Positions 1 to 64,000 of a stretch of DNA of 64,000 bases are shown here, in pieces (position 1 is the stretch's first letter; every line of letters begins with the position of its first letter). The position numbers and the translations under genes are program-made. Under the pieces are notes generated by a model. That model had not been told where the DNA came from. It saw only the letters and a program-made list of their open reading frames with translations, and ran no database searches. The stretch lies in sequence record ON529855.1, one strand, 5' to 3'.

Positions 1-27
1 CGGGCAGCAGAGGCAGATCGGACTGGC

Positions 28-627
28 TCACAGGGTCACCGGGGTCTTGATGATGCGCAGACCGTGCGCGGCGGCGTAGGCGCGGTAGCGGTCGGTCTTT
101 GTGGTGTATCGCCCGAACGCCCGGTCATAGTTCATCTGCTGGATCACCACCGCATGACGTCTGATCTGGAACGACCACCGTTTCGTCAGCGCCAGCTTTT
201 CGTTGAGCGTCAACCGCGACAAATCCACGTCCGGCTCGAAGCTGAGCGCGTATTGCGTGGCGTGCACGGCGGCCGTGTAGGGATCGGCGCTGAAGCAGAC
301 GACGTCGCGCCCCTTCAGGGTCACGTAGATCGTGCGCGCGCCGTCCTGGAAGGTGAAGGTGTAGATCACCCCTGGCGCAGCCGTGCGCCGGATCAGGGTC
401 AGGCCTTCAGCGGTCTCACCCTTGCGCAGCTTGCTGCTCAGGCGCCGGATCGCCTTCAGACGGTCTTCACCGAACTGACGCGCGAAACCGTCGGACGGGT
501 CCTTGACCTCGTCTTCACGGATGATGCGCTCGGTGCCGCGCCGGGTGTATTTGTCCAGCACCACGGGCGCCTTCGGATCGGCGGCCGGCGTGCGCTTGGT
601 GTTCCATTGAACGGTGGCGACGGTCAC
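28..627 (-). CDS. hypothetical phage protein (199 aa)
   Basis: ORF with high-GC3 codon usage; 4-nt overlap with upstream ORF. Confidence 0.7.
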   Translation of the reverse strand: MTVATVQWNTKRTPAADPKAPVVLDKYTRRGTERIIREDEVKDPSDGFARQFGEDRLKAIRRLSSKLRKGETAEGLTLIRRTAAPGVIYTFTFQDGARTIYVTLKGRDVVCFSADPYTAAVHATQYALSFEPDVDLSRLTLNEKLALTKRWSFQIRRHAVVIQQMNYDRAFGRYTTKTDRYRAYAAAHGLRIIKTPVTL

Positions 628-1073
628 GACGGTTCAGGCCCTTTCGGCAGCATCGAGCCCAGGTCGATCAGGGCGTCTCGGGCTTCGACCCCTCGCGCCA
701 TTTCGGCCGTCAAGGCGGCGACCTCGCCCAACTGATGCTGGAGCGCGTTGATCTGTTCGTCACGGCGGCTGACCATGTTGAACAGGTCGATCACCGTGTC
801 GACCAGGTCGGGGTAGGATTCGTAGAGCAGGTCGTGTTCGGCGTCGTCCTGCCGGGCGTCGCCGTTCTCGATGACGTCGGCCAGCAGCAGGACCTTGACC
901 CAGTCGTCGCCCTTCATTTCCTGCACCTGCGTGCGGGCGTTCGGGCTCAGCCAGGGGCCGTCGCGCAGCAGGGCGCCGACCAGCAGGCTCTGCACCCGGT
1001 TGTCGCGCGCGCTCGCCGTCCACTCGCGACCGCCCATGGAGGGCTCGTGGCGCAGGTCGATGGTGTGATTCAT
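624..1073 (-). CDS. hypothetical protein (149 aa)
   Basis: ORF tightly packed in minus-strand run. Confidence 0.7.
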   Translation of the reverse strand: MNHTIDLRHEPSMGGREWTASARDNRVQSLLVGALLRDGPWLSPNARTQVQEMKGDDWVKVLLLADVIENGDARQDDAEHDLLYESYPDLVDTVIDLFNMVSRRDEQINALQHQLGEVAALTAEMARGVEARDALIDLGSMLPKGPEPS

Positions 1074-1074
1074 A

Positions 1075-1341
1075 TCAGTCTACTCCGTAGGCGCCGGGTT
1101 CGTGGATGTGCATCTCGCATCCATGCAGACCCACGATTCGCTGCGCCGCTTCAAGTGGCATGCCGGCGTTTTCCACACAATATCCCAGCAGACGCCCCAC
1201 CAGGTCCTGCAAATCGGTGATGTCGGCCGCCATCCGATCGAGCGTGTCGCTTCGGTCGTTCGGGTCTGGCGTCAGGGCGTCGTCCACCGCCATCACCTGG
1301 GGCGCACGGCCGGACCACTTGCGCGTGACGACGACCTTCAT
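1075..1341 (-). CDS. hypothetical protein (88 aa, MKVVVTRKW...)
   Basis: Start re-assigned to ATG 1341, overlapping the stop of the upstream ORF. Confidence 0.65.
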   Translation of the reverse strand: MKVVVTRKWSGRAPQVMAVDDALTPDPNDRSDTLDRMAADITDLQDLVGRLLGYCVENAGMPLEAAQRIVGLHGCEMHIHEPGAYGVD

Positions 1342-1634
1342 CGGGCGGCCCCCTCGGCGCGACGCAGCAGGGCGATGACCTCGTCCTGGGTGCGGGCCTC
1401 GTCGTTCAGCCAATCCGTCAGCGACCACACCTCCAGAATGTGCCCCAGAAACCAGACGGCTTCCTGGTAGAGGGCGGCGATGCTCTGTTCATCGGTCTGC
1501 ATGGGGTAGTGTCTCAGCGCCGCGCGATAGACGGCGGCGTGCAGGCTTAGCCCCGCGCCATCGGGGGCGAACCGGGGCGGCTTCCAGCCAGCCGCCGTGA
1601 GCATGTTGGCGGCCAGATCGTACAGGCTATGCAC
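1338..1634 (-). CDS. small phage protein, DUF6197-like
   Basis: C-terminal W-N-D...RT..EV..LL pattern typical of this phage family (recognised by eye). Confidence 0.55.
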
Positions 1635-2574
1635 AGGACGTTTCCTTCAAGCCCGTCAGCACCTCCGGCTCCAGGAACATGCCGCACGACGCCTTCACGT
1701 CCAGACCCACACGGGGCACGATGCGCGATTTCGGCGCGTCAAGGGCCGTCGCCAGCTTGGCGGTCAGGTAGGCCAGGTCGCGCTCGTCGGGCTCGACCCC
1801 CTGGGCGGGGCTGTAGGGATTGTAGCGCACGCAGTTGAAACGGGTCTTGAGTCCGCGATCCTTCGCCGCCTGGATGATCTCGTCGACGGTGTCTTCGTCG
1901 TCGTTCTGGCCCTTGATGAAGGACCAATGCAGGACGATTTCGCCGGGCTCGCGACCGTAATCCGGGGCTGTGCGTTGGAACTCCGCCAGCATGTCCAGGG
2001 CCGTATTCGGGTCCATCGCCTTGGGCAGCCAGCGCTTCCGGAACGCGGGGCGCATCGAATAGAGGCTATAGTAGATGTTGAGGCCAGGATGCGACGGCCC
2101 CAGCACATCTACCAGCGAGCGCCCCTCCAGATCGCGGGGCATGATGGTGCTGTAGTTCAACTGCGCGCGCGGCACGCCGGCGAACAACGCCTCCTCGCGC
2201 AGCGCCTTGAACAGCGCCGGATGCCCGCCGTTGAGGATGTCAGGGTTGGCGAAGGGCTCGCCCCGCGCCATGAAGTTGAAGTTGACGAACTGGGGCTCGT
2301 CGTCGACCGCTCGCTCGGCCTTGTAGCGCGTCAGCACCTGCCGCGCCTGGTCCAGGTAGTCCCCATGGCGCGCGGGCGTCATCATGGTCTGACCGGTCTG
2401 GGTCAGGTGACACATCCGGCAGGCCTTGTCACAGCCGGAATGGCTGGACAGGTAAACGATGAAGTAGGCGTCGACGCGGCGCACGAAGCGGCACTCGAAG
2501 GCGCCCCCGTCCTCGGTTTTGAGGACGTGGTTGACCGAGGCGTCCTGGGTCGAGACGAGAGTCTTGTAGGTCAC
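1627..2574 (-). CDS. RlmN/Cfr-like radical SAM RNA methyltransferase (atypical)
   Basis: CDKACRMC (CxxxCxxC), MARGEP (MGMGEP-like), C-terminal [11 protein letters not shown] (GxDIxAACGQL-like). Confidence 0.85.
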
Positions 2575-2900
2575 GTCTGGCCCATCCGATCCACGCCGGT
2601 CACGCGATACGCCTGGGCCACGATCCGCGAGCCCTTCGGCGGGGTCGCGGGGGCGGAGGCCGTCAGACTGCTACGGTTCAAGGCGTCAATGAAGGCCTCG
2701 ACCTCCGTCGCCGGCACCTCCACCAGGACTTCGCGCATCTCCTGGAAGCGCAGCTTCACGGTCGGGATGTTGCTGTTGGGGCAGACCTGTTGCAGGCGCG
2801 TATCGCCGGCGGCGTCCGTCCCGCGACAGTGGATGCAGATTTCGTCGTACAGGGACGAATCCGAGAAGCGGGTCTCGTGCCCCAGGCTCTCAAACGACAT
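2571..2900 (-). CDS. hypothetical protein (109 aa; CIHC...C motif)
   Basis: ORF overlapping neighbours. Confidence 0.65.
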
Positions 2901-3108
2901 TACGGGTCTCCGTCAGGGCCGTCCACTTGGCGGACAGCAGCGCGCCCTGGGCGGGCGACGCCTCGATGCAGTCGGCAAAGGCGCCTTCACCCACAATGCA
3001 GCCGATTTCGCGGGCGTAGGCGGCGAAAGCGGACATGATCGACTGGGCGGCGATCTCCTGGGCGAGCAGGGCGTTCAGGTCGACCGTCCGGATGGTCCCC
3101 TTGGTCAT
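2890..3108 (-). CDS. hypothetical protein (72 aa)
   Basis: ORF overlapping neighbours. Confidence 0.65.
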   Translation of the reverse strand: MTKGTIRTVDLNALLAQEIAAQSIMSAFAAYAREIGCIVGEGAFADCIEASPAQGALLSAKWTALTETRNVV

Positions 3109-3467
3109 GCGCGTGCGATCCGGTTCAGCATCCGCTGCTTGTCCCAGCGACCGACGTTGTAATAGACGCGGACAGGCGCGCCTTCATATTGCCAGCGGGG
3201 CGGGCGCGAAGACGTGGTGCGGCGATCGGATTCGCCGAGGTAGACGACCTCGACCGCCCACTCCTCGGCGCACCACTTCGTCTTGGACTTGCCGTTGGCA
3301 TCGGTGGTGGTGCCGCAGGTCCGGCGGGGACGGTGGTCGATGTCGGTGATGCGGCCCTGGGCGACCTGGGTCGGCGTGCCCGCGTAGTTGCCGACCATAT
3401 AGCTGACGCCGCCGACCAGCAGGAGGACGATGGAGACGCCGATGGCGATGAGACCCTTGTCGGTCAT
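3105..3467 (-). CDS. membrane-anchored hypothetical protein (120 aa)
   Basis: N-terminal hydrophobic helix LIAIGVSIVLLLVGGVSYMV. Confidence 0.7.
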   Translation of the reverse strand: MTDKGLIAIGVSIVLLLVGGVSYMVGNYAGTPTQVAQGRITDIDHRPRRTCGTTTDANGKSKTKWCAEEWAVEVVYLGESDRRTTSSRPPRWQYEGAPVRVYYNVGRWDKQRMLNRIARA

Positions 3468-3468
3468 G

Positions 3469-3672
3469 TCAGGTTTCCTCTGGAAATTCGTTGTGCAGGC
3501 TGAGCGCCAGGCGGATCACCGCGTCTTTGGACATGGCGCGCAGTTCGGCGTAGGTCGGCGCCGCCTTGTCGAGCGCCCGACACATGGACTGGATGTTTTG
3601 CTCGGCCACGCTGCGGTTGCGCTTCGCGTAGTAGCGGTAGCTGACCGTGGCGACATAGGTGACGATCGCCAT
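3469..3672 (-). CDS. hypothetical protein (67 aa)
   Basis: TGATG stop/start coupling with upstream ORF. Confidence 0.65.
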   Translation of the reverse strand: MAIVTYVATVSYRYYAKRNRSVAEQNIQSMCRALDKAAPTYAELRAMSKDAVIRLALSLHNEFPEET

Positions 3673-3893
3673 CAGGGCAGTCCCTGGGCCACAATGACCG
3701 CGACAGCGTGGTCGACATCGCCGGTGAAGTCCACGCCGCGCTCGATCGCCAGGGCGATCAGTTCGTCGGCCTTCTGATCCACAGGGCCGCCTGCGGCGGG
3801 ATAGGTCCCGCCGTTCAGCGCCGTCACCAGGGCACGGTGGACCTTGAAGGCCCAGCCGCCGTCATCTGTGTCGCCGAGGGTCAGGAGCGACAT
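3672..3893 (-). CDS. hypothetical protein (73 aa)
   Basis: TGATG coupling. Confidence 0.65.
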   Translation of the reverse strand: MSLLTLGDTDDGGWAFKVHRALVTALNGGTYPAAGGPVDQKADELIALAIERGVDFTGDVDHAVAVIVAQGLP

Positions 3894-4483
3894 CAGTCCT
3901 TGATCCTCCGGGCGGCGTTCCAGGCGTCGACCACGCCATGAGCGAACTCTTCGGCCTGCGCCACTGTGTCGAAGGCGTCGGAGGCGACGCGCAAGACGGT
4001 CATCGACCGGGTGTCATTCAGGCGGATGGCCGTGCGGGACACGGGCACATAGAAGCGCCCGTCGTCACGCGCGACCTTGTCGCCGACCGCCAGCTTTTGA
4101 CCGGCAAATTCATCCACGCCAGGGTTGCAGTAGGTTTCCGCCGCCATCAGCAGTTCGGGGCCGGTCATGGCCGCGTCTTGGCGGACCATGCCCGCCGCGA
4201 TCAGGACGTTGCCCAGGGCCTGACCCAGCATCTTCAGGCGCGCCTCCGCCTGTTCCAGCGACCCGGCGTCCCGATAGGTCGTCCGGGCGTAGGGGTATAT
4301 CCGATCGAAGGCGGCGCGTTTGCCGCAAGCGGAGCAGATATGCTCGTACTTCGGCGGATCGCAGGTGTAGACCGTGTCGCCCACCTTCATGTCACCCTTA
4401 CCGCAGGTCTCGCAGCGGTAGCGGACGGTCGTCACAGTGTCGGGCACCTGGGCGGGCGCCGCTGCATCCTGATACTCGGCCAT
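3893..4483 (-). CDS. zinc-ribbon-containing hypothetical protein (196 aa)
   Basis: CETC...CSAC pair near N-terminus. Confidence 0.65.
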   Translation of the reverse strand: MAEYQDAAAPAQVPDTVTTVRYRCETCGKGDMKVGDTVYTCDPPKYEHICSACGKRAAFDRIYPYARTTYRDAGSLEQAEARLKMLGQALGNVLIAAGMVRQDAAMTGPELLMAAETYCNPGVDEFAGQKLAVGDKVARDDGRFYVPVSRTAIRLNDTRSMTVLRVASDAFDTVAQAEEFAHGVVDAWNAARRIKD

Positions 4484-5002
4484 CTATGTCTCCTGGCTCC
4501 ATCCCATGGCCTCGGCGGCCTTGATCCAACCAGCGTTTCGCAGCACCGGTCCCTGCGGGGTTTGCTTGCGACGCCGGGCCACCCAGACCTGAAGGCCCCA
4601 GGTCCCGTGCGCCTTGTGGATGGCGGCGATCTCGCCCCACTGGTCCGGAGACACCTCTTCGCAATCGGCCACGGCCCAGTGAAAGAGGTCGTTGCACAGG
4701 ACGGCGACAGCAGGCCAGTTTCGGGCGCCGGAGGTCTCAACGAGCCGTCCGTCACGGCTCTCGAAGGACGGCGGCGTCTCCCAGTGCGTGCACCAGAAGA
4801 TCGCGTCGTCCAGGAACATCCGCCGCAAGACCGGGGGCGTCGCGTCTTCGAGCGCCATGACCAGGGATTCAAGCGTGGCGGCGGCGCCCTTGCGTTGTTC
4901 GGGTGTCAGCGGCGCGTCGCTGCGCAGCAGCCGATAAGAAACGGCCGCTTCACGCGTCTCGGGCGTGTCGATGGTCCAGTAGTCGGGGAGAGGCTCGGTC
5001 AC
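4484..5002 (-). CDS. hypothetical protein (172 aa)
   Basis: ORF abutting neighbours. Confidence 0.7.
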   Translation of the reverse strand: MTEPLPDYWTIDTPETREAAVSYRLLRSDAPLTPEQRKGAAATLESLVMALEDATPPVLRRMFLDDAIFWCTHWETPPSFESRDGRLVETSGARNWPAVAVLCNDLFHWAVADCEEVSPDQWGEIAAIHKAHGTWGLQVWVARRRKQTPQGPVLRNAGWIKAAEAMGWSQET

Positions 5003-5193
5003 CGGCGCTTCTTGCTCCAGTTGAAGACGTAGGACAGGCCCGTGCCCAGCCAGGAGAAGGTGGTGCGCACGCCGCGCCGCCCGACGTTGGTGGTGAAGCC
5101 GCGCGGACCGATCGAGGTCGACACGCCCGTCTTGGACAGGTTGAACTTCAGGCCCGGCAGGATGCTGAACGACTTACGAAAACGGAAACCCAT
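4999..5193 (-). CDS. DUF4236 domain protein (64 aa)
   Basis: MGFRFRKSFSILPGLKFNLSKTGVSTSIG...GTGLSY is the characteristic DUF4236 sequence. Confidence 0.8.
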   Translation of the reverse strand: MGFRFRKSFSILPGLKFNLSKTGVSTSIGPRGFTTNVGRRGVRTTFSWLGTGLSYVFNWSKKRR

Positions 5194-5195
5194 GG

Positions 5196-6008
5196 TTATG
5201 CCTCTTGGAGAATGTCGGCCGCCTCCAGGCGGCCCTTGAGATAGGCGCGGGCCACGACCTGGGAGCCGAACCCGATCGGATCGCCCAGCGGCATGTAGAC
5301 GACCTCGTCGTCGCCATCCCACTTGCCCCGGATCAGGCCGACATCCGGGTCCACCAGGCCGTCGGTGCGGAACAGGCGATCCCCGTAGACCAGCCAGTTG
5401 CGCACATAGGCGATCTGGTCCGGCGCATCGGCGCGATAGCCGCCCCAGGCGACGTCGATGGTCTTGCAGCGGACCTCGCCGCGCGCCACCGTCTTGGACT
5501 TCTGGCGGCGGTTGTTCTTGGCCCGGCGACGTTCATGGCGGTTGACGTCACGCGCCGGCCCAGCCGCCAGGTCGCCCGGCAGCTTGTCGGACTTGAAGCG
5601 GTTACAGGGGCTGCACATGGTCTGGTAGTTGAAATCCGCGTCCGGCCCGCCTTTCGAGCGCGGCTGGATGTGGTCCTTGGTCATCAGCACCAGCTTGCCT
5701 CCAGCGTCGAGCGCATAGAGGTTGAAGTGCCACTTGTTGGTGGTCGCCTCCCACTGGCCGGTCGACTTGCGCAGAACCGCCGAGCGCTCCTTGGCGAACC
5801 AGAGGCCGACAATCCCGCAAGAGACGCAGATCGAGGACTTCTGGAACAGGCGGTAGCGCGCCGACGTCATGTCGATCACGTCATCGTCGAAGACGTGCGT
5901 GCCCTTGTCCAGGTGCTGGAAGACTTCCTCGCAGGTGTAGAACCCCCGCCGCTCGTAGCCCGGCACAAAGCCGTGCGACCGCACCCCTTTAGGCCCGTTG
6001 GTGGTCAC
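5196..6008 (-). CDS. HNH endonuclease
   Basis: TKDHIQPRSKGGPDADFNYQTMCSPCNRFK HNH motif; upstream CVSC. Confidence 0.85.
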   Translation of the reverse strand: MTTNGPKGVRSHGFVPGYERRGFYTCEEVFQHLDKGTHVFDDDVIDMTSARYRLFQKSSICVSCGIVGLWFAKERSAVLRKSTGQWEATTNKWHFNLYALDAGGKLVLMTKDHIQPRSKGGPDADFNYQTMCSPCNRFKSDKLPGDLAAGPARDVNRHERRRAKNNRRQKSKTVARGEVRCKTIDVAWGGYRADAPDQIAYVRNWLVYGDRLFRTDGLVDPDVGLIRGKWDGDDEVVYMPLGDPIGFGSQVVARAYLKGRLEAADILQEA

Positions 6009-6697
6009 TGCTCACCCGTATAGAGGTAGCCCTTGCCGACGCGCTGGAAGCTGTCCGGCGGGCCGCCGGCGGCGCCGATGGCCTCCAGGGCGGCGATGCT
6101 TTCGGCGGACGACCGGTGGAAGACGCCGATGCCGCCCGCCTCCGCCCACGCCAGGACGTTGGCGATCCGATCGTCGACCAGGATTTGGTGGACGCCGTGC
6201 AGGCGGTGCATGAACTCGAATTTCCGCGCCGAGGTGGTGCAGATGAAGTTCTCGTCCGGGATGGCGATCCGTGCCTTCACCGTAGCGAAGACCATGGCGT
6301 CGCTGTATTCTTCCTGGACCACCGCCGGCAACAGCACGGTCTCGACCCAGACGCGCTTCTGGTAGGCCGCGCCCAGCCAGAAGGGGTTGAGATAGTAGTC
6401 GTCTTCCGTGGCGCCGAACTTGGGCGCCGCCGTCACGATGACCGGCAGCCGGGCGGAGGCCGCCATCAGACGCGCCGCCGCACGGTAGAGCGCCACGGCG
6501 CCCTCCTGAAGCGGCAGGTTGCGATAGAACTCGGTGCCCTTGATGCGCTCGTACATCTCGCGCTTGAGCGGATGGGAGGTGCCGGACCGGTTCAGGTCGC
6601 GGCCCAGGGCGGGGTCGACGTCGTAGCCGAGCGCGGCCATGCCGGCGGCGTAGTCGGCCTCGACGCCGTCCAGGTCCAGAGAGACGACAAAATCCAT
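6005..6697 (-). CDS. HAD-superfamily 5'(3')-nucleotidase-like phosphatase
   Basis: N-terminal DLDGV (DxDGV) motif and LVDDRIANV...GG motif; start re-assigned to ATG 6697. Confidence 0.8.
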   Translation of the reverse strand: MDFVVSLDLDGVEADYAAGMAALGYDVDPALGRDLNRSGTSHPLKREMYERIKGTEFYRNLPLQEGAVALYRAAARLMAASARLPVIVTAAPKFGATEDDYYLNPFWLGAAYQKRVWVETVLLPAVVQEEYSDAMVFATVKARIAIPDENFICTTSARKFEFMHRLHGVHQILVDDRIANVLAWAEAGGIGVFHRSSAESIAALEAIGAAGGPPDSFQRVGKGYLYTGEQ

Positions 6698-6924
6698 TAC
6701 ACGCCTACCTTCCACACACGGCGCGCCACGACGACGCCGACGCCCATGCCGACGAGGGTCAGCACCGCAAGAAATCCGCCACGCAGGGCGTGCTCCGCCT
6801 GACCCTCGCCGTATCCGGCGAGACGTTTGATCCAGTAGGCGGAGCCGCCCATCATCACGATGGAGACGTACACGCCGACCAGGACCGACGACCACAGGCG
6901 CAACGCCTTCACTCCGGCGCTCAT
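6697..6924 (-). CDS. small two-TM membrane protein (75 aa)
   Basis: Two hydrophobic segments; ATGA overlap at 6921-6924. Confidence 0.65.
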   Translation of the reverse strand: MSAGVKALRLWSSVLVGVYVSIVMMGGSAYWIKRLAGYGEGQAEHALRGGFLAVLTLVGMGVGVVVARRVWKVGV

Positions 6925-7295
6925 GAGTGAATCTCGTCGCGCCCGTCCAGCGCGTCGTCGCGCTGGCACAGGTCGACCAGGCGGTGGACCGAGAGATGGC
7001 GATCGTAGATGGCGCAGCCGTCGAACTTGAACAGTTCCGACGCTTCATGCATCAGGGCGCGCTGCACCGCCGCCCAGAGCGTCTGGACGATCTCGGTATC
7101 GGTCATCCACTGCGACAGCTTCCACTTGCGGCCCTTCCATTCAATGGGCAGGCCGGTGGAGGTGTCGACGCCGTCAGGGCAGATGATCTGGCACCAGGGC
7201 TCGTCGATCGAGCCCGAGACCTTGAACGTGAAGCCGGGATAGCGGCATCGCGCCACCACCGCCTCCAGTTCGGCGAAGGTTTTCGGATCGAACAT
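6921..7295 (-). CDS. hypothetical protein (124 aa)
   Basis: ORF; GRKW...S...T..E.VQT...A....MHEA.E.F pattern seen in phage proteins. Confidence 0.7.
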   Translation of the reverse strand: MFDPKTFAELEAVVARCRYPGFTFKVSGSIDEPWCQIICPDGVDTSTGLPIEWKGRKWKLSQWMTDTEIVQTLWAAVQRALMHEASELFKFDGCAIYDRHLSVHRLVDLCQRDDALDGRDEIHS

Positions 7296-7825
7296 CAGGC
7301 GGGCGGCCGGGCTTTCGCCCGCGCCTCCAGCGCTGCCATGAGGCGGCTGTTGTCGTAGCGGACCTGACCCGGCAGGGCGGCCTTCAGCGCCTTCACATCC
7401 TTGATGTGACGGGTGAACATCACCACCGGCGGCACGTCATCCGCCAGGGACTCGCCGGTGTAATGGTACATCTCGGCTTCGATCACCAGGACGTCGCCGT
7501 CAAAGACCTTGACGCGAGGACCGGTCAGTCCGGCCTTGTAGCCATTGTGGGAATCCCAGGCCTGACCCAGTTCCCCTTCGAAACGGGGGTCCTTGAGGTC
7601 GACGCGCACGTCGATAGGCCAGGTCTCCTGACCAATGACGTGACCGTCAGCCTGGACCTGCTTGATCCAATCCACGGCGAGCGAGGCGTGCTCATGGCGG
7701 AAGGCCTCCTGCGTGAAGGTCACGGCGCGCAGCGTCGGTGGCGTCACGGCAGCCAGGGCGGCGGCGGGTAGGGCGCTCAGCGCCGCAGCGGCGCCGGCGG
7801 ATTTGAACAGGGTGCGGCGGTTCAT
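7295..7825 (-). CDS. twin-arginine (Tat) signal-containing exported protein (176 aa)
   Basis: MNRRTLFKSAGAAAALSALPAAALA: RR-x-hydrophobic-K, hydrophobic core and AxA cleavage site; SD GAGGAG. Confidence 0.7.
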   Translation of the reverse strand: MNRRTLFKSAGAAAALSALPAAALAAVTPPTLRAVTFTQEAFRHEHASLAVDWIKQVQADGHVIGQETWPIDVRVDLKDPRFEGELGQAWDSHNGYKAGLTGPRVKVFDGDVLVIEAEMYHYTGESLADDVPPVVMFTRHIKDVKALKAALPGQVRYDNSRLMAALEARAKARPPA

Positions 7826-7835
7826 CAGGGACTCC

Positions 7836-8084
7836 TCAGTCGAGAGGGATGTCGTGATAGGCGAGCCAGTCCTGGAGTTCCCCGCGCGAAGAGAAGTCAT
7901 TGACCTCCAACTCGCCCGAGGCCCCCGACAGGGTGCAGCCCCAGTAGCCTTCATCGTCATCCTGTTCGAGGAATTGCGCCGTCACGTCGTCGTCTTCGGC
8001 CGCCTCCCCGAAGCGCTCGAACCAGATCAGACCGAGGTCGTCGCCGGGTTGCAGCACGGGGGCGTTGAAGAAGTCCTGACGCAA
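7836..8084 (-). CDS. acidic hypothetical protein (82 aa, TTG start)
   Basis: GAGGA 6 nt upstream of TTG. Confidence 0.65.
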   Translation of the reverse strand: MRQDFFNAPVLQPGDDLGLIWFERFGEAAEDDDVTAQFLEQDDDEGYWGCTLSGASGELEVNDFSSRGELQDWLAYHDIPLD

Positions 8085-8104
8085 GACGCATCCTCAGAGA
8101 AAGT

Positions 8105-8351
8105 AGAGTGGGAGCGAGGGCGGACGACGCATGAGCACAGGGCAAAAAGCACAGGGCAAAAAGCATCCCAGCAAACGTGTCACAAACCCCGAGCAATAGA
8201 GCAGCGCCATTGTTTCAGGCGGCCCGAAGGCACGTTGTTTGATCGGGGGCAGCACGACACGATCCCATAAAAGGGTGGTGCGTATGTTTTCCGCATCTAG
8301 GCCCGAAGGCCTTGATGTTTTGGGCGCCGCCCGTATCCTCGCTCCCACCCC
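8105..8351 (-). ncRNA. candidate novel structured RNA (~245 nt)
   Basis: 12-bp stem (8337-8348 with 8108-8119) stacked on a 10-bp stem with 2 G-U pairs (8324-8333 with 8121-8130); two cUUCGg hairpins (8294-8317, 8222-8231); 14-nt tandem repeat 8134-8165; lies in a 313-nt ORF-free gap in a genome where gaps are usually <20 nt. Confidence 0.7.
8134..8165. repeat. tandem repeat, 14-nt unit agcacagggcaaaa x2.3
   Basis: Exact copies at 8134-8147 and 8148-8161, plus partial copy 8162-8165. Confidence 0.9.
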
Positions 8352-8359
8352 TCGGTTCA

Positions 8360-8379
8360 GGCAGGCCCTAAGGCCCGCC
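8360..8379 (-). other. 8-bp GC-rich hairpin between 198-aa ORF stop and the candidate ncRNA
   Basis: GGCGGGCC-UUAG-GGCCUGCC on minus strand (one G-U pair). Confidence 0.6.
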
Positions 8380-8397
8380 GTCCCCAAGCGGGTGAAA

Positions 8398-8994
8398 TCA
8401 GTTCAGCTTGAAACGCTCGACCAGCGTCACCACAGCCTCGGGCAGGGTGATGCGATGGCCGGCGTTCAGGCCCAGCAGTTCGTCGGCGATCTCCGCCTTC
8501 TCGCGGCGAATGTCGCGCAGGGCGTCCTCCAGGCCGTCGTAGGCCGAACGGGGGACCCGCACCGAAACGCTGTCGGCGGCGGCGGCGCGAACGCCGGCGG
8601 TCTTGGCGGCCTCGTGCTGCGCCAGGAGGGCTTCGAAGCGGCGCGGGGCCAGGACGACCTCATCGGACGCCGAGGCGGCGGGCGCATAGGCGAAGACCTG
8701 CGTCAGCAGCTTCTCCTTGCGATCGAGCAGCGCCTTGCGGGTCAGGACGTCGTTGATGCCTGAGGTGTGGAAGGCCTTGCCCATCAGGGCGCGCACGGCG
8801 TAGGCGGCCTCGGTCAGCGCCAGGGCGTCCTCCAGGGCGGTGCGCATCGCTTGGGCGGCGGCGTCCACCTTGCCGGCGAAATCGGGGGCCGTGTCGTAGA
8901 TGGAGAACGCCACAGCGTGCTCGGCGGACTGCTTCAGGGCTTCGTCTTGAAGCGATTTGGCGAGCGCGTTGGCTTTGCGCAGATTGACTTGCAT
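8398..8994 (-). CDS. conserved helical/coiled-coil phage protein (198 aa), possibly DIP1984-like
   Basis: Ala/Leu-rich heptad-like helices; MQVNLRKANAL... start and K.EI.DELL.LN...I.L end; SD GGAGGA; own promoter. Confidence 0.75.
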   Translation of the reverse strand: MQVNLRKANALAKSLQDEALKQSAEHAVAFSIYDTAPDFAGKVDAAAQAMRTALEDALALTEAAYAVRALMGKAFHTSGINDVLTRKALLDRKEKLLTQVFAYAPAASASDEVVLAPRRFEALLAQHEAAKTAGVRAAAADSVSVRVPRSAYDGLEDALRDIRREKAEIADELLGLNAGHRITLPEAVVTLVERFKLN

Positions 8995-9019
8995 CGGGTC
9001 CTCCGTAATTCGTTTGCCG

Positions 9020-9049
9020 TGTTTACTGGCACTTGGCGCCGTCTGTCAA
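9020..9049 (-). promoter_or_regulatory. sigma70-like promoter for 198-aa ORF and candidate ncRNA
   Basis: TTGACA (9044-9049) with TAAACA-like -10 about 18 nt downstream. Confidence 0.55.
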
Positions 9050-9056
9050 CTCTTAA

Positions 9057-9392
9057 TCACATCGGTTTCAGCTTGATCATCAGGGGAACGCCGTTGACGT
9101 TGAACCGCACGATCTCCACCCGATCCGCGCGCACCAGCTTCTGGATCGTCGCCGCCGAGAAGCTTTTCTCCTTGAAGGCCCCTTCGGCGTCACGGGGCTG
9201 TCCCATCACGTTGTAGAGCCCGAGGCTGTCGCGCTCCATGGCATGGGAATCGTGGACCGCCATCATCATCAGGGCGATCTCGGCGGCGGGGGCCACAGAG
9301 CCCTTACGCAGGCCGCCCAGGTAGCGGACGACCCGTTCCCGCTGCTGCGCCTGCAACTGCTGGCGAAAGGCGATCTGCGACGCGGTGGGCAT
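9057..9392 (-). CDS. hypothetical protein (111 aa, MPTASQIAF...)
   Basis: Start re-assigned; TGATG coupling at 9392. Confidence 0.6.
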   Translation of the reverse strand: MPTASQIAFRQQLQAQQRERVVRYLGGLRKGSVAPAAEIALMMMAVHDSHAMERDSLGLYNVMGQPRDAEGAFKEKSFSAATIQKLVRADRVEIVRFNVNGVPLMIKLKPM

Positions 9393-9649
9393 CAGAAGGT
9401 CGATTGCATGGCGGCGACATCCAGCACGATCAGGACGCCGGTGTGAACCCGCAGGCGATCGGAGTTGATGCCGGACAGGAAGACGGGGGCCTCGTCGGTG
9501 CCGGGTCGAATGACACAATAGGGCTGCTGCCGCAGGCGTCCGGCGTCAGAGGCGTGTTCAACGAGGGTCCAGGCGACCGCTTCGGCGTCGCCTCGGTCGT
9601 GCCCCAACCGCGTCAGCCAGTCGACGCAGTGGGTGTGGAAATGGCGCAT
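9392..9649 (-). CDS. hypothetical protein (85 aa, MRHFHTH...)
   Basis: Start re-assigned to ATG 9649. Confidence 0.6.
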   Translation of the reverse strand: MRHFHTHCVDWLTRLGHDRGDAEAVAWTLVEHASDAGRLRQQPYCVIRPGTDEAPVFLSGINSDRLRVHTGVLIVLDVAAMQSTF

Positions 9650-9656
9650 GCTCGTC

Positions 9657-10418
9657 CTAGCCGCCGGCTTTCTTGATCGCTTCAGCGAGGGCGGCGGCCT
9701 CGAAGTTCGATAGGTCCTGGCCGAGGCGGTCCTGGATGGAGCGGAGCCCCTCCAGAGTGTCGGCTTGAAGTTGTTTCCGTGCGGCGACTTCAAGAGCGTG
9801 AATGCGATCGCGCTCTTCTCGGTCCGTCTTGTCCTGGAGCGCCTTGGCGCGCGCCCGTTCGGCGCTGTCGATCCGCGCCTGCTTCGCGTCGGCGATGATC
9901 TGCACCACCGCCGCCGGGTTCGGCAGGCGCCCAGCTTTCAGAAAGCGCGGAACGAAAGACGCCATATGCTCGCGGCTCTTCCAGCCGCGCCAGTCGCTGA
10001 CCTCGCTGTCGCCCCACCGCCCGTGATCTTCGTCGGGCTCGACGTCCTGACGCCAGGGCGTCAGCGGCGCCAACTTGCCCATGAGACCGCTATAGCGGCC
10101 CCAGACCGGAAGGTTGCCGCACTCGGGGTTCGGCGGCGGCGGGTTCCAGGCGTGGACGAAGCTGTCGCTGTAGGTTTGCGTGCAGCCATTCGGCACGAGG
10201 GCGGTGAAGACCCACGGCTTGCCGACGCCGATGGGATAGAAGGCGAAGCCCACCAGGTCCTCGCCGACTGTGATCTCCCACTTCGAACGCTGCTGCGGCG
10301 TCAGTTCCGTATTGAAACTGATCCCCAGATCGGGATCGACCTGGGTGAACACGACGTCGACGCCGTCGACCTGATAGGTCTCGACCTTACGCTTGCGCGG
10401 CCTGGCGTCCCCGGTCAA
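9657..10418 (-). CDS. hypothetical protein (253 aa) with C-terminal coiled coil
   Basis: ORF overlapping upstream stop. Confidence 0.7.
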   Translation of the reverse strand: MTGDARPRKRKVETYQVDGVDVVFTQVDPDLGISFNTELTPQQRSKWEITVGEDLVGFAFYPIGVGKPWVFTALVPNGCTQTYSDSFVHAWNPPPPNPECGNLPVWGRYSGLMGKLAPLTPWRQDVEPDEDHGRWGDSEVSDWRGWKSREHMASFVPRFLKAGRLPNPAAVVQIIADAKQARIDSAERARAKALQDKTDREERDRIHALEVAARKQLQADTLEGLRSIQDRLGQDLSNFEAAALAEAIKKAGG

Positions 10419-10642
10419 TCCAGGTCCTTCTCATAGTCGTAGGTCGAGGTCGAATTGCCCTTGGGGTCGACCGAGAAACGCTGCGTGCGGTGTTTGCCCG
10501 TCGTGCGGTTGATCGTCTCGATCTCGACGACGGCGTTGTCGCCGTCCATGTTGTGCCCCAGGTTGGTCAGCACCCATCCGGAACCGGAGGCCCGGTTCTT
10601 GATCGACTGGATGGCGGTGTGTTGATAGTCGTTCGCGGGCAT
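10415..10642 (-). CDS. hypothetical protein (75 aa)
   Basis: ORF. Confidence 0.7.
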   Translation of the reverse strand: MPANDYQHTAIQSIKNRASGSGWVLTNLGHNMDGDNAVVEIETINRTTGKHRTQRFSVDPKGNSTSTYDYEKDLD

Positions 10643-10644
10643 GG

Positions 10645-10698
10645 TCAGAAACTCAGGCAGATGATCAGGAGGCAGGTCAAAAGGGGCAGGGCGCGCAT
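10645..10698 (-). CDS. 17-aa hydrophobic microprotein MRALPLLTCLLIICLSF
   Basis: Strong SD GGAGGACCCC-ATG; stop 2 nt before next ATG; first ORF after a promoter-like gap; below ORF-track cutoff. Confidence 0.55.
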   Translation of the reverse strand: MRALPLLTCLLIICLSF

Positions 10699-10764
10699 GG
10701 GGTCCTCCAAAAAAGTCGTCGGAAGACCCCTATCGCACTGAGTGCCGTTCGTCAACACACGGCG

Positions 10765-11622
10765 TCAGGCGACGCGCAGGCGTTCCACGAAGGGCGCTTC
10801 CAGCGCCATCAGTTCGTCACGCCGCGCGCGCAGGCGTTTGAACTTGTCGCGATAGCCGTCCTGCTTGTCGTATTCCTTGGCGAGGCAGGCGTGGTAGAGG
10901 CGGTCGGCGAAGTCGAACGTCAGCTTGTCCAGGACCGTTTGCAGGCTGTCCTCGGGGATGTCGAGGAGGAAGCGCACGGCGCGGACCACCAGGCGGTGGT
11001 TCGGCTCCTGGATCAGGTCCAGGTATTCGGCCGGGGTGGAAATGCCCGACAGGTTCAGCGCGGCCTCGATGTCGGCGCGCTCGCCGTTATACTTGGCGTA
11101 GTAGCAGAAGATGTGCGGATTGATCAGGCCCTGATCCTTCAGGAAGGCGTCGATCTTGCGCTCATGGGTGCCGGTGATGGTCACATCGTCGACGAACAAC
11201 AGGACCTTGTCCTGGATGAAGTCGCGATTGATGAACAGCTTGTCGGCTTCCAAAAGGGCCTGGCGCTGCTCCTTGGGCAAGAAGGAGTAGTCGGCGATGT
11301 AGGACATGGTCCGATGCATCGTCGTGAACTCGACCATGCGGTGCCCCTCGCGGGTCAGCAGGTCGTTGAGCCGGTTCATGAAGTGTTCGGCCAGGATCGA
11401 GGCGGCGATCGGCACGACGTTGAACGCCGAGGGCACGACCACGCAGCGGTCGGTGATCAGCATGCGCCGGTGCTTGGCGTAGAAGGCGTCCGCCATGGCG
11501 TGGCCGAACTGACGCGCCACGAGATCGGAGCCGAACTTCAGACGCGAGTAGTCCAGCGGGTTGAAGGAAGCGGTGTCGAGGCACGAAAACTCGTGGACGA
11601 CGAACTGGCCTTTGGCGCTCAA
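10765..11622 (-). CDS. phosphoribosyltransferase-like protein (Ter-stress-associated PRTase type)
   Basis: PRPP-binding loop VLLFVDDVTITGTHE; YSRLKFG N-terminal motif; adjacent HAD gene. Confidence 0.75.
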   Translation of the reverse strand: MSAKGQFVVHEFSCLDTASFNPLDYSRLKFGSDLVARQFGHAMADAFYAKHRRMLITDRCVVVPSAFNVVPIAASILAEHFMNRLNDLLTREGHRMVEFTTMHRTMSYIADYSFLPKEQRQALLEADKLFINRDFIQDKVLLFVDDVTITGTHERKIDAFLKDQGLINPHIFCYYAKYNGERADIEAALNLSGISTPAEYLDLIQEPNHRLVVRAVRFLLDIPEDSLQTVLDKLTFDFADRLYHACLAKEYDKQDGYRDKFKRLRARRDELMALEAPFVERLRVA

Positions 11623-12281
11623 GCGATCAATCCTTTCAGCAGGGGCGCAAGGCCCTCGGGGTTGGGGGTGTAGGCGAAGCGGATGCCGTGGGCTTCACAA
11701 CCGCCGTCGCAGATTTCGTTGTCGCCGACGTGAACGATTTCCGTCGGATAGATGTCGATCGCCGAGGCCTTCGCCTTGACGATGCGCCAGAACTCAGGGT
11801 GCGGCTTGGACACCGCGTGGATGTCCGAGAAGACCTTGAAGGCGAAGGGCACGTCCAGCCGGGCCAGGGCGGCCTCATGCAGCACGCGGCCCCGAATGAA
11901 GTTGGTGTTGGAGCCGATCGACACCTGCACGCCGGCCGCATGGACCGCTTGCAGGGCCTCGATCACGTCGGGACGGATGAGGGGCGGATGGGCGCGGAAG
12001 GCCTCCTCCAGACGGCGCTGCAAGGCCCAGGGGATGATGTCCCCGGTCGGGTCGATCGCCAGGGCGAACTTCTTGTAGGTCGCCTCGCTGGTCAGGCCCT
12101 CGCCGCGTTCCTCGGCGGCGCGATCGGCGCCGTCCTTGTGCTCGCGGTAGACCGCCTTGATCTGGTCCAGATCAAACGGGAGGTCGCGGAACACCGCATC
12201 GCGGGCGGTCGAATAGGCGGGGTTGGCGCTGATGATCGTGTTCCACACGTCCAGCGAGATGAGGCGGGGTTTGGCCGTCAT
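11619..12281 (-). CDS. HAD-superfamily hydrolase
   Basis: ISLDVWNTI motif I, SNT motif II, KPHPEFW and HVGDN..CDG motifs; start ATG 12281. Confidence 0.85.
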   Translation of the reverse strand: MTAKPRLISLDVWNTIISANPAYSTARDAVFRDLPFDLDQIKAVYREHKDGADRAAEERGEGLTSEATYKKFALAIDPTGDIIPWALQRRLEEAFRAHPPLIRPDVIEALQAVHAAGVQVSIGSNTNFIRGRVLHEAALARLDVPFAFKVFSDIHAVSKPHPEFWRIVKAKASAIDIYPTEIVHVGDNEICDGGCEAHGIRFAYTPNPEGLAPLLKGLIA

Positions 12282-12565
12282 GGGTGCAGGGTCCTTTCGT
12301 AGGCTTGGCCGATAGCGCGCATGGCGGCGTTGTCTTCCAGGGTGGCGACACGCTCGTTCAGATGGGCGATCATCTCGTAGACGTCGGCCAGGGTGTGGGC
12401 GTGCATGATTACGGGTTCGTTCGGGCGCCGGCGAAGTTCGGCCGCGACGCGCCGGGCTTCCTGCGCCATCAGCCACGGATGAGCGTTCGGCGTCGGGCAG
12501 GGACGCGGCGGCAGGTTGTGGCGTTCGCGCCAGCGCTTCATCCAGCGATTCAGCCGGGCCTTCAA
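12278..12565 (-). CDS. hypothetical protein (95 aa, TTG start)
   Basis: GGAGA SD; TTGA overlap with upstream stop. Confidence 0.55.
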   Translation of the reverse strand: MKARLNRWMKRWRERHNLPPRPCPTPNAHPWLMAQEARRVAAELRRRPNEPVIMHAHTLADVYEMIAHLNERVATLEDNAAMRAIGQAYERTLHP

Positions 12566-12879
12566 GAGGGATTCTCCGCTGCATAGCGCAGAGACTCCAA
12601 CGCGGCCTTGCGGGTTTCGTGCGGGTGACCGCGCCGAAACTGCCCGGCGGCCACGGCATACCACCGGGGCGACTCCCAGCGTCGGGTGACGATGCGTGCG
12701 CCCTTCGGCTTGATGTCGAAGGTGGTCATGTCCTGGAAGACGCGACCGATCGCCGTCCCGTCCGGCAGGGCGACCGCGTAAGATTTCAGCACACGCGGCT
12801 CGCGGTTCCACTTGCCCCAGACGGCGGTGCGTTCCCGCTCCGGCTGGCGGATCAGGGTCAGGGTCGTGAGATCAATCAA
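12562..12879 (-). CDS. hypothetical protein (105 aa, TTG start)
   Basis: AAGGAG SD upstream of TTG 12879. Confidence 0.6.
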   Translation of the reverse strand: MIDLTTLTLIRQPERERTAVWGKWNREPRVLKSYAVALPDGTAIGRVFQDMTTFDIKPKGARIVTRRWESPRWYAVAAGQFRRGHPHETRKAALESLRYAAENPS

Positions 12880-13174
12880 CGTCGTCTCCTTCAGAGCGGG
12901 GCGACAGCGCGCGCCGGCATAGCGCCGCGACCGCGCGGCCGTCATAGGTGGAACGGTAGCCGTAAACGCCGCGCTCGACGTCGCCGTGGACCAGGCCGTG
13001 TTCGAGCAGTTCTTCGAAGATGCGCGCCTGGCGCTTGTTCTGCGGCGCCAGGAGGATCGGCTTGTTCATCAGGATGGCGCTGAAGTAGTCCTGGGCGCAG
13101 ATGTGGGCGGCTTCGTCGGACAGGGCGTTGGCGGTATCGACCAGTCGGTGCAGTCGAACGTCTTCAGGCGCCAT
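12872..13174 (-). CDS. hypothetical protein (100 aa), possible winged helix
   Basis: ORF overlapping neighbours. Confidence 0.6.
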   Translation of the reverse strand: MAPEDVRLHRLVDTANALSDEAAHICAQDYFSAILMNKPILLAPQNKRQARIFEELLEHGLVHGDVERGVYGYRSTYDGRAVAALCRRALSPRSEGDDVD

Positions 13175-13628
13175 CAGCCAACCCGTCGAAGGTGCAGTCG
13201 CTGCATTCGTTTTCCGGCAGGGTCGCGCCGCAGCGCTCGCACTGATCCACCTGCGGCTCGGGCGCCTGGGCGGCCTTGATCTCCAGGGCGCGCTTGCGGC
13301 TCTTCTTCAGCAGGGTCTGCACCGCCGCCATGAACTCGGCCTCGGTCGTCGGCATAGGCACCGAGGCGCCCAGGCTGTTCGCCCAGCGGTCGAAATAGCC
13401 GTCGCAGATGTCCATGCGGTTGATGTGCGGCAGGACGCGGAAGAAGCGGCGATCGTCGGCGCAGTCCTGGATATAGGCGGTGCGGCGCGACGAGGCGTAG
13501 AAATAGCGCATCCGGCGCCAGTCCTTGGCGTAGCGGCGCGAGCACAGGTAGATGCCGGCCTTCTGCGCCCAGTGCCGCGTGGACTTGGGGATCGGGCGGG
13601 TCGGGTCTTCTTCAGCGATCAGGGTCAT
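13164..13628 (-). CDS. hypothetical protein with C-terminal zinc ribbon (154 aa)
   Basis: CERC...ECSDC. Confidence 0.7.
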   Translation of the reverse strand: MTLIAEEDPTRPIPKSTRHWAQKAGIYLCSRRYAKDWRRMRYFYASSRRTAYIQDCADDRRFFRVLPHINRMDICDGYFDRWANSLGASVPMPTTEAEFMAAVQTLLKKSRKRALEIKAAQAPEPQVDQCERCGATLPENECSDCTFDGLADGA

Positions 13629-14140
13629 CGGCCCAGCTTCTCCGTCAATCGTTTCAGTTCCGCCTCGTCGATCGCCCGCTGGCGCACTTTGGCGGCTTCC
13701 GCGTCGGCGATCGCCTTGGCGGCGGCCCTCTCGGCGGCCTCGGCGCGCCGCGCCATCAGGGTTTTCATGCGGTCGGTGTAGGCCAGGACGGTCGGCGAGA
13801 ATTCACGGATCGTGACGACCTCGCAGATGTCGCCGAAGTCGACCGAGACGTATTCGCCGTTTTTGTTCTTGGCGTGCGACGTGTCGTGGTGGTCGTAATA
13901 GCCCGCCATGTATTCGTAGAGGACTTCCAGAGACGGCGCCGTCAGGGTCTCGATGTCGTCTTCGTCGCACCGCGTTTCCAGATAGTTGTCCCGGTCGCGG
14001 TAGTAGGTGGTGTTCGAGGCCAGGACCTGGAAGCGGCGGCCGTCGTCCGCGTCAATCGTCTCGACCGCGCCCGTCGCATCGAAATCTTCGATCGCCTGGG
14101 TCAGGGTAATGCCCGGAACGGGCGGCTCGTTGATGGTCAT
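13625..14140 (-). CDS. hypothetical protein (171 aa) with C-terminal coiled coil
   Basis: ORF, 4-nt overlaps. Confidence 0.7.
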   Translation of the reverse strand: MTINEPPVPGITLTQAIEDFDATGAVETIDADDGRRFQVLASNTTYYRDRDNYLETRCDEDDIETLTAPSLEVLYEYMAGYYDHHDTSHAKNKNGEYVSVDFGDICEVVTIREFSPTVLAYTDRMKTLMARRAEAAERAAAKAIADAEAAKVRQRAIDEAELKRLTEKLGR

Positions 14141-14418
14141 TTGACCCTCCCCTCGTCGATGTCGGCCTGGGAGACCCAGAACTGCGGGTATGAAAACATG
14201 GCGCTGACGTCGCGGCCGAACAGGGCGCCCGGCGGCGGACCGAGATCACGCAGGACCCGTTCGCCGTCGAAATCGATCACGTCATAGAGTTTGGCGAACG
14301 GCAGGGGGCCGTCACGCCCCGTCTGGAGCCCGAAGGTCGCGGGCGGCGTGATGATCTTGCCCAGTTCGCAGACGAGGTTGTCGCCAAAGGCGACGCGCAG
14401 GATGCGGCCCTGGATCAT
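14137..14418 (-). CDS. hypothetical protein (93 aa)
   Basis: ORF, ATGA overlaps. Confidence 0.65.
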   Translation of the reverse strand: MIQGRILRVAFGDNLVCELGKIITPPATFGLQTGRDGPLPFAKLYDVIDFDGERVLRDLGPPPGALFGRDVSAMFSYPQFWVSQADIDEGRVK

Positions 14419-14597
14419 GAGATGCCCTTCTCAACGAGTTCGACGGACTGGACGTAGTTATGGCCCTCGATCTCCTTGATGATGTCTTCCGGCCGCGACC
14501 AGTAGGCGTCAGGATCAGGGTTCAGCAGCACACGCACCTTCAGTTCGATGATGGTGTCCGTGGGCTGGGGCTTGTAGCGGAACCGGTTGCCCATCAC
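14415..14597 (-). CDS. hypothetical protein (60 aa)
   Basis: ORF, overlaps both neighbours. Confidence 0.6.
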   Translation of the reverse strand: MMGNRFRYKPQPTDTIIELKVRVLLNPDPDAYWSRPEDIIKEIEGHNYVQSVELVEKGIS

Positions 14598-15274
14598 GAG
14601 TCTCCGGCGACGACGACACGGTCGAAGCGGGTCACCTCGACCAGGCGCCAGGACGGATCAAGGGCTTGCAGTTCGGCGTGCTCTTGGCGGGCGACGTCGA
14701 GGTCGGTGTAGTCTGACCGATCGCCGGACGCGTGAACGACCTCCCAGTAGACCTCCTTCTCGGCGTCCTTGGGATCATGGGCGGTGCCGCCATAGGCCAG
14801 GCGGTCGTAGACCTCCTTGATCTGATCCATGTCCTCCAGCTTGGTCTCCATGTAGGCCATGGGGATCATGGCGAACTGGCGCTGGTCGATCGGCGTCAGG
14901 TCGCTCCACAGATAGCCCATGACCGGGAAGGCGTCGGCGACATAGTCCATGATGGCGGTGATGCGCTGCTGCCCATCGAGCAACAGGCCGTCGTAGGGGC
15001 TGTCGAGGCCGCCCACGCGGTTGACGATGTAGGCGCCCAGCGGCAGGCGCTGCCAGATCGATTCGATGAACCGCACCTTCTGCTCGGTCGTCCAGACCGG
15101 AGGGCGTTGGAAATCAGGCAGGATGAAGTTGCCCAGCTTGCGCTCGCCGGCGCGCAGCGGGCGATCCCACATGGCGTCTGGGCGGTAGATGCTCACCAGG
15201 GTGCCCGAGGTGTTGCTGGCGCGGAACCAGGGGCGCGGCATCTTGCAGCCTTCGGGGATGGCGGTCTTGGGCAT
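14594..15274 (-). CDS. DUF262 (ParB/Srx-like, GmrS-type) domain protein
   Basis: LPDFQRPPVW...KVRFIESI...LLDGQQRITAI signature; start at ATG 15274 after GGAGG. Confidence 0.85.
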   Translation of the reverse strand: MPKTAIPEGCKMPRPWFRASNTSGTLVSIYRPDAMWDRPLRAGERKLGNFILPDFQRPPVWTTEQKVRFIESIWQRLPLGAYIVNRVGGLDSPYDGLLLDGQQRITAIMDYVADAFPVMGYLWSDLTPIDQRQFAMIPMAYMETKLEDMDQIKEVYDRLAYGGTAHDPKDAEKEVYWEVVHASGDRSDYTDLDVARQEHAELQALDPSWRLVEVTRFDRVVVAGDS

Positions 15275-15302
15275 GGTGTCCTCCAGGTCGTCGTTGATCC
15301 GG

Positions 15303-15331
15303 TGTGTAAAGGAATGATCTGCGGAGATCAA
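15303..15331 (-). promoter_or_regulatory. phage promoter with CATTCCTTTACA motif
   Basis: TTGATC-N17-TACACA. Confidence 0.7.
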
Positions 15332-15333
15332 GC

Positions 15334-15897
15334 CTAGTTCAGCACCTTCTCCACAAAAACCGCGAAGGCTTCATGTGCGGACGCGAAGTCGCGCGAGGTG
15401 AGGCCGTCGGACAGGGCCAGCCCCAGGCGATCCCCTTCCCACAGGATGCGCCAGGTGCCGGGCGTGGCGGTGCGCTCGCCCTTCTCGTCTTCGGTGAACG
15501 CGGCGCGCAGCCGGGCGACCCGGCCCGACTTGACCCGGTCGTAGGCGCCGGCTTTGTAGTCGATGTCGTAGGCGTCGGCGTCACGCTTGCAAATCGAGAA
15601 GGAGTCCAGGCGGGTCATGGGCGCCGCCGCCGGGCGGCTGATCTCGCCATAGGGATTGTCGGTCTCGATGACGCGCACGCCGAAGGATTCCCAGCGCAGG
15701 GTGTGCGGCGCGTGGCGATCCGACGACTTCAGGGTGATGTGGACGATCTTGTTCAGTTGCGAACGGTCCGAGCCGATGACGGACATCAGGTCGATGAGGG
15801 CCTGGTCGTCGCCGGTGGCCGGCGTGGCGCTATCATAGCGCAGCATGTCCAGAGGAAACTCGGCGCTGTAGCGCAGTTCAACCGTAAAGGTGTGCAT
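15334..15897 (-). CDS. hypothetical protein (187 aa; FPLDMLRYD motif)
   Basis: SD GAGGAGG; start ATG 15897. Confidence 0.7.
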   Translation of the reverse strand: MHTFTVELRYSAEFPLDMLRYDSATPATGDDQALIDLMSVIGSDRSQLNKIVHITLKSSDRHAPHTLRWESFGVRVIETDNPYGEISRPAAAPMTRLDSFSICKRDADAYDIDYKAGAYDRVKSGRVARLRAAFTEDEKGERTATPGTWRILWEGDRLGLALSDGLTSRDFASAHEAFAVFVEKVLN

Positions 15898-15925
15898 GGG
15901 GTCCTCCTCTTGCGTCGTCCAGGCG

Positions 15926-15954
15926 GCTGTAAAGGAACCCCATGCGTCTGTCAA
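15926..15954 (-). promoter_or_regulatory. phage promoter with TTCCTTTACA motif
   Basis: TTGACA-N17-TACAGC. Confidence 0.75.
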
Positions 15955-15966
15955 CGGACGCGGTCA

Positions 15967-16299
15967 TTATTTCCGGCGGCGGAACTCGCGCACCTGGACA
16001 GCCTTGGCCTCGAAATAGACGTCGGGGCCGCCGGATTTCAGCGGCTTTTCAACGAAGGTGCGGGTCTTGGTGTCCTGCATCAGGCGCAGGTGCCCGCTGC
16101 GGGTCAAGACGTCCAGGTGGCGCTCGGCGGCGCGGTCGCCTTCAAAGCGGTAGCGATCGTCGTAGTAGGTCTCGTCGCCGCCGCGTCGCGGCCGCGCCAC
16201 GGGCTTGATGTGGTAGATCGCAGAGACGGTGAAGGTGTCGCCGACGGCGGGGGCGACCTTCTTGAGATAGGCGCGGTTGGCGCGGGTCAGCAGGGTCAT
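15967..16299 (-). CDS. hypothetical protein (110 aa)
   Basis: ORF, ATGA overlap. Confidence 0.65.
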   Translation of the reverse strand: MTLLTRANRAYLKKVAPAVGDTFTVSAIYHIKPVARPRRGGDETYYDDRYRFEGDRAAERHLDVLTRSGHLRLMQDTKTRTFVEKPLKSGGPDVYFEAKAVQVREFRRRK

Positions 16300-16553
16300 G
16301 CCGTCTGGAATCCTCGACTATCAAAGGGCGCGAATTTCGATGTGAACCCGCTGTCGCCCAGGCAGCCAGCAGCGATCTTGGCGTGGATCGACACCTCTTC
16401 GCGATCCAGTTCGCGGGACCATGCCAGAAGACCTAAGAGTCGGATTTCCAGACGGAGGATATTGAAGTGGGTTGGGTATCGCCCGATGTAGCCACGTTCC
16501 TCGTGATACTCGGTGCGCGCAACCACACGCCGACGCTTCTGAATGATTTTCAC
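16296..16553 (-). CDS. hypothetical protein (85 aa, GTG start)
   Basis: GAGGAGG SD; GTGA overlap. Confidence 0.6.
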   Translation of the reverse strand: MKIIQKRRRVVARTEYHEERGYIGRYPTHFNILRLEIRLLGLLAWSRELDREEVSIHAKIAAGCLGDSGFTSKFAPFDSRGFQTA

Positions 16554-16855
16554 GATGGAGCCTCCTCTAGGGCCTTGACCTTGGTGACGACGCCCGGCGC
16601 CAGGACCATCAGGGCCTTGGCGCCGCACGGCAGGATGCCGGCGGGGTCGTAGACGAACCGCCCAACATAGTCCCCGGCCTCGGTCCACAGTTCGATCTCA
16701 TGGCCGTATTCGGGGTCGATCGACGAGCGGCCGCGCGACAGCTTCAACGGCGGATCGTTCTTCGCGTGCTTGCGATTCGAATCGATCGTCCCCCGATTGA
16801 CGTGGATCGTTCGGTCCTGGGGCGTGATCGGCGCGATGGCGCTCATCTTGGACAA
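16550..16855 (-). CDS. hypothetical protein (~100 aa)
   Basis: IHVNR..I..N.K....PP...Y.P...L.CGA pattern seen in phage proteins. Confidence 0.7.
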   Translation of the reverse strand: MSKMSAIAPITPQDRTIHVNRGTIDSNRKHAKNDPPLKLSRGRSSIDPEYGHEIELWTEAGDYVGRFVYDPAGILPCGAKALMVLAPGVVTKVKALEEAPS

Positions 16856-16864
16856 GCGGAACTC

Positions 16865-17680
16865 CTAAGCCTTGATTTTCGTACCGTCGTTCAGGGTGAA
16901 GGTGCGTTCGACCTTCGTGCCCAGTTGAACGTCGTCGCGGGGACGGTAGGGGTGTTTGTAGGCGGCGCCGCCGGGATCGAGCAGGGGCCGCTCGCGCACG
17001 GCGCGCCGGCCGTAGACGGCGGCGCAGGTGTCGCCGCAGAAGTCCGCGTCGAGGTAGGATTCTCCGTCCCAGGTCTCGAACCACCGCACATAGCCGGCTC
17101 GCTTCCGATCGGTGTCGCCATAGTCGTGGATCGCCACAACCCGTCGATTGGTGAGACGCTGGCAGTCCTCCAGCGATCGCGGATGGTTCGGCTCGATTGT
17201 GTGCTCGTAGCGGTAGTGATCGGTGCTCAGCCTCAGCGGCTTCGAGCACTGTCGGCAGGTCTTCACCTCGCCCGTCAGGTCGGCCTGCCAGTTGATGGTG
17301 ACCTTGGCGTAGGCCGCCTTATGCATGGCGCGCGCCTTCATGCGCGTCGGCGGCAGGGGCTTGCCCCCGCCATCCAGCAACACCGTCAGGTTCTTGCGCC
17401 AGGCATGGGTCAGCGCGGCGCCCACGCCGGCGCCGTAGAGCGCGTCGATCTTGGCTTCGGCGGCCTCGAACTTGGCGATCGTCGGCCGGTCGCTGAACAG
17501 CTTCTTCAAGCCGTGCCACGAGGCGTGCTCGTCCCGGTTCCAGTAGTTGCAACCCAGGCCGTTGAAGACCACCGCCGTGGGCGAGCGCATCATGATACGC
17601 ACGTCCGAACCAGGGAAGATCGACCCCGCGATTTGCGGGTGCGCCTTCTCGCTCGGGACGAAGACGATCTCGGGCGTCAT
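16865..17680 (-). CDS. hypothetical protein (271 aa) with Cys motifs (CRQC, FC..TC)
   Basis: Start re-assigned to ATG 17680. Confidence 0.7.
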   Translation of the reverse strand: MTPEIVFVPSEKAHPQIAGSIFPGSDVRIMMRSPTAVVFNGLGCNYWNRDEHASWHGLKKLFSDRPTIAKFEAAEAKIDALYGAGVGAALTHAWRKNLTVLLDGGGKPLPPTRMKARAMHKAAYAKVTINWQADLTGEVKTCRQCSKPLRLSTDHYRYEHTIEPNHPRSLEDCQRLTNRRVVAIHDYGDTDRKRAGYVRWFETWDGESYLDADFCGDTCAAVYGRRAVRERPLLDPGGAAYKHPYRPRDDVQLGTKVERTFTLNDGTKIKA

Positions 17681-17943
17681 GCGCAGCGCACCATGCCGTG
17701 CGGGGTCTGGCCCCATTCCAGCCAGGCGATGACCACCGCCTCCTTCATCAGGTCGGGATCGCTGACCTCGACCGAACGCACGCCGGCTTCGGTCATGAAC
17801 AGCTTGGCGGTCGCCGACCAGGGGACCTGCGTCTGGGTGACGGGATTGAAGGCCCGACCCTTGAAAGTCTGGATGCCGACCAGTTTGCGGGTCTTGGCGT
17901 CGCGGCGCCGGGCGAGAAAGGCGCGCAGCATCAGGCGGGCCAC
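17677..17943 (-). CDS. hypothetical protein (88 aa)
   Basis: ORF overlapping neighbours. Confidence 0.6.
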   Translation of the reverse strand: MARLMLRAFLARRRDAKTRKLVGIQTFKGRAFNPVTQTQVPWSATAKLFMTEAGVRSVEVSDPDLMKEAVVIAWLEWGQTPHGMVRCA

Positions 17944-18287
17944 AGCGAGACGGAGCCCGGATCGCGCCAGGACACTTCATAGCCGTGCTGTTGCGCCCAG
18001 GTCTCGATCAGCGGATGGACCCAGGGATCGAACGGGGCGAACTCGCCCTCGAACTGACCCAGATAGTGTGCGAAACCACGCCCATCTTCGGCCGAGATGA
18101 TGATCTCGCGGACGTCGTCCTGGGAGGCGAAGGCCGACGGGTGCAGGTCGCGGGTCTCCCATTCGGCCAGGCCGTCGGCCCCGGTCACTTCGTTGCCGTC
18201 GGCGTCGCGCTTCAGCTTGTAGAACGGGTCCACCACCGTCAGCTTTTTGAGCGATTCGACGGCGTCGTCGCGGGTCTTGAACGGCAT
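17931..18287 (-). CDS. hypothetical protein (118 aa)
   Basis: SD AGGAG; promoter upstream. Confidence 0.7.
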   Translation of the reverse strand: MPFKTRDDAVESLKKLTVVDPFYKLKRDADGNEVTGADGLAEWETRDLHPSAFASQDDVREIIISAEDGRGFAHYLGQFEGEFAPFDPWVHPLIETWAQQHGYEVSWRDPGSVSLWPA

Positions 18288-18316
18288 GGGCTTTCTCCTG
18301 TTCGTCGTCGACCTGG

Positions 18317-18345
18317 TGTGTAAAGGAATGTTCTGCGGCTGTCAA
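18317..18345 (-). promoter_or_regulatory. phage promoter with CATTCCTTTACA motif
   Basis: TTGACA-N17-TACACA. Confidence 0.75.
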
Positions 18346-18410
18346 CAGGGTGTTCACTCGTGCGCTCCGCGCCCTCGTGCCCGGCTCCGCCGGCCCCACC
18401 TTCGGTCAGG

Positions 18411-18956
18411 CTAGGCGGCGTATCGGTCGAGCATCCAGTGCAGGTCCATCGGCTCGAAGGCGTCGAACTCCTCGATCAGGTCGGCCGTCACGGGGAACAT
18501 GATCACTTCAGCCGAGGCGGGCGGGACGACGCTGCGGCGACTATCGGCCACGGCGCCCTTGCCGCGTCCGATGCTCTGGCGAGGCTTCACGCCGCGTTTC
18601 GGCTTGTAGGTCGCCTTGCGGCGCAGGGCGTTGCTCTGCTTGGACGTCTCGGCGGCGTCGGCCCGCTTCAACCCCAGGCGGTCGAGCCGGCCCAGGACGG
18701 CGCTGCGGCTGCGATTGCCCATGAGCAGGCTGATCTCCTGGGCGGTCTTGCCTTCGCGCCAGAGCCGTATCAGTTCGTCAACCTCGGTCTGCGGCCAGCC
18801 GTGGGTCGGCTTTTTCGGCTGAGCGGCCCTGCGGGCCTGGACCTTTGCGATCCGACGCAGTTCTGCCCGCTCCTGCGGATCGGCGGGGACCTCCATGTCG
18901 TCCCAGTCGCCAGAGCCGCGCCAGTCTCGGCTCGGATCGCCTTCCAGAAGCGTCAT
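18411..18956 (-). CDS. gcrA: GcrA-like cell-cycle regulator (N-terminal GcrA domain only)
   Basis: WPQTEVDELIRLWREGKTAQEISLLMGNRSRSAVLGRLDRLGL matches the GcrA N-terminal HTH pattern; no C-terminal CxWP..DP domain. Confidence 0.75.
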   Translation of the reverse strand: MTLLEGDPSRDWRGSGDWDDMEVPADPQERAELRRIAKVQARRAAQPKKPTHGWPQTEVDELIRLWREGKTAQEISLLMGNRSRSAVLGRLDRLGLKRADAAETSKQSNALRRKATYKPKRGVKPRQSIGRGKGAVADSRRSVVPPASAEVIMFPVTADLIEEFDAFEPMDLHWMLDRYAA

Positions 18957-20263
18957 CACCCCGCCAACCCGACTTCCGGCAGGCGCGGGCGCAGGTAGGG
19001 GACCAGAATGGCCGGCATGTCGACGCCGCCGTCGTCGGTCTGATGGTTCTCGAACAGCGCCGCCAGGGTGCGGCCGACCGCCAGGCCGGAGCCGTTCAGG
19101 CTGTGCAGGTAGCCCAGCTTGCCGTCCGCCTGGCGATAGCGGCCCTTCATCCGCCGGGTCTGGAAGTCGCCGCACCAGGAGATCGAAGCGATCTCGACAT
19201 AGCGTTGCTGGCTGGGCATCCAGACTTCCAGGTCGATGGTCTTGCGGGCGGCGAAGCCCATGTCGCCGGCCGCGAGCAGCACCTTGCGATAGGGCAGTTC
19301 GAGGTATTGCAGGACCGCCTCGGCGCAGGCGACCTTGCGATCGAACTCAGCCTCGGCCTGTTCGGGCTCGACCAGGGAGACCAATTCCACCTTCATGAAC
19401 TGATGTTGGCGGATCAGGCCGGTGGTGTCGCGGCCGGCGGCGCCGGCTTCGGCGCGGAAACAGGGCGTCAGGGCGGTGAACCGCAGCGGCAGGGCCTCGC
19501 GCTCGGTGGTCTGCTCGCGCGCCAGGTTGGTCAGCGGCACCTCGCCGGTGGGGATCAGCAGGTTGCCGTCCGTCAATTGGAAAAGGTCGTCCTTGAACTT
19601 CGGCCACTGCCCGGTGGCGTACATGACGTTGGGCTTGACGATGCACGGGACCGACTTTTCGACGTAGCCGTGCCGGTGCACATGCAGGTCGAGCATGAAC
19701 TGGCCCAGGGCGCGCTCAACGCTGGCGAAGGCCCCCGACAGGACGGCGTAGCGCGATCCGCTCAGCCAACCGGCGACGGCGCTGTCGTAGCTGTTCCCGG
19801 CCAGGGTGACATGGTCCTTGGGCTCGACATAGGCGCGGCGCTGGCCCCATTCGCTGATGACGATGTTGTTCGCTTCGCCGCCCTCGGGGATGTCCTCGGC
19901 AGGCAGGTTCGGCAGTAGGTCGACCAGGCCTTCGCGGGTCTTGTAAAGGGCGTCTTCCTGCTTCGCCAACCGCTCCAGGCGCGGTTTGATCTCGGCCATG
20001 CGGGCGCGCAGGGTCTCTTCCTCGGACGGGGGCGCATCGTCTTCCCGCGCCGCCACGGGCCGAACGTCCCGGCGGAGTTCACCGATCCGGGTCGAGATAG
20101 CGTTGCGCTCGGTCTGAAGCGCCTGGAGTTCGGTGCGGGTCGCCTGGAGGTCGCGATGCGCCGCGCGGGCGTCGTCGACGATGGTCTTCACAGCCCCGCC
20201 GCGTTTGGCGATCGCCGCGACGACAGCGTCGGGTTCATTGTCGATCAGGTGAAAATCAAGCAT
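18956..20263 (-). CDS. serS: seryl-tRNA synthetase
   Basis: N-terminal coiled arm; LIPTGEVPL; motif 2 FRAEAGAAGRDTTGLIRQHQFMKVEL; motif 3 LNGSGLAVGRTLAAL. Confidence 0.95.
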   Translation of the reverse strand: MLDFHLIDNEPDAVVAAIAKRGGAVKTIVDDARAAHRDLQATRTELQALQTERNAISTRIGELRRDVRPVAAREDDAPPSEEETLRARMAEIKPRLERLAKQEDALYKTREGLVDLLPNLPAEDIPEGGEANNIVISEWGQRRAYVEPKDHVTLAGNSYDSAVAGWLSGSRYAVLSGAFASVERALGQFMLDLHVHRHGYVEKSVPCIVKPNVMYATGQWPKFKDDLFQLTDGNLLIPTGEVPLTNLAREQTTEREALPLRFTALTPCFRAEAGAAGRDTTGLIRQHQFMKVELVSLVEPEQAEAEFDRKVACAEAVLQYLELPYRKVLLAAGDMGFAARKTIDLEVWMPSQQRYVEIASISWCGDFQTRRMKGRYRQADGKLGYLHSLNGSGLAVGRTLAALFENHQTDDGGVDMPAILVPYLRPRLPEVGLAG

Positions 20264-20822
20264 CGTCGTTCTCGTCGTCGGGTGCGAAGGTCGGCTCGAT
20301 CTTCACGATCTCGCCCTGGGCGTCCAGCAGATAGGCCTGCTGTCCGATGGCGGGCGCCGTCTTGGCGAAGGCCTGCGCCTCTTCGAGGGTATTGAACACG
20401 GCGCGCGTGAGGCGCCAGCCCCAGAAAATTTCATCCAGTGACGGCGGGCTCCGATCAGAGCACCGCAACCGGTAGGGCGTGTGGAGGTGCGCCTTCATCA
20501 AGCCCCATTGACCGGTCTCCTGATCCTGCACCACGCGCCACGGCACGGGAGGCCCCTGCTCGCGCAGCGCCGCCTCCCGCTGATCCGAAGCGGCCTCGTA
20601 TTCGTCCCAGCGGCGTTCGTCGATCTTGCGCCGCTCCTGGTCACGGCGGTGGCTTTCCGACCTGCGCAGGTCTTGCTCGGCGGAAGCTTCGCGGCGCTCG
20701 GCTTCGACCTGGGAGTCATAGGCGGCCCAGGCGTCCCGTTTGTGGTTGCGCCAGACGATCACGCCGAGCGGCACGAATATGGCGGCGACGCCGACGGCGA
20801 TCCCCAGCAGTTGAGCCTGCAT
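20256..20822 (-). CDS. membrane-anchored hypothetical protein (188 aa)
   Basis: N-terminal TM helix followed by charged coiled coil. Confidence 0.7.
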   Translation of the reverse strand: MQAQLLGIAVGVAAIFVPLGVIVWRNHKRDAWAAYDSQVEAERREASAEQDLRRSESHRRDQERRKIDERRWDEYEAASDQREAALREQGPPVPWRVVQDQETGQWGLMKAHLHTPYRLRCSDRSPPSLDEIFWGWRLTRAVFNTLEEAQAFAKTAPAIGQQAYLLDAQGEIVKIEPTFAPDDENDDA

Positions 20823-21367
20823 CAGGTCTTTCCCTTGATTCGCGCCACAGCGGCGTCATGCCGGGCCTGCATGTCGGCGAGCGCGGCGGGTGTGGTGAGT
20901 TTGCGGAAGACCCGCGCGTGGTGACGTTCGTCAGGCAGGGCCGACGCCAGAAAGCCCTTGATGTCGGCCGGCGTGCCCTCGTGGTCGAGCAGGACCTGGA
21001 AGCGCTCGGCCGCCAGGTGTTCGCCCATGTAGAAGACGGCCGCGCAGGTCTCCAGGCTGACCACGCCCTTGTCCATGTCCTCCCAGTAGGTGCTCTCGGG
21101 CGGAGCCTCGGCGATCGGCCAGGCCCCGCGTCCGATCAGGATCGTCTCCAGCAGGGCGGCGTGACGCAGTTCGTCGTCGCCGGTCTTCATGAAGATGTTC
21201 ATGACGCCGAGGTTGCCGCCGCTCCAGCGTTTGGCGGCCTGATAGTTGTCCTCAAAGCCGCCGTGTTCGGTCGCCCACAGCTTCTGGAGCCAGCGGATCA
21301 TGCGGGCGTCGTCGGCCAGCAGCTTGTCCCACCATTGACGGGTGAAGGCGTAATCTTCCGGGGTCAT
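20822..21367 (-). CDS. ferritin-like (di-iron four-helix bundle) protein
   Basis: ATEH, DELRHA, GEHLA, DERHHA: paired ExxH motifs. Confidence 0.75.
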   Translation of the reverse strand: MTPEDYAFTRQWWDKLLADDARMIRWLQKLWATEHGGFEDNYQAAKRWSGGNLGVMNIFMKTGDDELRHAALLETILIGRGAWPIAEAPPESTYWEDMDKGVVSLETCAAVFYMGEHLAAERFQVLLDHEGTPADIKGFLASALPDERHHARVFRKLTTPAALADMQARHDAAVARIKGKT

Positions 21368-22011
21368 GCGACGACGTGCGCCGGCAAGAGGGCGATCGAC
21401 GGGGCGCCGAGCGGGTGACCCGTGGCGTTGTAGCCCCAGGCTGTATCCCCTGGATGGAGGCAGACCCCCAGCCAGCGCTCCGCATCGGGCGCCGTCGGGA
21501 AGCTGTGGCGCGTTTCGATCCGCGTATAGTGGGACGTGTATTGAGGCGCCTCCGCCGGCGGCGCCTCCGTATAGAAGGAGTGGTGCTTGCCGTGCTGGTC
21601 ATAGGCGTATTCATACGGACGGAAGGCGCGATCGCCGTGGACCTCCCGTTTGAAGACGTAGTAGTTGGGATAGTCCGCACCGGTCGCCATGCGGATGATG
21701 TAGGCGGGGTCGGTGGTTTCGGCCTTAAAGGCGTCGCGCGCCGCTTCCACACGCTTGTCGTAGGCCTCCCACAGGGGCTCGACTTCCTCATGCCGCGCAC
21801 GCAGGCGCTCAAACTTCAGACGCGCGGCCTCGTCGCTGGCGGCCTCCGCCGCCTTCCTGGCCTGAGCCTCGATCCAGGCCCGGTGGAACTTGCCGCTATG
21901 GTAACCGGCATAGAAGACGCCGAGGCTGACCAGGAGGCCCAGGAAAATAGAAAGGTAGATGTTCACGGAAGCCCCGATGTCAGTTTTCGCGACACTAGCT
22001 GTCGCGATCAC
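21364..22011 (-). CDS. membrane-anchored hypothetical protein (~200-215 aa)
   Basis: TM helix IYLSIFLGLLVSLGVFYAGY; true start possibly GTG near 21966. Confidence 0.65.
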   Translation of the reverse strand: MIATASVAKTDIGASVNIYLSIFLGLLVSLGVFYAGYHSGKFHRAWIEAQARKAAEAASDEAARLKFERLRARHEEVEPLWEAYDKRVEAARDAFKAETTDPAYIIRMATGADYPNYYVFKREVHGDRAFRPYEYAYDQHGKHHSFYTEAPPAEAPQYTSHYTRIETRHSFPTAPDAERWLGVCLHPGDTAWGYNATGHPLGAPSIALLPAHVVA

Positions 22012-22017
22012 TGGCTG

Positions 22018-22656
22018 TCAACGCTCGGGGTCAGGAAAATCTTTCCGCAGGATCGCCTCCAGGATGGGCTTGAGGTCCTCGACGTCGCGGGCCTCGGCGA
22101 GTTGCGCGCGCAACTCCCGCCCGCGCAGAATGGCCCTGGCCTGATTGTAGGAGACGCCCAGCCTGGCGCTGAGCGCCTTCACCTCGGGCAGGGCGACGCG
22201 CGACCGACCGATCGGGGTGACGTCCTCAGCGGGATAGTCCGCCGATCCGCCGCCCTGGAACACCACCATGCGCCGCCCCAGGGTTTCGGCGACAAAGACG
22301 CCCTTGCCCCAGTCGTCACGCTCGCGGATGTAGATGCGCACCTTGGCTCCAGGCGTCAGGCCGTCCTCGGTCTCGGTCTTGATCTCGTGCGGGTAGGGAT
22401 CAGCGTTTTCCAGCCGTTCGATCTGGTGCGCCGGCCAGTTGGCGATCCAGGGTCCAGCCTTATGCGCCACCAGGGGCGCGCACAGGAAGGCCGGCCCTTC
22501 GGGCGCGCCCGGATAGCGCGCCACGACCCAGCCGCGCGCGTGTTCATACCCGTCGGAGAGGACCACCCGCGCCGCCTCGCCGACAAGGGGCGCACGGCCC
22601 TGGGGGGACCACACGGGGCGACGGCTGGGTTCGTTGCGGGATTTCGAGCGGAACAT
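22018..22656 (-). CDS. hypothetical protein with SH3/Tudor-like beta-barrels (212 aa)
   Basis: GAKVRIY..DW.KGVFV....RRMVVF...SADY pattern; start uncertain. Confidence 0.55.
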   Translation of the reverse strand: MFRSKSRNEPSRRPVWSPQGRAPLVGEAARVVLSDGYEHARGWVVARYPGAPEGPAFLCAPLVAHKAGPWIANWPAHQIERLENADPYPHEIKTETEDGLTPGAKVRIYIRERDDWGKGVFVAETLGRRMVVFQGGGSADYPAEDVTPIGRSRVALPEVKALSARLGVSYNQARAILRGRELRAQLAEARDVEDLKPILEAILRKDFPDPER

Positions 22657-22669
22657 GCGTATAAGTCCC

Positions 22670-23119
22670 CTAGTGCAGGGTGCTGCGCGGAAACGCGTCC
22701 AGCGCCTTGATCGCGACGGCCATCGCCTGAGCCACATCAGGCGCGCAGCAGATTTCCACATCTTCATTGCAGTCGCAGAAAACGATGGCCTCGACCCTGT
22801 CTCGGAGATCGCGTTCCACGGTGATGATGTAGCCGTCCTGATCAAGGCCGGGGATGTCGTCGGAGACGAAGACCACCGTTGCGCTGTCGGGCGCCGGCGC
22901 CAAGGGACGCAGGAACAACGTCTGGACCATGTCGGCGAACAGCAAGGCCACCTCGATCGGAGCCTGCAAGATGTCGCCTTCGGCGTGATCGATGATCGCC
23001 ACCGCGTCGATCCGGCCCGAACCCTCACGCGCCGTCTTGATCTCGAAGCCCTCTTCCAGGCCCTCGGGGTCTTCATTCGACGCATAAATCGTGGACACAG
23101 CGTACTCGATGAAAATCAT
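22670..23119 (-). CDS. acidic hypothetical protein (149 aa)
   Basis: SD AAGGAG. Confidence 0.65.
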   Translation of the reverse strand: MIFIEYAVSTIYASNEDPEGLEEGFEIKTAREGSGRIDAVAIIDHAEGDILQAPIEVALLFADMVQTLFLRPLAPAPDSATVVFVSDDIPGLDQDGYIITVERDLRDRVEAIVFCDCNEDVEICCAPDVAQAMAVAIKALDAFPRSTLH

Positions 23120-23151
23120 CCGGTCTCCTTGGCTTGCGTTCGTTGACAGAA

Positions 23152-23712
23152 CTAGCGCTTATGCTTGCGCGTGTCGGCGCGGTCAAGCGCCTTCTTCCAT
23201 AGATCGAGCATACTGCGCTGAATGGAGGCCAGCCCGCGCAGTTCCTGAGGCGTGAGCACGATCCCGTCCAGAATCCCCGTCTTGCGCAGCGACTTGAAGC
23301 CGGGCGCGCGCTCGAACTCGGAGGCCGACTTCTCGATCTGATCGATGGCGTTCAGACGTTCGGAGGCCGCCGCCAAGCCCTCACGCGCCGCATCCTGGAA
23401 GGCGTAATAAAGGCCCTCTGGCAGATCGATCCGGCAATAGACCTCACCGGCCTCGTCGCCGCCCGCCTCGTAGAATTGCGGTGTGAACGCCGGTTCCCAA
23501 CGATCCGCTTCCGTGGGGCGGCGAATCACCTTGAGACCCTGCGTGCGCAGCAGCGCGACGATGGCGTCCTCGATCTCCACAGGCGTCGGAGCCGCCTGAT
23601 CCTGCACGCCGGCGACATCCTGCTCCAGGTGAGACGGGTAGGACAGCATCCACCCCCGATCCTTCAGATGGCGGCGAAGCGTGTGGATATGCGGCGTCAA
23701 CGCTTCATCCAT
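23152..23712 (-). CDS. hypothetical protein (186 aa)
   Basis: ORF; SD GGAGG. Confidence 0.65.
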   Translation of the reverse strand: MDEALTPHIHTLRRHLKDRGWMLSYPSHLEQDVAGVQDQAAPTPVEIEDAIVALLRTQGLKVIRRPTEADRWEPAFTPQFYEAGGDEAGEVYCRIDLPEGLYYAFQDAAREGLAAASERLNAIDQIEKSASEFERAPGFKSLRKTGILDGIVLTPQELRGLASIQRSMLDLWKKALDRADTRKHKR

Positions 23713-23861
23713 CGCGCCACCTCCCAGACCACGAACATCAGCAGGCCGATGAGGCTGCCCTGGACCAAGGAACGCGCCAGCCAGCCGATGGTGTTGAGCC
23801 CCAGCATCAGGACGATGCCGAGCAGAATGCAGATGACCAGGCCGGTCAGGTGAGTCTTCAA
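23697..23861 (-). CDS. 54-aa two-TM membrane microprotein (MKTHLTGLVICILLGIVLMLG...)
   Basis: AAGGAG SD; TTGA overlap with XRE gene stop; not in ORF track. Confidence 0.6.
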   Translation of the reverse strand: MKTHLTGLVICILLGIVLMLGLNTIGWLARSLVQGSLIGLLMFVVWEVARWMKR

Positions 23862-24304
23862 GACTTGGGCTCCTTCAGTTCAGTGAGGGACGTCACCAGG
23901 GCGGCGACGACCTTGCGGCGCCCCGGCGACAGGGCGGTGAAATCGGCCAGCAGCTTGACGCCGCCCTGGGCCAGCAGGGCCGAGTGCTCATCCATGAGGG
24001 CGGGGTCCGTCGCCGGGAAATTCGACGACGGGTCCTTGTAGAAGTAGTTGGGCGAGACCTGGAGGGTCTCGGCCAACAGGTGAATCGTGCCCGCCATCAG
24101 TCGATTCTCGCCCGATTCGTATTTGGCGATCTGCTGCGGCGTCAGATTCATCTTCAACGCCAGAGCCTTCTGCGTCAGTCCGATTTCGGTGCGGCGCGTC
24201 AGCAGTCGCGTGGCGATGCGCCGGTCCACCTCGGCGGTGATGTAGCGCTCGCCGTTCTTGCGTCCGGTCGAGACCTTCTTGGGCTTCTGGGGATTGTCAG
24301 TCAT
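23858..24304 (-). CDS. XRE-family HTH transcriptional regulator (alphaproteobacterial type)
   Basis: VDRRIATRL..RR..IGLTQ..LA..MNLTPQQIAKYESGENRL...IHLLAETLQVSPNYFY. Confidence 0.9.
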   Translation of the reverse strand: MTDNPQKPKKVSTGRKNGERYITAEVDRRIATRLLTRRTEIGLTQKALALKMNLTPQQIAKYESGENRLMAGTIHLLAETLQVSPNYFYKDPSSNFPATDPALMDEHSALLAQGGVKLLADFTALSPGRRKVVAALVTSLTELKEPKS

Positions 24305-24312
24305 GGATACTC

Positions 24313-26439
24313 TTACGCAATCAGGGGTTCGTAGCCGCCGTTTTCACGCGTGCGGCGGAAGCAGTTCAGGTGTTCGGGCGGGCGCGGATGCGGATACAGC
24401 TTCTCCAGCGCCTTGCGGCCGGACTTGGACAGGGGCGCCTTGACCCTGAAATCCAGTTTCAGCCAGGGGTTGCGGACCATCCAGGAGACCGGGTCGATCC
24501 GGTTGAGCAGGTGGTTGCCGGCATGGTCCGCCTTGACGTCGTGGTGCTGGAGCACGTCGGGCAGGTCCTGGACCGCGACGCCGCAGAGCCAGGCGATGTC
24601 GGCCGCCGTGTGCGGGGAGAAGATGGCGGTGTAGGTCGCCTTGGCCTCGTTGACCGCGCACACCTCGCCGCGACCGTAATTCTCATAGCTGCCGAGACTG
24701 AACCCGGCATGACGGCTCACGAGATCGCCGTAGTCCAGGTTCTTGGACGGGATGCTGATGTCATAGGTCATCAGGAAGCGGGAATAGGTCTGGCGCAAAG
24801 CCCCCTCTCCGACCCTGTGCTCGGCCCCGTGGGCGGTTGCGTAGGCCGAGAAGCCCTCGCCGCCCGCGCGCCCGACCCAGACCTCGCCCAGGGCGGCGAC
24901 TTCCAGCAGGCGCGCTCGATTGGCCGTGACCTTGGCCTGGAACCAGGCGAGGACCTCGTCCTTGCGTCGCTCGTACTCGGCGTCCGCCAGGACCTGGACC
25001 TGTTTGGCGTAGGTGGCGCGCGCCAGGAATTTGCGATCGGCGTCGAGTTGTTCGGCCGTACCGAAGGCGGTCAGCCGCATGGGCTCGATCGTGGCGACCT
25101 TGCGGGCCGCCGCGATGTCATGCTTGAAGAAGGGATTGAGGGCGCGTTCCTTGTCTTTTTCCGCAACCTTGACCGCCTGACCGTCGGCGGGCGTGATCTT
25201 GAAGACGTCGCCGGCGTGACCCAGCAGGTTCAGCGGCGCGTCGCTCAGCGCCGGCGCATAGCGGCGCTCCAGCCAGGCGTTATGATCGCCGCCCTTCTTG
25301 CCCAGCGCCTTCTCGTCGTGCGCGGCGTCGGGACCGATGTCGGCGACCGTCAAGGACGACAGGCCCAGGGTCTTGACGTTGGTCGTCGGCAGGTGGGCCG
25401 CCCGCGCCAGCAGGGCCATTTCGTTTTCAGGGCGGATCATCTCTCCGGTGTAGGAGAGTTGCGGCGCCTTGAAGCCCTGCTTCCAGAACTTTTGCACGAT
25501 CAGATCGAGCATCATCGTCAACCAGATGGTCTCAGGGGCGCCGATCTCGCCGATCTTCTTGGTCTTGACGCCGTCCTCGTCGTAGACGGCGACCCCGGTC
25601 TCCTCGCTCGCGGCGAAGATCAGGCGGCCTTCTTCGTCCCAGTCGACGTTGAGCAGTTCGTAGGGATACCAGTTGCGCGAGATGCGCGCGTTCATGGCCT
25701 TGTCGGGACGGCGCGCCATCTTCGACGCCAGCGGATGGGCGTGCTCGGGCACGTCCGTCAGCACGAACAGGTTGGCGCCGTTGCGGATCGCGAAGGCGAA
25801 GAAGGTGTCGTAGATGAAGGGGTCGCGGATCATCGCCAGGCAGACGCCCGACGGGGTCGCGGTCATGGCCCCGAGAAAGGAGTTGATGTTCCAGTATTGA
25901 CGGATCGATTCGACGTAGACCGGCTTGACCTGCGGGTCTTCGCCCTGACCGTCCAGGAACTGGTCGACGCGCAGGTTCTGGAGCGAACGCAGGGCGTCGC
26001 GGCGCAGGATGGCGACGACGTCTGGCTTGGCGAGCAGGGCCTTGACGTCTTCACGGTCGGCGGCGCCGTAATGGGCCAGGCCCTCGCGCAGACGTTCAAT
26101 GAAGGCGTCCCGCGCCTCTACGATCTCGTCACGATCAATGATCGCCAGCAGCTTCTTGGCGGTGGTGACCTGCGCGCCGATCTTATCGGGATTGTCCAGC
26201 AGGTCCTGCATGTTGGTGGTGGCCGACTTCAGCCAGTCCATCACATAGACCTTGAACATCAAGGTGGCGGTGATCTCGGTCGGATCGAGTTTCAGCGCCT
26301 CGCGCAGCCCGTGGTAGGCGTCACGCACGTTCCAGTCGCCGATCGTATGAGCCTTGACCTCGCCGTCGGCGCCGACCTTGACGCCGGTCAGCTTGCCCCA
26401 CAGTTCAATGGCGGCCCAGAGCGGGCTTTCCTCGTGCAT
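24313..26439 (-). CDS. large hypothetical protein (708 aa)
   Basis: Long ORF, strong GC3 bias, SD AGGAGG, promoter upstream. Confidence 0.85.
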   Translation of the reverse strand: MHEESPLWAAIELWGKLTGVKVGADGEVKAHTIGDWNVRDAYHGLREALKLDPTEITATLMFKVYVMDWLKSATTNMQDLLDNPDKIGAQVTTAKKLLAIIDRDEIVEARDAFIERLREGLAHYGAADREDVKALLAKPDVVAILRRDALRSLQNLRVDQFLDGQGEDPQVKPVYVESIRQYWNINSFLGAMTATPSGVCLAMIRDPFIYDTFFAFAIRNGANLFVLTDVPEHAHPLASKMARRPDKAMNARISRNWYPYELLNVDWDEEGRLIFAASEETGVAVYDEDGVKTKKIGEIGAPETIWLTMMLDLIVQKFWKQGFKAPQLSYTGEMIRPENEMALLARAAHLPTTNVKTLGLSSLTVADIGPDAAHDEKALGKKGGDHNAWLERRYAPALSDAPLNLLGHAGDVFKITPADGQAVKVAEKDKERALNPFFKHDIAAARKVATIEPMRLTAFGTAEQLDADRKFLARATYAKQVQVLADAEYERRKDEVLAWFQAKVTANRARLLEVAALGEVWVGRAGGEGFSAYATAHGAEHRVGEGALRQTYSRFLMTYDISIPSKNLDYGDLVSRHAGFSLGSYENYGRGEVCAVNEAKATYTAIFSPHTAADIAWLCGVAVQDLPDVLQHHDVKADHAGNHLLNRIDPVSWMVRNPWLKLDFRVKAPLSKSGRKALEKLYPHPRPPEHLNCFRRTRENGGYEPLIA

Positions 26440-26467
26440 GTCAGTCCTCCTTCGTCGTCAACGGGAG

Positions 26468-26496
26468 GCTGTAAAGGAATGTTCTGCGCATGTCAA
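26468..26496 (-). promoter_or_regulatory. phage promoter with CATTCCTTTACA motif
   Basis: TTGACA-N17-TACAGC. Confidence 0.75.
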
Positions 26497-26747
26497 CCGG
26501 CGATCGCCGCCCGACCTGCGTCAGTGATGACGGCAAAGGCGATCTTGCCGCCTTTGTGGGTCTTGTAGGGGCTGACCATGGACTCTTCTGTGATCAGGTC
26601 TTCCCGGCGCAGACGATTCGACACGCCAGGATTGATCTCCTGCATCGGCATGGCGCCGCGCGACAAGGCGCGCAGCACGCCCAGGGCGTGGGCGGACAGC
26701 GGATGGGTCTTGGTCCCGTTGTTTGGCGGGATCGTCGTCTGATCCAT
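26493..26747 (-). CDS. small winged-helix-like protein (84 aa)
   Basis: LS.HA..VLR.L.....P...INPGV...L....L...AVITDAGRAA pattern; SD GGAGG. Confidence 0.6.
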   Translation of the reverse strand: MDQTTIPPNNGTKTHPLSAHALGVLRALSRGAMPMQEINPGVSNRLRREDLITEESMVSPYKTHKGGKIAFAVITDAGRAAIAG

Positions 26748-26773
26748 ATGTTCCTCCGCTGCTGGTATGACGG

Positions 26774-26802
26774 TTCTTACGGCGCCTGGCGCCAGTCGTC
26801 AA
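26774..26802 (-). promoter_or_regulatory. sigma70-like promoter
   Basis: TTGACG-N17-TAAGAA. Confidence 0.6.
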
Positions 26803-26819
26803 CGCTCAACGTCTGGCGT

Positions 26820-27638
26820 TCAGGCGTCGTCCAGGGCCGGCTCGCCGGTCATCCGGCGTTGCCCCACCACCACGATGGCGTTCATCAGCCCCTGGCGCTG
26901 GAAGTTGGTCAGGGTCTCGCGTGCGAGGATGTCGTTCAGCGCCTCCAGGGTTTCGTCCTGAAGCGCCTGGCGCGCCTGCCGCCGCGTTTCGCGGGCTTGC
27001 GCAGCGGCCTCGGCGGCGGCGCGGTGTTGAGCGTGCTCGGCGTGCAGTTGCGGCCCGGTCTTGAGCCAGCCCGAGGCCACATAGGCCTCGCAGGCCAGAG
27101 CGGCGGCCTCCTTGGAGCGATACCGCAGGACCTCGTTGCCGAGATAGGCGTAGAGGGATCGGGTCGCCGTCGCGCCGCTGTCGTCCATGGGCATGGTGGC
27201 GTTGCGCACATAGGGGCCGTCGGCCTTGGCCTGGTGGTCGTATCGCTCGATCTCTAGCGGGTAGATGCGCCAGAAGTGGTCCTGGTAGCCGACGTAGGCC
27301 ACCGCCTCGCCGTCGAACAGCACCCTGGAGCCGCCCTCGTGACGGAACCCGCCGCGCGCCGACTTGTCCGCCTCGATCGTCAACTTCGGCGCCGAGGACG
27401 GCCGCGCCTTGATCAGGCGCGCCGCCGTCTTCTTGTTGCAGGTCGGGCAGGTGATGTTGTTCGCCCGCTCGTCGAAGGTGTGATCGGTGTCCCACTTGGC
27501 GCGGATGCTGTAACCGCAGACAGCGATCCGCACATCCTCGATCTCCTTACGCCCGGTCGGGGTATGATTGTCGGTGAAGACGGTGAACTTTTCCTGGACC
27601 ACCCGGTCCAGGGCGTGCGTGTGGCGGGCGCGGCCCAT
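26820..27638 (-). CDS. hypothetical protein with zinc-binding motif (272 aa)
   Basis: H...AVCG...ITCPTC. Confidence 0.7.
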   Translation of the reverse strand: MGRARHTHALDRVVQEKFTVFTDNHTPTGRKEIEDVRIAVCGYSIRAKWDTDHTFDERANNITCPTCNKKTAARLIKARPSSAPKLTIEADKSARGGFRHEGGSRVLFDGEAVAYVGYQDHFWRIYPLEIERYDHQAKADGPYVRNATMPMDDSGATATRSLYAYLGNEVLRYRSKEAAALACEAYVASGWLKTGPQLHAEHAQHRAAAEAAAQARETRRQARQALQDETLEALNDILARETLTNFQRQGLMNAIVVVGQRRMTGEPALDDA

Positions 27639-28018
27639 CAGGAGGCGGCGCGCGGGAGGGCGCCGCGCGCACGCAGCGCCGCGATGTTGTCGGCGGCCTG
27701 GGCGATCACGCGGTCGCGCGCCGGGCCGTCCATGGCCGAGCCGAAGCCCTCGCTGACGGCGAAGGTCGTGCAGTCGGGGTTGGAGTCCTTGATCAGCCCG
27801 TAGAGGACGGCTTCGAACTCGCGGTATCCGTCCGAGTTGTCCAGCATCAGCCCAAGCGCCAGGAGTTCGCCGCGCAGGTGCTGGAAGGTCTCGCCGAAGA
27901 AGGCGCTCAACGCCTTGGCGTCTTCGTAGGCGCCCTCGGGGGCGTTCTCGGCGCAGGCCTCCAGGTTTTCAAGCTGGTTGTTCAGGGCGCGGGCGTCGAT
28001 GCAGGTGCGGATGGTCAT
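27638..28018 (-). CDS. hypothetical protein (126 aa)
   Basis: SD GAGGAGG; TGATG coupling. Confidence 0.7.
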   Translation of the reverse strand: MTIRTCIDARALNNQLENLEACAENAPEGAYEDAKALSAFFGETFQHLRGELLALGLMLDNSDGYREFEAVLYGLIKDSNPDCTTFAVSEGFGSAMDGPARDRVIAQAADNIAALRARGALPRAAS

Positions 28019-28048
28019 GGCGGGTCCTCCTCAATGTCGTCAAACAGG

Positions 28049-28077
28049 GTTGTAAAGGAATGATTTGCGCAATGCAA
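28049..28077 (-). promoter_or_regulatory. phage promoter with CATTCCTTTACA motif
   Basis: TTGCAT-N17-TACAAC. Confidence 0.65.
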
Positions 28078-28080
28078 GCC

Positions 28081-28506
28081 CTATTCTACGCCTGTCGTTT
28101 CGACCTTCGCCGCGCGCTTAGGGGTCAAGCGCCAGTCCAGGAAGAACGCCCTGAAGCCGAGTTTGGACCGCATCAGTTGCAGGCCCAGCAGGTCGAACTG
28201 AATGTACCCCAGGTCCTTGGTCAGCGCCTCGGACAGGCCGTAATCCTCCACCGGTCCCGCCTGGTAGGCCCAGGCGAGGTTGAAGAGCCGACTCACGCCC
28301 AGGGAGACGGCGTAGACGCGCTGGGACTGATCCCAGTTGATGTCGAAGCCGGCCCCGAGCAGGCGGGCGCGACGGGTCCAACGGGTCGCGGGCCGGGACA
28401 GGCCGAGGAAGGGCGCCCAGTCATGGTGGTGGAAGGAGACCTTCAACCAGGGACGGCTGATGCGGAAGGTTCCAGGGTTCTGATGCGGCGTGGCGGTAGG
28501 GGTCAT
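28081..28506 (-). CDS. hypothetical protein (141 aa)
   Basis: SD AAGGAGG. Confidence 0.7.
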   Translation of the reverse strand: MTPTATPHQNPGTFRISRPWLKVSFHHHDWAPFLGLSRPATRWTRRARLLGAGFDINWDQSQRVYAVSLGVSRLFNLAWAYQAGPVEDYGLSEALTKDLGYIQFDLLGLQLMRSKLGFRAFFLDWRLTPKRAAKVETTGVE

Positions 28507-28535
28507 CCAAGTCCTCCTTGATTATCGTCCTGACC

Positions 28536-28564
28536 GCCTTAAAACATTCCTTTACACAAGTCAA
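28536..28564 (-). promoter_or_regulatory. promoter containing the CATTCCTTTACA motif in inverted orientation
   Basis: TTGACT-N17-TAAGGC on minus strand; motif at 28545-28556 on plus strand. Confidence 0.6.
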
Positions 28565-28683
28565 CGCCGGCGAAACCAGCGCCGGAACCAGGCCCAGTCG
28601 AACGTCACGGTTTTGCGGAAAGCTTCGTTGCGCGTGATCCAGGGTCCGAAACGCGAAGCGTTCCAGGGGTCGGGCAGGTGCAT
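28561..28683 (-). CDS. 40-aa Trp/Arg-rich microprotein (MHLPDPWNASRFGPWITRNEAFRKTVTFDWAWFRRWFRRR)
   Basis: GAGG SD; fills an otherwise empty gap; not in ORF track. Confidence 0.5.
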   Translation of the reverse strand: MHLPDPWNASRFGPWITRNEAFRKTVTFDWAWFRRWFRRR

Positions 28684-28703
28684 GACGGGCCTCGTAAACG
28701 ACT

Positions 28704-28735
28704 AAGGCCGTCCACCTTAGCCCAGCGGACGGCCT
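28704..28735. other. 9-bp inverted repeat (hairpin)
   Basis: aggccgtcc...ggacggcct immediately after stop of 28749-29240. Confidence 0.5.
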
Positions 28736-28748
28736 CGTCTAGCCTCGA

Positions 28749-29240
28749 TCACGCAAACTCGAACCGATCATGACAGGAACCCTGGCAATCCATCGGGGCC
28801 AGGTTGACCAGAACGTCATAGACCGCCTTGACCTTGGGATCGTCCTGCGCCTCGCACTCGACGCCGTACTTGGCCTCGAAGGTCTTGGTTTTCGACCCCA
28901 CGTCGATCTCGACGTAGAGGCGCAGCTTGGTGAGGTATCGGGAGATATACTCGCCGCGCTCCTGGCAGCCCCTGTGGTAGGGACTCAGGTCGATCCGCAC
29001 CCGAAACGCCTGGGAGCGGGCCAGGGCCATGCCCATCTCGCCCCAGACCTCCTCATCGAACAGGTCGGCTTCCGCCGGCACATACTCCTTGAGCATGTCC
29101 CGGTAGGACTGGAACCGTCGCTTGGCGTCGGGATGGCCGCACATCATGGCGGTAGCAGCGGCGAGCGACATCGCGTGCAGCAGCATCGGGGCGTCGGTGA
29201 CGTCGAACTCGAATGTTCTCTTGTTGCGGCTGTTGCTCAT
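28749..29240 (-). CDS. hypothetical protein (163 aa)
   Basis: SD GAGGAGG; start ATG 29240. Confidence 0.7.
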   Translation of the reverse strand: MSNSRNKRTFEFDVTDAPMLLHAMSLAAATAMMCGHPDAKRRFQSYRDMLKEYVPAEADLFDEEVWGEMGMALARSQAFRVRIDLSPYHRGCQERGEYISRYLTKLRLYVEIDVGSKTKTFEAKYGVECEAQDDPKVKAVYDVLVNLAPMDCQGSCHDRFEFA

Positions 29241-29303
29241 CGGGTCCTCCTCAAGGTCGTCGCCCGGCATAAAGCACAGCCGACGCCTTTTGTAAAGGAA
29301 TGA

Positions 29304-29981
29304 TCAGCGATGAAACGCCGGCAGTTGCACATGACCCGGCGACGAGAACCCGGTCCCGGCCTGCGCCTCCAACCACTGACGCGCGATCAACTGGTGCGTC
29401 GGCCAGCAGAGTTCGAAATCGCTGTCGCGATGCAGCACGGTCCAGTCGTACATCTCGCTGGTGTCTTGCAGCTTGTCGAAATCCTGCTGCGCCAGGGCGG
29501 TGTTGTTCTGTACGAAGACGAGCGACTGCGTGCCGCTGGTCGAGGGCAGGTCCCCCAGGGTGATGCAGGAGCGGGATTTCACCGCGCCTAGATCGACGCC
29601 GGTTTCTTCACGGAATTCGCGACACGCGCCTTCCAGCGAGGTCTCGCCGATTTCCTGGAAGCCGCCGGGGAGGGCGTAACCGTGCTTTGCGGGCTCGATG
29701 CCCCGTTTGGCGACCGCCAGGCCCAGGCCGCCCGAAACGAGGACCGGTTGCAGCAGCAGCAGGACCGGACGCGGATTTTGCCAGTCGGTGGTGTTGCAGG
29801 CGTGGCAGTGAGGATGGGGCTGCGCGCGCTCGACCGCCAGGAAGGCGGCGCCGCAGGAGGAGCAGTGAGGAGGGTTCATTTGAGCCTTGGCGATGGAGGT
29901 GAGGCGTGCGCGCTCGCGGTTGGAATAGGCGTCGGCGACTTCGTTGATCTCGGCGACGATCGCAGCGCTGAGCAAGGTCAT
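29304..29981 (-). CDS. Nudix hydrolase with N-terminal zinc ribbon
   Basis: CSSC...CHAC; Nudix box GGFQEIGETSLEGACREFREETG. Confidence 0.9.
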   Translation of the reverse strand: MTLLSAAIVAEINEVADAYSNRERARLTSIAKAQMNPPHCSSCGAAFLAVERAQPHPHCHACNTTDWQNPRPVLLLLQPVLVSGGLGLAVAKRGIEPAKHGYALPGGFQEIGETSLEGACREFREETGVDLGAVKSRSCITLGDLPSTSGTQSLVFVQNNTALAQQDFDKLQDTSEMYDWTVLHRDSDFELCWPTHQLIARQWLEAQAGTGFSSPGHVQLPAFHR

Positions 29982-30292
29982 GGCAGCAGCTTGTAGTCGG
30001 AGCCGCCATTGGTGCTGCGGTTGCGCGGGGAGCAGACAGCGCCGCGCACGGGGACGCCGGCGCGCTTGGCGGTGAAGAAGAATCCTTCACGCTGGGGCGA
30101 CCAGATGCTTTGCGCCGGGCGCGGCTCGCCCTCCGTGGCGCAGTCGAAGCCGCGCGGCTCCAGACGCACCTCCGTGAACCCCGCCAGACGGAGGGTCGCC
30201 GATGCGCGGTTGCCGGCGAAACCGCTTTCGGGCGGCAGGGTGCAGGAGGCCGCCAGCATCAGCAGGGTGGCGGCGAGGGTCAGTCGGAACAT
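29978..30292 (-). CDS. putative lipoprotein (104 aa)
   Basis: Signal peptide ending in lipobox LAASC. Confidence 0.7.
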   Translation of the reverse strand: MFRLTLAATLLMLAASCTLPPESGFAGNRASATLRLAGFTEVRLEPRGFDCATEGEPRPAQSIWSPQREGFFFTAKRAGVPVRGAVCSPRNRSTNGGSDYKLLP

Positions 30293-31017
30293 CAGTCGTC
30301 CTTGTTGTTTTTCAGCGCGGCGATGACCCGATGGGTGATCTTGCGGCGTTCTCCGGCCGTCTCGCTCAGGGCTTCCAGTTCGGCGATCGTGCGCCGTTCC
30401 GGCGTGGACAGCCAGTCGTTCAGGTCGACCGGGGCCGGGCTCATGTTGACGAAGGTCGGCGAGGCGCGCAGGCCTTGGATCAGGCCGTGAACCAGGGGTC
30501 GGTTGTGACTGACCACCACCACGCCGTGGCAGGTGTCGTTCATGCCCCCGTCGGCCTGCGTCGTGCGGGCCTTGACGCCGATCAGTTCGCCCAGGGCGCG
30601 GGCGTAGCCGTCCGACAGGCCCATCTCGGGCTCGTCCAGCATCAGCACGCCGGCGTCGCCGTCGCGCCCGGCGTTGTTGAAGCCGCTGCGCACCACCCGC
30701 GCCGAGGTGGCGCCGGTGGACTGCTCTTCCTCGTCGCCGTAGATGAAGGCGCGGCGCATGCGCGCCATCTCGAAGGACCCACCGCCGGTCCGCTCGCGGA
30801 TCGACAGGGTGACGGCCGTGATCTTTTCCTGCTGAAGCGTCCCCGCCAGGATGCGGAACACCAGGCTCTTGCCCGAGGCGTTCTCGCCGGTGATCACCAC
30901 CACGCGCGGATCGCCCTCATGGAACTGGCCCTTGAACGGGCAGTCGGGGTGCTCGAAGAAGGGCGACTGCTCGAACAGGTCGCGCGTGACGCGCGGCAGG
31001 AGGAAACGTTCGCTCAT
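30292..31017 (-). CDS. stand-alone ABC-type ATPase
   Basis: Walker A GENASGKS; Walker B LMLDEPE; H-loop VVSHN. Confidence 0.8.
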   Translation of the reverse strand: MSERFLLPRVTRDLFEQSPFFEHPDCPFKGQFHEGDPRVVVITGENASGKSLVFRILAGTLQQEKITAVTLSIRERTGGGSFEMARMRRAFIYGDEEEQSTGATSARVVRSGFNNAGRDGDAGVLMLDEPEMGLSDGYARALGELIGVKARTTQADGGMNDTCHGVVVVSHNRPLVHGLIQGLRASPTFVNMSPAPVDLNDWLSTPERRTIAELEALSETAGERRKITHRVIAALKNNKDD

Positions 31018-31018
31018 G

Positions 31019-31270
31019 TCAGTCCTCGAACTGCGCCGTGCCGAGGTCGATCACGCCCTTGTCGGGGAAATCGTCGCGGGCGTAGATCGGCAGAAATACC
31101 GGCGCGCCCTCCATGACGAAGAGCACCGACGCCTTGGACCCTGAATGGGCCGAAAACACCGTGCGGGCGTGCGCCATCGCCAGGGCGGCGTCGGGCGCCC
31201 GCACCCGATAGGCCTTGGGGTTCGCCGCCTCGTAGGCTTCGGTCACGATGACCGTAAACAGTTTCAGCAT
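31019..31270 (-). CDS. hypothetical protein (83 aa)
   Basis: SD AAGGAGG; promoter upstream. Confidence 0.7.
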   Translation of the reverse strand: MLKLFTVIVTEAYEAANPKAYRVRAPDAALAMAHARTVFSAHSGSKASVLFVMEGAPVFLPIYARDDFPDKGVIDLGTAQFED

Positions 31271-31296
31271 GGGGTCCTCCTTCGTCGTCAGGAGAC

Positions 31297-31325
31297 GCTG
31301 TAAAGGAATGTTCTGAGGCTGTCAA
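31297..31325 (-). promoter_or_regulatory. phage promoter with CATTCCTTTACA motif
   Basis: TTGACA-N17-TACAGC. Confidence 0.75.
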
Positions 31326-31690
31326 TCGGCATTCGCGATCTCGCACAGCCAGTCGCCGTGACAGCGCAGAGGGGCGCAGGCGCACATCAGGTGGCGGCCC
31401 TTGAGTTGGCGCCGCACGAGAGCGAGGAAGGATTCGTCCTGGCTCTTCTCGGCGATGAACTTGTCAATGACCGTATCCCGGTCCCCATCCCGGCCGATCA
31501 GGTAGCCATTGCCGTAAGGCGTGCCGCGCATGATCGAGGTCGTCCCCGGCGGCCAGTTATGGCGGTCGAAATCGCGCGCGTTCAGGACCTCGGGCGGACG
31601 CGGATGCTTCGCCTTCAGGTGGGTGCGCAGATGCGACTTGCCCAGGAACCACTCGTCGCAGTCCGGGCACTTGTAGGAGGCGCCGCCCAT
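31322..31690 (-). CDS. C2H2 zinc finger - DUF4326 fusion (122 aa)
   Basis: CPDC-x12-H-x4-H, then RGTPYGNGY.IGRDGDR..VI.KF...L.G..L.C.CAP..CHGD.L (DUF4326). Confidence 0.8.
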   Translation of the reverse strand: MGGASYKCPDCDEWFLGKSHLRTHLKAKHPRPPEVLNARDFDRHNWPPGTTSIMRGTPYGNGYLIGRDGDRDTVIDKFIAEKSQDESFLALVRRQLKGRHLMCACAPLRCHGDWLCEIANAD

Positions 31691-32205
31691 CAGCGTTCGG
31701 CCCTCGGGTGCGTGTTGGACAAGGCCCAGCCTTGCTGGAAAGTCGTCAAAGACGCCAGTTCGTCGGGGCTGAGCGCCTTGGCCCGGCCGCCGTTGCCCCA
31801 GCCGAACCAGGTTTGGAACGGCGCGGTCGGCAGGGCGTGAGCCTCCGCCATGCGGGCGACGGCGGCGCATTGCTCTGCGTCCGCGCCCCAGGTGGCGAGG
31901 TCGATCACGCCGTCGTCGCGCACGCCAAGAAGGATGGCACCGTGCAACGCGCGTTGATCCGGCGCCAGAGCGCCATGCCAGCCGCGCATGTAGTCCGCCA
32001 GCACGGCGGCGTCTTCCTCAATCAACCCCCGCGCCCGCCAGCCGGTGAAGCCGTCCAGCAGGAGCAGCAGGCCGATCGCCTTCAAACGGTGGAGCGCCAT
32101 CAGCGCGTCCATCCGCTCATGGTGCTGCTCCCGCGCCTCCGCCGTGAAGAGGTCACGGGCGTCGACGGCCTTGAGACGGCTGTCAGGATCATCGGTAATC
32201 GCCAT
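31690..32205 (-). CDS. hypothetical protein (171 aa)
   Basis: TGATG coupling. Confidence 0.65.
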   Translation of the reverse strand: MAITDDPDSRLKAVDARDLFTAEAREQHHERMDALMALHRLKAIGLLLLLDGFTGWRARGLIEEDAAVLADYMRGWHGALAPDQRALHGAILLGVRDDGVIDLATWGADAEQCAAVARMAEAHALPTAPFQTWFGWGNGGRAKALSPDELASLTTFQQGWALSNTHPRAER

Positions 32206-32639
32206 CAGGTCTTGTCCAGATCGTAACGCTCGCGATCGGCGGGCGTCAGAATGCGTTCCAGGTCATTCAGCGGCTTGACCAGGGACTGGGGGCCGCCCTT
32301 GACGGCGTCTTCGAACCGCACCGTCGCTTCCTTAGTGTCCTCATCGATGAAGGCGATCCGCCCCTTGCAGTCGGGGTAGACGTGATGTTGGAACTGGACG
32401 CGATCGCCCACCCGCAAGGGGCGCCACTTGACGGCATGCACCAGATTAGAGCCGATCCGGAGCGGCTCCAACGGCTTTTCCCGTTGCTCCGAAAACAGAC
32501 GCGTGTCGAAGAACGGCCCCACCACGGACAAGGACACGCCGTTGGAATCAAAGTGATTGTTGCTGCGAACGACCCGCATGGGCACGAGGATGACGTCGTC
32601 TTCCCGCAGATTGTGGGCGTCTTCTTTAGAGAGCGGCAT
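32205..32639 (-). CDS. hypothetical protein with KOW/SH3-like C-terminus (144 aa)
   Basis: LRVGDRVQF...G.I...D.....V.F pattern. Confidence 0.65.
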   Translation of the reverse strand: MPLSKEDAHNLREDDVILVPMRVVRSNNHFDSNGVSLSVVGPFFDTRLFSEQREKPLEPLRIGSNLVHAVKWRPLRVGDRVQFQHHVYPDCKGRIAFIDEDTKEATVRFEDAVKGGPQSLVKPLNDLERILTPADRERYDLDKT

Positions 32640-33015
32640 CGGCGCTTCTTTCGGCGATCAGGCGGTAGAGGGACTGGGGACTGGCGCGCTGGAGTCGGCG
32701 ACGAACATCCCGGTCGGGGTGGGTGCAGGGCGGCCACACGACCAGGAGGTCGCGCCGCAGGGCGAGATAGTCGGCGGTGGGCAGGCCGTTGGGGCGGCTG
32801 ACGTTGCACGCCACGCACGCCCCTCGGGTGTTGTGTTCGGCGTAGGTCCCGCCGTCCGACCGCTGCGTCAGGTGTTCCAGCGTGATCATGTCGGGCGGTT
32901 GATAACCGCCCTCCACCGCGATCAGCCGCATGGGTCCCACGCAGTAGTGGCACCGGCCGTCCTGGGCGTCGAACATGGCGCGCCGGCGCTTCTGCCGGGC
33001 GGACGACCGGCTCAC
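32626..33015 (-). CDS. HNH endonuclease-like protein (129 aa)
   Basis: CHYC...TLEHL....GG.....N...ACVACN. Confidence 0.75.
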   Translation of the reverse strand: MSRSSARQKRRRAMFDAQDGRCHYCVGPMRLIAVEGGYQPPDMITLEHLTQRSDGGTYAEHNTRGACVACNVSRPNGLPTADYLALRRDLLVVWPPCTHPDRDVRRRLQRASPQSLYRLIAERSADAAL

Positions 33016-33018
33016 AGG

Positions 33019-33768
33019 CTAGGCCTCCTGGTTGCTCAGGGCGATGACCCGGTCCAGGCCGATGGCGACCTCGAACACCGTCAGGCTGTTCTTGGGCGTC
33101 GTGCCCAGATAGGGGTCGAACACCGGGAAGTCCGTGCGGCGCGAAGTCGAGGCGACCTCCTTCCACTCGGACTGACCGCCGCCGCGCCAGACGCCCTCGA
33201 TGTCGATCGTCTCGGTGGCGTAGCTGGGCAGGCGATCCGAAGGCACCAGGCGGGTGCGCTCGTTGATGATCGCCGCGATCTCCTCCTCCAACGCCTCGCG
33301 CAGCGCCGTGGCGTAGTCCGCATGGCTGTCGGCGCGGTAGATGCACTGGAATTCCAGTTGATAGAAGGCGTTGAAGCGCAGTTTCGCCGCCGTGGCGCCG
33401 TCGGCGGCCTCGGTGCGGAACGACAGACCGGCCTGCCACACGCACAGCGGCGGCTTGACGCCGGTCGCCTGGAGCAGGTGTTGCGCATAGAGGTAGGAGC
33501 CCGGCGTGGTTTCGGCCCGCAGCGCCCAGGTTTCGGCGTTCATCTCGCGGCGCAGCGAGAAGACGTCGTCGGCGTCATAGGCGTCCGAGAAGCCGGCGAG
33601 CGGCATGATGACCGGCGCCTCGACCCGTTCCAGGCGCCAGGACTGGTTCAGGTCCAGCAAGGTGCGTTCGACGCATCCCTTCAGTCGACCGATCGCCTGT
33701 TCGCGCTGCTGAATTTCCTTTTCGCTCCAGAATCGCAGACCTGCGATCGGATATAGCGCGCGACTCAT
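33019..33768 (-). CDS. class II aminoacyl-tRNA synthetase-like (GlyRS-like) catalytic domain without anticodon-binding domain (249 aa)
   Basis: LRAETTPG (LRPETAQG-like), motif 2 QAGLSFRTE...LRFNAFYQLEFQ, motif 3 FEVAIGLDRVI. Confidence 0.75.
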   Translation of the reverse strand: MSRALYPIAGLRFWSEKEIQQREQAIGRLKGCVERTLLDLNQSWRLERVEAPVIMPLAGFSDAYDADDVFSLRREMNAETWALRAETTPGSYLYAQHLLQATGVKPPLCVWQAGLSFRTEAADGATAAKLRFNAFYQLEFQCIYRADSHADYATALREALEEEIAAIINERTRLVPSDRLPSYATETIDIEGVWRGGGQSEWKEVASTSRRTDFPVFDPYLGTTPKNSLTVFEVAIGLDRVIALSNQEA

Positions 33769-33798
33769 GTCGGGCTCCTTCGTTTGACGTTGGCGGTG

Positions 33799-33828
33799 AC
33801 AGTAGCCGTCAGGATTGTTGACTGTCAA
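33799..33828 (-). promoter_or_regulatory. sigma70-like promoter; -35 lies within TTGAC-T-GTCAA palindrome
   Basis: TTGACA-N18-TACTGT. Confidence 0.55.
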
Positions 33829-33848
33829 GGCTTAGAGGGCGCCCGGCC

Positions 33849-34394
33849 CTACGACCAACGGGTCACCCGCACGTATTCGCGGGCCTGCGCGGGATCGCGT
33901 CCGGCCTTCAACCAGTCCTTCAGGATAAAGTCGGGCCGCAGCATCGGCCACTCCCGCGCCAGCCCCGCGACGGCGCCGTCGTCGAACGCCGCCTGATCCA
34001 TGGCGATGTAGCTGACGGGCAGGTGAAGGGATCGCGCCAGGTCGATCTCGCCGCGCACGCCCTCCGAGGCCAGGACCCCTGGCATGTCGATGACGCAGAT
34101 CGCATCGCACCGGGCCAGCAGCCGGCGGGAATAGTGCTGCCAGAACTCCCAGTTGCCGGGGATTTTATGCTTGCCGAGGATGGCGTGGTTCATCAGAGGC
34201 GACACCGGGAAGGTGTCGCCGGCCGTCAGCATGTCGGCGATCGTCTTGTCGAAGGCGCTCATCCGCGCGGCGATAATCACCGGGTCGGGGTCGCTGTAGG
34301 GCGCCGCGACATAGACGAGGGAGGCGCTTGGCGACGGCTTGGCGAAGTAGGGGTCGGCGATCTCTTCAGGCGTGGGGTATTGGATGTCGGTCAT
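33849..34394 (-). CDS. DUF1937/DUF4406-like (nucleoside deoxyribosyltransferase-fold) protein
   Basis: VYVAAPYS...SPL..H...W...L.RCDA......SEGV.GEI..A...LPV. Confidence 0.75.
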   Translation of the reverse strand: MTDIQYPTPEEIADPYFAKPSPSASLVYVAAPYSDPDPVIIAARMSAFDKTIADMLTAGDTFPVSPLMNHAILGKHKIPGNWEFWQHYSRRLLARCDAICVIDMPGVLASEGVRGEIDLARSLHLPVSYIAMDQAAFDDGAVAGLAREWPMLRPDFILKDWLKAGRDPAQAREYVRVTRWS

Positions 34395-34990
34395 GCTTCT
34401 TCAGGCTCCGGCCATACGATTTCATTGTGCATGACCTTGTCAAATTCATCCCAGGCCGCCTCGGGCGAGGCGTGCAGGGTGGGCGACCAATCGCCGCCGG
34501 CGTGGACCCGGTATCCCCCGTCTTCCGCCAGAACGGCCCAGCCGGTCCGATTCAGAGCCGGCATCGCCTGGGAGCGATCCACCAGCCGCGAGTGCACGAT
34601 CCCCTCGGGATTGAGGGCGGGGTCGTAATAGTTCCCGGCGAGGATGGCGCGGATGCGGTCGTCCGGTTTCAGCGGCTCACCGCGATCCAGCCGGCGCAGG
34701 ACGGCGCTGTCATGCTGCTGTTGCGAGAGCGGCGGCAGGGGCGTTTGTGTGATGGCGCCGATGCGTGCGACCCGCGCCTTTCCGATCGGGCGATCCAGGA
34801 TCGTCTTTTCACAAAAATCATCCGCCAGGACCTGGGCGCGATAGGCGTCGGCGCTGGCGCAGTCGATCTCGACGATGTGTTCGGTGGTGACGAAAATCCG
34901 GGCCTTGAAGGACCGAGGTCTGTCGAGAATGTCGTCGTACATGAAAAAAGGCCGCCTCCCTTGCAGGAGGCGACCTCTATCAAGCCGCAT
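34391..34990 (-). CDS. hypothetical protein (~183-199 aa)
   Basis: ORF; start may be ATG 34942 (MYDDIL). Confidence 0.6.
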   Translation of the reverse strand: MRLDRGRLLQGRRPFFMYDDILDRPRSFKARIFVTTEHIVEIDCASADAYRAQVLADDFCEKTILDRPIGKARVARIGAITQTPLPPLSQQQHDSAVLRRLDRGEPLKPDDRIRAILAGNYYDPALNPEGIVHSRLVDRSQAMPALNRTGWAVLAEDGGYRVHAGGDWSPTLHASPEAAWDEFDKVMHNEIVWPEPEEA

Positions 34991-35017
34991 TGACGTCTGT
35001 CAACGCTCGAAAGCTGA

Positions 35018-35257
35018 TTACGTCTGCGACGCCGTCGTGGTTTCGGCGCCCTGTTGCGCGGCGCCGAAGGTGACGCGGTCGCCGTCCTGGACCATGGAGA
35101 TGCCCTCGACGCCGATGGCCTGTTCCTGCTGCTCGCCGACCGGTTCCGCCTGCCCGATCTGACCCAGCGACAGCTTCGTGTCGTCCGGGAGGGCCTGAAG
35201 GCCCTGCTTGAGGTCGCCCACCGTCTTGAAAGTCGTCATGCCTTGGTCTTGCGCCAT
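35018..35257 (-). CDS. hypothetical protein (79 aa)
   Basis: SD AAGGA; TVGDLK..L..LPDD pattern common in small phage proteins. Confidence 0.6.
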   Translation of the reverse strand: MAQDQGMTTFKTVGDLKQGLQALPDDTKLSLGQIGQAEPVGEQQEQAIGVEGISMVQDGDRVTFGAAQQGAETTTASQT

Positions 35258-35280
35258 GGTGTGGTCCTTACGTCTAGGGG

Positions 35281-36528
35281 TTAGGCCGCGACCTGCTCCT
35301 CGGAGAGGCCCAGCAACCTGTTTTGGACCTCGGCGGGCGACAGAGGCAACTCGCTTTCGATGCTGCTCACGAAGGTGTGAGCGCAGCCCTCGGGGAAGAA
35401 GGTCTCGTACATCGTCGTCACCTCTTCGGCGCCGATGTGATCCAGGACGTAGCGACGGTCGATGCGGCCAGGCCGCATCAGGGCGGCGTCCAGGGTATCG
35501 GCGTGGTTGGAGGTGATGAAGAGCACCCGGCCGTCGCGCGCGCCGATGCCGTCGATCGCGTTCAGGATGCCTGACAGAGTGATGCCGCTCTTGGCCGCCT
35601 CGCCGCCGCTGTGCAGTTGGATCGGCGCTTCCTCGCTCGTTTGGCTGGAGGAACGCTCGCCGGCGGCCTTGACCGCATCGAAGTCCTCGACGACGACGAA
35701 GTTGGAGCCCGCCTGATTGATGGCCCGCTGTAGCTGGTTGTCGTTGTCCAGGGCCGCTGGATTGATGATGTAGACGGGCTTGGAGAAGTAGGAGGCCAGG
35801 GCGAAGATGAAGGTGGTCTTGCCGGTGCCGGGCGGCCCCTCGAACGAAAACCCGCGACGATAGGGAATGCCGCGCAGGGCGTACCACATACGACGCGCCA
35901 GGAAACGGGCGATGTCGGCGATGACGGCGGACTTGATCGCGGGGTCGAGGTAGACGGTGTCCATCGACCGTTTCGGGCGACGTTCGATCAGGCTGTAGTC
36001 GTGGCCCGCCCACAGATAGACCGGAATGGTGTTCTTGTCCTCTTCGACGGACTTGATCGACTCCAGCAGAAGACGCAGGACGTCATGGTTTCGACCTGGC
36101 GTGGTGATGGTGATCGACTGCTTGCGCCGCTTGGCCGCCGAGTAGGCGTCGGCCTCATCACCCTTGTCTTCGATATGGCGGTGCACGAACCAGAACCGCA
36201 TGCCGTTGCGCAGCAGATGGAATCCGGCGCCGGGCGACAGGTTGAAGTCTTCCTTGTCGTTGGCCCGGTCGTACCAGGCCGCGACGCCGAAACGACGCGA
36301 ATGCTTGGCGTCGGGGTGCTTGGACAGCCACAGGTCGACGAAGCGGAAAACGGTGTCTTCGGAATAGACCGTCAGGGTGGTGGTGAACTGGGCCTTGATG
36401 AAGCCCAGAAGCTTCAGCGGCACCGACTTGGCCTGCATCAGGACCCAGCCGGTGATCGCCAGGGTCAATCCGCCGCCCACCAGCGGATTGCTGCTCAAAA
36501 ACGTCGTGATAGACTCGAACATGGGCAC
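35281..36528 (-). CDS. BCS1-like AAA+ ATPase with N-terminal TM helix
   Basis: TM, BCS1_N-like region, GIPYRRG..FEGPPGTGKT, ITLSGILNAIDG, ITSNH...LDAALMRPGRID. Confidence 0.9.
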   Translation of the reverse strand: MPMFESITTFLSSNPLVGGGLTLAITGWVLMQAKSVPLKLLGFIKAQFTTTLTVYSEDTVFRFVDLWLSKHPDAKHSRRFGVAAWYDRANDKEDFNLSPGAGFHLLRNGMRFWFVHRHIEDKGDEADAYSAAKRRKQSITITTPGRNHDVLRLLLESIKSVEEDKNTIPVYLWAGHDYSLIERRPKRSMDTVYLDPAIKSAVIADIARFLARRMWYALRGIPYRRGFSFEGPPGTGKTTFIFALASYFSKPVYIINPAALDNDNQLQRAINQAGSNFVVVEDFDAVKAAGERSSSQTSEEAPIQLHSGGEAAKSGITLSGILNAIDGIGARDGRVLFITSNHADTLDAALMRPGRIDRRYVLDHIGAEEVTTMYETFFPEGCAHTFVSSIESELPLSPAEVQNRLLGLSEEQVAA

Positions 36529-36555
36529 TCGGGGAAGATGAGGGATCGTCCGCGA

Positions 36556-36584
36556 GTGTTAATGTGACTGGCACAGAGTGTCAA
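36556..36584 (-). promoter_or_regulatory. sigma70-like promoter for BCS1-like gene
   Basis: TTGACA-N17-TAACAC. Confidence 0.65.
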
Positions 36585-36596
36585 GTTTTACGGCAC

Positions 36597-37067
36597 TCAT
36601 TCGGCCTTGTTGATGCCCCAGCGTTCGATGCGCGAGTTCAGCCCCGACACCGTCAGCCCCAGTTTTTTCGCCGCCTCCTTCTTGTTTGGCGCGGCGTCCA
36701 GGGCCGTCACGGTCTCCGAATAGAGGCGCTCATCCCGATCGCTGCGGGTCAGGGTGTCCTCGATCCCGTAGCGGCGCAGGCGCGAGTTCAGGCCGGACAC
36801 GGTCAACTTGAGCGCGCGCGCGGCTTCGACCCGCGTTCGGGCGCTCGCCAGGGCCGCCTCGGTCTTCTTGATCATCTCCTGCTGGTCAGGCGTCGGGGTG
36901 AAGGCGATAGGTTGGGCGGCGTGCGACAGGTCCGGAGCCCGTTCGGCGATAATCTGACTGACCCGCATGCGTGAAATGCCGAAATGCCGCGCGGCATCCG
37001 CCGGGATGAAACCCTGACGGACATAGGCGACGACGGCGTCGCTGTCGACGGTGGAGGGACGGGCCAT
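36597..37067 (-). CDS. multi-HTH DNA-binding protein (156 aa; one N-terminal HTH and two Fis-like HTH repeats)
   Basis: EAARALKLTVSGLNSRLRRYGI and EAAKKLGLTVSGLNSRIERWGI. Confidence 0.75.
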   Translation of the reverse strand: MARPSTVDSDAVVAYVRQGFIPADAARHFGISRMRVSQIIAERAPDLSHAAQPIAFTPTPDQQEMIKKTEAALASARTRVEAARALKLTVSGLNSRLRRYGIEDTLTRSDRDERLYSETVTALDAAPNKKEAAKKLGLTVSGLNSRIERWGINKAE

Positions 37068-37068
37068 A

Positions 37069-37407
37069 TTAGGTCTCCTGGAGCAGACGGCGGGCGTAGG
37101 CGCGCGCGTCTTCGTTAGTCGCCGGCAAGCCGGCGTATTCTTCGGCCGAGATCGGCGCGATGGTGATGATGGAGTCGGCGAACCCCGCCATGGTCTTGGG
37201 GGACCATTCGCGGTAGAGCCCGTCGGGGCTGTTGGCGACAGGTTGATAGCGCTCGGACGGCCGCGCATCGATTGAGGCGTAACCGGCCTTGGACACCCTG
37301 GTCACCTGGGCGCGGCGCACCAGCATGACCTTGCCCCGGTTGCCGCCCCAGGCCCGGACCGAGGTCAACTTGACGAAATCACCCTTCTTCAGCATGTGCT
37401 CGTCCAT
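37069..37407 (-). CDS. hypothetical protein (112 aa)
   Basis: TGATG coupling. Confidence 0.65.
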   Translation of the reverse strand: MDEHMLKKGDFVKLTSVRAWGGNRGKVMLVRRAQVTRVSKAGYASIDARPSERYQPVANSPDGLYREWSPKTMAGFADSIITIAPISAEEYAGLPATNEDARAYARRLLQET

Positions 37408-38828
37408 CAGATGAGGCTGCCCGGTTGGAACTCGTCGTAGACGGCGCGGGTCAGCACGGTTTCAGGTTTGCCGTCCATCTTGGACAGGGCGTGTTTTTTG
37501 ATCGTCGCCTTGATCCGGTAATGCTTGCCGGCCTGCGGTCGTTGCTCGCCGGTCGCGAAATGGACGCAGCGGCTGCCGTCGTCGCCCAGGATCGCCACGA
37601 CGGTCTTGGGTCCGAACTGGCTGGGGATCACGGTGCAGCGCTCGATCCTGCCCGTGAAGGCGTAGCGGCCGCCTTCGTCGCCCTTCAGATGCTTCGGTTC
37701 AGGACGGGCCTGGGCGATCGCCGCGTCTTCCCGGCGCTGCAACGAGCGGCCGACGAACATGGCGACGCCGGCCAGGATGATGTTGTAGCGCTTGTTGCGC
37801 GCGTATTCGCACGACAGAGCGATACGCAGGTTCTCACCGAAATCCCCAGACGCCTTCTCGACATAGTCGACCAGCGCCAGCAGATCGAGCGGCTCCTTGA
37901 GCGGATGCGCCTTGTGCCAATCGCGCGCCTCCTTGAAGCGACGGTCGTAGCGGGGGTTCAGATCGATCGCGCCACGCAGGGCGAGGACGTCGTCGCGCAG
38001 GGCATCGCGGATGTCGCGACCATAGCCGCCGTAGCGGACCGCCGCCTGATAGACGTCGCGGACCAGGCCTTCGACCCAGAAATGGGTGGCGTGGGCGCCG
38101 CCCCAGGCGTCGCTGTCGACCCGATCGCCGACGAGGGACGAGCGCACGGCTTCGCGCGCCAGGATGTCGTTGGCTTCCAGCCCCAGGAAGTCGCGCGAGC
38201 ATTGGCGGCCGATCACCAGGCGACGCCCATCGGTGGTCTCCACCAGGAAGGAGGCGCGGCGGTCGCGTTTGTGGCCGCAATGGTCGCAGTCGCGCCAACG
38301 CGGCAGATAGGGCTCAAGGTCAGCGGGATCGGCTCCGTTCAGGGCGTGGCGATAGACCTGGACGTTGTCCTCGGCCATTTCGAAGGCGCCGATCAGTTTC
38401 GCGTTCTCGCCGGCGACGGCGGGCGCCTCTATGGTGATCAGGACCTGACGGATCATCAAGGGGCGGCCCAAGCGATCCCGCCGGAAGCGGTTCTCTACGA
38501 AGGTTTCTTCCGTGTGGACGATGTCGACCGTCTGGTTGTAGCGCTTCATGCGCTTGTCCAGCTTGGCGACTGCCTTGACCACATCGGCCTCGGCGCCGTC
38601 GTCGCACGTCAGGACGAACCGCTGACGACCGACAGGGGCGCCCTCGACCAGACAGACGCGATGATGGCGATGGGGTTCCGGAGGGTTCTCGCGGCGCTCC
38701 GCCTCGATCCAGGCCTCGACATAGTTGGGATCGTCGAACGGATCGGCGCCAGCGGATTCGAACGCCGCCGCGACGGTCTCACCCTCGCGGTGTTCCAGTT
38801 CGGCTCTCCAGTCCTCGGCGTCGTACAT
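37407..38828 (-). CDS. conserved-type phage protein with Zn motif and C-terminal OB-fold-like domain (473 aa)
   Basis: CDHCGHKRDR...IGRQC; C-terminal beta-rich FTGRI...SQFG....I.ATIKKH....ETVLTR; SD GAGGAGG. Confidence 0.7.
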   Translation of the reverse strand: MYDAEDWRAELEHREGETVAAAFESAGADPFDDPNYVEAWIEAERRENPPEPHRHHRVCLVEGAPVGRQRFVLTCDDGAEADVVKAVAKLDKRMKRYNQTVDIVHTEETFVENRFRRDRLGRPLMIRQVLITIEAPAVAGENAKLIGAFEMAEDNVQVYRHALNGADPADLEPYLPRWRDCDHCGHKRDRRASFLVETTDGRRLVIGRQCSRDFLGLEANDILAREAVRSSLVGDRVDSDAWGGAHATHFWVEGLVRDVYQAAVRYGGYGRDIRDALRDDVLALRGAIDLNPRYDRRFKEARDWHKAHPLKEPLDLLALVDYVEKASGDFGENLRIALSCEYARNKRYNIILAGVAMFVGRSLQRREDAAIAQARPEPKHLKGDEGGRYAFTGRIERCTVIPSQFGPKTVVAILGDDGSRCVHFATGEQRPQAGKHYRIKATIKKHALSKMDGKPETVLTRAVYDEFQPGSLI

Positions 38829-38853
38829 GGCGTCCTCCTCGTGTCTGGGGAGG

Positions 38854-38882
38854 TGTGTAAAGGAACTAACTGCGGAAGTCAA
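38854..38882 (-). promoter_or_regulatory. phage promoter with TTCCTTTACA motif
   Basis: TTGACT-N17-TACACA. Confidence 0.75.
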
Positions 38883-38884
38883 CA

Positions 38885-39631
38885 CTAGCGAAGCACGCGG
38901 TCCGCGTAGAGGCATTTGGCGTTGAACATCGACGCTGGCGCGCGCAAGGCTGACCCGCCGCGACTGTCGAACACGAACAGACCCGCTGAAGGGGCCTCCC
39001 CCGCGCCGCTGTAGAAACCGTAGCCGCAGGCGATGAAGTTAACGCCATCGACGGCCACCAGATACAGACGAGCGAACTCTACCTCTCGACCCGTTGCGCG
39101 GGTCACGGCGCGCGCCACCTGTTCCATCCGTTCCTCAGGCGATACGGACGATAGCGGCCCCCAGGAGAGACGTTGGCGCGTCGCGCCTTCGTTCGCATAG
39201 ACAGAGGTGATGCGCGGGTTGGTCATCGAAGCGCCCCAACCGCCGACATCGGACGGCAGGGCGAACCACGGCGTATCCACGCCCCGACCGACCCGGACCA
39301 GAGTCTCGCGCACGCGCTCGTCGAGGAGGCAGGCGCGCGCCAAGTCCCGGTCCAGAAAGCGACAGCCGGCCTGCCCTTCTTGGATCAGTCGTATGACCCT
39401 AGCCTCTTCGCCAGGAAGCCAACCCCGCACCACGGGCGGGATGTCGACTAGACGTTCTACCATCAGATTGCGCGGCTCCAGCAAATAGGCGCGCACGTCA
39501 GGATCAGCGCGACAGGCGTCGGACAGGGCCGGCTCGACGTACTCGCAGGTTTCGGGGTCGCCGGCGCGGGCGTCGGACGCCAGCAGACTGGCCCACAACC
39601 AGGCCAAGGCGATCGCGATGATGAGGCGCAT
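38885..39631 (-). CDS. secreted/periplasmic hypothetical protein (248 aa)
   Basis: Signal peptide MRLIIAIALAWLWASLLASDARA; several Cys. Confidence 0.65.
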   Translation of the reverse strand: MRLIIAIALAWLWASLLASDARAGDPETCEYVEPALSDACRADPDVRAYLLEPRNLMVERLVDIPPVVRGWLPGEEARVIRLIQEGQAGCRFLDRDLARACLLDERVRETLVRVGRGVDTPWFALPSDVGGWGASMTNPRITSVYANEGATRQRLSWGPLSSVSPEERMEQVARAVTRATGREVEFARLYLVAVDGVNFIACGYGFYSGAGEAPSAGLFVFDSRGGSALRAPASMFNAKCLYADRVLR

Positions 39632-39640
39632 CCTGATCTC

Positions 39641-39868
39641 CTACAGCCGCGTGTGTTCGACGTCGCCGTTGGCGTGGAAGGTCCAGGCGTTTAGCCCGAA
39701 CCATTTCGGATTGTCCGCGTCCTGTTTCTGATGCTCCACGGTGATTTCAGGCGCGCAGTTCACCGGCAGCTTGCGCTTGGCGTAGGCGAAGGCCAGACCC
39801 TTGCGCTGGAAGGGGTGGTCAGTATACCGCCCTTCCTCAGGACAGACGGTGACGACAAAACGCTCCAT
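39641..39868 (-). CDS. hypothetical protein (75 aa)
   Basis: TGATG coupling. Confidence 0.65.
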   Translation of the reverse strand: MERFVVTVCPEEGRYTDHPFQRKGLAFAYAKRKLPVNCAPEITVEHQKQDADNPKWFGLNAWTFHANGDVEHTRL

Positions 39869-40428
39869 CAGGCCGGCACCAGGCCCCGGAAGGTCAAGGA
39901 GATTCGCGGGCCGATGTCACGGCCTTCCACCTTGGGGATCGCGTGCAGATGGGTCTGCTGCATGCCGGGGCGCATGATCAGCAAAGAGCCCGATTCCAGG
40001 AACATGCGCTCTGGATGCGCGCCCTTCACGTTGCGCTTGAAGGCGATGTCGCGTCCTTCACCCAGGGTGATCACGGCGATCGGGCGGTTATGATCGATCT
40101 TGGGATCGTCGTCGGCGTGCCAGCCCAGGCCGTCAGACCCGTTGTGGTAGAGGTTCAGGAAGCACCCCTCCAGACGCACGCCGGCCTCGACCTCGATCTG
40201 GTCGCGGCAGACGTCGATGAAGGGGTGGCTGGGGCGCGCCTCATAGGTCCGGCGCCCAGGCCCTTCACCATAGGTGTAATCGCGCTCGAAGGTGTTGGTC
40301 CAGTATTCCGAACGCGGCGCGGTCTCCCGGCGCTCCCAGGCCAGACCGTCGCGCAGCATGAGGAAGGCGGCGTCCCGGATGGGCTCGCTGATGAAATCAT
40401 CGAAATACACCACGGGGGCGTCAGACAT
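39868..40428 (-). CDS. AlkB-family 2OG-Fe(II) dioxygenase (ALKBH2/3-like)
   Basis: LNLYHNGSDGLGWHADDD, LESGSLLIM, HLHAIPK, RISLTFR. Confidence 0.9.
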   Translation of the reverse strand: MSDAPVVYFDDFISEPIRDAAFLMLRDGLAWERRETAPRSEYWTNTFERDYTYGEGPGRRTYEARPSHPFIDVCRDQIEVEAGVRLEGCFLNLYHNGSDGLGWHADDDPKIDHNRPIAVITLGEGRDIAFKRNVKGAHPERMFLESGSLLIMRPGMQQTHLHAIPKVEGRDIGPRISLTFRGLVPA

Positions 40429-40512
40429 GGGGACCTCCTAATGCAACTGAAGCGGGTGTCGTAGCGGGCGAGAGTTCCGTTTGTCAACACTCTCGCGCCA
40501 GAGGGAAACTAC

Positions 40513-41565
40513 TTAGTCCGGCGCGTCATTGCCCGTAACGACGTCAGACCGGGGAGGGTTCAACGCCATCAGGACCGTTTTACCGATGCTCAAGGGGTCG
40601 ACGCCGGACGCCAGGGCGTCGTGCAGGCGGGCGCCCAGGGCGCGCTCGCCCAGACGTTGCATGGCGAAGTCGACATGGGCGTCGATCTCGCTCTTGGCGT
40701 TCTCGCTCATTTCGGTGATCGCCTCGTGGGCCTGTTCGGCCACATAGGGCATGTTGGCGGTGAACTCGCGCTCGGCCTTGCTCAACTTCTCCAGCACCTC
40801 GTTGAGGTCGCCCTTGCGCACGGGTCCGGCGCCCAGCAGAACTTCAAGCGCCTGCCGGGCCTGGGTGAGGCCCTCGGCCGCCGAGGACGCCTTCTTGGTG
40901 ATGGCGGCCCGGAAGGTTTCCTCGTCGTGCTTGTGGCGCTCGGGAACGCGGGGCGTCATGAAGTCTCCGGTCTGGGGGTCGCGGTAGCGTCGCAGGGTGC
41001 AAGGCACGCTGCCGGTGTTGAACGACGACATCAGCCGCGCCCACTGGACCTCGCTCATCTCGATACGCACGACGTTGCGGTTTTCAAGCACCCGGTCGCC
41101 GGCGTCGCGTTTGATCAGTTGGGCGGTGTTGATCTCCAGGGCGATCGCATGTCCCTGGGGGTAGTCGACCATGAACAGGTCCGTATCGCCCGACACCCGG
41201 CCCACCGAGACCGCGCCGAAGGAGGCGTGTTCGATTTCGTAGCCGTGCAGGTCCGGATCGCGCACGTCGATCTCAATGATCTTGGAGGGATCGTCGATGT
41301 CGTCCCAGCGCGACAGCAGACTGCCGCTGTTGTTACGGGCGACGAAAACCGTGCGCGGTTCGGAAAGCACCAGGGCGTTGAGTTTGTCGTTGGCTGAAAC
41401 CCCGCCGTAGTTCTGGAAGTCGTGGGGCTTGATGCCCAGGAGGCCACAGGCCTCCTTCTGGGTCGGAGCCGCGACGTAGCAGTGCGCCTGGTTGTGGTGC
41501 GGCGACACCGCTTTCAGACGCGGATCGGTCTTCATATACCAGTAGACGTGCAGGCGTTCGGTCAT
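40513..41565 (-). CDS. hypothetical protein (350 aa)
   Basis: SD GGAGG; start ATG 41565. Confidence 0.75.
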   Translation of the reverse strand: MTERLHVYWYMKTDPRLKAVSPHHNQAHCYVAAPTQKEACGLLGIKPHDFQNYGGVSANDKLNALVLSEPRTVFVARNNSGSLLSRWDDIDDPSKIIEIDVRDPDLHGYEIEHASFGAVSVGRVSGDTDLFMVDYPQGHAIALEINTAQLIKRDAGDRVLENRNVVRIEMSEVQWARLMSSFNTGSVPCTLRRYRDPQTGDFMTPRVPERHKHDEETFRAAITKKASSAAEGLTQARQALEVLLGAGPVRKGDLNEVLEKLSKAEREFTANMPYVAEQAHEAITEMSENAKSEIDAHVDFAMQRLGERALGARLHDALASGVDPLSIGKTVLMALNPPRSDVVTGNDAPD

Positions 41566-41595
41566 CGGGTCCTCCGGGGTGTCGTCGTCGTGATT

Positions 41596-41624
41596 TTTGT
41601 AAAGGAATGTTTTGCCGAGGTCAA
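41596..41624 (-). promoter_or_regulatory. phage promoter with CATTCCTTTACA motif
   Basis: TTGACC-N17-TACAAA. Confidence 0.75.
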
Positions 41625-42610
41625 GCGTCCAGCTTGACCCAGGCCCCGTCGCGACGCTCGTGCGTCTGACGCCAGCCGTCATAGCGCGGCTGATGATAGG
41701 CGATTTCGCCCGTCAGGGTTTCGATCTCATGGCGAATGCGGTGCAGCTTGGAGGCTTTGAGGCGGTCGTAGGTCACCTCGGGGTGCTGGGCGCGCCGGAT
41801 CGCCTTCGTCGCTTCAAAGACGGCGTCGAAGGTCTCGCGGGTGACCTGATGCCGGGCCGTCTGGGCCTTGGACCAGGCGTTGGGCCGCGTCGTCTCGTCC
41901 GCGAAGGCCCAGGTCAGCGCATATTTTTCGGCCTCCGTGTCTTCCAGCGACTTCTCCGCCACGGCCTTGCTCGTCCGCAGCATCTTCAGCATCGCGCCGA
42001 GGCGCTCGCGCGACACTTCCCAGGGCAACGCCTTCGCCCCGTAGCAGGAAGCGGTCTGCCAGCCGGAACCGGGCCGCTGATAGCCGTGGTGGGCGATCTC
42101 GCCCGTCTCCGCCAGAATGCCGCGTGCGCAGCATTGGCAGGTCATGGCCTTGGCGTCGCGTTCTTCGCGGGCGATCGAGGTCTTGGAGGGACGCGGCGCC
42201 CGCTTGCCGATCAGGGGTTTGAGGTTGTCGAGCGCCTGGGACAGGGGAACCATCTCCTCCAGCAGGGCGACCATGGCGTCGCGCATGGCGCTTTCGCCCT
42301 TGAAGGCCTTCGCCCGCTTGAGATAGCCCGGAACCAGGTGAGGATAGGGGTGGCCCAGTGACCAGGCCAGGTCCTGCTCCTTCTCTGACAGGGGAGAGGT
42401 TCCGCCGCCCCAGCGGTAACCTTCGCCGATGACCTTCTTCCAGGCGGCGTCCATGGCGTTGGAGATGTGGTATTTGACGTCGGCGAACTCCGCCTTGATC
42501 AGAACGCCTTCCGCGTGGAAACCGGCGATCTTGCCCAGGGTGTCTTCGAGGTTCCGGGCGTAACGGTCCGAGACATTGGCGAAAATCGAGGGGAAATCGG
42601 TCGGCGTCAT
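41621..42610 (-). CDS. hypothetical protein with CQCC...HHGY..PG....SC motif (329 aa)
   Basis: ORF; SD AAGGAG; promoter upstream. Confidence 0.75.
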   Translation of the reverse strand: MTPTDFPSIFANVSDRYARNLEDTLGKIAGFHAEGVLIKAEFADVKYHISNAMDAAWKKVIGEGYRWGGGTSPLSEKEQDLAWSLGHPYPHLVPGYLKRAKAFKGESAMRDAMVALLEEMVPLSQALDNLKPLIGKRAPRPSKTSIAREERDAKAMTCQCCARGILAETGEIAHHGYQRPGSGWQTASCYGAKALPWEVSRERLGAMLKMLRTSKAVAEKSLEDTEAEKYALTWAFADETTRPNAWSKAQTARHQVTRETFDAVFEATKAIRRAQHPEVTYDRLKASKLHRIRHEIETLTGEIAYHQPRYDGWRQTHERRDGAWVKLDA

Positions 42611-42639
42611 GAAAGGGCTCCTTCCTGAATGGTGGGACG

Positions 42640-42668
42640 GCTGTAAAGGAACGATTTTAGGTTGTCAA
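42640..42668 (-). promoter_or_regulatory. phage promoter with TTCCTTTACA motif
   Basis: TTGACA-N17-TACAGC. Confidence 0.75.
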
Positions 42669-42695
42669 TCACAGGCGAACTGATTGCCGTAATTA

Positions 42696-42724
42696 TTGAC
42701 ACTGAGCATGGTTAACGCTATAAG
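42696..42724 (+). promoter_or_regulatory. near-consensus sigma70 promoter with CtrA half-site in spacer
   Basis: TTGACA-N17-TATAAG; ATGGTTAA (reverse complement of TTAACCAT) at 42708-42715. Confidence 0.7.
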
Positions 42725-42785
42725 GAATGCCTCAAAATGCCGCGTTTTTGTCGTGGCTGACAGCCCTCCCACCGGTACAAAAAAC

Positions 42786-45700
42786 ATGGCACCTGTCCGC
42801 ACGAAGCGCATCGCGCTCGTCTCTACGCGCATCCCTAACTATCCGCATCGCAAGAAGGATGGAGGGGGATCAGGCGGCGGTTCGGGTTCCGGGCCTCAGG
42901 TCCATGACATCGTCTTTGACGGTCCCGCCCTGATCACCGAGGGCGCCGCCGCCGGCACCGTCGTGGCCGGCGTGTCCTCGCTGCCGCCGGAAGCCGAACT
43001 GACCCTGGTCAACGACGCCGGCGGGCGCTTCGCCCTGGAAGACGGCGTTCTGATCGCCGGCGCGACCCCGACCGACTACGAGGCCGCAACCCAGCATACG
43101 GTGGTCATTCGCGGCGCGCTCGGCGCCAGCGCCCTGGACAAGCCCCTGGTCGTCTCGGTGGTCAATCTGGTGGAACTGGTCGACTTTGACCTGACCGGAC
43201 TGACGGTGCGTGAAGACGCCGCTCAAGGCGCGGTCGTCGGCGTCCTGTCGTCTGATCCGACGGGAGCCGCCTTCACCCTCACCAATACCGCTGGCGGACG
43301 CTTCGCCCTGTCGGGTTCGAACGTGGTGCGCGGCGCGACCGCGCTCGATTATGAAGCCGCGACCAGCCACGACATCACCATCAGCGCCGCCCTGGGCGGC
43401 GAGGTCATCAACAAGACCTTCACCATCCAGGTCACCGACGTCGACGAACTGACCAGCTTCGCCCTGTCGGCCAACACCATCGCCGAGAACTCGCCGGCCG
43501 GCACCGCCGTGGGCACGCTGTCGTCGGTCCCCGCCGGCGCCACGTTCACCTTGGTGAACAACGCCGGAAACCGGTTCGCGCTGACGGGCGGAGCCCAGAT
43601 CGTCGCCGGTTCGGTCGCCACGGATTACGAGAGCGCCACCAGCCACCAGATTACGGCGCGCGCGACTCGGCTGGGCGAAACGATCGAGCAGAACTTCACG
43701 ATCAACGTCACCAACGTCAACGAACTGACCAATATCACCCTGAGCGCGGCGACGGTGGTCGAAAACACCGGACCGGGCGTCACGGTCGGAGCCCTGGCCT
43801 CGGTTCCCCCCGGCGCCGCCTTCGCCCTGACGGATAACGCCGGGAACCGCTTCGCCGTCTCCGGCTCCAACCTGGTGACGGGCGCGGTCAGCACCAACTA
43901 CGAAGCCGCGACCAGCCATAATGTGACGGTCGAGGCGACGCGCGGCGCCGACGTCATCACCCGCTCCTTCACCGTCAACGTGACCGATGTCGTCGAGCCG
44001 CTGTCCATCGACCTCGCTCCCGCGTCCATCGCCGAAAACTCTCCCCAGGGCGCCCTTGTCGGCACGCTGACTTCGGACCCCGCCGGGGCGACCTATACGC
44101 TGACGGACTCGGCCGCCAGCCGCTTCGCCCTGGCGGGCGACACCATCGTCGTCGGGACGGTCCTGACGGACTTTGAGACGGCGGCGAGCCACACGATCAC
44201 GGTGGATGCGGAACTGGACGGCGTGGAGACCTCCCGCACCTTCACCATCACCGTGACCGATGTGGCTGAACTCACCGACATCGCCCTGTCCAACACCACC
44301 GTGGCGGAGAACATCGCCAGCGGCGGCGTCGTCGGCGCGCTGACGTCGACGCCGGGCGGCGCGACCTGGACCCTTGTGGACAACGCCGGAAGCCGTTTCG
44401 CGATCACGGGCGGCAATGTGGTGCGCGGCGCGACGGCGCTGGATTACGAGGCGGCGACTTCGCACAACATCACCGTGCGCGGCACGCGCGGCGGAGAGAC
44501 CCTGGAGAAGACCTTCACCATCACGGTCACCAATGTCGTCGAAATCAGCGACATCACCCTGTCGGCGAACACGACTCCGGAAAACTCCGTGGCGCCCGCC
44601 GTGGTGGGCGCACTGACGTCGACGCCTGCCGGCGCCAGCTTCATCATGACCAACAACGCCGGCAACCGTTTCGCCCTGTCGGGATCGAACGTGGTGCGCG
44701 GCGCGACGGCGCTCGATTACGAGAACGCCACCGCGCACGACGTCACCATCCGGGGGACCCGTCAAGGCGAGACCTTCGACAAGACGTTCACCATCAACGT
44801 CACCAACGTCAATGAGATCACCGACATCACCCTGACGCCGTCCAGCGTGGCGGAAAGCATCGCCCAGGGCGCGACCATCGGCGCCCTGACTTCGGTTCCG
44901 GCCGGAGCCTCCTTCGCCCTGCTGGACACGGTCGGCGGCCGCTTCAACATCGTGGGCACCAACCTGGTGCGCGGCGCGACGGCGCTCGATTACGAGAACG
45001 CCACCTCGCACCCCGTCCAGGTCCAGGCGACCCTGGGTCCGGACACCTTCAACAAGACGTTGACGGTCACGGTGACCAATGTCTCCGAACTGACGGCGAT
45101 CAATCTGTCGGCGAACACGATCGCCGAGAACTCCGTGGCGGGAACCGTCGTGGGCGGCCTGACGTCGACCCCCGCTGGAGCGACCTTCACGATGACCGGC
45201 AACGCCGGCAATCGCTTCGCCCTGTCCGGAAACAACGTCGTCGCCGGATCGGTCTCGACCGATTACGAAGCCGCGACCAGCCACGAGGTGACGATCCAGG
45301 GGGCGCGGGGCGGCGAAACCCTCAACCAGACCTTCACGATCAACGTGACCGACGTGGTGGAGACCGTGCCGCAGCCGGAAGAGAGCCGTCCGGCCCAGAC
45401 CGACATCATGATCACGCAGGAATACGCCTACTCGGGAGCGCCCGACGGCGACCTCGTCGGCGTCCTGCTGGCGATTCCGAAGACCAAGGCGGAGTATTCC
45501 GCCTATGTGTCGGGCGTGACCTATACCCTGCTCGACGACGCGGGCGGCCGCTTCAAGCTGGCGACGGGATCATCCCATTCGCGCCAACTGCTGGCGGGAC
45601 CGACGGCGACCAACGACGCCGTCGCCACCGAGCACTCCATCACCGTGCGCGCCGAATGGGGCGCCGGGGCCTATACGCGCGAACAGACCTTCGTCCTGTC

Positions 45701-45995
45701 GGTCCGTCCCGCCGGATCGATGCGCGGCGGCACCAATCAGGTGCTTGCGGCGGGCACCGCCAACCCCACGGCCACGGCGAACGGTTCGTCGGGTACGGCG
45801 CCCTATACCCACGAGTGGACGATGGAGGCCTCCGAAAACTACGCCATCCAGGCCGGCGCCTCCACCGCCGTCGTTACGTTGGGCTACACCGGCCCGACCC
45901 CCGGCTTCGGTTGGGGGGTCACGCGGGCGGTCACCTACGACAGCGCCGGAAAGCACGCCTGGTCGCGCTTCCTGGTCATCTTCTCGCCCAGCTAA
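42786..45995 (+). CDS. cadherin-like repeat protein (1069 aa, about 10 repeats), putative virion adhesin/fibre
   Basis: ~91-aa repeats with EN...G..VG.L, GRF, (L/T)DYE.A.SH.IT, F.I.VT(D/N)V.E; start re-assigned to ATG 42786 downstream of promoter. Confidence 0.9.
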   Translation: MAPVRTKRIALVSTRIPNYPHRKKDGGGSGGGSGSGPQVHDIVFDGPALITEGAAAGTVVAGVSSLPPEAELTLVNDAGGRFALEDGVLIAGATPTDYEAATQHTVVIRGALGASALDKPLVVSVVNLVELVDFDLTGLTVREDAAQGAVVGVLSSDPTGAAFTLTNTAGGRFALSGSNVVRGATALDYEAATSHDITISAALGGEVINKTFTIQVTDVDELTSFALSANTIAENSPAGTAVGTLSSVPAGATFTLVNNAGNRFALTGGAQIVAGSVATDYESATSHQITARATRLGETIEQNFTINVTNVNELTNITLSAATVVENTGPGVTVGALASVPPGAAFALTDNAGNRFAVSGSNLVTGAVSTNYEAATSHNVTVEATRGADVITRSFTVNVTDVVEPLSIDLAPASIAENSPQGALVGTLTSDPAGATYTLTDSAASRFALAGDTIVVGTVLTDFETAASHTITVDAELDGVETSRTFTITVTDVAELTDIALSNTTVAENIASGGVVGALTSTPGGATWTLVDNAGSRFAITGGNVVRGATALDYEAATSHNITVRGTRGGETLEKTFTITVTNVVEISDITLSANTTPENSVAPAVVGALTSTPAGASFIMTNNAGNRFALSGSNVVRGATALDYENATAHDVTIRGTRQGETFDKTFTINVTNVNEITDITLTPSSVAESIAQGATIGALTSVPAGASFALLDTVGGRFNIVGTNLVRGATALDYENATSHPVQVQATLGPDTFNKTLTVTVTNVSELTAINLSANTIAENSVAGTVVGGLTSTPAGATFTMTGNAGNRFALSGNNVVAGSVSTDYEAATSHEVTIQGARGGETLNQTFTINVTDVVETVPQPEESRPAQTDIMITQEYAYSGAPDGDLVGVLLAIPKTKAEYSAYVSGVTYTLLDDAGGRFKLATGSSHSRQLLAGPTATNDAVATEHSITVRAEWGAGAYTREQTFVLSVRPAGSMRGGTNQVLAAGTANPTATANGSSGTAPYTHEWTMEASENYAIQAGASTAVVTLGYTGPTPGFGWGVTRAVTYDSAGKHAWSRFLVIFSPS
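43200..45360 (+). repeat. ~273-nt period tandem repeat underlying the cadherin domains
   Basis: Near-identical gtggtgcgcggcgcgac.gcgct.gatta segments near 43323, 44418, 44691 and 44964. Confidence 0.8.
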
Positions 45996-45999
45996 TCAG

Positions 46000-46027
46000 A
46001 AAGGCCCGGAGCAATCCGGGCCTTTTT
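46000..46027. terminator. Rho-independent terminator between convergent genes
   Basis: aaaggcccgga-GCAA-tccgggccttttt. Confidence 0.85.
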
Positions 46028-46028
46028 A

Positions 46029-46229
46029 CTATCCGGCGTCGAACTCGGCTGCTTCGATCTTGTCGCGGATCGGCCGGATGGCGGCCGCGTGTTGTTTGAA
46101 CCAGGCGTCGATCTCGGCCTGGGTCAGGAGATCACCGTCGGTGACCGCCAGGAGACGCCGCTTGTCCATGGCGTCGATCATCAACGCCAGCTTGCGCTCC
46201 TCGAACGTAAAGTCCGTCGGGATGATCAT
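46029..46229 (-). CDS. hypothetical protein (66 aa)
   Basis: ATGA overlap. Confidence 0.65.
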   Translation of the reverse strand: MIIPTDFTFEERKLALMIDAMDKRRLLAVTDGDLLTQAEIDAWFKQHAAAIRPIRDKIEAAEFDAG

Positions 46230-46519
46230 CCGAAGTGATGGGCCGGCAAGGGCGGCGTCTCACGCCCCGGCGGATACCGGTCGTAGAAGACCTCTTCCGT
46301 CTTGACCCCGCTGGAGCGGTCGTAGGCGTAGACCCGGTTGATCATCACACGCGGGGACGCGTCCAGACCATATTTCTTGCGCACGAAATCGGACGCCTCC
46401 ATCCAGTTGCGGGCGAAGGTCGCGGTGTGGCGCGGGCCGATCGGGTGGTGATCCACAGGTTCAAGGACCTGGTAATCCACCTGGAACAGGGTATCGTCGT
46501 CTAAGGGGTGCGTGCGCAT
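46226..46519 (-). CDS. hypothetical protein (97 aa, MRTHPLDDD...)
   Basis: SD AGGAGG; start ATG 46519. Confidence 0.65.
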   Translation of the reverse strand: MRTHPLDDDTLFQVDYQVLEPVDHHPIGPRHTATFARNWMEASDFVRKKYGLDASPRVMINRVYAYDRSSGVKTEEVFYDRYPPGRETPPLPAHHFG

Positions 46520-46658
46520 GCGTCCTCCTGCCGTTCGTCGTCCCCGCCCCTTAGACCTCTCCCCACTGTCTGTCAACACTCTCGTTCCAGACGAATGCTG
46601 CTTGCAACAGCACTCGCCCCGCTTTAGTGTCAGTATCTCTGACATGCGGAGTATTTGA

Positions 46659-46841
46659 GTGAGTGAGAAGTCAAGGCCGACCGTGACCGGCCGCTGGGCG
46701 CGCAGCGAGCCCGTCATCCAGAACTTGCCCGGCTCGTTCGCGGACGCCCTGAGTTGGGCCTTCGAGCGTCAAGACTTCTCCGAAGTCCGGCGGCGTCTGA
46801 AGGCGGGCGACCTGGAGCCCCGGAACACGTCTCATGACTGA
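46659..46841 (+). CDS. hypothetical protein (60 aa)
   Basis: GGAG upstream; overlaps next start. Confidence 0.5.
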   Translation: MSEKSRPTVTGRWARSEPVIQNLPGSFADALSWAFERQDFSEVRRRLKAGDLEPRNTSHD

Positions 46842-47334
46842 CGGCGTGGAATCGCCCCTGGAGCATCGCCAGCCGCGTCGTGGCGACAAGGTCGTGTCCG
46901 CCCGGTTCGGCGACGTGGCTGTCGAAGGCGTGGTCGTCTCGTTCGCCTCCGGGCGACTGACCCTGCAAAGCCCTAAGGACGGTCGGCTGACCTTGCCCAT
47001 TCAGCGCTTCACCTGGAAGCCCCGTGCGAAGCACTGGGTATGCTGGCCCGCCGACATGCTGCGCCATATGAAGACGGTGCTTCAGGCCGAAGAGGCGCAT
47101 GCGCGCGCCCGCTATGGTCTGGAGCCTCGCGTAGGCGACTTCTGTCTGATCTCCGGCCGCGCCGGATGGATCAGCCACTACTACGCCAAGCCGGTCCGGG
47201 CCGATCCGAGAGCCGGCGCCATATTCAACGCCCTTGCCGGCTACGAGATCACGACCGCCGCAGGACCTGTGCGCATCGAGTGCGGCCAGATCACCTACGA
47301 CGCCGAGGAACGCCGCTGGATCGCCGCGCCCTGA
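46834..47334 (+). CDS. hypothetical protein with tandem SH3/KOW-like barrels (166 aa)
   Basis: GDKVV...EG.VV and VGDFCLI repeats. Confidence 0.65.
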   Translation: MTDGVESPLEHRQPRRGDKVVSARFGDVAVEGVVVSFASGRLTLQSPKDGRLTLPIQRFTWKPRAKHWVCWPADMLRHMKTVLQAEEAHARARYGLEPRVGDFCLISGRAGWISHYYAKPVRADPRAGAIFNALAGYEITTAAGPVRIECGQITYDAEERRWIAAP

Positions 47335-47363
47335 AAAATCCACAGTCGACTGGCTTTCGAGTG

Positions 47364-47393
47364 TTGACAGACGGCAGACAGCCCTGCTACCAC
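47364..47393 (+). promoter_or_regulatory. sigma70-like promoter of Ter/TelA operon
   Basis: TTGACA-N18-TACCAC. Confidence 0.6.
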
Positions 47394-47433
47394 CGCCATC
47401 GACGACAAAGACACCCTACGGAGGACCCCCTGA

Positions 47434-47709
47434 ATGACCAAGACCGCCGCTGTTACGCCGCTCGCCCTTGTGCCCGCTGAGCCCGCCGCGCCGATGAGCG
47501 CCTCCGAACGCGCTCGCGCTTCCGCCGCCGTCGCCAAGGCTGACGCGCAGGCTGCGCTGGAAAACCTTCAGGCCAAGATTGAGGCCTGTATCGCCGAAGC
47601 CCGCGACCTGTCCACGGTGGATACGATTCCGGAGGCCGTGCGCACCGAGATCAACAAGTTCGCCGGCAACAGCGCCGGGTCGCTCGACGCCATTTCGCGC
47701 GCCCGCTGA
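47434..47709 (+). CDS. small helical hypothetical protein (91 aa)
   Basis: SD GGAGG. Confidence 0.7.
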   Translation: MTKTAAVTPLALVPAEPAAPMSASERARASAAVAKADAQAALENLQAKIEACIAEARDLSTVDTIPEAVRTEINKFAGNSAGSLDAISRAR

Positions 47710-47746
47710 TCCCCTCACACGACCAGGCTTGAAGGAGCCCCTCTCG

Positions 47747-48874
47747 ATGACTGCATCCAAAGGCTTCGACAAGCCTGTCGCCCAACCCGTGCCCCAGGCC
47801 GTCAAAGACGCGGCCGCAGCGACGGGCTGGCACGCCGCCGACACCTATGAGCCCCGCGCGACGGGCTTGAACGTGGCGCAAGGCCAGCCGCCTGCGGTGC
47901 GTCCTGCCGGTGTTCCCGCCGGCCGCGCCCTGACCCCCTTCACCCTGCAAGAGGTGGTGGACTACGGCAAGCCGCAGGCGACCGCCGCCGCGACGGTGGC
48001 GTCGAAGATCACCGGCTCGGCGCGGTCCGGTGACATTGACGAGGTCGGCAAGGCGCTGACCGCCCTGCTGACCGGCGCTCAGCAATATGATCCGTCCAAG
48101 CTGGGCAAGGGCGGGTTCCTCGGCTTCTTCAAGCGCAAGAAGCGCGAACTGGAGGCCCACTACAAGTCGGTCGACGCCCAGGTGAACACCCTGGCGGCCG
48201 ACGTCCAGAAGCACATCGGTCACTTCCAGGGCCGCATCGGCGACCTGGAGGCCCTGAAGAAAGAAAACGCCGCGCGTCACACCGAACTCGGCGCGGCGAT
48301 GGAGCGCGCCAACGAACGCATCGCCTGGATGAAGGCCAACCCGCCGGAGGTCGACGCCACGGACCCGATGTCGGCGACCAATCTCCAGACCTGGAACAAC
48401 GTCATCGCCTACGCCGAGAAACGCGTGGACGACCTGCGTCGCGCCCAGATTCTCTGCGAGATGCAGGCGCCCCAGATCGACATGATGCAGCAGAACGCCG
48501 GCATGCTGGTGATGAAGTTCGGCGAGGTCCAGACCACGACCCTGCCGCAACTCCAGATGGGCTTCTCGCTCTACATCGCCAACATGGAGGCCCAGAAGGG
48601 CGCCGAGTTCTCCAAGGCGATCGACAACATGAACAACGACCTGATCACCAAGAACTCGGCCCAGTTGGGCGCGACGACGGTGGCGGTGCGCCAGCAGATG
48701 GCGCGGTCCTCGGTCGACCTCACGACCCTTCAGACGGTCAAGGACAATCTGTTCACCACCATGGACGAGTGCAAGCGCATCCAGTCCGAACTCTCCACCC
48801 GCCTGCAAAACGAGCGCCCCGCTCTGGAGCAGGCCAGTCAGGACCTCGCCGCCCGCCTTGCGACCGGCGCCTGA
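47747..48874 (+). CDS. toxic anion resistance protein (TelA/KlaA family)
   Basis: GGFLGFF...Y.SV..QV..L; long coiled coil; .KRV.DL...Q....AP.I.M.Q.N...L..K. Confidence 0.85.
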   Translation: MTASKGFDKPVAQPVPQAVKDAAAATGWHAADTYEPRATGLNVAQGQPPAVRPAGVPAGRALTPFTLQEVVDYGKPQATAAATVASKITGSARSGDIDEVGKALTALLTGAQQYDPSKLGKGGFLGFFKRKKRELEAHYKSVDAQVNTLAADVQKHIGHFQGRIGDLEALKKENAARHTELGAAMERANERIAWMKANPPEVDATDPMSATNLQTWNNVIAYAEKRVDDLRRAQILCEMQAPQIDMMQQNAGMLVMKFGEVQTTTLPQLQMGFSLYIANMEAQKGAEFSKAIDNMNNDLITKNSAQLGATTVAVRQQMARSSVDLTTLQTVKDNLFTTMDECKRIQSELSTRLQNERPALEQASQDLAARLATGA

Positions 48875-48916
48875 TTCTTCGCCCGCCTTCCTCCTACAGA
48901 ACAAGGATAATCCCGC

Positions 48917-49684
48917 ATGGCTGTCATCGACCTGGAAAAGAAAGTCGAGAGCGTCACGATCTCGCTGGCGAAGGCCGGCATCACCAAGGTGCCGCCGCTG
49001 CGCGTCGCCGCCGTCTATGACGACTCCTACTCCATGCAGGGCCTGTATATGAACGGAACCGTTCAGAAGGCCGCCGACCAGGTGCTGGCGATCGGTATGA
49101 AGTTCGACGACGACGGTCAGGTGGACAGCTTCAAGTTCAACAACACGGCCGCCTACGTCGGAACCCAGGACGAGAACCAGTTCGGCACCTTCGTCAAGGA
49201 CGCCATCCTGACGCGCGACGATCTGTGGGGCGGCACCAGCTACGGCACGGGTCTCCAGGCGGTCATGGACTTCTTCTTCGGCTCCGGCGTGCGCTCGAAG
49301 GCCTACGTCCCCGGCGAAAAGAAGAAGGGCCTGTTCGGCTTCGGCGGCGGACAGTCCAAGGGCTCCTACCAGGAGAAGGTCTTCAAGAGCGAGGGCAAGG
49401 ACCCGGTCATGGTCCTGTTCTTCACCGACGGCGAACAGACCGACGGCATGGCCGCCTCCAAGATCATCGCGGCGGCCGAGAAGGCCAACCAACCGATCTA
49501 CTTCAACCTGATCGGCGTGGGCAACGCCACCAACTTCCCCTACCTGCGCAAGCTGGCGGACGACTACGACAACTGCGGCTATGTGCACCTGGGCGGCTTC
49601 GCCAACGCCGACGCCGCGCTCTACGACGCCCTGCTGGGCACGGAAGAGGTCGTCGCCTTCCTGCGCAAGCACGGCGCCTCCTGA
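48917..49684 (+). CDS. VWA-domain protein (Ter-associated)
   Basis: MIDAS-like DDSYSM, GGTSY, FFTDGE, F..IGVG...F.YL.KL. Confidence 0.85.
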   Translation: MAVIDLEKKVESVTISLAKAGITKVPPLRVAAVYDDSYSMQGLYMNGTVQKAADQVLAIGMKFDDDGQVDSFKFNNTAAYVGTQDENQFGTFVKDAILTRDDLWGGTSYGTGLQAVMDFFFGSGVRSKAYVPGEKKKGLFGFGGGQSKGSYQEKVFKSEGKDPVMVLFFTDGEQTDGMAASKIIAAAEKANQPIYFNLIGVGNATNFPYLRKLADDYDNCGYVHLGGFANADAALYDALLGTEEVVAFLRKHGAS

Positions 49685-49695
49685 TCAACCCCCTT

Positions 49696-49723
49696 CGGCC
49701 CGGCGGCGGAGATCGCCGGGCCG
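49696..49723 (+). other. intercistronic 10-bp GC hairpin
   Basis: cggcccggcg...cgccgggccg. Confidence 0.6.
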
Positions 49724-49752
49724 CATCATCAACGACATAAGGACCACATCAT

Positions 49753-50748
49753 ATGGACATCGGGCTCGGCTACGTAGCCTTGGCGGTCATCGCCCTGGGG
49801 CTGCTCGCCTTCGATCTTTACAACCACCGCAAGCCCGAAGAGGTGTCGATCAAGAGCGCAGCGCTCTGGTCGGGCTTCTACGTCCTGGCGGCCCTGGGCT
49901 TCGCCCTCTACATCAACTTCCAGTATTCGACCGAGTGGGCGCAACTGTTCCTGACCGGCTACGCGCTGGAGAAGGTCCTGGCGGTGGACAACCTGTTCGC
50001 CTTCATGATCATCTTCTCCTACTTCGGCGTCGCGTCGAAGTTCCAGCACAACATCCTCTACTGGGGCATCCTGGGCGCCATCATCTTCCGGGGCGTGTTC
50101 GTGGTGCTGGGCACGTCGTTCACGGCCCTGTTCGGACCCTGGGCGCTGCTGATCTTCGCGGCCATCATCGGCTACACCGCCATCAAGATGCTCCAGGGCG
50201 GCGGCGATGACGGCGACGAGGCGGTCGACTACGCCGACAAGTGGTATATCAAGGGCGTCAAGCGCTTCCTGCCGGTCACCGAGAAGACCGACGGCGGCAA
50301 GTTCTTCCTGAAGCTGCCGACCAACGCCGGCAAGACGGCCCTGTTCGCCACCCCGATGTTCCTGTGCCTGATCGCCATCGAAGTCACCGACGTGGTCTTC
50401 GCCTTCGACAGCGTCCCGGCCGTGATCGCGGTCACCAAGGAGCCCTTCCTGGTCTATTCGGCCATGATCTTCGCCATCCTCGGCCTGCGTTCGCTCTACT
50501 TCGTGCTGGAAGCGCTGCGCCGCGTCCTGTCGCGACTGGAGACGGCGGTCATCTTCATCCTGCTCTTCATCGCCGGCAAGCTGACGGTGCAGGCGGGCTC
50601 CACCCTGGTCCACGATTTCACCGGCGCCATGCAGCCCGTGCATATCGACCCGCTGCTCAGCCTCGGCATCGTCATGACCCTGCTGGTCGGCGGCGTGATC
50701 TGGTCGCTGGTCAGCCCCGTCAAGGAAGACGAAGCCGAAGCGGCCTAA
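49753..50748 (+). CDS. terC: TerC/Alx family integral membrane protein
   Basis: GYALEKVLAVDNLF, IEVTDVVFAFDSVPAVIA, ILGLRSLYF; multiple TM helices. Confidence 0.95.
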   Translation: MDIGLGYVALAVIALGLLAFDLYNHRKPEEVSIKSAALWSGFYVLAALGFALYINFQYSTEWAQLFLTGYALEKVLAVDNLFAFMIIFSYFGVASKFQHNILYWGILGAIIFRGVFVVLGTSFTALFGPWALLIFAAIIGYTAIKMLQGGGDDGDEAVDYADKWYIKGVKRFLPVTEKTDGGKFFLKLPTNAGKTALFATPMFLCLIAIEVTDVVFAFDSVPAVIAVTKEPFLVYSAMIFAILGLRSLYFVLEALRRVLSRLETAVIFILLFIAGKLTVQAGSTLVHDFTGAMQPVHIDPLLSLGIVMTLLVGGVIWSLVSPVKEDEAEAA

Positions 50749-50763
50749 GTCGACCTCCCCTAC

Positions 50764-50795
50764 AGGGTCGGCGGCGCGGGCGAACCGCCGACCCT
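50764..50795 (+). other. intercistronic 11-bp GC hairpin
   Basis: agggtcggcgg...ccgccgaccct. Confidence 0.6.
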
Positions 50796-50823
50796 CTTCC
50801 TCGCCCACCACAAAGGAAACTCC

Positions 50824-51471
50824 ATGAGCGTTATCGACCTCTCCAAGGGCGCCAACATCAACCTGGCGAAAGACGCCCCCGGCGTCACCCGCTTCGTCAT
50901 CGGCCTGGGCTGGAACGCCAACCCGCAGAGCCCGCCGGACCTGGACGCCTCGGTCCTGCCCTGCACCAAGGTCGGCGGCAACCCGGTCCTGCCGGACGAC
51001 AAGTCGTTCGTCTTCTACGGCAACCTGAAGTCCACGGACGGCGCCATCATCCACTCGGGCGACAACCTGACCGGCGACGGCGACGGCGACGACGAGCGTA
51101 TCGCCATCGACACCGCCAAGCTGAACCCGGCGATCGACGACATCCTGATCGTCGTGACGATCCACCAGGGCAAGGAACGCGGTCAGAACTTCGGCCTGGT
51201 CCGCAACGCCTACGCGCGCATCTACGACGCCGACAAGCTGGCGGCGGCGGAAGCGGCCAATCCGAACCTGTCGGACAAGGAACTGCACGACCTCGCCCTG
51301 GCGCAGTACGACCTCGAAGAAGACGCCGGCGGCTACACCGCCCTGGTCTTCGGCGAACTCTACTCGAAGGACGGCGACTGGCGCTTCAAGGCGCGCGGCG
51401 AAGGCCGCAACGAGTCGCTGGGCGAACTGGTCACCAGCTACCTGCCGGCCGGCGTGTCGGTCTCGGGCTAA
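50824..51471 (+). CDS. terD: TerD/TerZ family stress protein
   Basis: LSKGANINL, GLGW...DLDAS, FVFYGNL, HSGDNLTGDGDGDDE, GELY...WRFKA.GEG. Confidence 0.95.
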   Translation: MSVIDLSKGANINLAKDAPGVTRFVIGLGWNANPQSPPDLDASVLPCTKVGGNPVLPDDKSFVFYGNLKSTDGAIIHSGDNLTGDGDGDDERIAIDTAKLNPAIDDILIVVTIHQGKERGQNFGLVRNAYARIYDADKLAAAEAANPNLSDKELHDLALAQYDLEEDAGGYTALVFGELYSKDGDWRFKARGEGRNESLGELVTSYLPAGVSVSG

Positions 51472-51485
51472 GCCTTCCGATGAGG

Positions 51486-51513
51486 CCGGGGGACGTTCGC
51501 GTCCCCCGGTTTT
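51486..51513 (+). terminator. Rho-independent terminator
   Basis: ccgggggacg-TTCG-cgtcccccgg followed by tttt. Confidence 0.8.
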
Positions 51514-51568
51514 CGACTACCTTGTGAGACGACCGGCCCGCGCGGCCGAAGACCTGGAGGACGTTTCC

Positions 51569-52900
51569 GTGCCCAAGCCCGCCCCGCCCCCGATTGATAT
51601 GGAAGCGCTGGTGCGTCGGCCGAAGAAGGCACAACCGAACGTCCCGCCGCCGATCGACATGGAGGCGCTGGTGCGGCCCCGCAAGCCGTCGGCTCCAGAG
51701 ACGCGCGCCCATCCTGTCGACGTCGACATGGAAGCGCTGGTGCGTCGCCCGAAGAAGGCTCCCGCCAAGGTCGAGCCTGTCGAAGACCCCAGAATTGAAG
51801 TCTACATTCAAAACCGCGTCAACGGATGGAAGCCCGTCATGGCCGCCGGCGCCGCTGGATATAACGGAAATCAGGGCCATTCCCTGGAGAACGATCCGGA
51901 CATCCAGGCGAGGATCGCCCAGCGCCTGGCGACGCGGCCGGGGGCGGTCCCCCAGAGCACGGGCGGCGGCTTCTACGGCAAGTCCGCGCCTGCCCCCGCG
52001 ACCGACATGGAGGCTCTCGTGCGCCGCGCGGGTCCGCCCAGCCCCGCCGAGGCATCCCTGACGGAATACACCCTGTACGCCATGGCGCGCAACGACGGGT
52101 ATAAGGGCACGCTTGTAGAGTATGTCACCCAACACCGCGCCAAGGTCGCCGCCGGTCCCGACATGGCGGCGCTGGTCGCCCGCCGGAATGCCCCGTCGCG
52201 TTCCGCCCCTGACATGACGGACTTGATCCGCCGCCCCGCTCAGGCCGCCGCGCCCTCGAACGCCAACGCCCGACGCAACCAGCAGGTCAATGCGCTGATC
52301 GAGCGCGCGCGCCAGGTGGAGCCCAGCGTTGTGGACGGCATGCGCTTCAACACCCGGCTCCACCGCTTCCTGGACCTGCGGCCGACCGCCTGGACGACCT
52401 GGGGCGAGGACGAAGCCCGCGTCGTGGTGCAGTCCGCCTCGGGGCAGGCGGAGGCGTCGCGCCAGCTTTCCCTCGCCAACGCCGTCAAGTGGGCCGCTGA
52501 ATGCGAACAGGCCTACGCCAAGCCGCCGGGGTTCATGGACCGCTTCTCCCAGCAGACGCGACCGGAGTTCTATCGGGTCCGGCTGGAGCAGTCCCGCGAC
52601 ATGCTGATCAAGGTCCAGGACGATCTTCAGCAGGTGCAGGACCGGGTGCGCGAGAACCTGGACCGGCTGCGGATCGACGTGGTCGTGCTTCAGGTCGCCA
52701 CCGAGCAGGTCACCGACGCCTCGGACTCGATCATCGCCACGCGCCGCCTCCAGACCCTGGTCCAGGTCCAGGCGACCGCCGCCATGATTCTCCAGGGCTG
52801 CGAGAGCCTGGCCCAGACCGCCGCCGCCCAGGCGGCTACGGTGTCGTCGTTGCTGACGGTGACGATCCCCAACTGGATCATCGCCCAGCAAAATCGCTGA
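51569..52900 (+). CDS. protein with N-terminal DMEALVRR repeats and C-terminal TelA-like helical domain (443 aa)
   Basis: GGAGG SD before GTG 51569; six DM(E/A/T)(A/D)L(V/I) motifs; C-terminal coiled coil with PPGFMDRF and RRLQTL. Confidence 0.7.
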   Translation: MPKPAPPPIDMEALVRRPKKAQPNVPPPIDMEALVRPRKPSAPETRAHPVDVDMEALVRRPKKAPAKVEPVEDPRIEVYIQNRVNGWKPVMAAGAAGYNGNQGHSLENDPDIQARIAQRLATRPGAVPQSTGGGFYGKSAPAPATDMEALVRRAGPPSPAEASLTEYTLYAMARNDGYKGTLVEYVTQHRAKVAAGPDMAALVARRNAPSRSAPDMTDLIRRPAQAAAPSNANARRNQQVNALIERARQVEPSVVDGMRFNTRLHRFLDLRPTAWTTWGEDEARVVVQSASGQAEASRQLSLANAVKWAAECEQAYAKPPGFMDRFSQQTRPEFYRVRLEQSRDMLIKVQDDLQQVQDRVRENLDRLRIDVVVLQVATEQVTDASDSIIATRRLQTLVQVQATAAMILQGCESLAQTAAAQAATVSSLLTVTIPNWIIAQQNR

Positions 52901-52920
52901 GGGAGCGTGGCGCTTATTAG

Positions 52921-52950
52921 TTGACGGCTGCCGTCAAAACTGGTTAGTAG
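52921..52950 (+). promoter_or_regulatory. rtcB promoter; -35 is part of palindrome TTGACGG-CTG-CCGTCAA
   Basis: TTGACG-N18-TAGTAG; perfect 7-bp inverted repeat 52921-52937. Confidence 0.6.
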
Positions 52951-52979
52951 TGCCAAGATAACTGGCAGAGGAGTCCGCC

Positions 52980-54218
52980 ATGCACGAGATTAAAGGTTGG
53001 CATGGCGGCAAGATCAAGGCCTTCACCCAGCATCCCGACGGCCGCGAAGTCGCGTTCGAGCACGCGGCCCAGGTCCAGGCGTTCAACGCCGCCGCCCTGC
53101 CGTTCATCCACGAACATGTCGCCATCATGCCGGACGTGCACGCCGGATATGGCTCCACCGTCGGATCGGTGATCCCGACCAAGGGCGCCATCATCCCGGC
53201 GGCGGTCGGCGTCGACATCGGCTGCGGCATGATGGCGGTGCGCACCACCCTGACCGGGGACGACCTGCCCGACAGCCTGGAAAAGCTGCGCTCGCTGATC
53301 GAGCACGCCGTGCCGCACGGCGGGCCGGGCAAGCACGGCTCCTGGCTGGAGCCGGGCCGCCAGGGCATCCCCAACGCCATCATGAACGCCTGGGTCAAGA
53401 CGGGCATGGAAGCGCGCTTCAAGGTCCTGTGCGACAAGCACCCGATCATCGAGCAGTCCTTCCACGTCGTCCAACTGGGCTCGCTCGGCGGCGGCAACCA
53501 CTTCATCGAAGTGTGCCTGGACAAGGACAACCGCGTCTGGGTCATGCTGCATTCGGGATCGCGCGGCGTCGGTAATGTGATCGGCCGCTACTTCACCGAG
53601 AAGGCGAAGGAGGCGCTGAACAAGCGCGGCGGTTACATCCCGCAGGACAAGGACCTGGCCTGGTTCGAGGAGGGTGAACAACTCTTCGACGACTACGTCG
53701 AGGCGGTCGGCTGGGGTCAGGACTTCGCGCGCCTGAACCGCGAGATGATGATGGTCAACGTCCTGCGCGTCATGCGCACGGTGCTGCCGCCGTTCAAGAC
53801 GGACAAGGAGGCGGTCAACTGCCACCACAACTACGTCACGAAGGAACATCACTTCGGAGCCGACGTCTTCGTCACCCGCAAGGGCGCGGTGTCGGCCAAG
53901 GACGGCGAACTGGGCATCATCCCCGGCTCCATGGGCGCGCGGTCCTACATCGTGCGCGGCAAGGGCAACCCGGATTCGTTCTGCTCGTGTTCGCACGGCG
54001 CCGGGCGGACCATGAGCCGCACCAAGGCCAAGGCCGAGTTCACGGTCGAGGACATGGTCAAGGCCACCGAAGGCGTCGAGTGCCGTAAGGACGCCGGCGT
54101 GATCGATGAAATTCCGATGGCCTACAAGGACATCGACACCGTCATCGACATCCAGGTCGCCTCCGGGCAGATCGAGGTCGTGGCGATCTTGAAGCAAGTC
54201 TTGTGCGTGAAAGGTTGA
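52980..54218 (+). CDS. rtcB: RtcB RNA 3'-phosphate/5'-OH ligase
   Basis: MPDVHAGYG..VG, GVDIGCG, GSLGGGNHFIE, HSGSRG, HHNY, PGSMG, HGAGR, DEIPMAYKDI. Confidence 0.97.
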   Translation: MHEIKGWHGGKIKAFTQHPDGREVAFEHAAQVQAFNAAALPFIHEHVAIMPDVHAGYGSTVGSVIPTKGAIIPAAVGVDIGCGMMAVRTTLTGDDLPDSLEKLRSLIEHAVPHGGPGKHGSWLEPGRQGIPNAIMNAWVKTGMEARFKVLCDKHPIIEQSFHVVQLGSLGGGNHFIEVCLDKDNRVWVMLHSGSRGVGNVIGRYFTEKAKEALNKRGGYIPQDKDLAWFEEGEQLFDDYVEAVGWGQDFARLNREMMMVNVLRVMRTVLPPFKTDKEAVNCHHNYVTKEHHFGADVFVTRKGAVSAKDGELGIIPGSMGARSYIVRGKGNPDSFCSCSHGAGRTMSRTKAKAEFTVEDMVKATEGVECRKDAGVIDEIPMAYKDIDTVIDIQVASGQIEVVAILKQVLCVKG

Positions 54219-54219
54219 G

Positions 54220-54837
54220 ATGAACGCCCACGTCAACTCCATCTACGCCTACGAGGTTCACGACCACAAGGGCACCAAGGCGGCTGTCTTGGGAGCCCTA
54301 TCGGCGGCGGGGTCACGCGGGCTTTGCTGCGAAGAACTCGAAGATCGCCTGGGTGACGCCCATAACACGATCTCGGCCGCCTGCACCCATCTGCGCAAAG
54401 GTTATGCGGGCGCCCCCTTGATCTGCTGGACGGGGCAGAAGGTGCGGACTCGGAGTGGACGCAGCGCCGGACGCATGCGCCTGGTTCTCGCCGGTGAAAT
54501 CGTCGCCGCCGAGCCGGTGAAAAAGAGGCTGCCCCGGTCCTCCAGCAGTTCCAGCGTCTTCACCAACGGAAACGCCAACTCTGCGGCGGCTGCTCGATCC
54601 ATGACTGGGGCGGCGCAGGCGCAGGAGGTCAAGGTGTTGGACGCCTTGTTGATCAACCGCACCGCCGACCAGATCGCCATGGTGACGGGACTTCGCCCGC
54701 AGTCCGTGACGGCGAGGTTGAGGGCTCTTAAGGCCAGGGGACTGGTGCGCGAGACCGGCGCCACCCGCATGACGCGGAAGAATCGCCCGGCCGCCGTGCT
54801 GGAACGGGTGACGCCTATGCTGGGACTGACACACTGA
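54220..54837 (+). CDS. tandem winged-helix DNA-binding protein (205 aa)
   Basis: Two related HTH units, each ending in a T/R-R-(S/K)-(G/N)-R wing. Confidence 0.7.
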   Translation: MNAHVNSIYAYEVHDHKGTKAAVLGALSAAGSRGLCCEELEDRLGDAHNTISAACTHLRKGYAGAPLICWTGQKVRTRSGRSAGRMRLVLAGEIVAAEPVKKRLPRSSSSSSVFTNGNANSAAAARSMTGAAQAQEVKVLDALLINRTADQIAMVTGLRPQSVTARLRALKARGLVRETGATRMTRKNRPAAVLERVTPMLGLTH

Positions 54838-55076
54838 TGTGCCCGGAGAACGAGCACGACTACGCCTATACCGGCGTGCGGTTCAAGGACGACCCCTTCA
54901 ACCGCCCCGGCGGCAGCGCCCACGACCGCTACTACGCCCACGTCTTCCACTGCCGCAAATGCCTGGACATCAAGTCCGAGCAGATCGGTCGTGACGGCAC
55001 GAACTGGGACGGGGCGAAATACGACGCCACCCCGGCGACCGGGGATGAAGTTCAGGCTCCAAAGGGACGGTACTAA
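54837..55076 (+). CDS. hypothetical protein with Cys/His motif (79 aa)
   Basis: C..EHDY...FHCRKC; TGATG coupling. Confidence 0.65.
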   Translation: MCPENEHDYAYTGVRFKDDPFNRPGGSAHDRYYAHVFHCRKCLDIKSEQIGRDGTNWDGAKYDATPATGDEVQAPKGRY

Positions 55077-55081
55077 CTGAC

Positions 55082-55387
55082 ATGACCTCCATCATCGACG
55101 CGATCTACCCCGAGACCCTGCCGTGGGAACTCGATCACACCGTCACCGACGAGCACAACAACTCGGCGGTGGTGGACGAGCACCGCGTCGTGATCTGCTT
55201 CATGAGCGACGACGGCCTGACGGACGACGAGCGCGACGACATCATCGACGCGCGCGGCCGCATGATCGCGGCCGCGCCCGAGATGGCGATGGCCTTGCTG
55301 GCGATCGTTGCTTCGGGCGTCGCCCTGCCGGTCGCCGTGACCGAGGCGGTCGAGAAGGCGATGGACAAGGTTCGCGGCGATGACTGA
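55082..55387 (+). CDS. small phage protein (101 aa; LPW...ARGRMIAAAPEM family)
   Basis: TPxPW / A.LIAAAP.L-like motif widespread in phages. Confidence 0.7.
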   Translation: MTSIIDAIYPETLPWELDHTVTDEHNNSAVVDEHRVVICFMSDDGLTDDERDDIIDARGRMIAAAPEMAMALLAIVASGVALPVAVTEAVEKAMDKVRGDD

Positions 55388-55775
55388 TTGCCATCCTGCG
55401 GAGATGACCCACGAGCGCCTCGCGGCGCGGCAGGTCAAGGCCTACGACTGGGCGGTCGCCACCTACGGCGCCGCCCGCGTCACCCAGCGCCGCTATCAGG
55501 CCTTCCGCCTGCTGGAGGAGGTCATGGAGTTGTGTCAGGCCCAGGGGCTGGGGCTGGAGGACTTCGAGCGCACCGCAAAATACGTGGCGGCGCGAAAGGT
55601 CGGCGACACCCGTGAGGAGATGGGCGACGTCCAGATTTGCCTCGACATCATGGCTGAAAACCTCGGGCTGTCCCTGGACGCCTGCCACACCACCGCGCTG
55701 AACCGCATCCAGGGTCTGGACCCGGTCAAGTGCAAGCTGAAGGACGACGGCAAGATCGCCGCCGGTTTGATCTAA
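55380..55775 (+). CDS. MazG-like nucleotide pyrophosphohydrolase
   Basis: LLEEVMEL...REEMGDVQI all-alpha NTP-PPase motifs. Confidence 0.75.
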   Translation: MTDCHPAEMTHERLAARQVKAYDWAVATYGAARVTQRRYQAFRLLEEVMELCQAQGLGLEDFERTAKYVAARKVGDTREEMGDVQICLDIMAENLGLSLDACHTTALNRIQGLDPVKCKLKDDGKIAAGLI

Positions 55776-55981
55776 TGAACGCCACTGACGCCCGCGAGCC
55801 CGAAGACTTCTCGGCCCTGATCGGCCTGACGATCCTGGAAGCCGAAGCCCTGACCGGCGGCAAGGTGCGCGCCACCCTGCGCGACGGCCGGCCTCAGATC
55901 GGAACCTGCGACTATCGTCTGGACCGCATCAACGTCTCGACGGTGGACGGTCTGATCACCGCCGTGGGCGGACGCGGCTGA
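55775..55981 (+). CDS. peptidase inhibitor I78/potato-I-like protein (68 aa)
   Basis: GTCDYRLDRINV...G.I..V..G; TAATG coupling. Confidence 0.7.
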   Translation: MNATDAREPEDFSALIGLTILEAEALTGGKVRATLRDGRPQIGTCDYRLDRINVSTVDGLITAVGGRG

Positions 55982-56121
55982 TGGTGTGGCTGTGGGTGAT
56001 CACCATCGCCCTGGTGGTCTGTGCGATCGTGGCGCTGTTCATGGTCGTGGGGTCCGCCATGCGCGATCCCCGCGATCCTGGCGCGGGCGGCGGCTTTGAA
56101 CTGTGGGACGGTGACGACTGA
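55981..56121 (+). CDS. 46-aa single-TM microprotein
   Basis: MVWLWVITIALVVCAIVALFMVVGSAM...; TGATG coupling on both sides; not in ORF track. Confidence 0.65.
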   Translation: MVWLWVITIALVVCAIVALFMVVGSAMRDPRDPGAGGGFELWDGDD

Positions 56122-56801
56122 TGTCGGACTGGATTTCCAACCTACCGAGCGCGCTGCATCCACGTCACAAGACCGCCTACGCCGAACCGTCGACCCCGGC
56201 GACCCGCGCCTGGTTGACGAACCTTCGGACCCGCGTCGAAGATGCGGAGAAGGCGATCTTCGGGCTGGCGGAGCAGCAGGGGTTCAAGGGCTTCATCGCC
56301 CCGGATCGCGGCGGCTGGCCGACGACCTTCGTCTTCGATGAGGCCCCCGAGAACCCTGCCTTCAAGCGGCTGCGGCGCAAGGGGCGACCTATGGCGACCA
56401 TCGCCAAGTCGATCGAAGGGCAGGTGTTCGAGACCCTGCTGAAGGCGGGTCCGGCGCATCCCTACGTCGACGAGGAATTGCGTCAGGCCCTGAACCTGCC
56501 GTCGTCGGTTCGCTATCACTCGGACCGGGTGAGCGGGATGGCGTCGATCGCCGGGCTTCTGGACTGCTCGATCAACTGGACGCCGAAGCGGCAGTTCATC
56601 TTTTTCGTCAACCCGTTCCACACCTACGCGCGCTTGCGCGAGCAAAACCCTGACGCGGACATCACCTTCACCGGCGAGGACCGCTCATACCCGACACCGA
56701 CCGCGTGGCGCCCGGCGCCCGGTTGGGACCTGCTGACGTCGGCCAAGGTCGACGTGATCTTCGCCCAGGCGCGGGTCGAACAAGAAGAGGAGGCCGCCTG
56801 A
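56121..56801 (+). CDS. hypothetical protein (226 aa)
   Basis: ORF coupled to upstream stop. Confidence 0.7.
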   Translation: MSDWISNLPSALHPRHKTAYAEPSTPATRAWLTNLRTRVEDAEKAIFGLAEQQGFKGFIAPDRGGWPTTFVFDEAPENPAFKRLRRKGRPMATIAKSIEGQVFETLLKAGPAHPYVDEELRQALNLPSSVRYHSDRVSGMASIAGLLDCSINWTPKRQFIFFVNPFHTYARLREQNPDADITFTGEDRSYPTPTAWRPAPGWDLLTSAKVDVIFAQARVEQEEEAA

Positions 56802-56802
56802 C

Positions 56803-57360
56803 ATGGCGAAAGACATCTGGTTCGCATCGGACCATCACTTCGGCCACGAAAAGTGCTGCACCACCTTCCTGCGTGATGATGGCACGCCGCTGCGGCCCTT
56901 CTCGGGCGCCGAGGAGATGAACGCGGCGCTGATCGACCGCCACAACGAGGTCGTCAAGCCGCAGGACAAGGTCTACTTCCTGGGCGACGTCGCCATCACC
57001 CAGAAGAACCTGCCCCTGGTCGGGCAGATGCATGGCTCCAAGCGCCTGATCCGGGGCAACCACGACATCTTCCCCACGAAGAAGTACCTGGAGTTCTTCA
57101 AGGAGGTCTACGGCGTCCGCGTGTTGACCGAGTTCGGCGGCATCGTGCTGACGCACGTTCCCATCCACTCCAGTCAGTTGCGCCGGTTCAAGGTCAACAT
57201 CCACGGGCACCTGCATGACAAGGTGCTGGAGGAGCCCGGCTATATCAACGTCTCGGTCGAGCAGATCGACTATCGCCCGATCCACATCGACGAAATCCTG
57301 GCCCAGGCCAGCCGTTTCAACCCCGGATACGACTTCACCCAAGACGTCCACCCCGGATAA
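56803..57360 (+). CDS. calcineurin-like metallophosphoesterase
   Basis: SDHHFGH, LGDV, GNHD, THVP, HGHLH. Confidence 0.9.
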   Translation: MAKDIWFASDHHFGHEKCCTTFLRDDGTPLRPFSGAEEMNAALIDRHNEVVKPQDKVYFLGDVAITQKNLPLVGQMHGSKRLIRGNHDIFPTKKYLEFFKEVYGVRVLTEFGGIVLTHVPIHSSQLRRFKVNIHGHLHDKVLEEPGYINVSVEQIDYRPIHIDEILAQASRFNPGYDFTQDVHPG

Positions 57361-57367
57361 GGACCCC

Positions 57368-57721
57368 ATGCTGACCGCCCTCTATATCCTCGTCGGCTAC
57401 TTCTTCGCCGCCGGGTTCATCATCGCGCCGCTCGTCTTCCGCGAGCAACTGGCCTCCACCCGCTGGGCCGCCTACAGCATCATCAACGCCAAGTTCTTCT
57501 GGACGATGCTGCCGGTGGCCTTGGTGGTCTGGATGCTGTGGCTGCCGCTTCTGGCCTTCGCCGTCTTCGCCGGCGCCTGGATCGGCATCTTCAACCAGAT
57601 CAAGACGCGCATCCGTATCCGCTCGAACGCGGAAGTCGCGGCGGACCGGTCGGTGCTGGACGTCGACTTCATGGCCCCGACGCCCGGCGACCCGGACATC
57701 GGGCGGGACGGTCGCGCATGA
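57368..57721 (+). CDS. membrane protein (117 aa)
   Basis: Two to three hydrophobic segments; SD AAGGA. Confidence 0.7.
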   Translation: MLTALYILVGYFFAAGFIIAPLVFREQLASTRWAAYSIINAKFFWTMLPVALVVWMLWLPLLAFAVFAGAWIGIFNQIKTRIRIRSNAEVAADRSVLDVDFMAPTPGDPDIGRDGRA

Positions 57722-57918
57722 CCGGCGACGCCCCTGAGGTCGATCTGACCGAGATCGTCGGCATGACGCCGGCCCTGGCGGCGCTGAAGACCCGCATGAC
57801 CATCCGCGAACTCTATCGCAACGGCGCCAAGCAGGTGATCGCCCACGACTACGACGCCAACCGGATCAACGTCACCACCGACGCCGGCTACATCACCCAC
57901 GTTTCTGGAATCGGCTAA
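57718..57918 (+). CDS. second I78/potato-I-like inhibitor paralog (66 aa)
   Basis: IAHDYDANRINV...G.IT.V..IG; ATGA overlap. Confidence 0.6.
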   Translation: MTGDAPEVDLTEIVGMTPALAALKTRMTIRELYRNGAKQVIAHDYDANRINVTTDAGYITHVSGIG

Positions 57919-58757
57919 TGGCGGACCCCATCCCCTTCTGCGGCGACAATACCCGACTCAACCCCGCCAAGGGCGACGAAGGCCGGGTGCGCGTCATGCA
58001 CGCCCACAAGACCAACGACGGCAGGATGATCTCTTGCTGGAAGCTGACCCCGGAGGAGATCGCCAAGGTCGCCGAGACCGGCGAGGTCTGGCTGTCGTTG
58101 TCGTGCGGCGAGAACATTCCTCCGTCCTATGTCTCCGGCACGCCCCTGATGCAGGCCTTCGACCAGGATACGGGCGAGGCGATCAGCAGCTATCGCTCCG
58201 ACGGCGAACATGAAGTGCAGGACATGCGCCGGTTCGCGCTCTTGCATCACGGCGACCAGAAATACGGCCAGCGGCCCTACGCCTACCACCTGGACGGCGT
58301 CGTCGCCATCCTGCGGCGCTGGGGCGCTGATTCGACCTACCTCAAGGCCGGCTACGGCCACGATCTCGAAGAAGACACGATGCAGGACCTGCCCCTGGTC
58401 GACCGCCGCGCCACGGTGCGGGCGCGGTCGGGCGAGGAGGCCGAGGCCTTCATCTGGGCCTGCACCGGCACCCAGGCGACCCGCGAAGCCTGCCTGGAGG
58501 AGCAGATCGCCAAGATCACCGCGCGCCCCGGCGCGGCGCCGGTCAAATGCGCGGATCGTCTGTTCAACATGGCGTCCTGCCTGGAAGAGGTCCAGGAGAC
58601 GCCCACCAAACATCTGCTGAAGCTGTCGCACACCTACGACGGCGAAGCGGATCGCTTCATCTCGGCGATGGAGCCTCTGGTTCCCGCCCAGATCATCGAG
58701 GAACTGCGTGACGTCGCTGGTCGACTGCGCGCCTTCCTCGCCACTCAGGCTAACTAA
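57918..58757 (+). CDS. fusion of small N-terminal domain and RelA/SpoT-type HD ((p)ppGpp hydrolase-like) domain
   Basis: HGDQKYG.RPY.YHL..V, AGYGHDLEEDT, VKCADRLFN. Confidence 0.8.
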   Translation: MADPIPFCGDNTRLNPAKGDEGRVRVMHAHKTNDGRMISCWKLTPEEIAKVAETGEVWLSLSCGENIPPSYVSGTPLMQAFDQDTGEAISSYRSDGEHEVQDMRRFALLHHGDQKYGQRPYAYHLDGVVAILRRWGADSTYLKAGYGHDLEEDTMQDLPLVDRRATVRARSGEEAEAFIWACTGTQATREACLEEQIAKITARPGAAPVKCADRLFNMASCLEEVQETPTKHLLKLSHTYDGEADRFISAMEPLVPAQIIEELRDVAGRLRAFLATQAN

Positions 58758-58765
58758 GGACAGCC

Positions 58766-59287
58766 ATGACCAAATACATCCGCCAGCCGAACCTCGTCGA
58801 GGCTTTCCAATACAATCGCCAGCCCAAGGCCGAATGGCCGCAATGGCTCCAGGACTACCAGATCGCCACCCCGATGGGCTTCCAGGGCGTGGGCGCCGGC
58901 GCCGGCGTGCTGCTGGTCCCGGCCAAGAACGGCCCGACCATCAACGTCACCGTCGGCGAGTGGGTCGTCTACGAGAACGACGTCCTGCTGGTCTTCCGCA
59001 ACGACCTGTTCGAGGCCGCCTTCCAGGAAGAAGGCTACGACGAATGGCTGGCTGAGAAGGTCGCCAAGTCCCAGGCGCAGTTGGACGCCGGTGAGACCAT
59101 CACCGGCGAAGACGCCAACGCCCGCGCCGCCGCCCAACTGGCGGCGATGAGCGACAAGGAACCGTCGGCTGAAGCGCCCGTCGTCGGCGCCGATCCGGTG
59201 ACGCCCGAACCCGCCGCCGACGCCAAGGGCGGCAAGAAGAAACCGGCCGGCGACAAGCCGACCGAAGACGCCCCGGCCGCCGAGTAA
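58766..59287 (+). CDS. hypothetical protein (173 aa) with low-complexity acidic tail
   Basis: SD AAGGA; KY..P..VEAFQY...GEWVVY...F.....F pattern. Confidence 0.75.
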   Translation: MTKYIRQPNLVEAFQYNRQPKAEWPQWLQDYQIATPMGFQGVGAGAGVLLVPAKNGPTINVTVGEWVVYENDVLLVFRNDLFEAAFQEEGYDEWLAEKVAKSQAQLDAGETITGEDANARAAAQLAAMSDKEPSAEAPVVGADPVTPEPAADAKGGKKKPAGDKPTEDAPAAE

Positions 59288-59296
59288 AGGCCTGGC

Positions 59297-59731
59297 GTGA
59301 TGGGACTGACGCTCCTGCGGGGATACCTGCACCGTAAGGCGTGGCCGCAGGGCGTCGGTTTCGAGGCGTTCGGCGTTCCCGCGTCGAGGCCTCCGTGGCG
59401 GGTGAGATGGGCGCGTGGGCTCTACACGGCCGCGCACTTCTCACCCTCTACGTGGCTCCATGATCTAGCCTGGCCGCCCTATGACTGCGACGACTGCATC
59501 GGCATGAGAGATCATGGCTGCCAGTGCGCCGCCGTCGGCGCGGTGGCGCCGGGCGCCATGATCGACCCCTCCCGACACGGCTGGCGCCTGCTGCACGGCC
59601 TGATTTTCATCTGGACCTCGCCCTTCTGGGATGAGGTCGAACGCTCCTGGGAAGACACTGATGTCTGCATATCTCCAAGCCCCAGCCCACATTGCGGCGG
59701 AAGCCGCCGGCCTGACGCCCGCCGATTTTGA
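59297..59731 (+). CDS. hypothetical protein with Cys cluster (CDDC...GCQC)
   Basis: Fills gap, but overlaps next ORF by ~70 nt. Confidence 0.45.
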   Translation: MMGLTLLRGYLHRKAWPQGVGFEAFGVPASRPPWRVRWARGLYTAAHFSPSTWLHDLAWPPYDCDDCIGMRDHGCQCAAVGAVAPGAMIDPSRHGWRLLHGLIFIWTSPFWDEVERSWEDTDVCISPSPSPHCGGSRRPDARRF

Positions 59732-59972
59732 GGGTGTCGACGGGGTCCTGCTCGGCGCCTGGCTCATGGACCGAGACTCGGTGTCGCTGGGGCGCACGGT
59801 TCAGATCGGCTGGGGCTATATCTACGGGGATCGCAAGGGCCGGTTCGAGGACGGCGCCTACATCCACACCTCCTACTTCACTGCGGAGCCTGTCGACGGG
59901 GTCTATAAGACCCTGAACTCGACCTATCGCCTACGTCTGCGCCCGGAGACCGCTGATGACGCTGACGCCTGA
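59661..59972 (+). CDS. hypothetical protein (103 aa; GYIYGDRKGRFEDG..IHTS...TLNSTY)
   Basis: Motif common in phage hypothetical proteins. Confidence 0.7.
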   Translation: MSAYLQAPAHIAAEAAGLTPADFEGVDGVLLGAWLMDRDSVSLGRTVQIGWGYIYGDRKGRFEDGAYIHTSYFTAEPVDGVYKTLNSTYRLRLRPETADDADA

Positions 59973-60222
59973 AGACCTGGAGGCGCAACACCGCGCTATT
60001 CTGGAGTCGATGACGCCGGATCAGATGCTGGTCATGGCGCGTGAGATGGTGGCGTCGCGGGCGCGGCTGGAATCGGAGCGCGTGGGTCAGTTCGTGTCCC
60101 GCAAGGAGAGTCTTGACGCGGTGTTCGCCGCCGAGGCCGCCGCCCGCGATCTGGGAGCCGAGCCGAAGATCGACTTCTTCCTGCCGCTCGACAACGACTT
60201 CCCCGAGGCCCGCCTGCCGTGA
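59956..60222 (+). CDS. hypothetical protein (88 aa)
   Basis: GGAG SD. Confidence 0.6.
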   Translation: MTLTPEDLEAQHRAILESMTPDQMLVMAREMVASRARLESERVGQFVSRKESLDAVFAAEAAARDLGAEPKIDFFLPLDNDFPEARLP

Positions 60223-60959
60223 CGCTTACGGTCAGCCCGACGTTGCGTGCGGCGCTCGGCGCTTCTCTGGACGCGTTCAAGGCGTCGAACGCCCGGCGCC
60301 CGGAGGGTCGGAATGTGCGTCCTTCCTCGGACGCGGCCGATGCGATGCTCTTGGCTTTAGGAGGCCCTATGACCGCCACCGCCGTCCGTCACGCCTTGCA
60401 GGCGGAGAAGGGTCACCACGTCACGATAGCGCAGCTATCGGGCGACCACCGACATGTGCCGATAGCGCTGCTGGAACAGGTCGGGCGCAGCCTGGTGGTC
60501 ACGCTTATCGAGCGCGCCGCTCGGCCGCAGGCGTCTTCACCGACCGCCGCGACAGTCCGCCTATTGGCGGACGCCGCCCTCCTGACGGCCCGTTTGGATC
60601 GCGTGTCGGACGCCGCCTATGACTTCGGCGCCCACGAATGTTCGAGCCGTGGGGAGGGCGAGGCCACCGTGGATCGTCTGACCCGGCGCTTCAACGAGGA
60701 ATGCCGAGGGCGGCCGCTCTCCGGCGTCTCGGTGGTCAAGCGGCTCTTCGAGCGTTTTGACGAGAACGTCTATGGCCTGCAAGCGCTCGTCCTGGAGACC
60801 GCAAAGACCCAGAAGGTCTGGGATTTCAACGCTTGTCATGACTTCTATGGTCGGTATGAGCCTATCGTCGAGGCGGCGATGGACGCGGCGCTGATCCTGG
60901 AATCCCATTTTGAGGACCGCATCTTCGGTCCTCAGGAAGGCGGCGCCGATGCCAAGTGA
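60219..60959 (+). CDS. hypothetical protein (246 aa)
   Basis: GTGA overlap. Confidence 0.6.
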   Translation: MTLTVSPTLRAALGASLDAFKASNARRPEGRNVRPSSDAADAMLLALGGPMTATAVRHALQAEKGHHVTIAQLSGDHRHVPIALLEQVGRSLVVTLIERAARPQASSPTAATVRLLADAALLTARLDRVSDAAYDFGAHECSSRGEGEATVDRLTRRFNEECRGRPLSGVSVVKRLFERFDENVYGLQALVLETAKTQKVWDFNACHDFYGRYEPIVEAAMDAALILESHFEDRIFGPQEGGADAK

Positions 60960-61303
60960 CGCCGAAACCCTGACCCCGGAGGACCTGGCCGACATCGCCG
61001 CGTTCGAGACCTTGCCGCTGGACGCCCAGCTTCTGTTCGGCATCTGGTTCGGCGCGGGTCGCAAGGACAGCTTCACCCTGCGCCACGGCCTGAAGGAATG
61101 GAAGCCGACGACGCGCACTCAGGCCGCTCGACGTCCTGCTGTCCGCCGGGTTCATCTCGGTCGAACAGGAGCCCTGCGGCGCCAAGGTCTACCGGATGCT
61201 CAAGGACGCCCACGCCGCCCTGTTGTGGGCCATGGCCTATATCGAGGCGAACGACGCCCAGCGCGCCGCCGCCAAGTGGCGGCTGATGGAGCCGGTCGCT
61301 TGA
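60949..61303 (+). pseudogene. frameshifted ORF (about 117 aa if repaired; winged-helix-like)
   Basis: Span is 3n+1; phage-like codons continue in another frame after ~61125 (...TQ ALDVLLSAGFISVEQ...). Confidence 0.55.
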
Positions 61304-61361
61304 TCACTCGTGGGCTGCGCCCCCTCGTGACTGGCTGCGCCAGCCGACCTTCGGTCCGCCC

Positions 61362-61538
61362 ATGAGCGATCTGTGGGGCTGGCTGCTGCTCGGCTCGGCC
61401 GTCTGGGCGCTGGCGATGACGTTGTGGGGGCATGGCGGCGTCTTCCACTCCTCCCCGCGTCGGCGTGACGCCGGCCTTTCACTGACGGTCCGCAACGGCC
61501 GTTTGCACACCGGGCGTCGCCCCACGGAATCAACATGA
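61362..61538 (+). CDS. 58-aa single-TM microprotein (MSDLWGWLLLGSAVWALAMTLWG...)
   Basis: ATGA overlap with next ORF; not in ORF track. Confidence 0.55.
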   Translation: MSDLWGWLLLGSAVWALAMTLWGHGGVFHSSPRRRDAGLSLTVRNGRLHTGRRPTEST

Positions 61539-61795
61539 CCGACATCCCCCACAGAGACGACACGTCCAACATGGACGACACGCCTGACATTCTCCCCGGT
61601 TACCAGGAGATGCTTCAGGCCATGGCGAAGCCGGGCGGAACGTTGCGGTGCACGGCGGGCCGCGTTCCGCAAGGCGTGCTGGAGATGGAGGGTTACGGCC
61701 TGCTGGAGGTGATCGATTTTTCGCCTGAAGCGGGCGATCCGACCTATGCGCTCACCAAGCGGGGGAAGGCCTATGTCCAACTCCGCCTCGGCTGA
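61535..61795 (+). CDS. small winged-helix-like protein (86 aa)
   Basis: GLLEV...Y.LT.RGKAY wing motif. Confidence 0.6.
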   Translation: MTDIPHRDDTSNMDDTPDILPGYQEMLQAMAKPGGTLRCTAGRVPQGVLEMEGYGLLEVIDFSPEAGDPTYALTKRGKAYVQLRLG

Positions 61796-62156
61796 TCCGG
61801 CCCAGACGATCGAAACGCTCAAGACGCTGCTTCACGCGCAGCGCGCCATCAGCAACGAGGTCATGACCTACCTGCTGGAGCCTGCTGGGCGCGACCGCCT
61901 GATCCTGTGTGACAAGGTCCACCGGGCCGACGCGGAACTGCGCGTGGCGCTGAACGGCGGCGGATACGTCCGCAACCCCTGGCCCGAGGGCGGCTTCACC
62001 GCCGAGATGACGCGCGACCGGCGCGCCCTGATCGACAAGATGCGCAAGCGCGCGGACGCGCTGCGCAGCCTGTTCCTGCGCGACGACGCCGACCTGATGG
62101 ACCAGGCGGCGCGCGAGATGGAGTATGACCTGCTGGCCTGGGCGGCGCCGCGATGA
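61773..62156 (+). CDS. hypothetical protein (127 aa)
   Basis: Start ATG 61773. Confidence 0.65.
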   Translation: MSNSASADPAQTIETLKTLLHAQRAISNEVMTYLLEPAGRDRLILCDKVHRADAELRVALNGGGYVRNPWPEGGFTAEMTRDRRALIDKMRKRADALRSLFLRDDADLMDQAAREMEYDLLAWAAPR

Positions 62157-62287
62157 ACGGACCGCCAGAGCCGCCGCCGATGCAGGTCGTGGAGCGCGGC
62201 CTGATCGAGCCCTGGGCGATCTGGCCCCTGATGATTCTGATCAGCCTGTCGATCGCCCTGATCCTGTTCGGGCTCGTCCTGGGTTAG
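62153..62287 (+). CDS. 44-aa C-terminal TM microprotein
   Basis: ATGA overlap; WAIWPLMILISLSIALILFGLVLG; not in ORF track. Confidence 0.6.
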   Translation: MNGPPEPPPMQVVERGLIEPWAIWPLMILISLSIALILFGLVLG

Positions 62288-62475
62288 GGCGGGGCCACGC
62301 GATCCAGACCGGCGTCGAGGTGGGCGAGCGCGCGTTGCACCCGGTTGGACAGGGCGCGGACCGGAGCGCGCTCGCCCGACGGGGTCTGCTGCCGCAGCGC
62401 GCCCAGATCATGCAGCAGGGCGTCGAGGCGCTCCGCAATGGCGTCGGCTTCGCCGATAAGGTCTTCGAGGGTCAT
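62284..62475 (-). CDS. lone counter-oriented helical protein (63 aa)
   Basis: ORF with own promoter (62550-62578). Confidence 0.6.
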   Translation of the reverse strand: MTLEDLIGEADAIAERLDALLHDLGALRQQTPSGERAPVRALSNRVQRALAHLDAGLDRVAPP

Positions 62476-62549
62476 GGACAGGGTTCCTGGGATGGAGCCT
62501 GTCCAGGCGCCGGGATGAAGACCCCTGTCCAGGGACCACGCGAGCCTCA

Positions 62550-62578
62550 GTCCTAGCGCGACGGGCGCGCGTCGTCAA
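62550..62578 (-). promoter_or_regulatory. sigma70-like promoter
   Basis: TTGACG-N17-TAGGAC. Confidence 0.55.
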
Positions 62579-62596
62579 GGATTTGGCGCGAGATCG

Positions 62597-62625
62597 TTGA
62601 CAGACTGCACCGACTCGGCTACGCC
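62597..62625 (+). promoter_or_regulatory. sigma70-like promoter, back-to-back with the previous one
   Basis: TTGACA-N17-TACGCC. Confidence 0.6.
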
Positions 62626-62654
62626 GGTTCCTGACGAAGACGAAAGGAGGCCGC

Positions 62655-62957
62655 ATGTACGCCATCATCATGTCCGACGCCCGATCGATTGGTAAGAAGC
62701 CGGCGCTGAAACTGGGCTGGGTGACCAAGCGCCTGCCCGACGGCAGTCTGCGCGCCAACGTCGCGCCCCTCTCCACCCTGGGCAATCCGAAATGGTCCAA
62801 GACCGCGCGCTATGTGCGGGGCAACCAGGTCGCGCAGTTGTTCGGCCCGAACGTCAAGCCGACCTTGGCCGACATCAAGGCCATCCGGGACCGGATGAAG
62901 CCCTACCAGCCTCGCGCCGGCGGATTCGACGAAATGGGGCACTACGGCGGCGTTTAA
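62655..62957 (+). CDS. hypothetical protein (100 aa)
   Basis: SD AAAGGAGG. Confidence 0.7.
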   Translation: MYAIIMSDARSIGKKPALKLGWVTKRLPDGSLRANVAPLSTLGNPKWSKTARYVRGNQVAQLFGPNVKPTLADIKAIRDRMKPYQPRAGGFDEMGHYGGV

Positions 62958-63025
62958 CTTGACGCCGTGAATCCTGACAGTTAATGACGCTGATAACGGC
63001 AATCACGCCGTCTTCGTCATGCGCC

Positions 63026-63060
63026 GTTAACCATATTTGTTAACCGGTGGTTAACCTTAA
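63026..63060. promoter_or_regulatory. CtrA-binding-site cluster
   Basis: TTAA-CCGGTGG-TTAA (63040-63054; TTAA-N7-TTAA) and TTAACCAT half-site (63027-63034). Confidence 0.7.
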
Positions 63061-63087
63061 TGGTCCGGCGCCCTCCAAGGATTCACT

Positions 63088-64000
63088 ATGCCTTTCGTCT
63101 TGATCGGAGGCGCCGTCTTTGGCGTCATTCTGGTGCTCGCCCTTCTGGTCGCGCTCATGCTGCGCCGCGTCGTTCCCACCAACATGGTCCACATCGTCCA
63201 GCGCGGTAAGACGACCATCTCCTACGGCAAGGGCAAGGAAGCCGGCAACGTCTACTACGAGTGGCCCCAGTCGGTGCCGGCGCTGGGCGTGACCGTGACC
63301 CGCTTCCCCGAGAGCGTCTTCGACGTCAGCCTGGCGAACTACGAGGCCTACGACATCGGCCGCCTGCCGTTCGTGGTCGACATCGTCGCCTTCTACCGCG
63401 TCGAGAACTCCGAGACCGCCGCCCAGCGCGTCGCCTCGTTCGACGAACTCCAGCAGCAACTGAAGTCGGTCCTCCAGGGCGCGGTGCGCACCATCCTGTC
63501 GACCAACAAGCTGGAAGAGATCATGCAGGACCGGGCCAAGCTGGGCACCGAGTTCACCGCCGAGGTCAACCACCAGCTTCAGGAATGGGGCGTGACCACC
63601 GTCAAGTCCATCGAGTTCATGGACATTCGCGACAGCAGCGGTTCGAAGGTCATCGCCAATATGATGGCGAAGGAGCAGTCGCGCATCGAGAAGGAAAGCC
63701 GCATCACCGTCGCGGAAAACCTGCGCGAAGCCGAACTGAAGGAAATCGACGCCGACCGCGTCGTCGAGGTCCAGAAGCAGGACGCCCAGCAGCAACTCGG
63801 CATCCGGACCGCCGAGAAGGAACGCGCCGTCGGCATCGCCGATGAGCAGACGCGCCAGGAAGTCCTGCTGGAAAGCAAGCTGACCGCCGAGCGCCAGATG
63901 GACGTTCAGAAGATCAACGACGTGAAGACGGCCGAGATCGCCAAGGACGTCGCCATCGTCAAGGCCGAGCAGGACCGCGAGGTTCTGGTGGTTAAGTCGG
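63088..64000 (+). CDS. flotillin/SPFH (band 7) family membrane protein, runs off window end
   Basis: N-terminal TM, RVVPTN.VHIV, LPFVVDIVAFYRV, LQGAVR.IL, flotillin AE-rich coiled coil. Confidence 0.9.
   Translation, partial: MPFVLIGGAVFGVILVLALLVALMLRRVVPTNMVHIVQRGKTTISYGKGKEAGNVYYEWPQSVPALGVTVTRFPESVFDVSLANYEAYDIGRLPFVVDIVAFYRVENSETAAQRVASFDELQQQLKSVLQGAVRTILSTNKLEEIMQDRAKLGTEFTAEVNHQLQEWGVTTVKSIEFMDIRDSSGSKVIANMMAKEQSRIEKESRITVAENLREAELKEIDADRVVEVQKQDAQQQLGIRTAEKERAVGIADEQTRQEVLLESKLTAERQMDVQKINDVKTAEIAKDVAIVKAEQDREVLVVKS

What the first reader, a model, noticed from the sequence alone, without database searches (positions are those of the whole stretch)
8105..9049. Candidate two-component protein + ncRNA module with its own promoter
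Seen: a TTGACA promoter (9020-9049), a strong SD, a 198-aa Ala/Leu-rich helical protein, a hairpin and then the structured RNA, all in one transcription unit. Inference: the protein's N- and C-terminal patterns (M.V.LRKA.AL...; K.EI.DELL.LN...I.L) resemble, by eye only, the oligomer-forming DIP1984-like coiled-coil family. If homologues are consistently followed by a similar RNA, this is an undescribed ribonucleoprotein system (RNA-templated oligomer, toxin/antitoxin-like pair or anti-defence RNP). This is my top candidate for a novel system in the window.
Basis: inference. Interest (0 to 1): 0.8.

Follow-up and report, generated by a model that had tools for sequence, protein, structure and literature searches.

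The report
Undescribed phage RNA–protein gene pair
In this jumbo phage a gene for a small helical protein is followed by a folded RNA of about 290 bases, and the same pair sits side by side in many uncultured phages, usually inside their tRNA gene clusters, so it is probably a new two-part unit whose job is unknown.

Summary
The window is Brevundimonas jumbo phage vB_BpoS-Domovoi. On the minus strand there is a conserved TTGACA box, a GGAGG ribosome site, a 198-aa helical protein (8398-8994), then a 313-nt gap that no one has annotated, the largest in its gene array.

The gap encodes a real structured RNA. Its helices keep pairing through compensatory changes, G-U pairs fit only the sense strand, and it matches no Rfam 15 family.

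The protein belongs to a large family with no Pfam, NCBIfam or PADLOC match and only a weak hit to an unnamed PHROG. A profile search found 1721 clusters. It has no solved structural relative, so the DIP1984 likeness is not supported.

In 69 non-redundant loci from uncultured phages, the protein gene always lies next to a related RNA on the same strand where flank exists. The RNA is sometimes upstream and sometimes downstream. 54 of the 69 loci hold three or more tRNA genes, and 21 have GOLLD RNA within 3 kb. No other protein is shared.

The RNA carries invariant U-G dinucleotides every 7 bases. I read this as an undescribed phage RNA-protein module, most likely a ribonucleoprotein tied to translation. 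Direct binding and function are inferred, not shown.

The parts
9044..9049 (-). -35-like box TTGACA of the candidate promoter
   Evidence: Read directly. Present in all 8 relatives whose aligned segment covers the position, including CcrPW and CcrColossus. Not called by the sigma-70 scan because the -10 is weak.
9021..9026 (-). Weak -10-like hexamer, 17 nt after the -35 box
   Evidence: The surrounding box is conserved in relatives, with columns invariant in all 9 sequences. Whether it acts as a promoter is inferred.
9000..9004 (-). Ribosome-binding site GGAGG, 5 nt before the start codon
   Evidence: Read directly.
8398..8994 (-). Gene for the 198-aa helical protein (DOMOVOI_02640, annotated hypothetical). 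Member of a large phage protein family with no Pfam, NCBIfam or PADLOC match.
   Evidence: ORF. Annotation. 1721 clusters at E<=0.001 with a family profile. AF2 model pLDDT 87.7. No Pfam, NCBIfam, PADLOC or PDB match. Weak phrog_25230 match.
8105..8394 (-). Structured non-coding RNA of about 290 nt. The true ends are not mapped. Its 5' limit is taken just after the stop codon and its 3' limit just after helix P1.
   Evidence: Covariation. CM R1 hit 8095-8403. z-score -4.2. G-U pairs 31 against A-C 0. No Rfam match. Not coding.
8351..8388 (-). P0: 5-bp closing stem (8388-8384 with 8355-8351) around a variable hairpin. It is not a terminator, because no U-tract follows.
   Evidence: The inner hairpin covaries.
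8337..8350 (-). P1, 5' strand of the 14-bp helix that closes the RNA
   Evidence: Pairs with 8106-8119. 8 of the 14 pairs show compensatory double changes among 10 relatives.
8106..8119 (-). P1, 3' strand
8256..8260 (-). P4, 5' strand. It pairs with 8177-8181.
   Evidence: Predicted from the single sequence. The same helix with different letters is visible in Gurke and CcrPW (alignment). The equivalent helix covaries in the metagenomic family.
8177..8181 (-). P4, 3' strand
8243..8249 (-). P5, 5' strand. It pairs with 8187-8192 and encloses two hairpins (8222-8233 and 8205-8221) and a conserved U/G-rich stretch (8194-8204).
   Evidence: The hairpins covary. The equivalent helix covaries in the metagenomic family.
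8187..8192 (-). P5, 3' strand
8130..8173 (-). U/G-rich tract with U-G dinucleotides in register every 7 nt (8165, 8158, 8151, 8144, 8137). It is the most conserved unpaired part of the RNA.
   Evidence: Positions. 14-nt unit repeated 2.3 times. U-G to U-G lag-7 and lag-14 peaks in all three RNA groups. Most invariant columns of the alignments fall on these U-G positions.
7836..8084 (-). Next gene (82 aa, hypothetical). Its ribosome site starts a few bases after P1. It is a neighbour, not a conserved partner.
   Evidence: It is present only in the syntenic Brevundimonas and Caulobacter phages. In other contexts the RNA is followed by a tRNA gene or a terminator.

Best explanation
The gap after the 198-aa gene encodes a discrete, folded, non-coding RNA. 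It is made from the same transcription unit as the protein and works together with it. The most likely arrangement is a ribonucleoprotein in which the folded core (P1, P4, P5) sets the shape and copies of the helical protein bind the single-stranded tract of U-G dinucleotides spaced 7 nt apart.

The pair is a portable phage module that normally lives in tRNA gene islands. Its likely field of action is the translation and RNA apparatus of the infected cell.

Shown: the RNA structure, its strand, the size of the protein family, and the near-universal adjacency in either order. Inferred: co-transcription in Domovoi, physical binding, one protomer per heptad, and the link to translation.
For: 1. 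The RNA is real. In the Domovoi group, 15 of 41 predicted pairs have compensatory changes, including 8 of the 14 pairs of P1. In 39 metagenomic RNAs, 29 of 33 pairs do. My controls gave 95% of cells paired, against 38-44% with slid partners and 65% with shuffled columns. The covariation score was 0.84 against 0.10-0.14.

2. The fold is on the sense strand. G-U plus U-G pairs number 126 against 14 A-C or C-A, and 31 against 0 in the Domovoi group.

3. It is not coding. The long ORF is not kept in close relatives. Only 18-20% of indel runs are multiples of three.

4. Linkage holds beyond synteny. CM R1, built only from the syntenic phages, hits directly downstream of distant homologues in unrelated contexts: L009 at E 2.9e-9 and L011 at E 2.4e-5. 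Of its 9 hits at E<1 in the 80 viral loci, 8 lie in the same place downstream of the gene.

5. Adjacency is near universal. In 69 non-redundant loci, profiles find the RNA next to the gene in 57, with 34 upstream and 23 downstream. Seven more show the heptad signature downstream, one of them (L009) also found by CM R1, and three more carry the RNA by eye. The last two lack flank.

6. The reverse test agrees. 8 of 8 RNAs found by an RNA-only search have the protein beside them.

7. No other protein family is shared. The target is in 69 of 69 loci, and the next real family is in 13.

8. The ends are defined. In 13 loci a near-consensus promoter ends 7-8 nt (12 in one locus) before the RNA's conserved 5' end. 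In 11 loci a tRNA ends 1-15 nt (1-5 in 10 of them) before it. Intrinsic terminators follow the RNA in L009 and in Vibrio phage 2.275.O.

9. The most invariant bases are the heptad U-G positions.

10. The context is translation and RNA. The median is 7 tRNA genes per 6.5-kb locus. Neighbours include an RF-1-domain protein, a deaminase, an RNase H-like protein and an RNA polymerase omega-like protein, and tmRNA and GOLLD genes.
Against: No experiment or computation here shows that the protein touches the RNA.

The protein is near neutral (median pI 6.6, median net charge 0 over 29 diverse members). It has no recognisable RNA-binding domain. Only a small set of polar residues is invariant (R6, K7, R68, D171, N177).

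Adjacency could reflect shared regulation or co-mobility rather than a complex.

The reciprocal model test failed. CM R2, built from AT-rich metagenomic RNAs only, finds other subtypes (L044 at E 1.7e-8) but not the GC-rich window RNA, even with filters off. Homology of the Domovoi RNA to the wider family therefore rests on R1's one-way hits, shared position and shared architecture.

In the Brevundimonas and Caulobacter phages the pair does not lie in a tRNA island; the window holds no tRNA gene. The link to translation is by association only.
Confidence: 0.55

Rival explanations
1. The RNA is a cis-acting part of the protein's own messenger. It would be a leader or trailer that controls translation or stability of the mRNA, perhaps bound by the protein for autoregulation. 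It would not be a separate working RNA.
For: In 34 loci the RNA lies upstream of the gene, in most of them ending about 8-46 nt before the start codon. That is the usual place for a regulatory leader. In Domovoi no terminator separates gene and RNA. Promoters sit directly in front of the RNA-protein pair.
Against: In at least 23 loci the RNA is after the gene. In several loci a tRNA gene lies between them (L013, L035, L041: RNA starts 75 nt after the stop). tRNA processing would then cut the RNA off the messenger. In 11 loci a tRNA ends 1-15 nt before the RNA, so the RNA is released as a separate molecule. A 290-nt multi-helix fold with invariant unpaired bases is more than known protein-binding operators need.
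Confidence: 0.17
2. The RNA works on its own, as GOLLD and ROOL are thought to do (self-assembling or ribosome- or tRNA-directed RNA of phage tRNA islands). The helical protein would be only a co-regulated or co-inherited neighbour, or act at another step of the same process without binding the RNA.
For: GOLLD lies within 3 kb on the same strand in 21 of 69 loci (Rfam-confirmed in 17). GOLLD and ROOL have no known protein partner and form RNA-only assemblies (Kretsch et al., 10.1101/2024.12.08.627333). The protein is not basic.
Against: Adjacency survives inversion of gene order, transfer between very different neighbourhoods and divergence to about 25% protein identity. No other neighbour does so. 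Neither partner was found alone in the samples taken.
Confidence: 0.17
3. The pair is a conflict system: an RNA that neutralises a harmful protein (type III toxin-antitoxin-like), or a decoy RNA plus protein that blocks a host defence aimed at tRNAs.
For: The pair has two parts in one transcription unit with a repeat-bearing RNA. It sits among phage tRNA genes, which are thought to offset tRNA-directed host defences (established knowledge, not tested here). The weak, non-significant Foldseek neighbours are pore-forming helical toxins, with best E 0.2 and TM below 0.3.
Against: No PADLOC match. The RNA is a single folded molecule with a 7-nt periodicity, not a tandem array of 30-40-nt units. 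The family is nearly absent from bacterial genomes: 2 MAG contigs among 185,579 species genomes, with a pattern-limited search. The fold matches are not significant.
Confidence: 0.08
4. There is no RNA gene. The gap would hold a missed small protein gene or a DNA-level site such as an origin or a packaging or binding site.
For: A 97-aa ORF (8094-8387, minus strand) spans the gap in Domovoi.
Against: The ORF is broken in close relatives; the longest open run is 61-63 codons in Kabachok, L019 and L017. Indels are not in threes. The 7-nt period does not fit codons. Helices are kept by compensatory changes with many G-U pairs that would be mismatches on the other strand.
Confidence: 0.02

Closest known systems
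GOLLD RNA (Rfam RF02032) and ROOL RNA, large structured RNAs of phage tRNA islands
   Same: Both are phage-encoded, elaborately folded non-coding RNAs set among tRNA genes, of unknown function. GOLLD is a physical neighbour of this module in 21 of 69 loci.
   Different: No covariance-model match, even at E<=10, for four subtypes. This RNA is about a third of GOLLD's size. It has a heptad U-G tract. It always has one particular protein gene beside it, whereas GOLLD and ROOL have no known protein partner.
OLE RNA with its OLE-associated proteins
   Same: A large structured non-coding RNA with a dedicated protein partner. That the partner genes lie beside the RNA gene is from knowledge.
   Different: OLE is a bacterial RNA of extremophilic anaerobes that is localised to the cell membrane through its protein partner. 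There is no sequence or model relation (Rfam). Here the host is a phage and the protein is a soluble-looking helical bundle.
Type III toxin-antitoxin pairs (ToxIN type)
   Same: A protein of under 200 aa and an adjacent RNA gene in one transcription unit. The RNA carries short repeats.
   Different: Those RNAs are tandem arrays of units of roughly 36 nt, cut by the toxin (from knowledge). Here there is one folded 290-nt RNA with a 7-nt period. No PADLOC match. The protein is all-helical.
tmRNA with SmpB
   Same: An RNA of a few hundred bases that works with one small protein in translation. Phage tRNA islands carry tmRNA genes, as seen in L038, L060 and L033.
   Different: ARAGORN and Rfam find no tmRNA in the gap. 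I saw no tRNA-like end or tag reading frame. The protein has no SmpB match.
DIP1984-like helical protein family
   Same: Similar length and high helix content.
   Different: It did not come back as a hit in any sequence, profile or fold search.
Proteins that bind RNA at a fixed register (for example the TRAP ring on spaced triplets, or viral nucleocapsid proteins that cover a fixed number of bases per subunit)
   Same: This is a working analogy only. A short invariant motif repeated at a fixed spacing is the signature of such binding (from knowledge).
   Different: There is no sequence or fold relation. The register here is 7 nt and the tract is short, 5-8 repeats.

Membership tests
DIP1984-like protein family | Significant match to the family's curated profile | tested here: not met
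   NCBIfam scan at E<=10 gives only a chance VanS-O hit. Pfam gives only DUF7877 at E 0.19. Eight further family members have no relevant Pfam hit.
DIP1984-like protein family | Sequence or profile similarity to a solved member | tested here: not met
   phmmer gives 0 hits at E<=10. Profiles of 15 and 29 sequences give only chance hits at E 0.13 or higher.
DIP1984-like protein family | Same fold as a solved member | tested here: not met
   Foldseek of the pLDDT-87.7 model against the PDB gives no hit at E<=0.001. The best is E 0.2 with TM 0.23, and no DIP1984 entry is among the 50 rows listed.
GOLLD / ROOL RNA | Match to the Rfam covariance model | tested here: not met
   No hit in the window at gathering score. 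No hit in the gap at E<=10. The same holds for three other subtypes. The same searches do find GOLLD elsewhere in the loci.
tmRNA | Detection by ARAGORN or the Rfam tmRNA models (tRNA-like domain plus tag frame) | tested here: not met
   ARAGORN finds 0 genes in the window. Rfam finds none.
Type III toxin-antitoxin | RNA made of tandem direct repeats of tens of bases | tested here: not met
   TRF finds only a 14-nt unit repeated 2.3 times, at 8134-8165.
Type III toxin-antitoxin | Protein matches a known toxin or defence model | tested here: not met
   PADLOC gives no family at E<=10.
PHROG 25230 (unknown function) | Significant full-length match to the profile | tested here: inconclusive
   E 6.2e-5, 23.9 bits, residues 1-178 against profile positions 1-172 of 192. 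Three of eight other members match equally weakly.
The RNA family defined here | Long closing helix (P1) kept by compensatory changes | tested here: met
   Window 8350-8337 pairs with 8119-8106. 8 of the 14 pairs show double changes among 10 relatives. The equivalent helix covaries in 39 metagenomic RNAs.
The RNA family defined here | Nested helices P4 and P5 enclosing a hairpin and a U/G-rich stretch | tested here: met
   Predicted from the single sequence. The same order of elements appears in the other groups.
The RNA family defined here | U-G dinucleotides in a 7-nt register before the 3' strand of P1 | tested here: met
   Window positions 8165, 8158, 8151, 8144 and 8137. Lag-7 and lag-14 peaks in all groups.
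The RNA family defined here | Detected by a covariance model built without it | tested here: not met
   R2, built from AT-rich RNAs only, does not find the window RNA even with filters off. In the other direction, R1 finds L009 and L011.
The RNA family defined here | Lies next to a gene of the 190-aa helical protein family, same strand | tested here: met
   Window. All 67 non-redundant loci that have flank.

The most novel reading that the evidence does not exclude
This is a new class of phage ribonucleoprotein. A folded RNA of about 290 nt would present a ruler of U-G dinucleotides every 7 nt. On that ruler a fixed number of copies of a dedicated helical protein would assemble. The particle would act on the host's translation machinery or on phage tRNAs, possibly together with GOLLD RNA cages. 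If so, it is the first protein-partnered member of the enigmatic 'tRNA-island' RNAs, with cultured phages available as models.
Probability: 0.3. Interest if true: 0.9.

Novelty: categorically new. Interest (0 to 1): 0.82.

Why it matters
Phage tRNA islands already hold two of the largest and most puzzling bacterial-world RNAs, GOLLD and ROOL. No partner and no function is known for either.

This finding adds a third conserved structured RNA from the same islands. Unlike the other two, it comes with a fixed protein partner. That partner offers a way into the biology of the islands through binding, structure and timing studies.

The protein family is large, with 1721 clusters at 50% identity, yet it has no Pfam, NCBIfam or PADLOC match and only a weak PHROG hit. 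The RNA is absent from Rfam 15. Many phage genomes therefore carry an unannotated gene pair.

The pair occurs in cultured phages of laboratory-friendly hosts: the Brevundimonas phages of the Domovoi group, Caulobacter phages CcrColossus and CcrPW, and Vibrio phage 2.275.O. The open question of what these island RNAs do becomes directly approachable with descriptive experiments.

Tried and rejected
1. Known RNA families. Rfam at gathering score over the whole window, and at E<=10 over the gap and three other subtypes, gave nothing relevant. ARAGORN found no tRNA or tmRNA.

2. Known protein families. Pfam, NCBIfam, PADLOC, PDB by sequence and by two profiles, and Foldseek against the PDB gave nothing significant. 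Foldseek against BFVD returned only uncharacterised phage proteins.

3. Reciprocal covariance model. R2 from AT-rich RNAs did not recover the window RNA.

4. The 16-nt pattern scan of viral contigs was mostly chance matches. Only 8 of 119 stretches held the RNA.

5. Bacterial genomes. The first scan found nothing. The third attempt gave 2 MAG contigs.

6. ARAGORN 'permuted tmRNA' calls in some loci are separate genes, not the RNA studied.

7. Suppressor-type tRNAs are near the module in only 3 loci, so I saw no link to recoding.

8. Literature. The searches turned up no description of this pair. The 10,006 candidate viral RNAs of PMC10690425 may include pieces of it, and I could not check that.

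9. Coding reading of the gap was rejected.

The 16-nt degenerate pattern was taken from conserved alignment columns for the search tool.
Full report
**What the window is.** The region is identical to Brevundimonas phage vB_BpoS-Domovoi (ON529855.1). This is a 352.7-kb jumbo phage of the Dolichocephalovirinae, and the window position equals the record position minus 124000. The finding lies in a long, tightly packed array of minus-strand genes, almost all annotated 'hypothetical'. The 198-aa gene is DOMOVOI_02640. The 313-nt gap after it (8085-8397) carries no annotation. It is the largest gap in the 50 kb of annotation read; the next largest are 122-175 nt.

**Observation check.** On the minus strand I read, in order:
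- TTGACA at 9049-9044
- a 17-nt spacer
- a poor -10-like hexamer at 9026-9021
- GGAGG at 9004-9000
- ATG at 8994
- a 198-codon ORF ending at 8398

The sigma-70 scan calls no promoter, because the -10 is weak. The TTGACA box and the box 17 nt downstream are nonetheless kept in all 8 relatives whose aligned segment reaches them, including CcrPW and CcrColossus, whose proteins are only about 30% identical. The rest of the spacer has diverged.

AlphaFold2 with 16 homologues gives a confident model with mean pLDDT 87.7 and pTM 0.74. It consists of long helices with two short strands.

The RNA strand of the gap folds with a z-score of -4.2, and 0 of 200 shuffles fold as well. The fold contains a 5' hairpin domain (P0, 8388-8351). 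A 14-bp helix (P1, 8350-8337 with 8119-8106) encloses everything else. 'One transcription unit' remains an inference, resting on the absence of a terminator-like site between gene and RNA on the minus strand.

**The RNA is real.** All eight phage relatives fetched that carry the protein have a gap of 284-314 nt in the same place: the Domovoi group, Gurke and Kikimora, CcrPW and CcrColossus. Three metagenomic relatives have gaps of 305-312 nt.
- Alignment shows conserved blocks and helices kept by double changes. 24 of 57 predicted pairs in 7 sequences have compensatory changes, and 15 of 41 in 10 sequences do, including 8 of the 14 pairs of P1.
- G-U pairs number 31 against no A-C pairs, so the fold belongs to the sense strand.
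- The 97-aa ORF across the gap is not kept in close relatives.
- Indel runs are multiples of three in only 18-20% of cases.
- Rfam 15 has no match at gathering score in the window, nor at E<=10 in the gap.
- ARAGORN finds no tRNA or tmRNA.

**The protein.** It has no Pfam, NCBIfam or PADLOC match, and only a weak match to phrog_25230, which has unknown function. No PDB chain matches by sequence or by family profiles. Foldseek against the PDB gives no hit at E<=0.001. The best matches are generic long helical bundles with TM below 0.3. Against predicted viral structures, only uncharacterised phage proteins come back.

That likeness is not supported.

The family is nevertheless large. A profile of 16 homologues finds 1721 clusters at E<=0.001 and 1048 at E<=1e-10 among 1.84 billion representatives. 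Nearly all of those listed are 184-205 aa and match end to end. Over 29 diverse members the invariant residues are L5, R6, K7, A8, R68, L84, D171 and N177. The proteins are near neutral, with median pI 6.6.

**Is the pairing more than synteny?** The close relatives share the whole neighbourhood, so they prove little. Three distant homologues in unrelated contexts also have a non-coding gap after the gene. A covariance model built only from the syntenic phages (R1) hits directly after the gene in two of them: L009 at E 2.9e-9 over its full length, and L011 at E 2.4e-5.

A scan of IMG/VR gave 148 relatives, of which 80 loci were kept. They reduce to 69 non-redundant loci together with L009, L011 and L013. 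In these:
- 54 have three or more tRNA genes within about 3 kb, the median is 7, and the gene is embedded in the array.
- Profile searches find a related RNA next to the gene on the same strand in 57, with 34 upstream and 23 downstream.
- Seven more have the heptad signature 171-258 nt after the stop codon. One of these, L009, is also the R1 hit.
- Three more show a third subtype by eye.
- The last two lack flanking sequence.

When upstream, the RNA in most loci ends about 8-46 nt before the start codon. When downstream, it starts at the stop codon or after one intervening tRNA.

In the reverse direction, a pattern scan gave mostly chance matches. All 8 loci that truly hold the RNA have the protein gene beside it. 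No other protein family is shared: the target is in 69 of 69 loci, and the next real family, an RNA polymerase omega-like protein, is in 13.

**Structure of the wider RNA family.** In 39 metagenomic RNAs with median pairwise identity 47%, 29 of 33 predicted pairs show compensatory changes. In my own control, 95% of cells pair, against 38-44% when partners are slid by 1-3 columns and 65% when columns are shuffled. The covariation score is 0.84 against 0.10-0.14. G-U pairs outnumber A-C by 126 to 14.

The order of elements matches Domovoi:
- a 5' hairpin in most subtypes
- closing helix P1
- variable hairpins, often one with a conserved 7-nt loop
- helices P4 and P5 enclosing a hairpin and a U/G-rich stretch
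- a single-stranded tract with U-G every 7 nt
- the 3' strand of P1

U-G to U-G distances peak sharply at 7 and 14 in all three groups, for example 283 at lag 7 against 63-117 at other lags below 14. These U-G positions are most of the invariant columns. In the window they fall at 8165, 8158, 8151, 8144 and 8137, seen by TRF as a 14-nt unit repeated 2.3 times.

**Defined ends.** In 13 loci a promoter matching at least 10 of 12 consensus positions (six match 12 of 12) ends 7-8 nt (12 in one locus) before the conserved 5' end of the RNA. In 11 others a tRNA gene ends 1-15 nt (1-5 in 10 of them) before it. After the RNA comes a tRNA gene in most downstream cases, or an intrinsic terminator in L009 and Vibrio phage 2.275.O. 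This is what a discrete RNA released by transcription start and tRNA processing would look like.

**Context.** Rfam finds GOLLD RNA in 17 of the loci examined, and my profile finds full-length GOLLD within 3 kb on the same strand in 21 of 69. tmRNA genes occur in three loci. Recurrent neighbours include an RF-1-domain protein, a cytidine/adenosine-deaminase-like protein, an RNase H-like protein (PF04308), HNH nucleases and 2OG-Fe(II) oxygenases.

Among 50,697 cultured phage records, the protein is found only in the Brevundimonas jumbo phages, CcrColossus and CcrPW, and Vibrio phage 2.275.O. The last has a 273-nt gap holding a compact version of the RNA. In 185,579 species genomes only two MAG contigs carry it, with a pattern-limited search. 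The module looks virus-specific.

**How it most likely works.**
- Shown: a folded sense-strand RNA; a large protein family; strict adjacency that has survived gene-order inversion, transfer between neighbourhoods and deep divergence; defined RNA ends in relatives.
- Inferred: the two products act together, most simply as a ribonucleoprotein in which the helical protein reads the heptad U-G tract, one copy per repeat, on a scaffold set by P1, P4 and P5. The setting points to translation or tRNA biology.
- Against: the protein is not basic and has no known RNA-binding domain, and nothing here shows contact.
- Confidence: about 0.55 for the partnership-as-complex reading. The bare statement that this is a real, undescribed RNA-protein gene pair I hold at about 0.9.
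- Rivals: a cis-acting messenger element (0.17); an RNA that works alone like GOLLD with a merely co-regulated protein (0.17); a toxin-antitoxin-like or anti-defence pair (0.08); no RNA at all (0.02).

**Weak points and failures.** A model built only from AT-rich metagenomic RNAs (R2) finds another subtype well (L044 at E 1.7e-8) but does not find the GC-rich window RNA, even without filters. The tie between the Domovoi RNA and the wider family therefore rests on four things:
- R1's one-way hits
- 8 of R1's 9 weaker hits falling in the same place downstream of the gene
- the shared order of helices
- the shared heptad tract

The alignments used for covariation came from MAFFT, not from a structure-aware method. 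My controls do not correct for phylogeny. The literature searches found no description of this pair. I could not check the large candidate list of PMC10690425.

**Novelty.** Neither part belongs to a family in Rfam 15, Pfam, NCBIfam, PADLOC or the PDB. The only match is a weak one to an unnamed PHROG. The pairing itself is undescribed in the papers searched. The nearest things are GOLLD and ROOL, which share the habitat but have no protein partner and no model match, and the OLE RNA with its proteins, which is the same idea in unrelated molecules. I file it as categorically new, with the caveat that its function is unknown.

Noticed in passing
L011 3225-3686; L021 2209-2675; L023 864-1325; L038 2142-2606; L028 2332-2795 and others: GOLLD RNA (RF02032) lies on the same strand within 3 kb of the protein-RNA pair in 21 of 69 non-redundant loci. 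It is mostly 170-1700 nt upstream and often has a tRNA embedded in it. The window itself has no GOLLD.
   Followed up: partly
L013 1783-1986; L099 4276-4530; L035 just upstream of 3000: A small RNA polymerase omega-like gene (PF01192, Rpb6) sits next to the module in 13 loci. In L013 it overlaps the start of the helical-protein gene.
   Followed up: partly
L037 2006-2380; L050 3830-4303; L092 1120-1596: Recurrent neighbours with RNA or translation functions: an RF-1-domain protein (ribosome-rescue type), a cytidine/adenosine-deaminase-like protein, and an RNase H-like PF04308 protein.
   Followed up: partly
L038 4479-4904; L060 5156-5611; L033 1681-1940: Phage-encoded tmRNA genes (Rfam tmRNA_permuted and beta_tmRNA) lie in the same tRNA islands, separate from the RNA studied.
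   Followed up: no
L061 3821-3896 and L061 969-1172: A CyVA-1 RNA match (RF02965, 54.6 bits) lies directly after the module's RNA. A group I intron match sits at its gathering score (50.1 against 50) further upstream.
   Followed up: no
window 18411-20263 and 33019-33768 (minus strand): The phage is annotated with a GcrA-like cell-cycle regulator, a seryl-tRNA synthetase and a second aminoacyl-tRNA-synthetase-like gene in the same gene array, although the window has no tRNA gene.
   Followed up: no
L002 5084-6094 (Kabachok): Kabachok has an extra 1-kb gene annotated 'major capsid protein', inserted between genes that are adjacent in Domovoi, a few genes downstream of the module.
   Followed up: no
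window 7295-7825 (minus strand): The second gene after the RNA encodes a protein with a weak twin-arginine signal match and a weak anti-sigma-E-like NCBIfam match. It is conserved with the module only in the Brevundimonas and Caulobacter phages.
   Followed up: no
L011 1971-2045; L023 4142-4217; L036 4588-4662: tRNAs with a CTA anticodon (amber-suppressor type, labelled Pyl by ARAGORN) occur near the module in 3 loci only.
   Followed up: partly
L009 (GCA_040384225.1, contig of 569,850 bp) 5141-6493: In this very large contig the module is followed by a terminator, a 48-aa ORF and a cysteinyl-tRNA synthetase gene. I did not determine whether the contig is a megaphage or a bacterial MAG.
   Followed up: no
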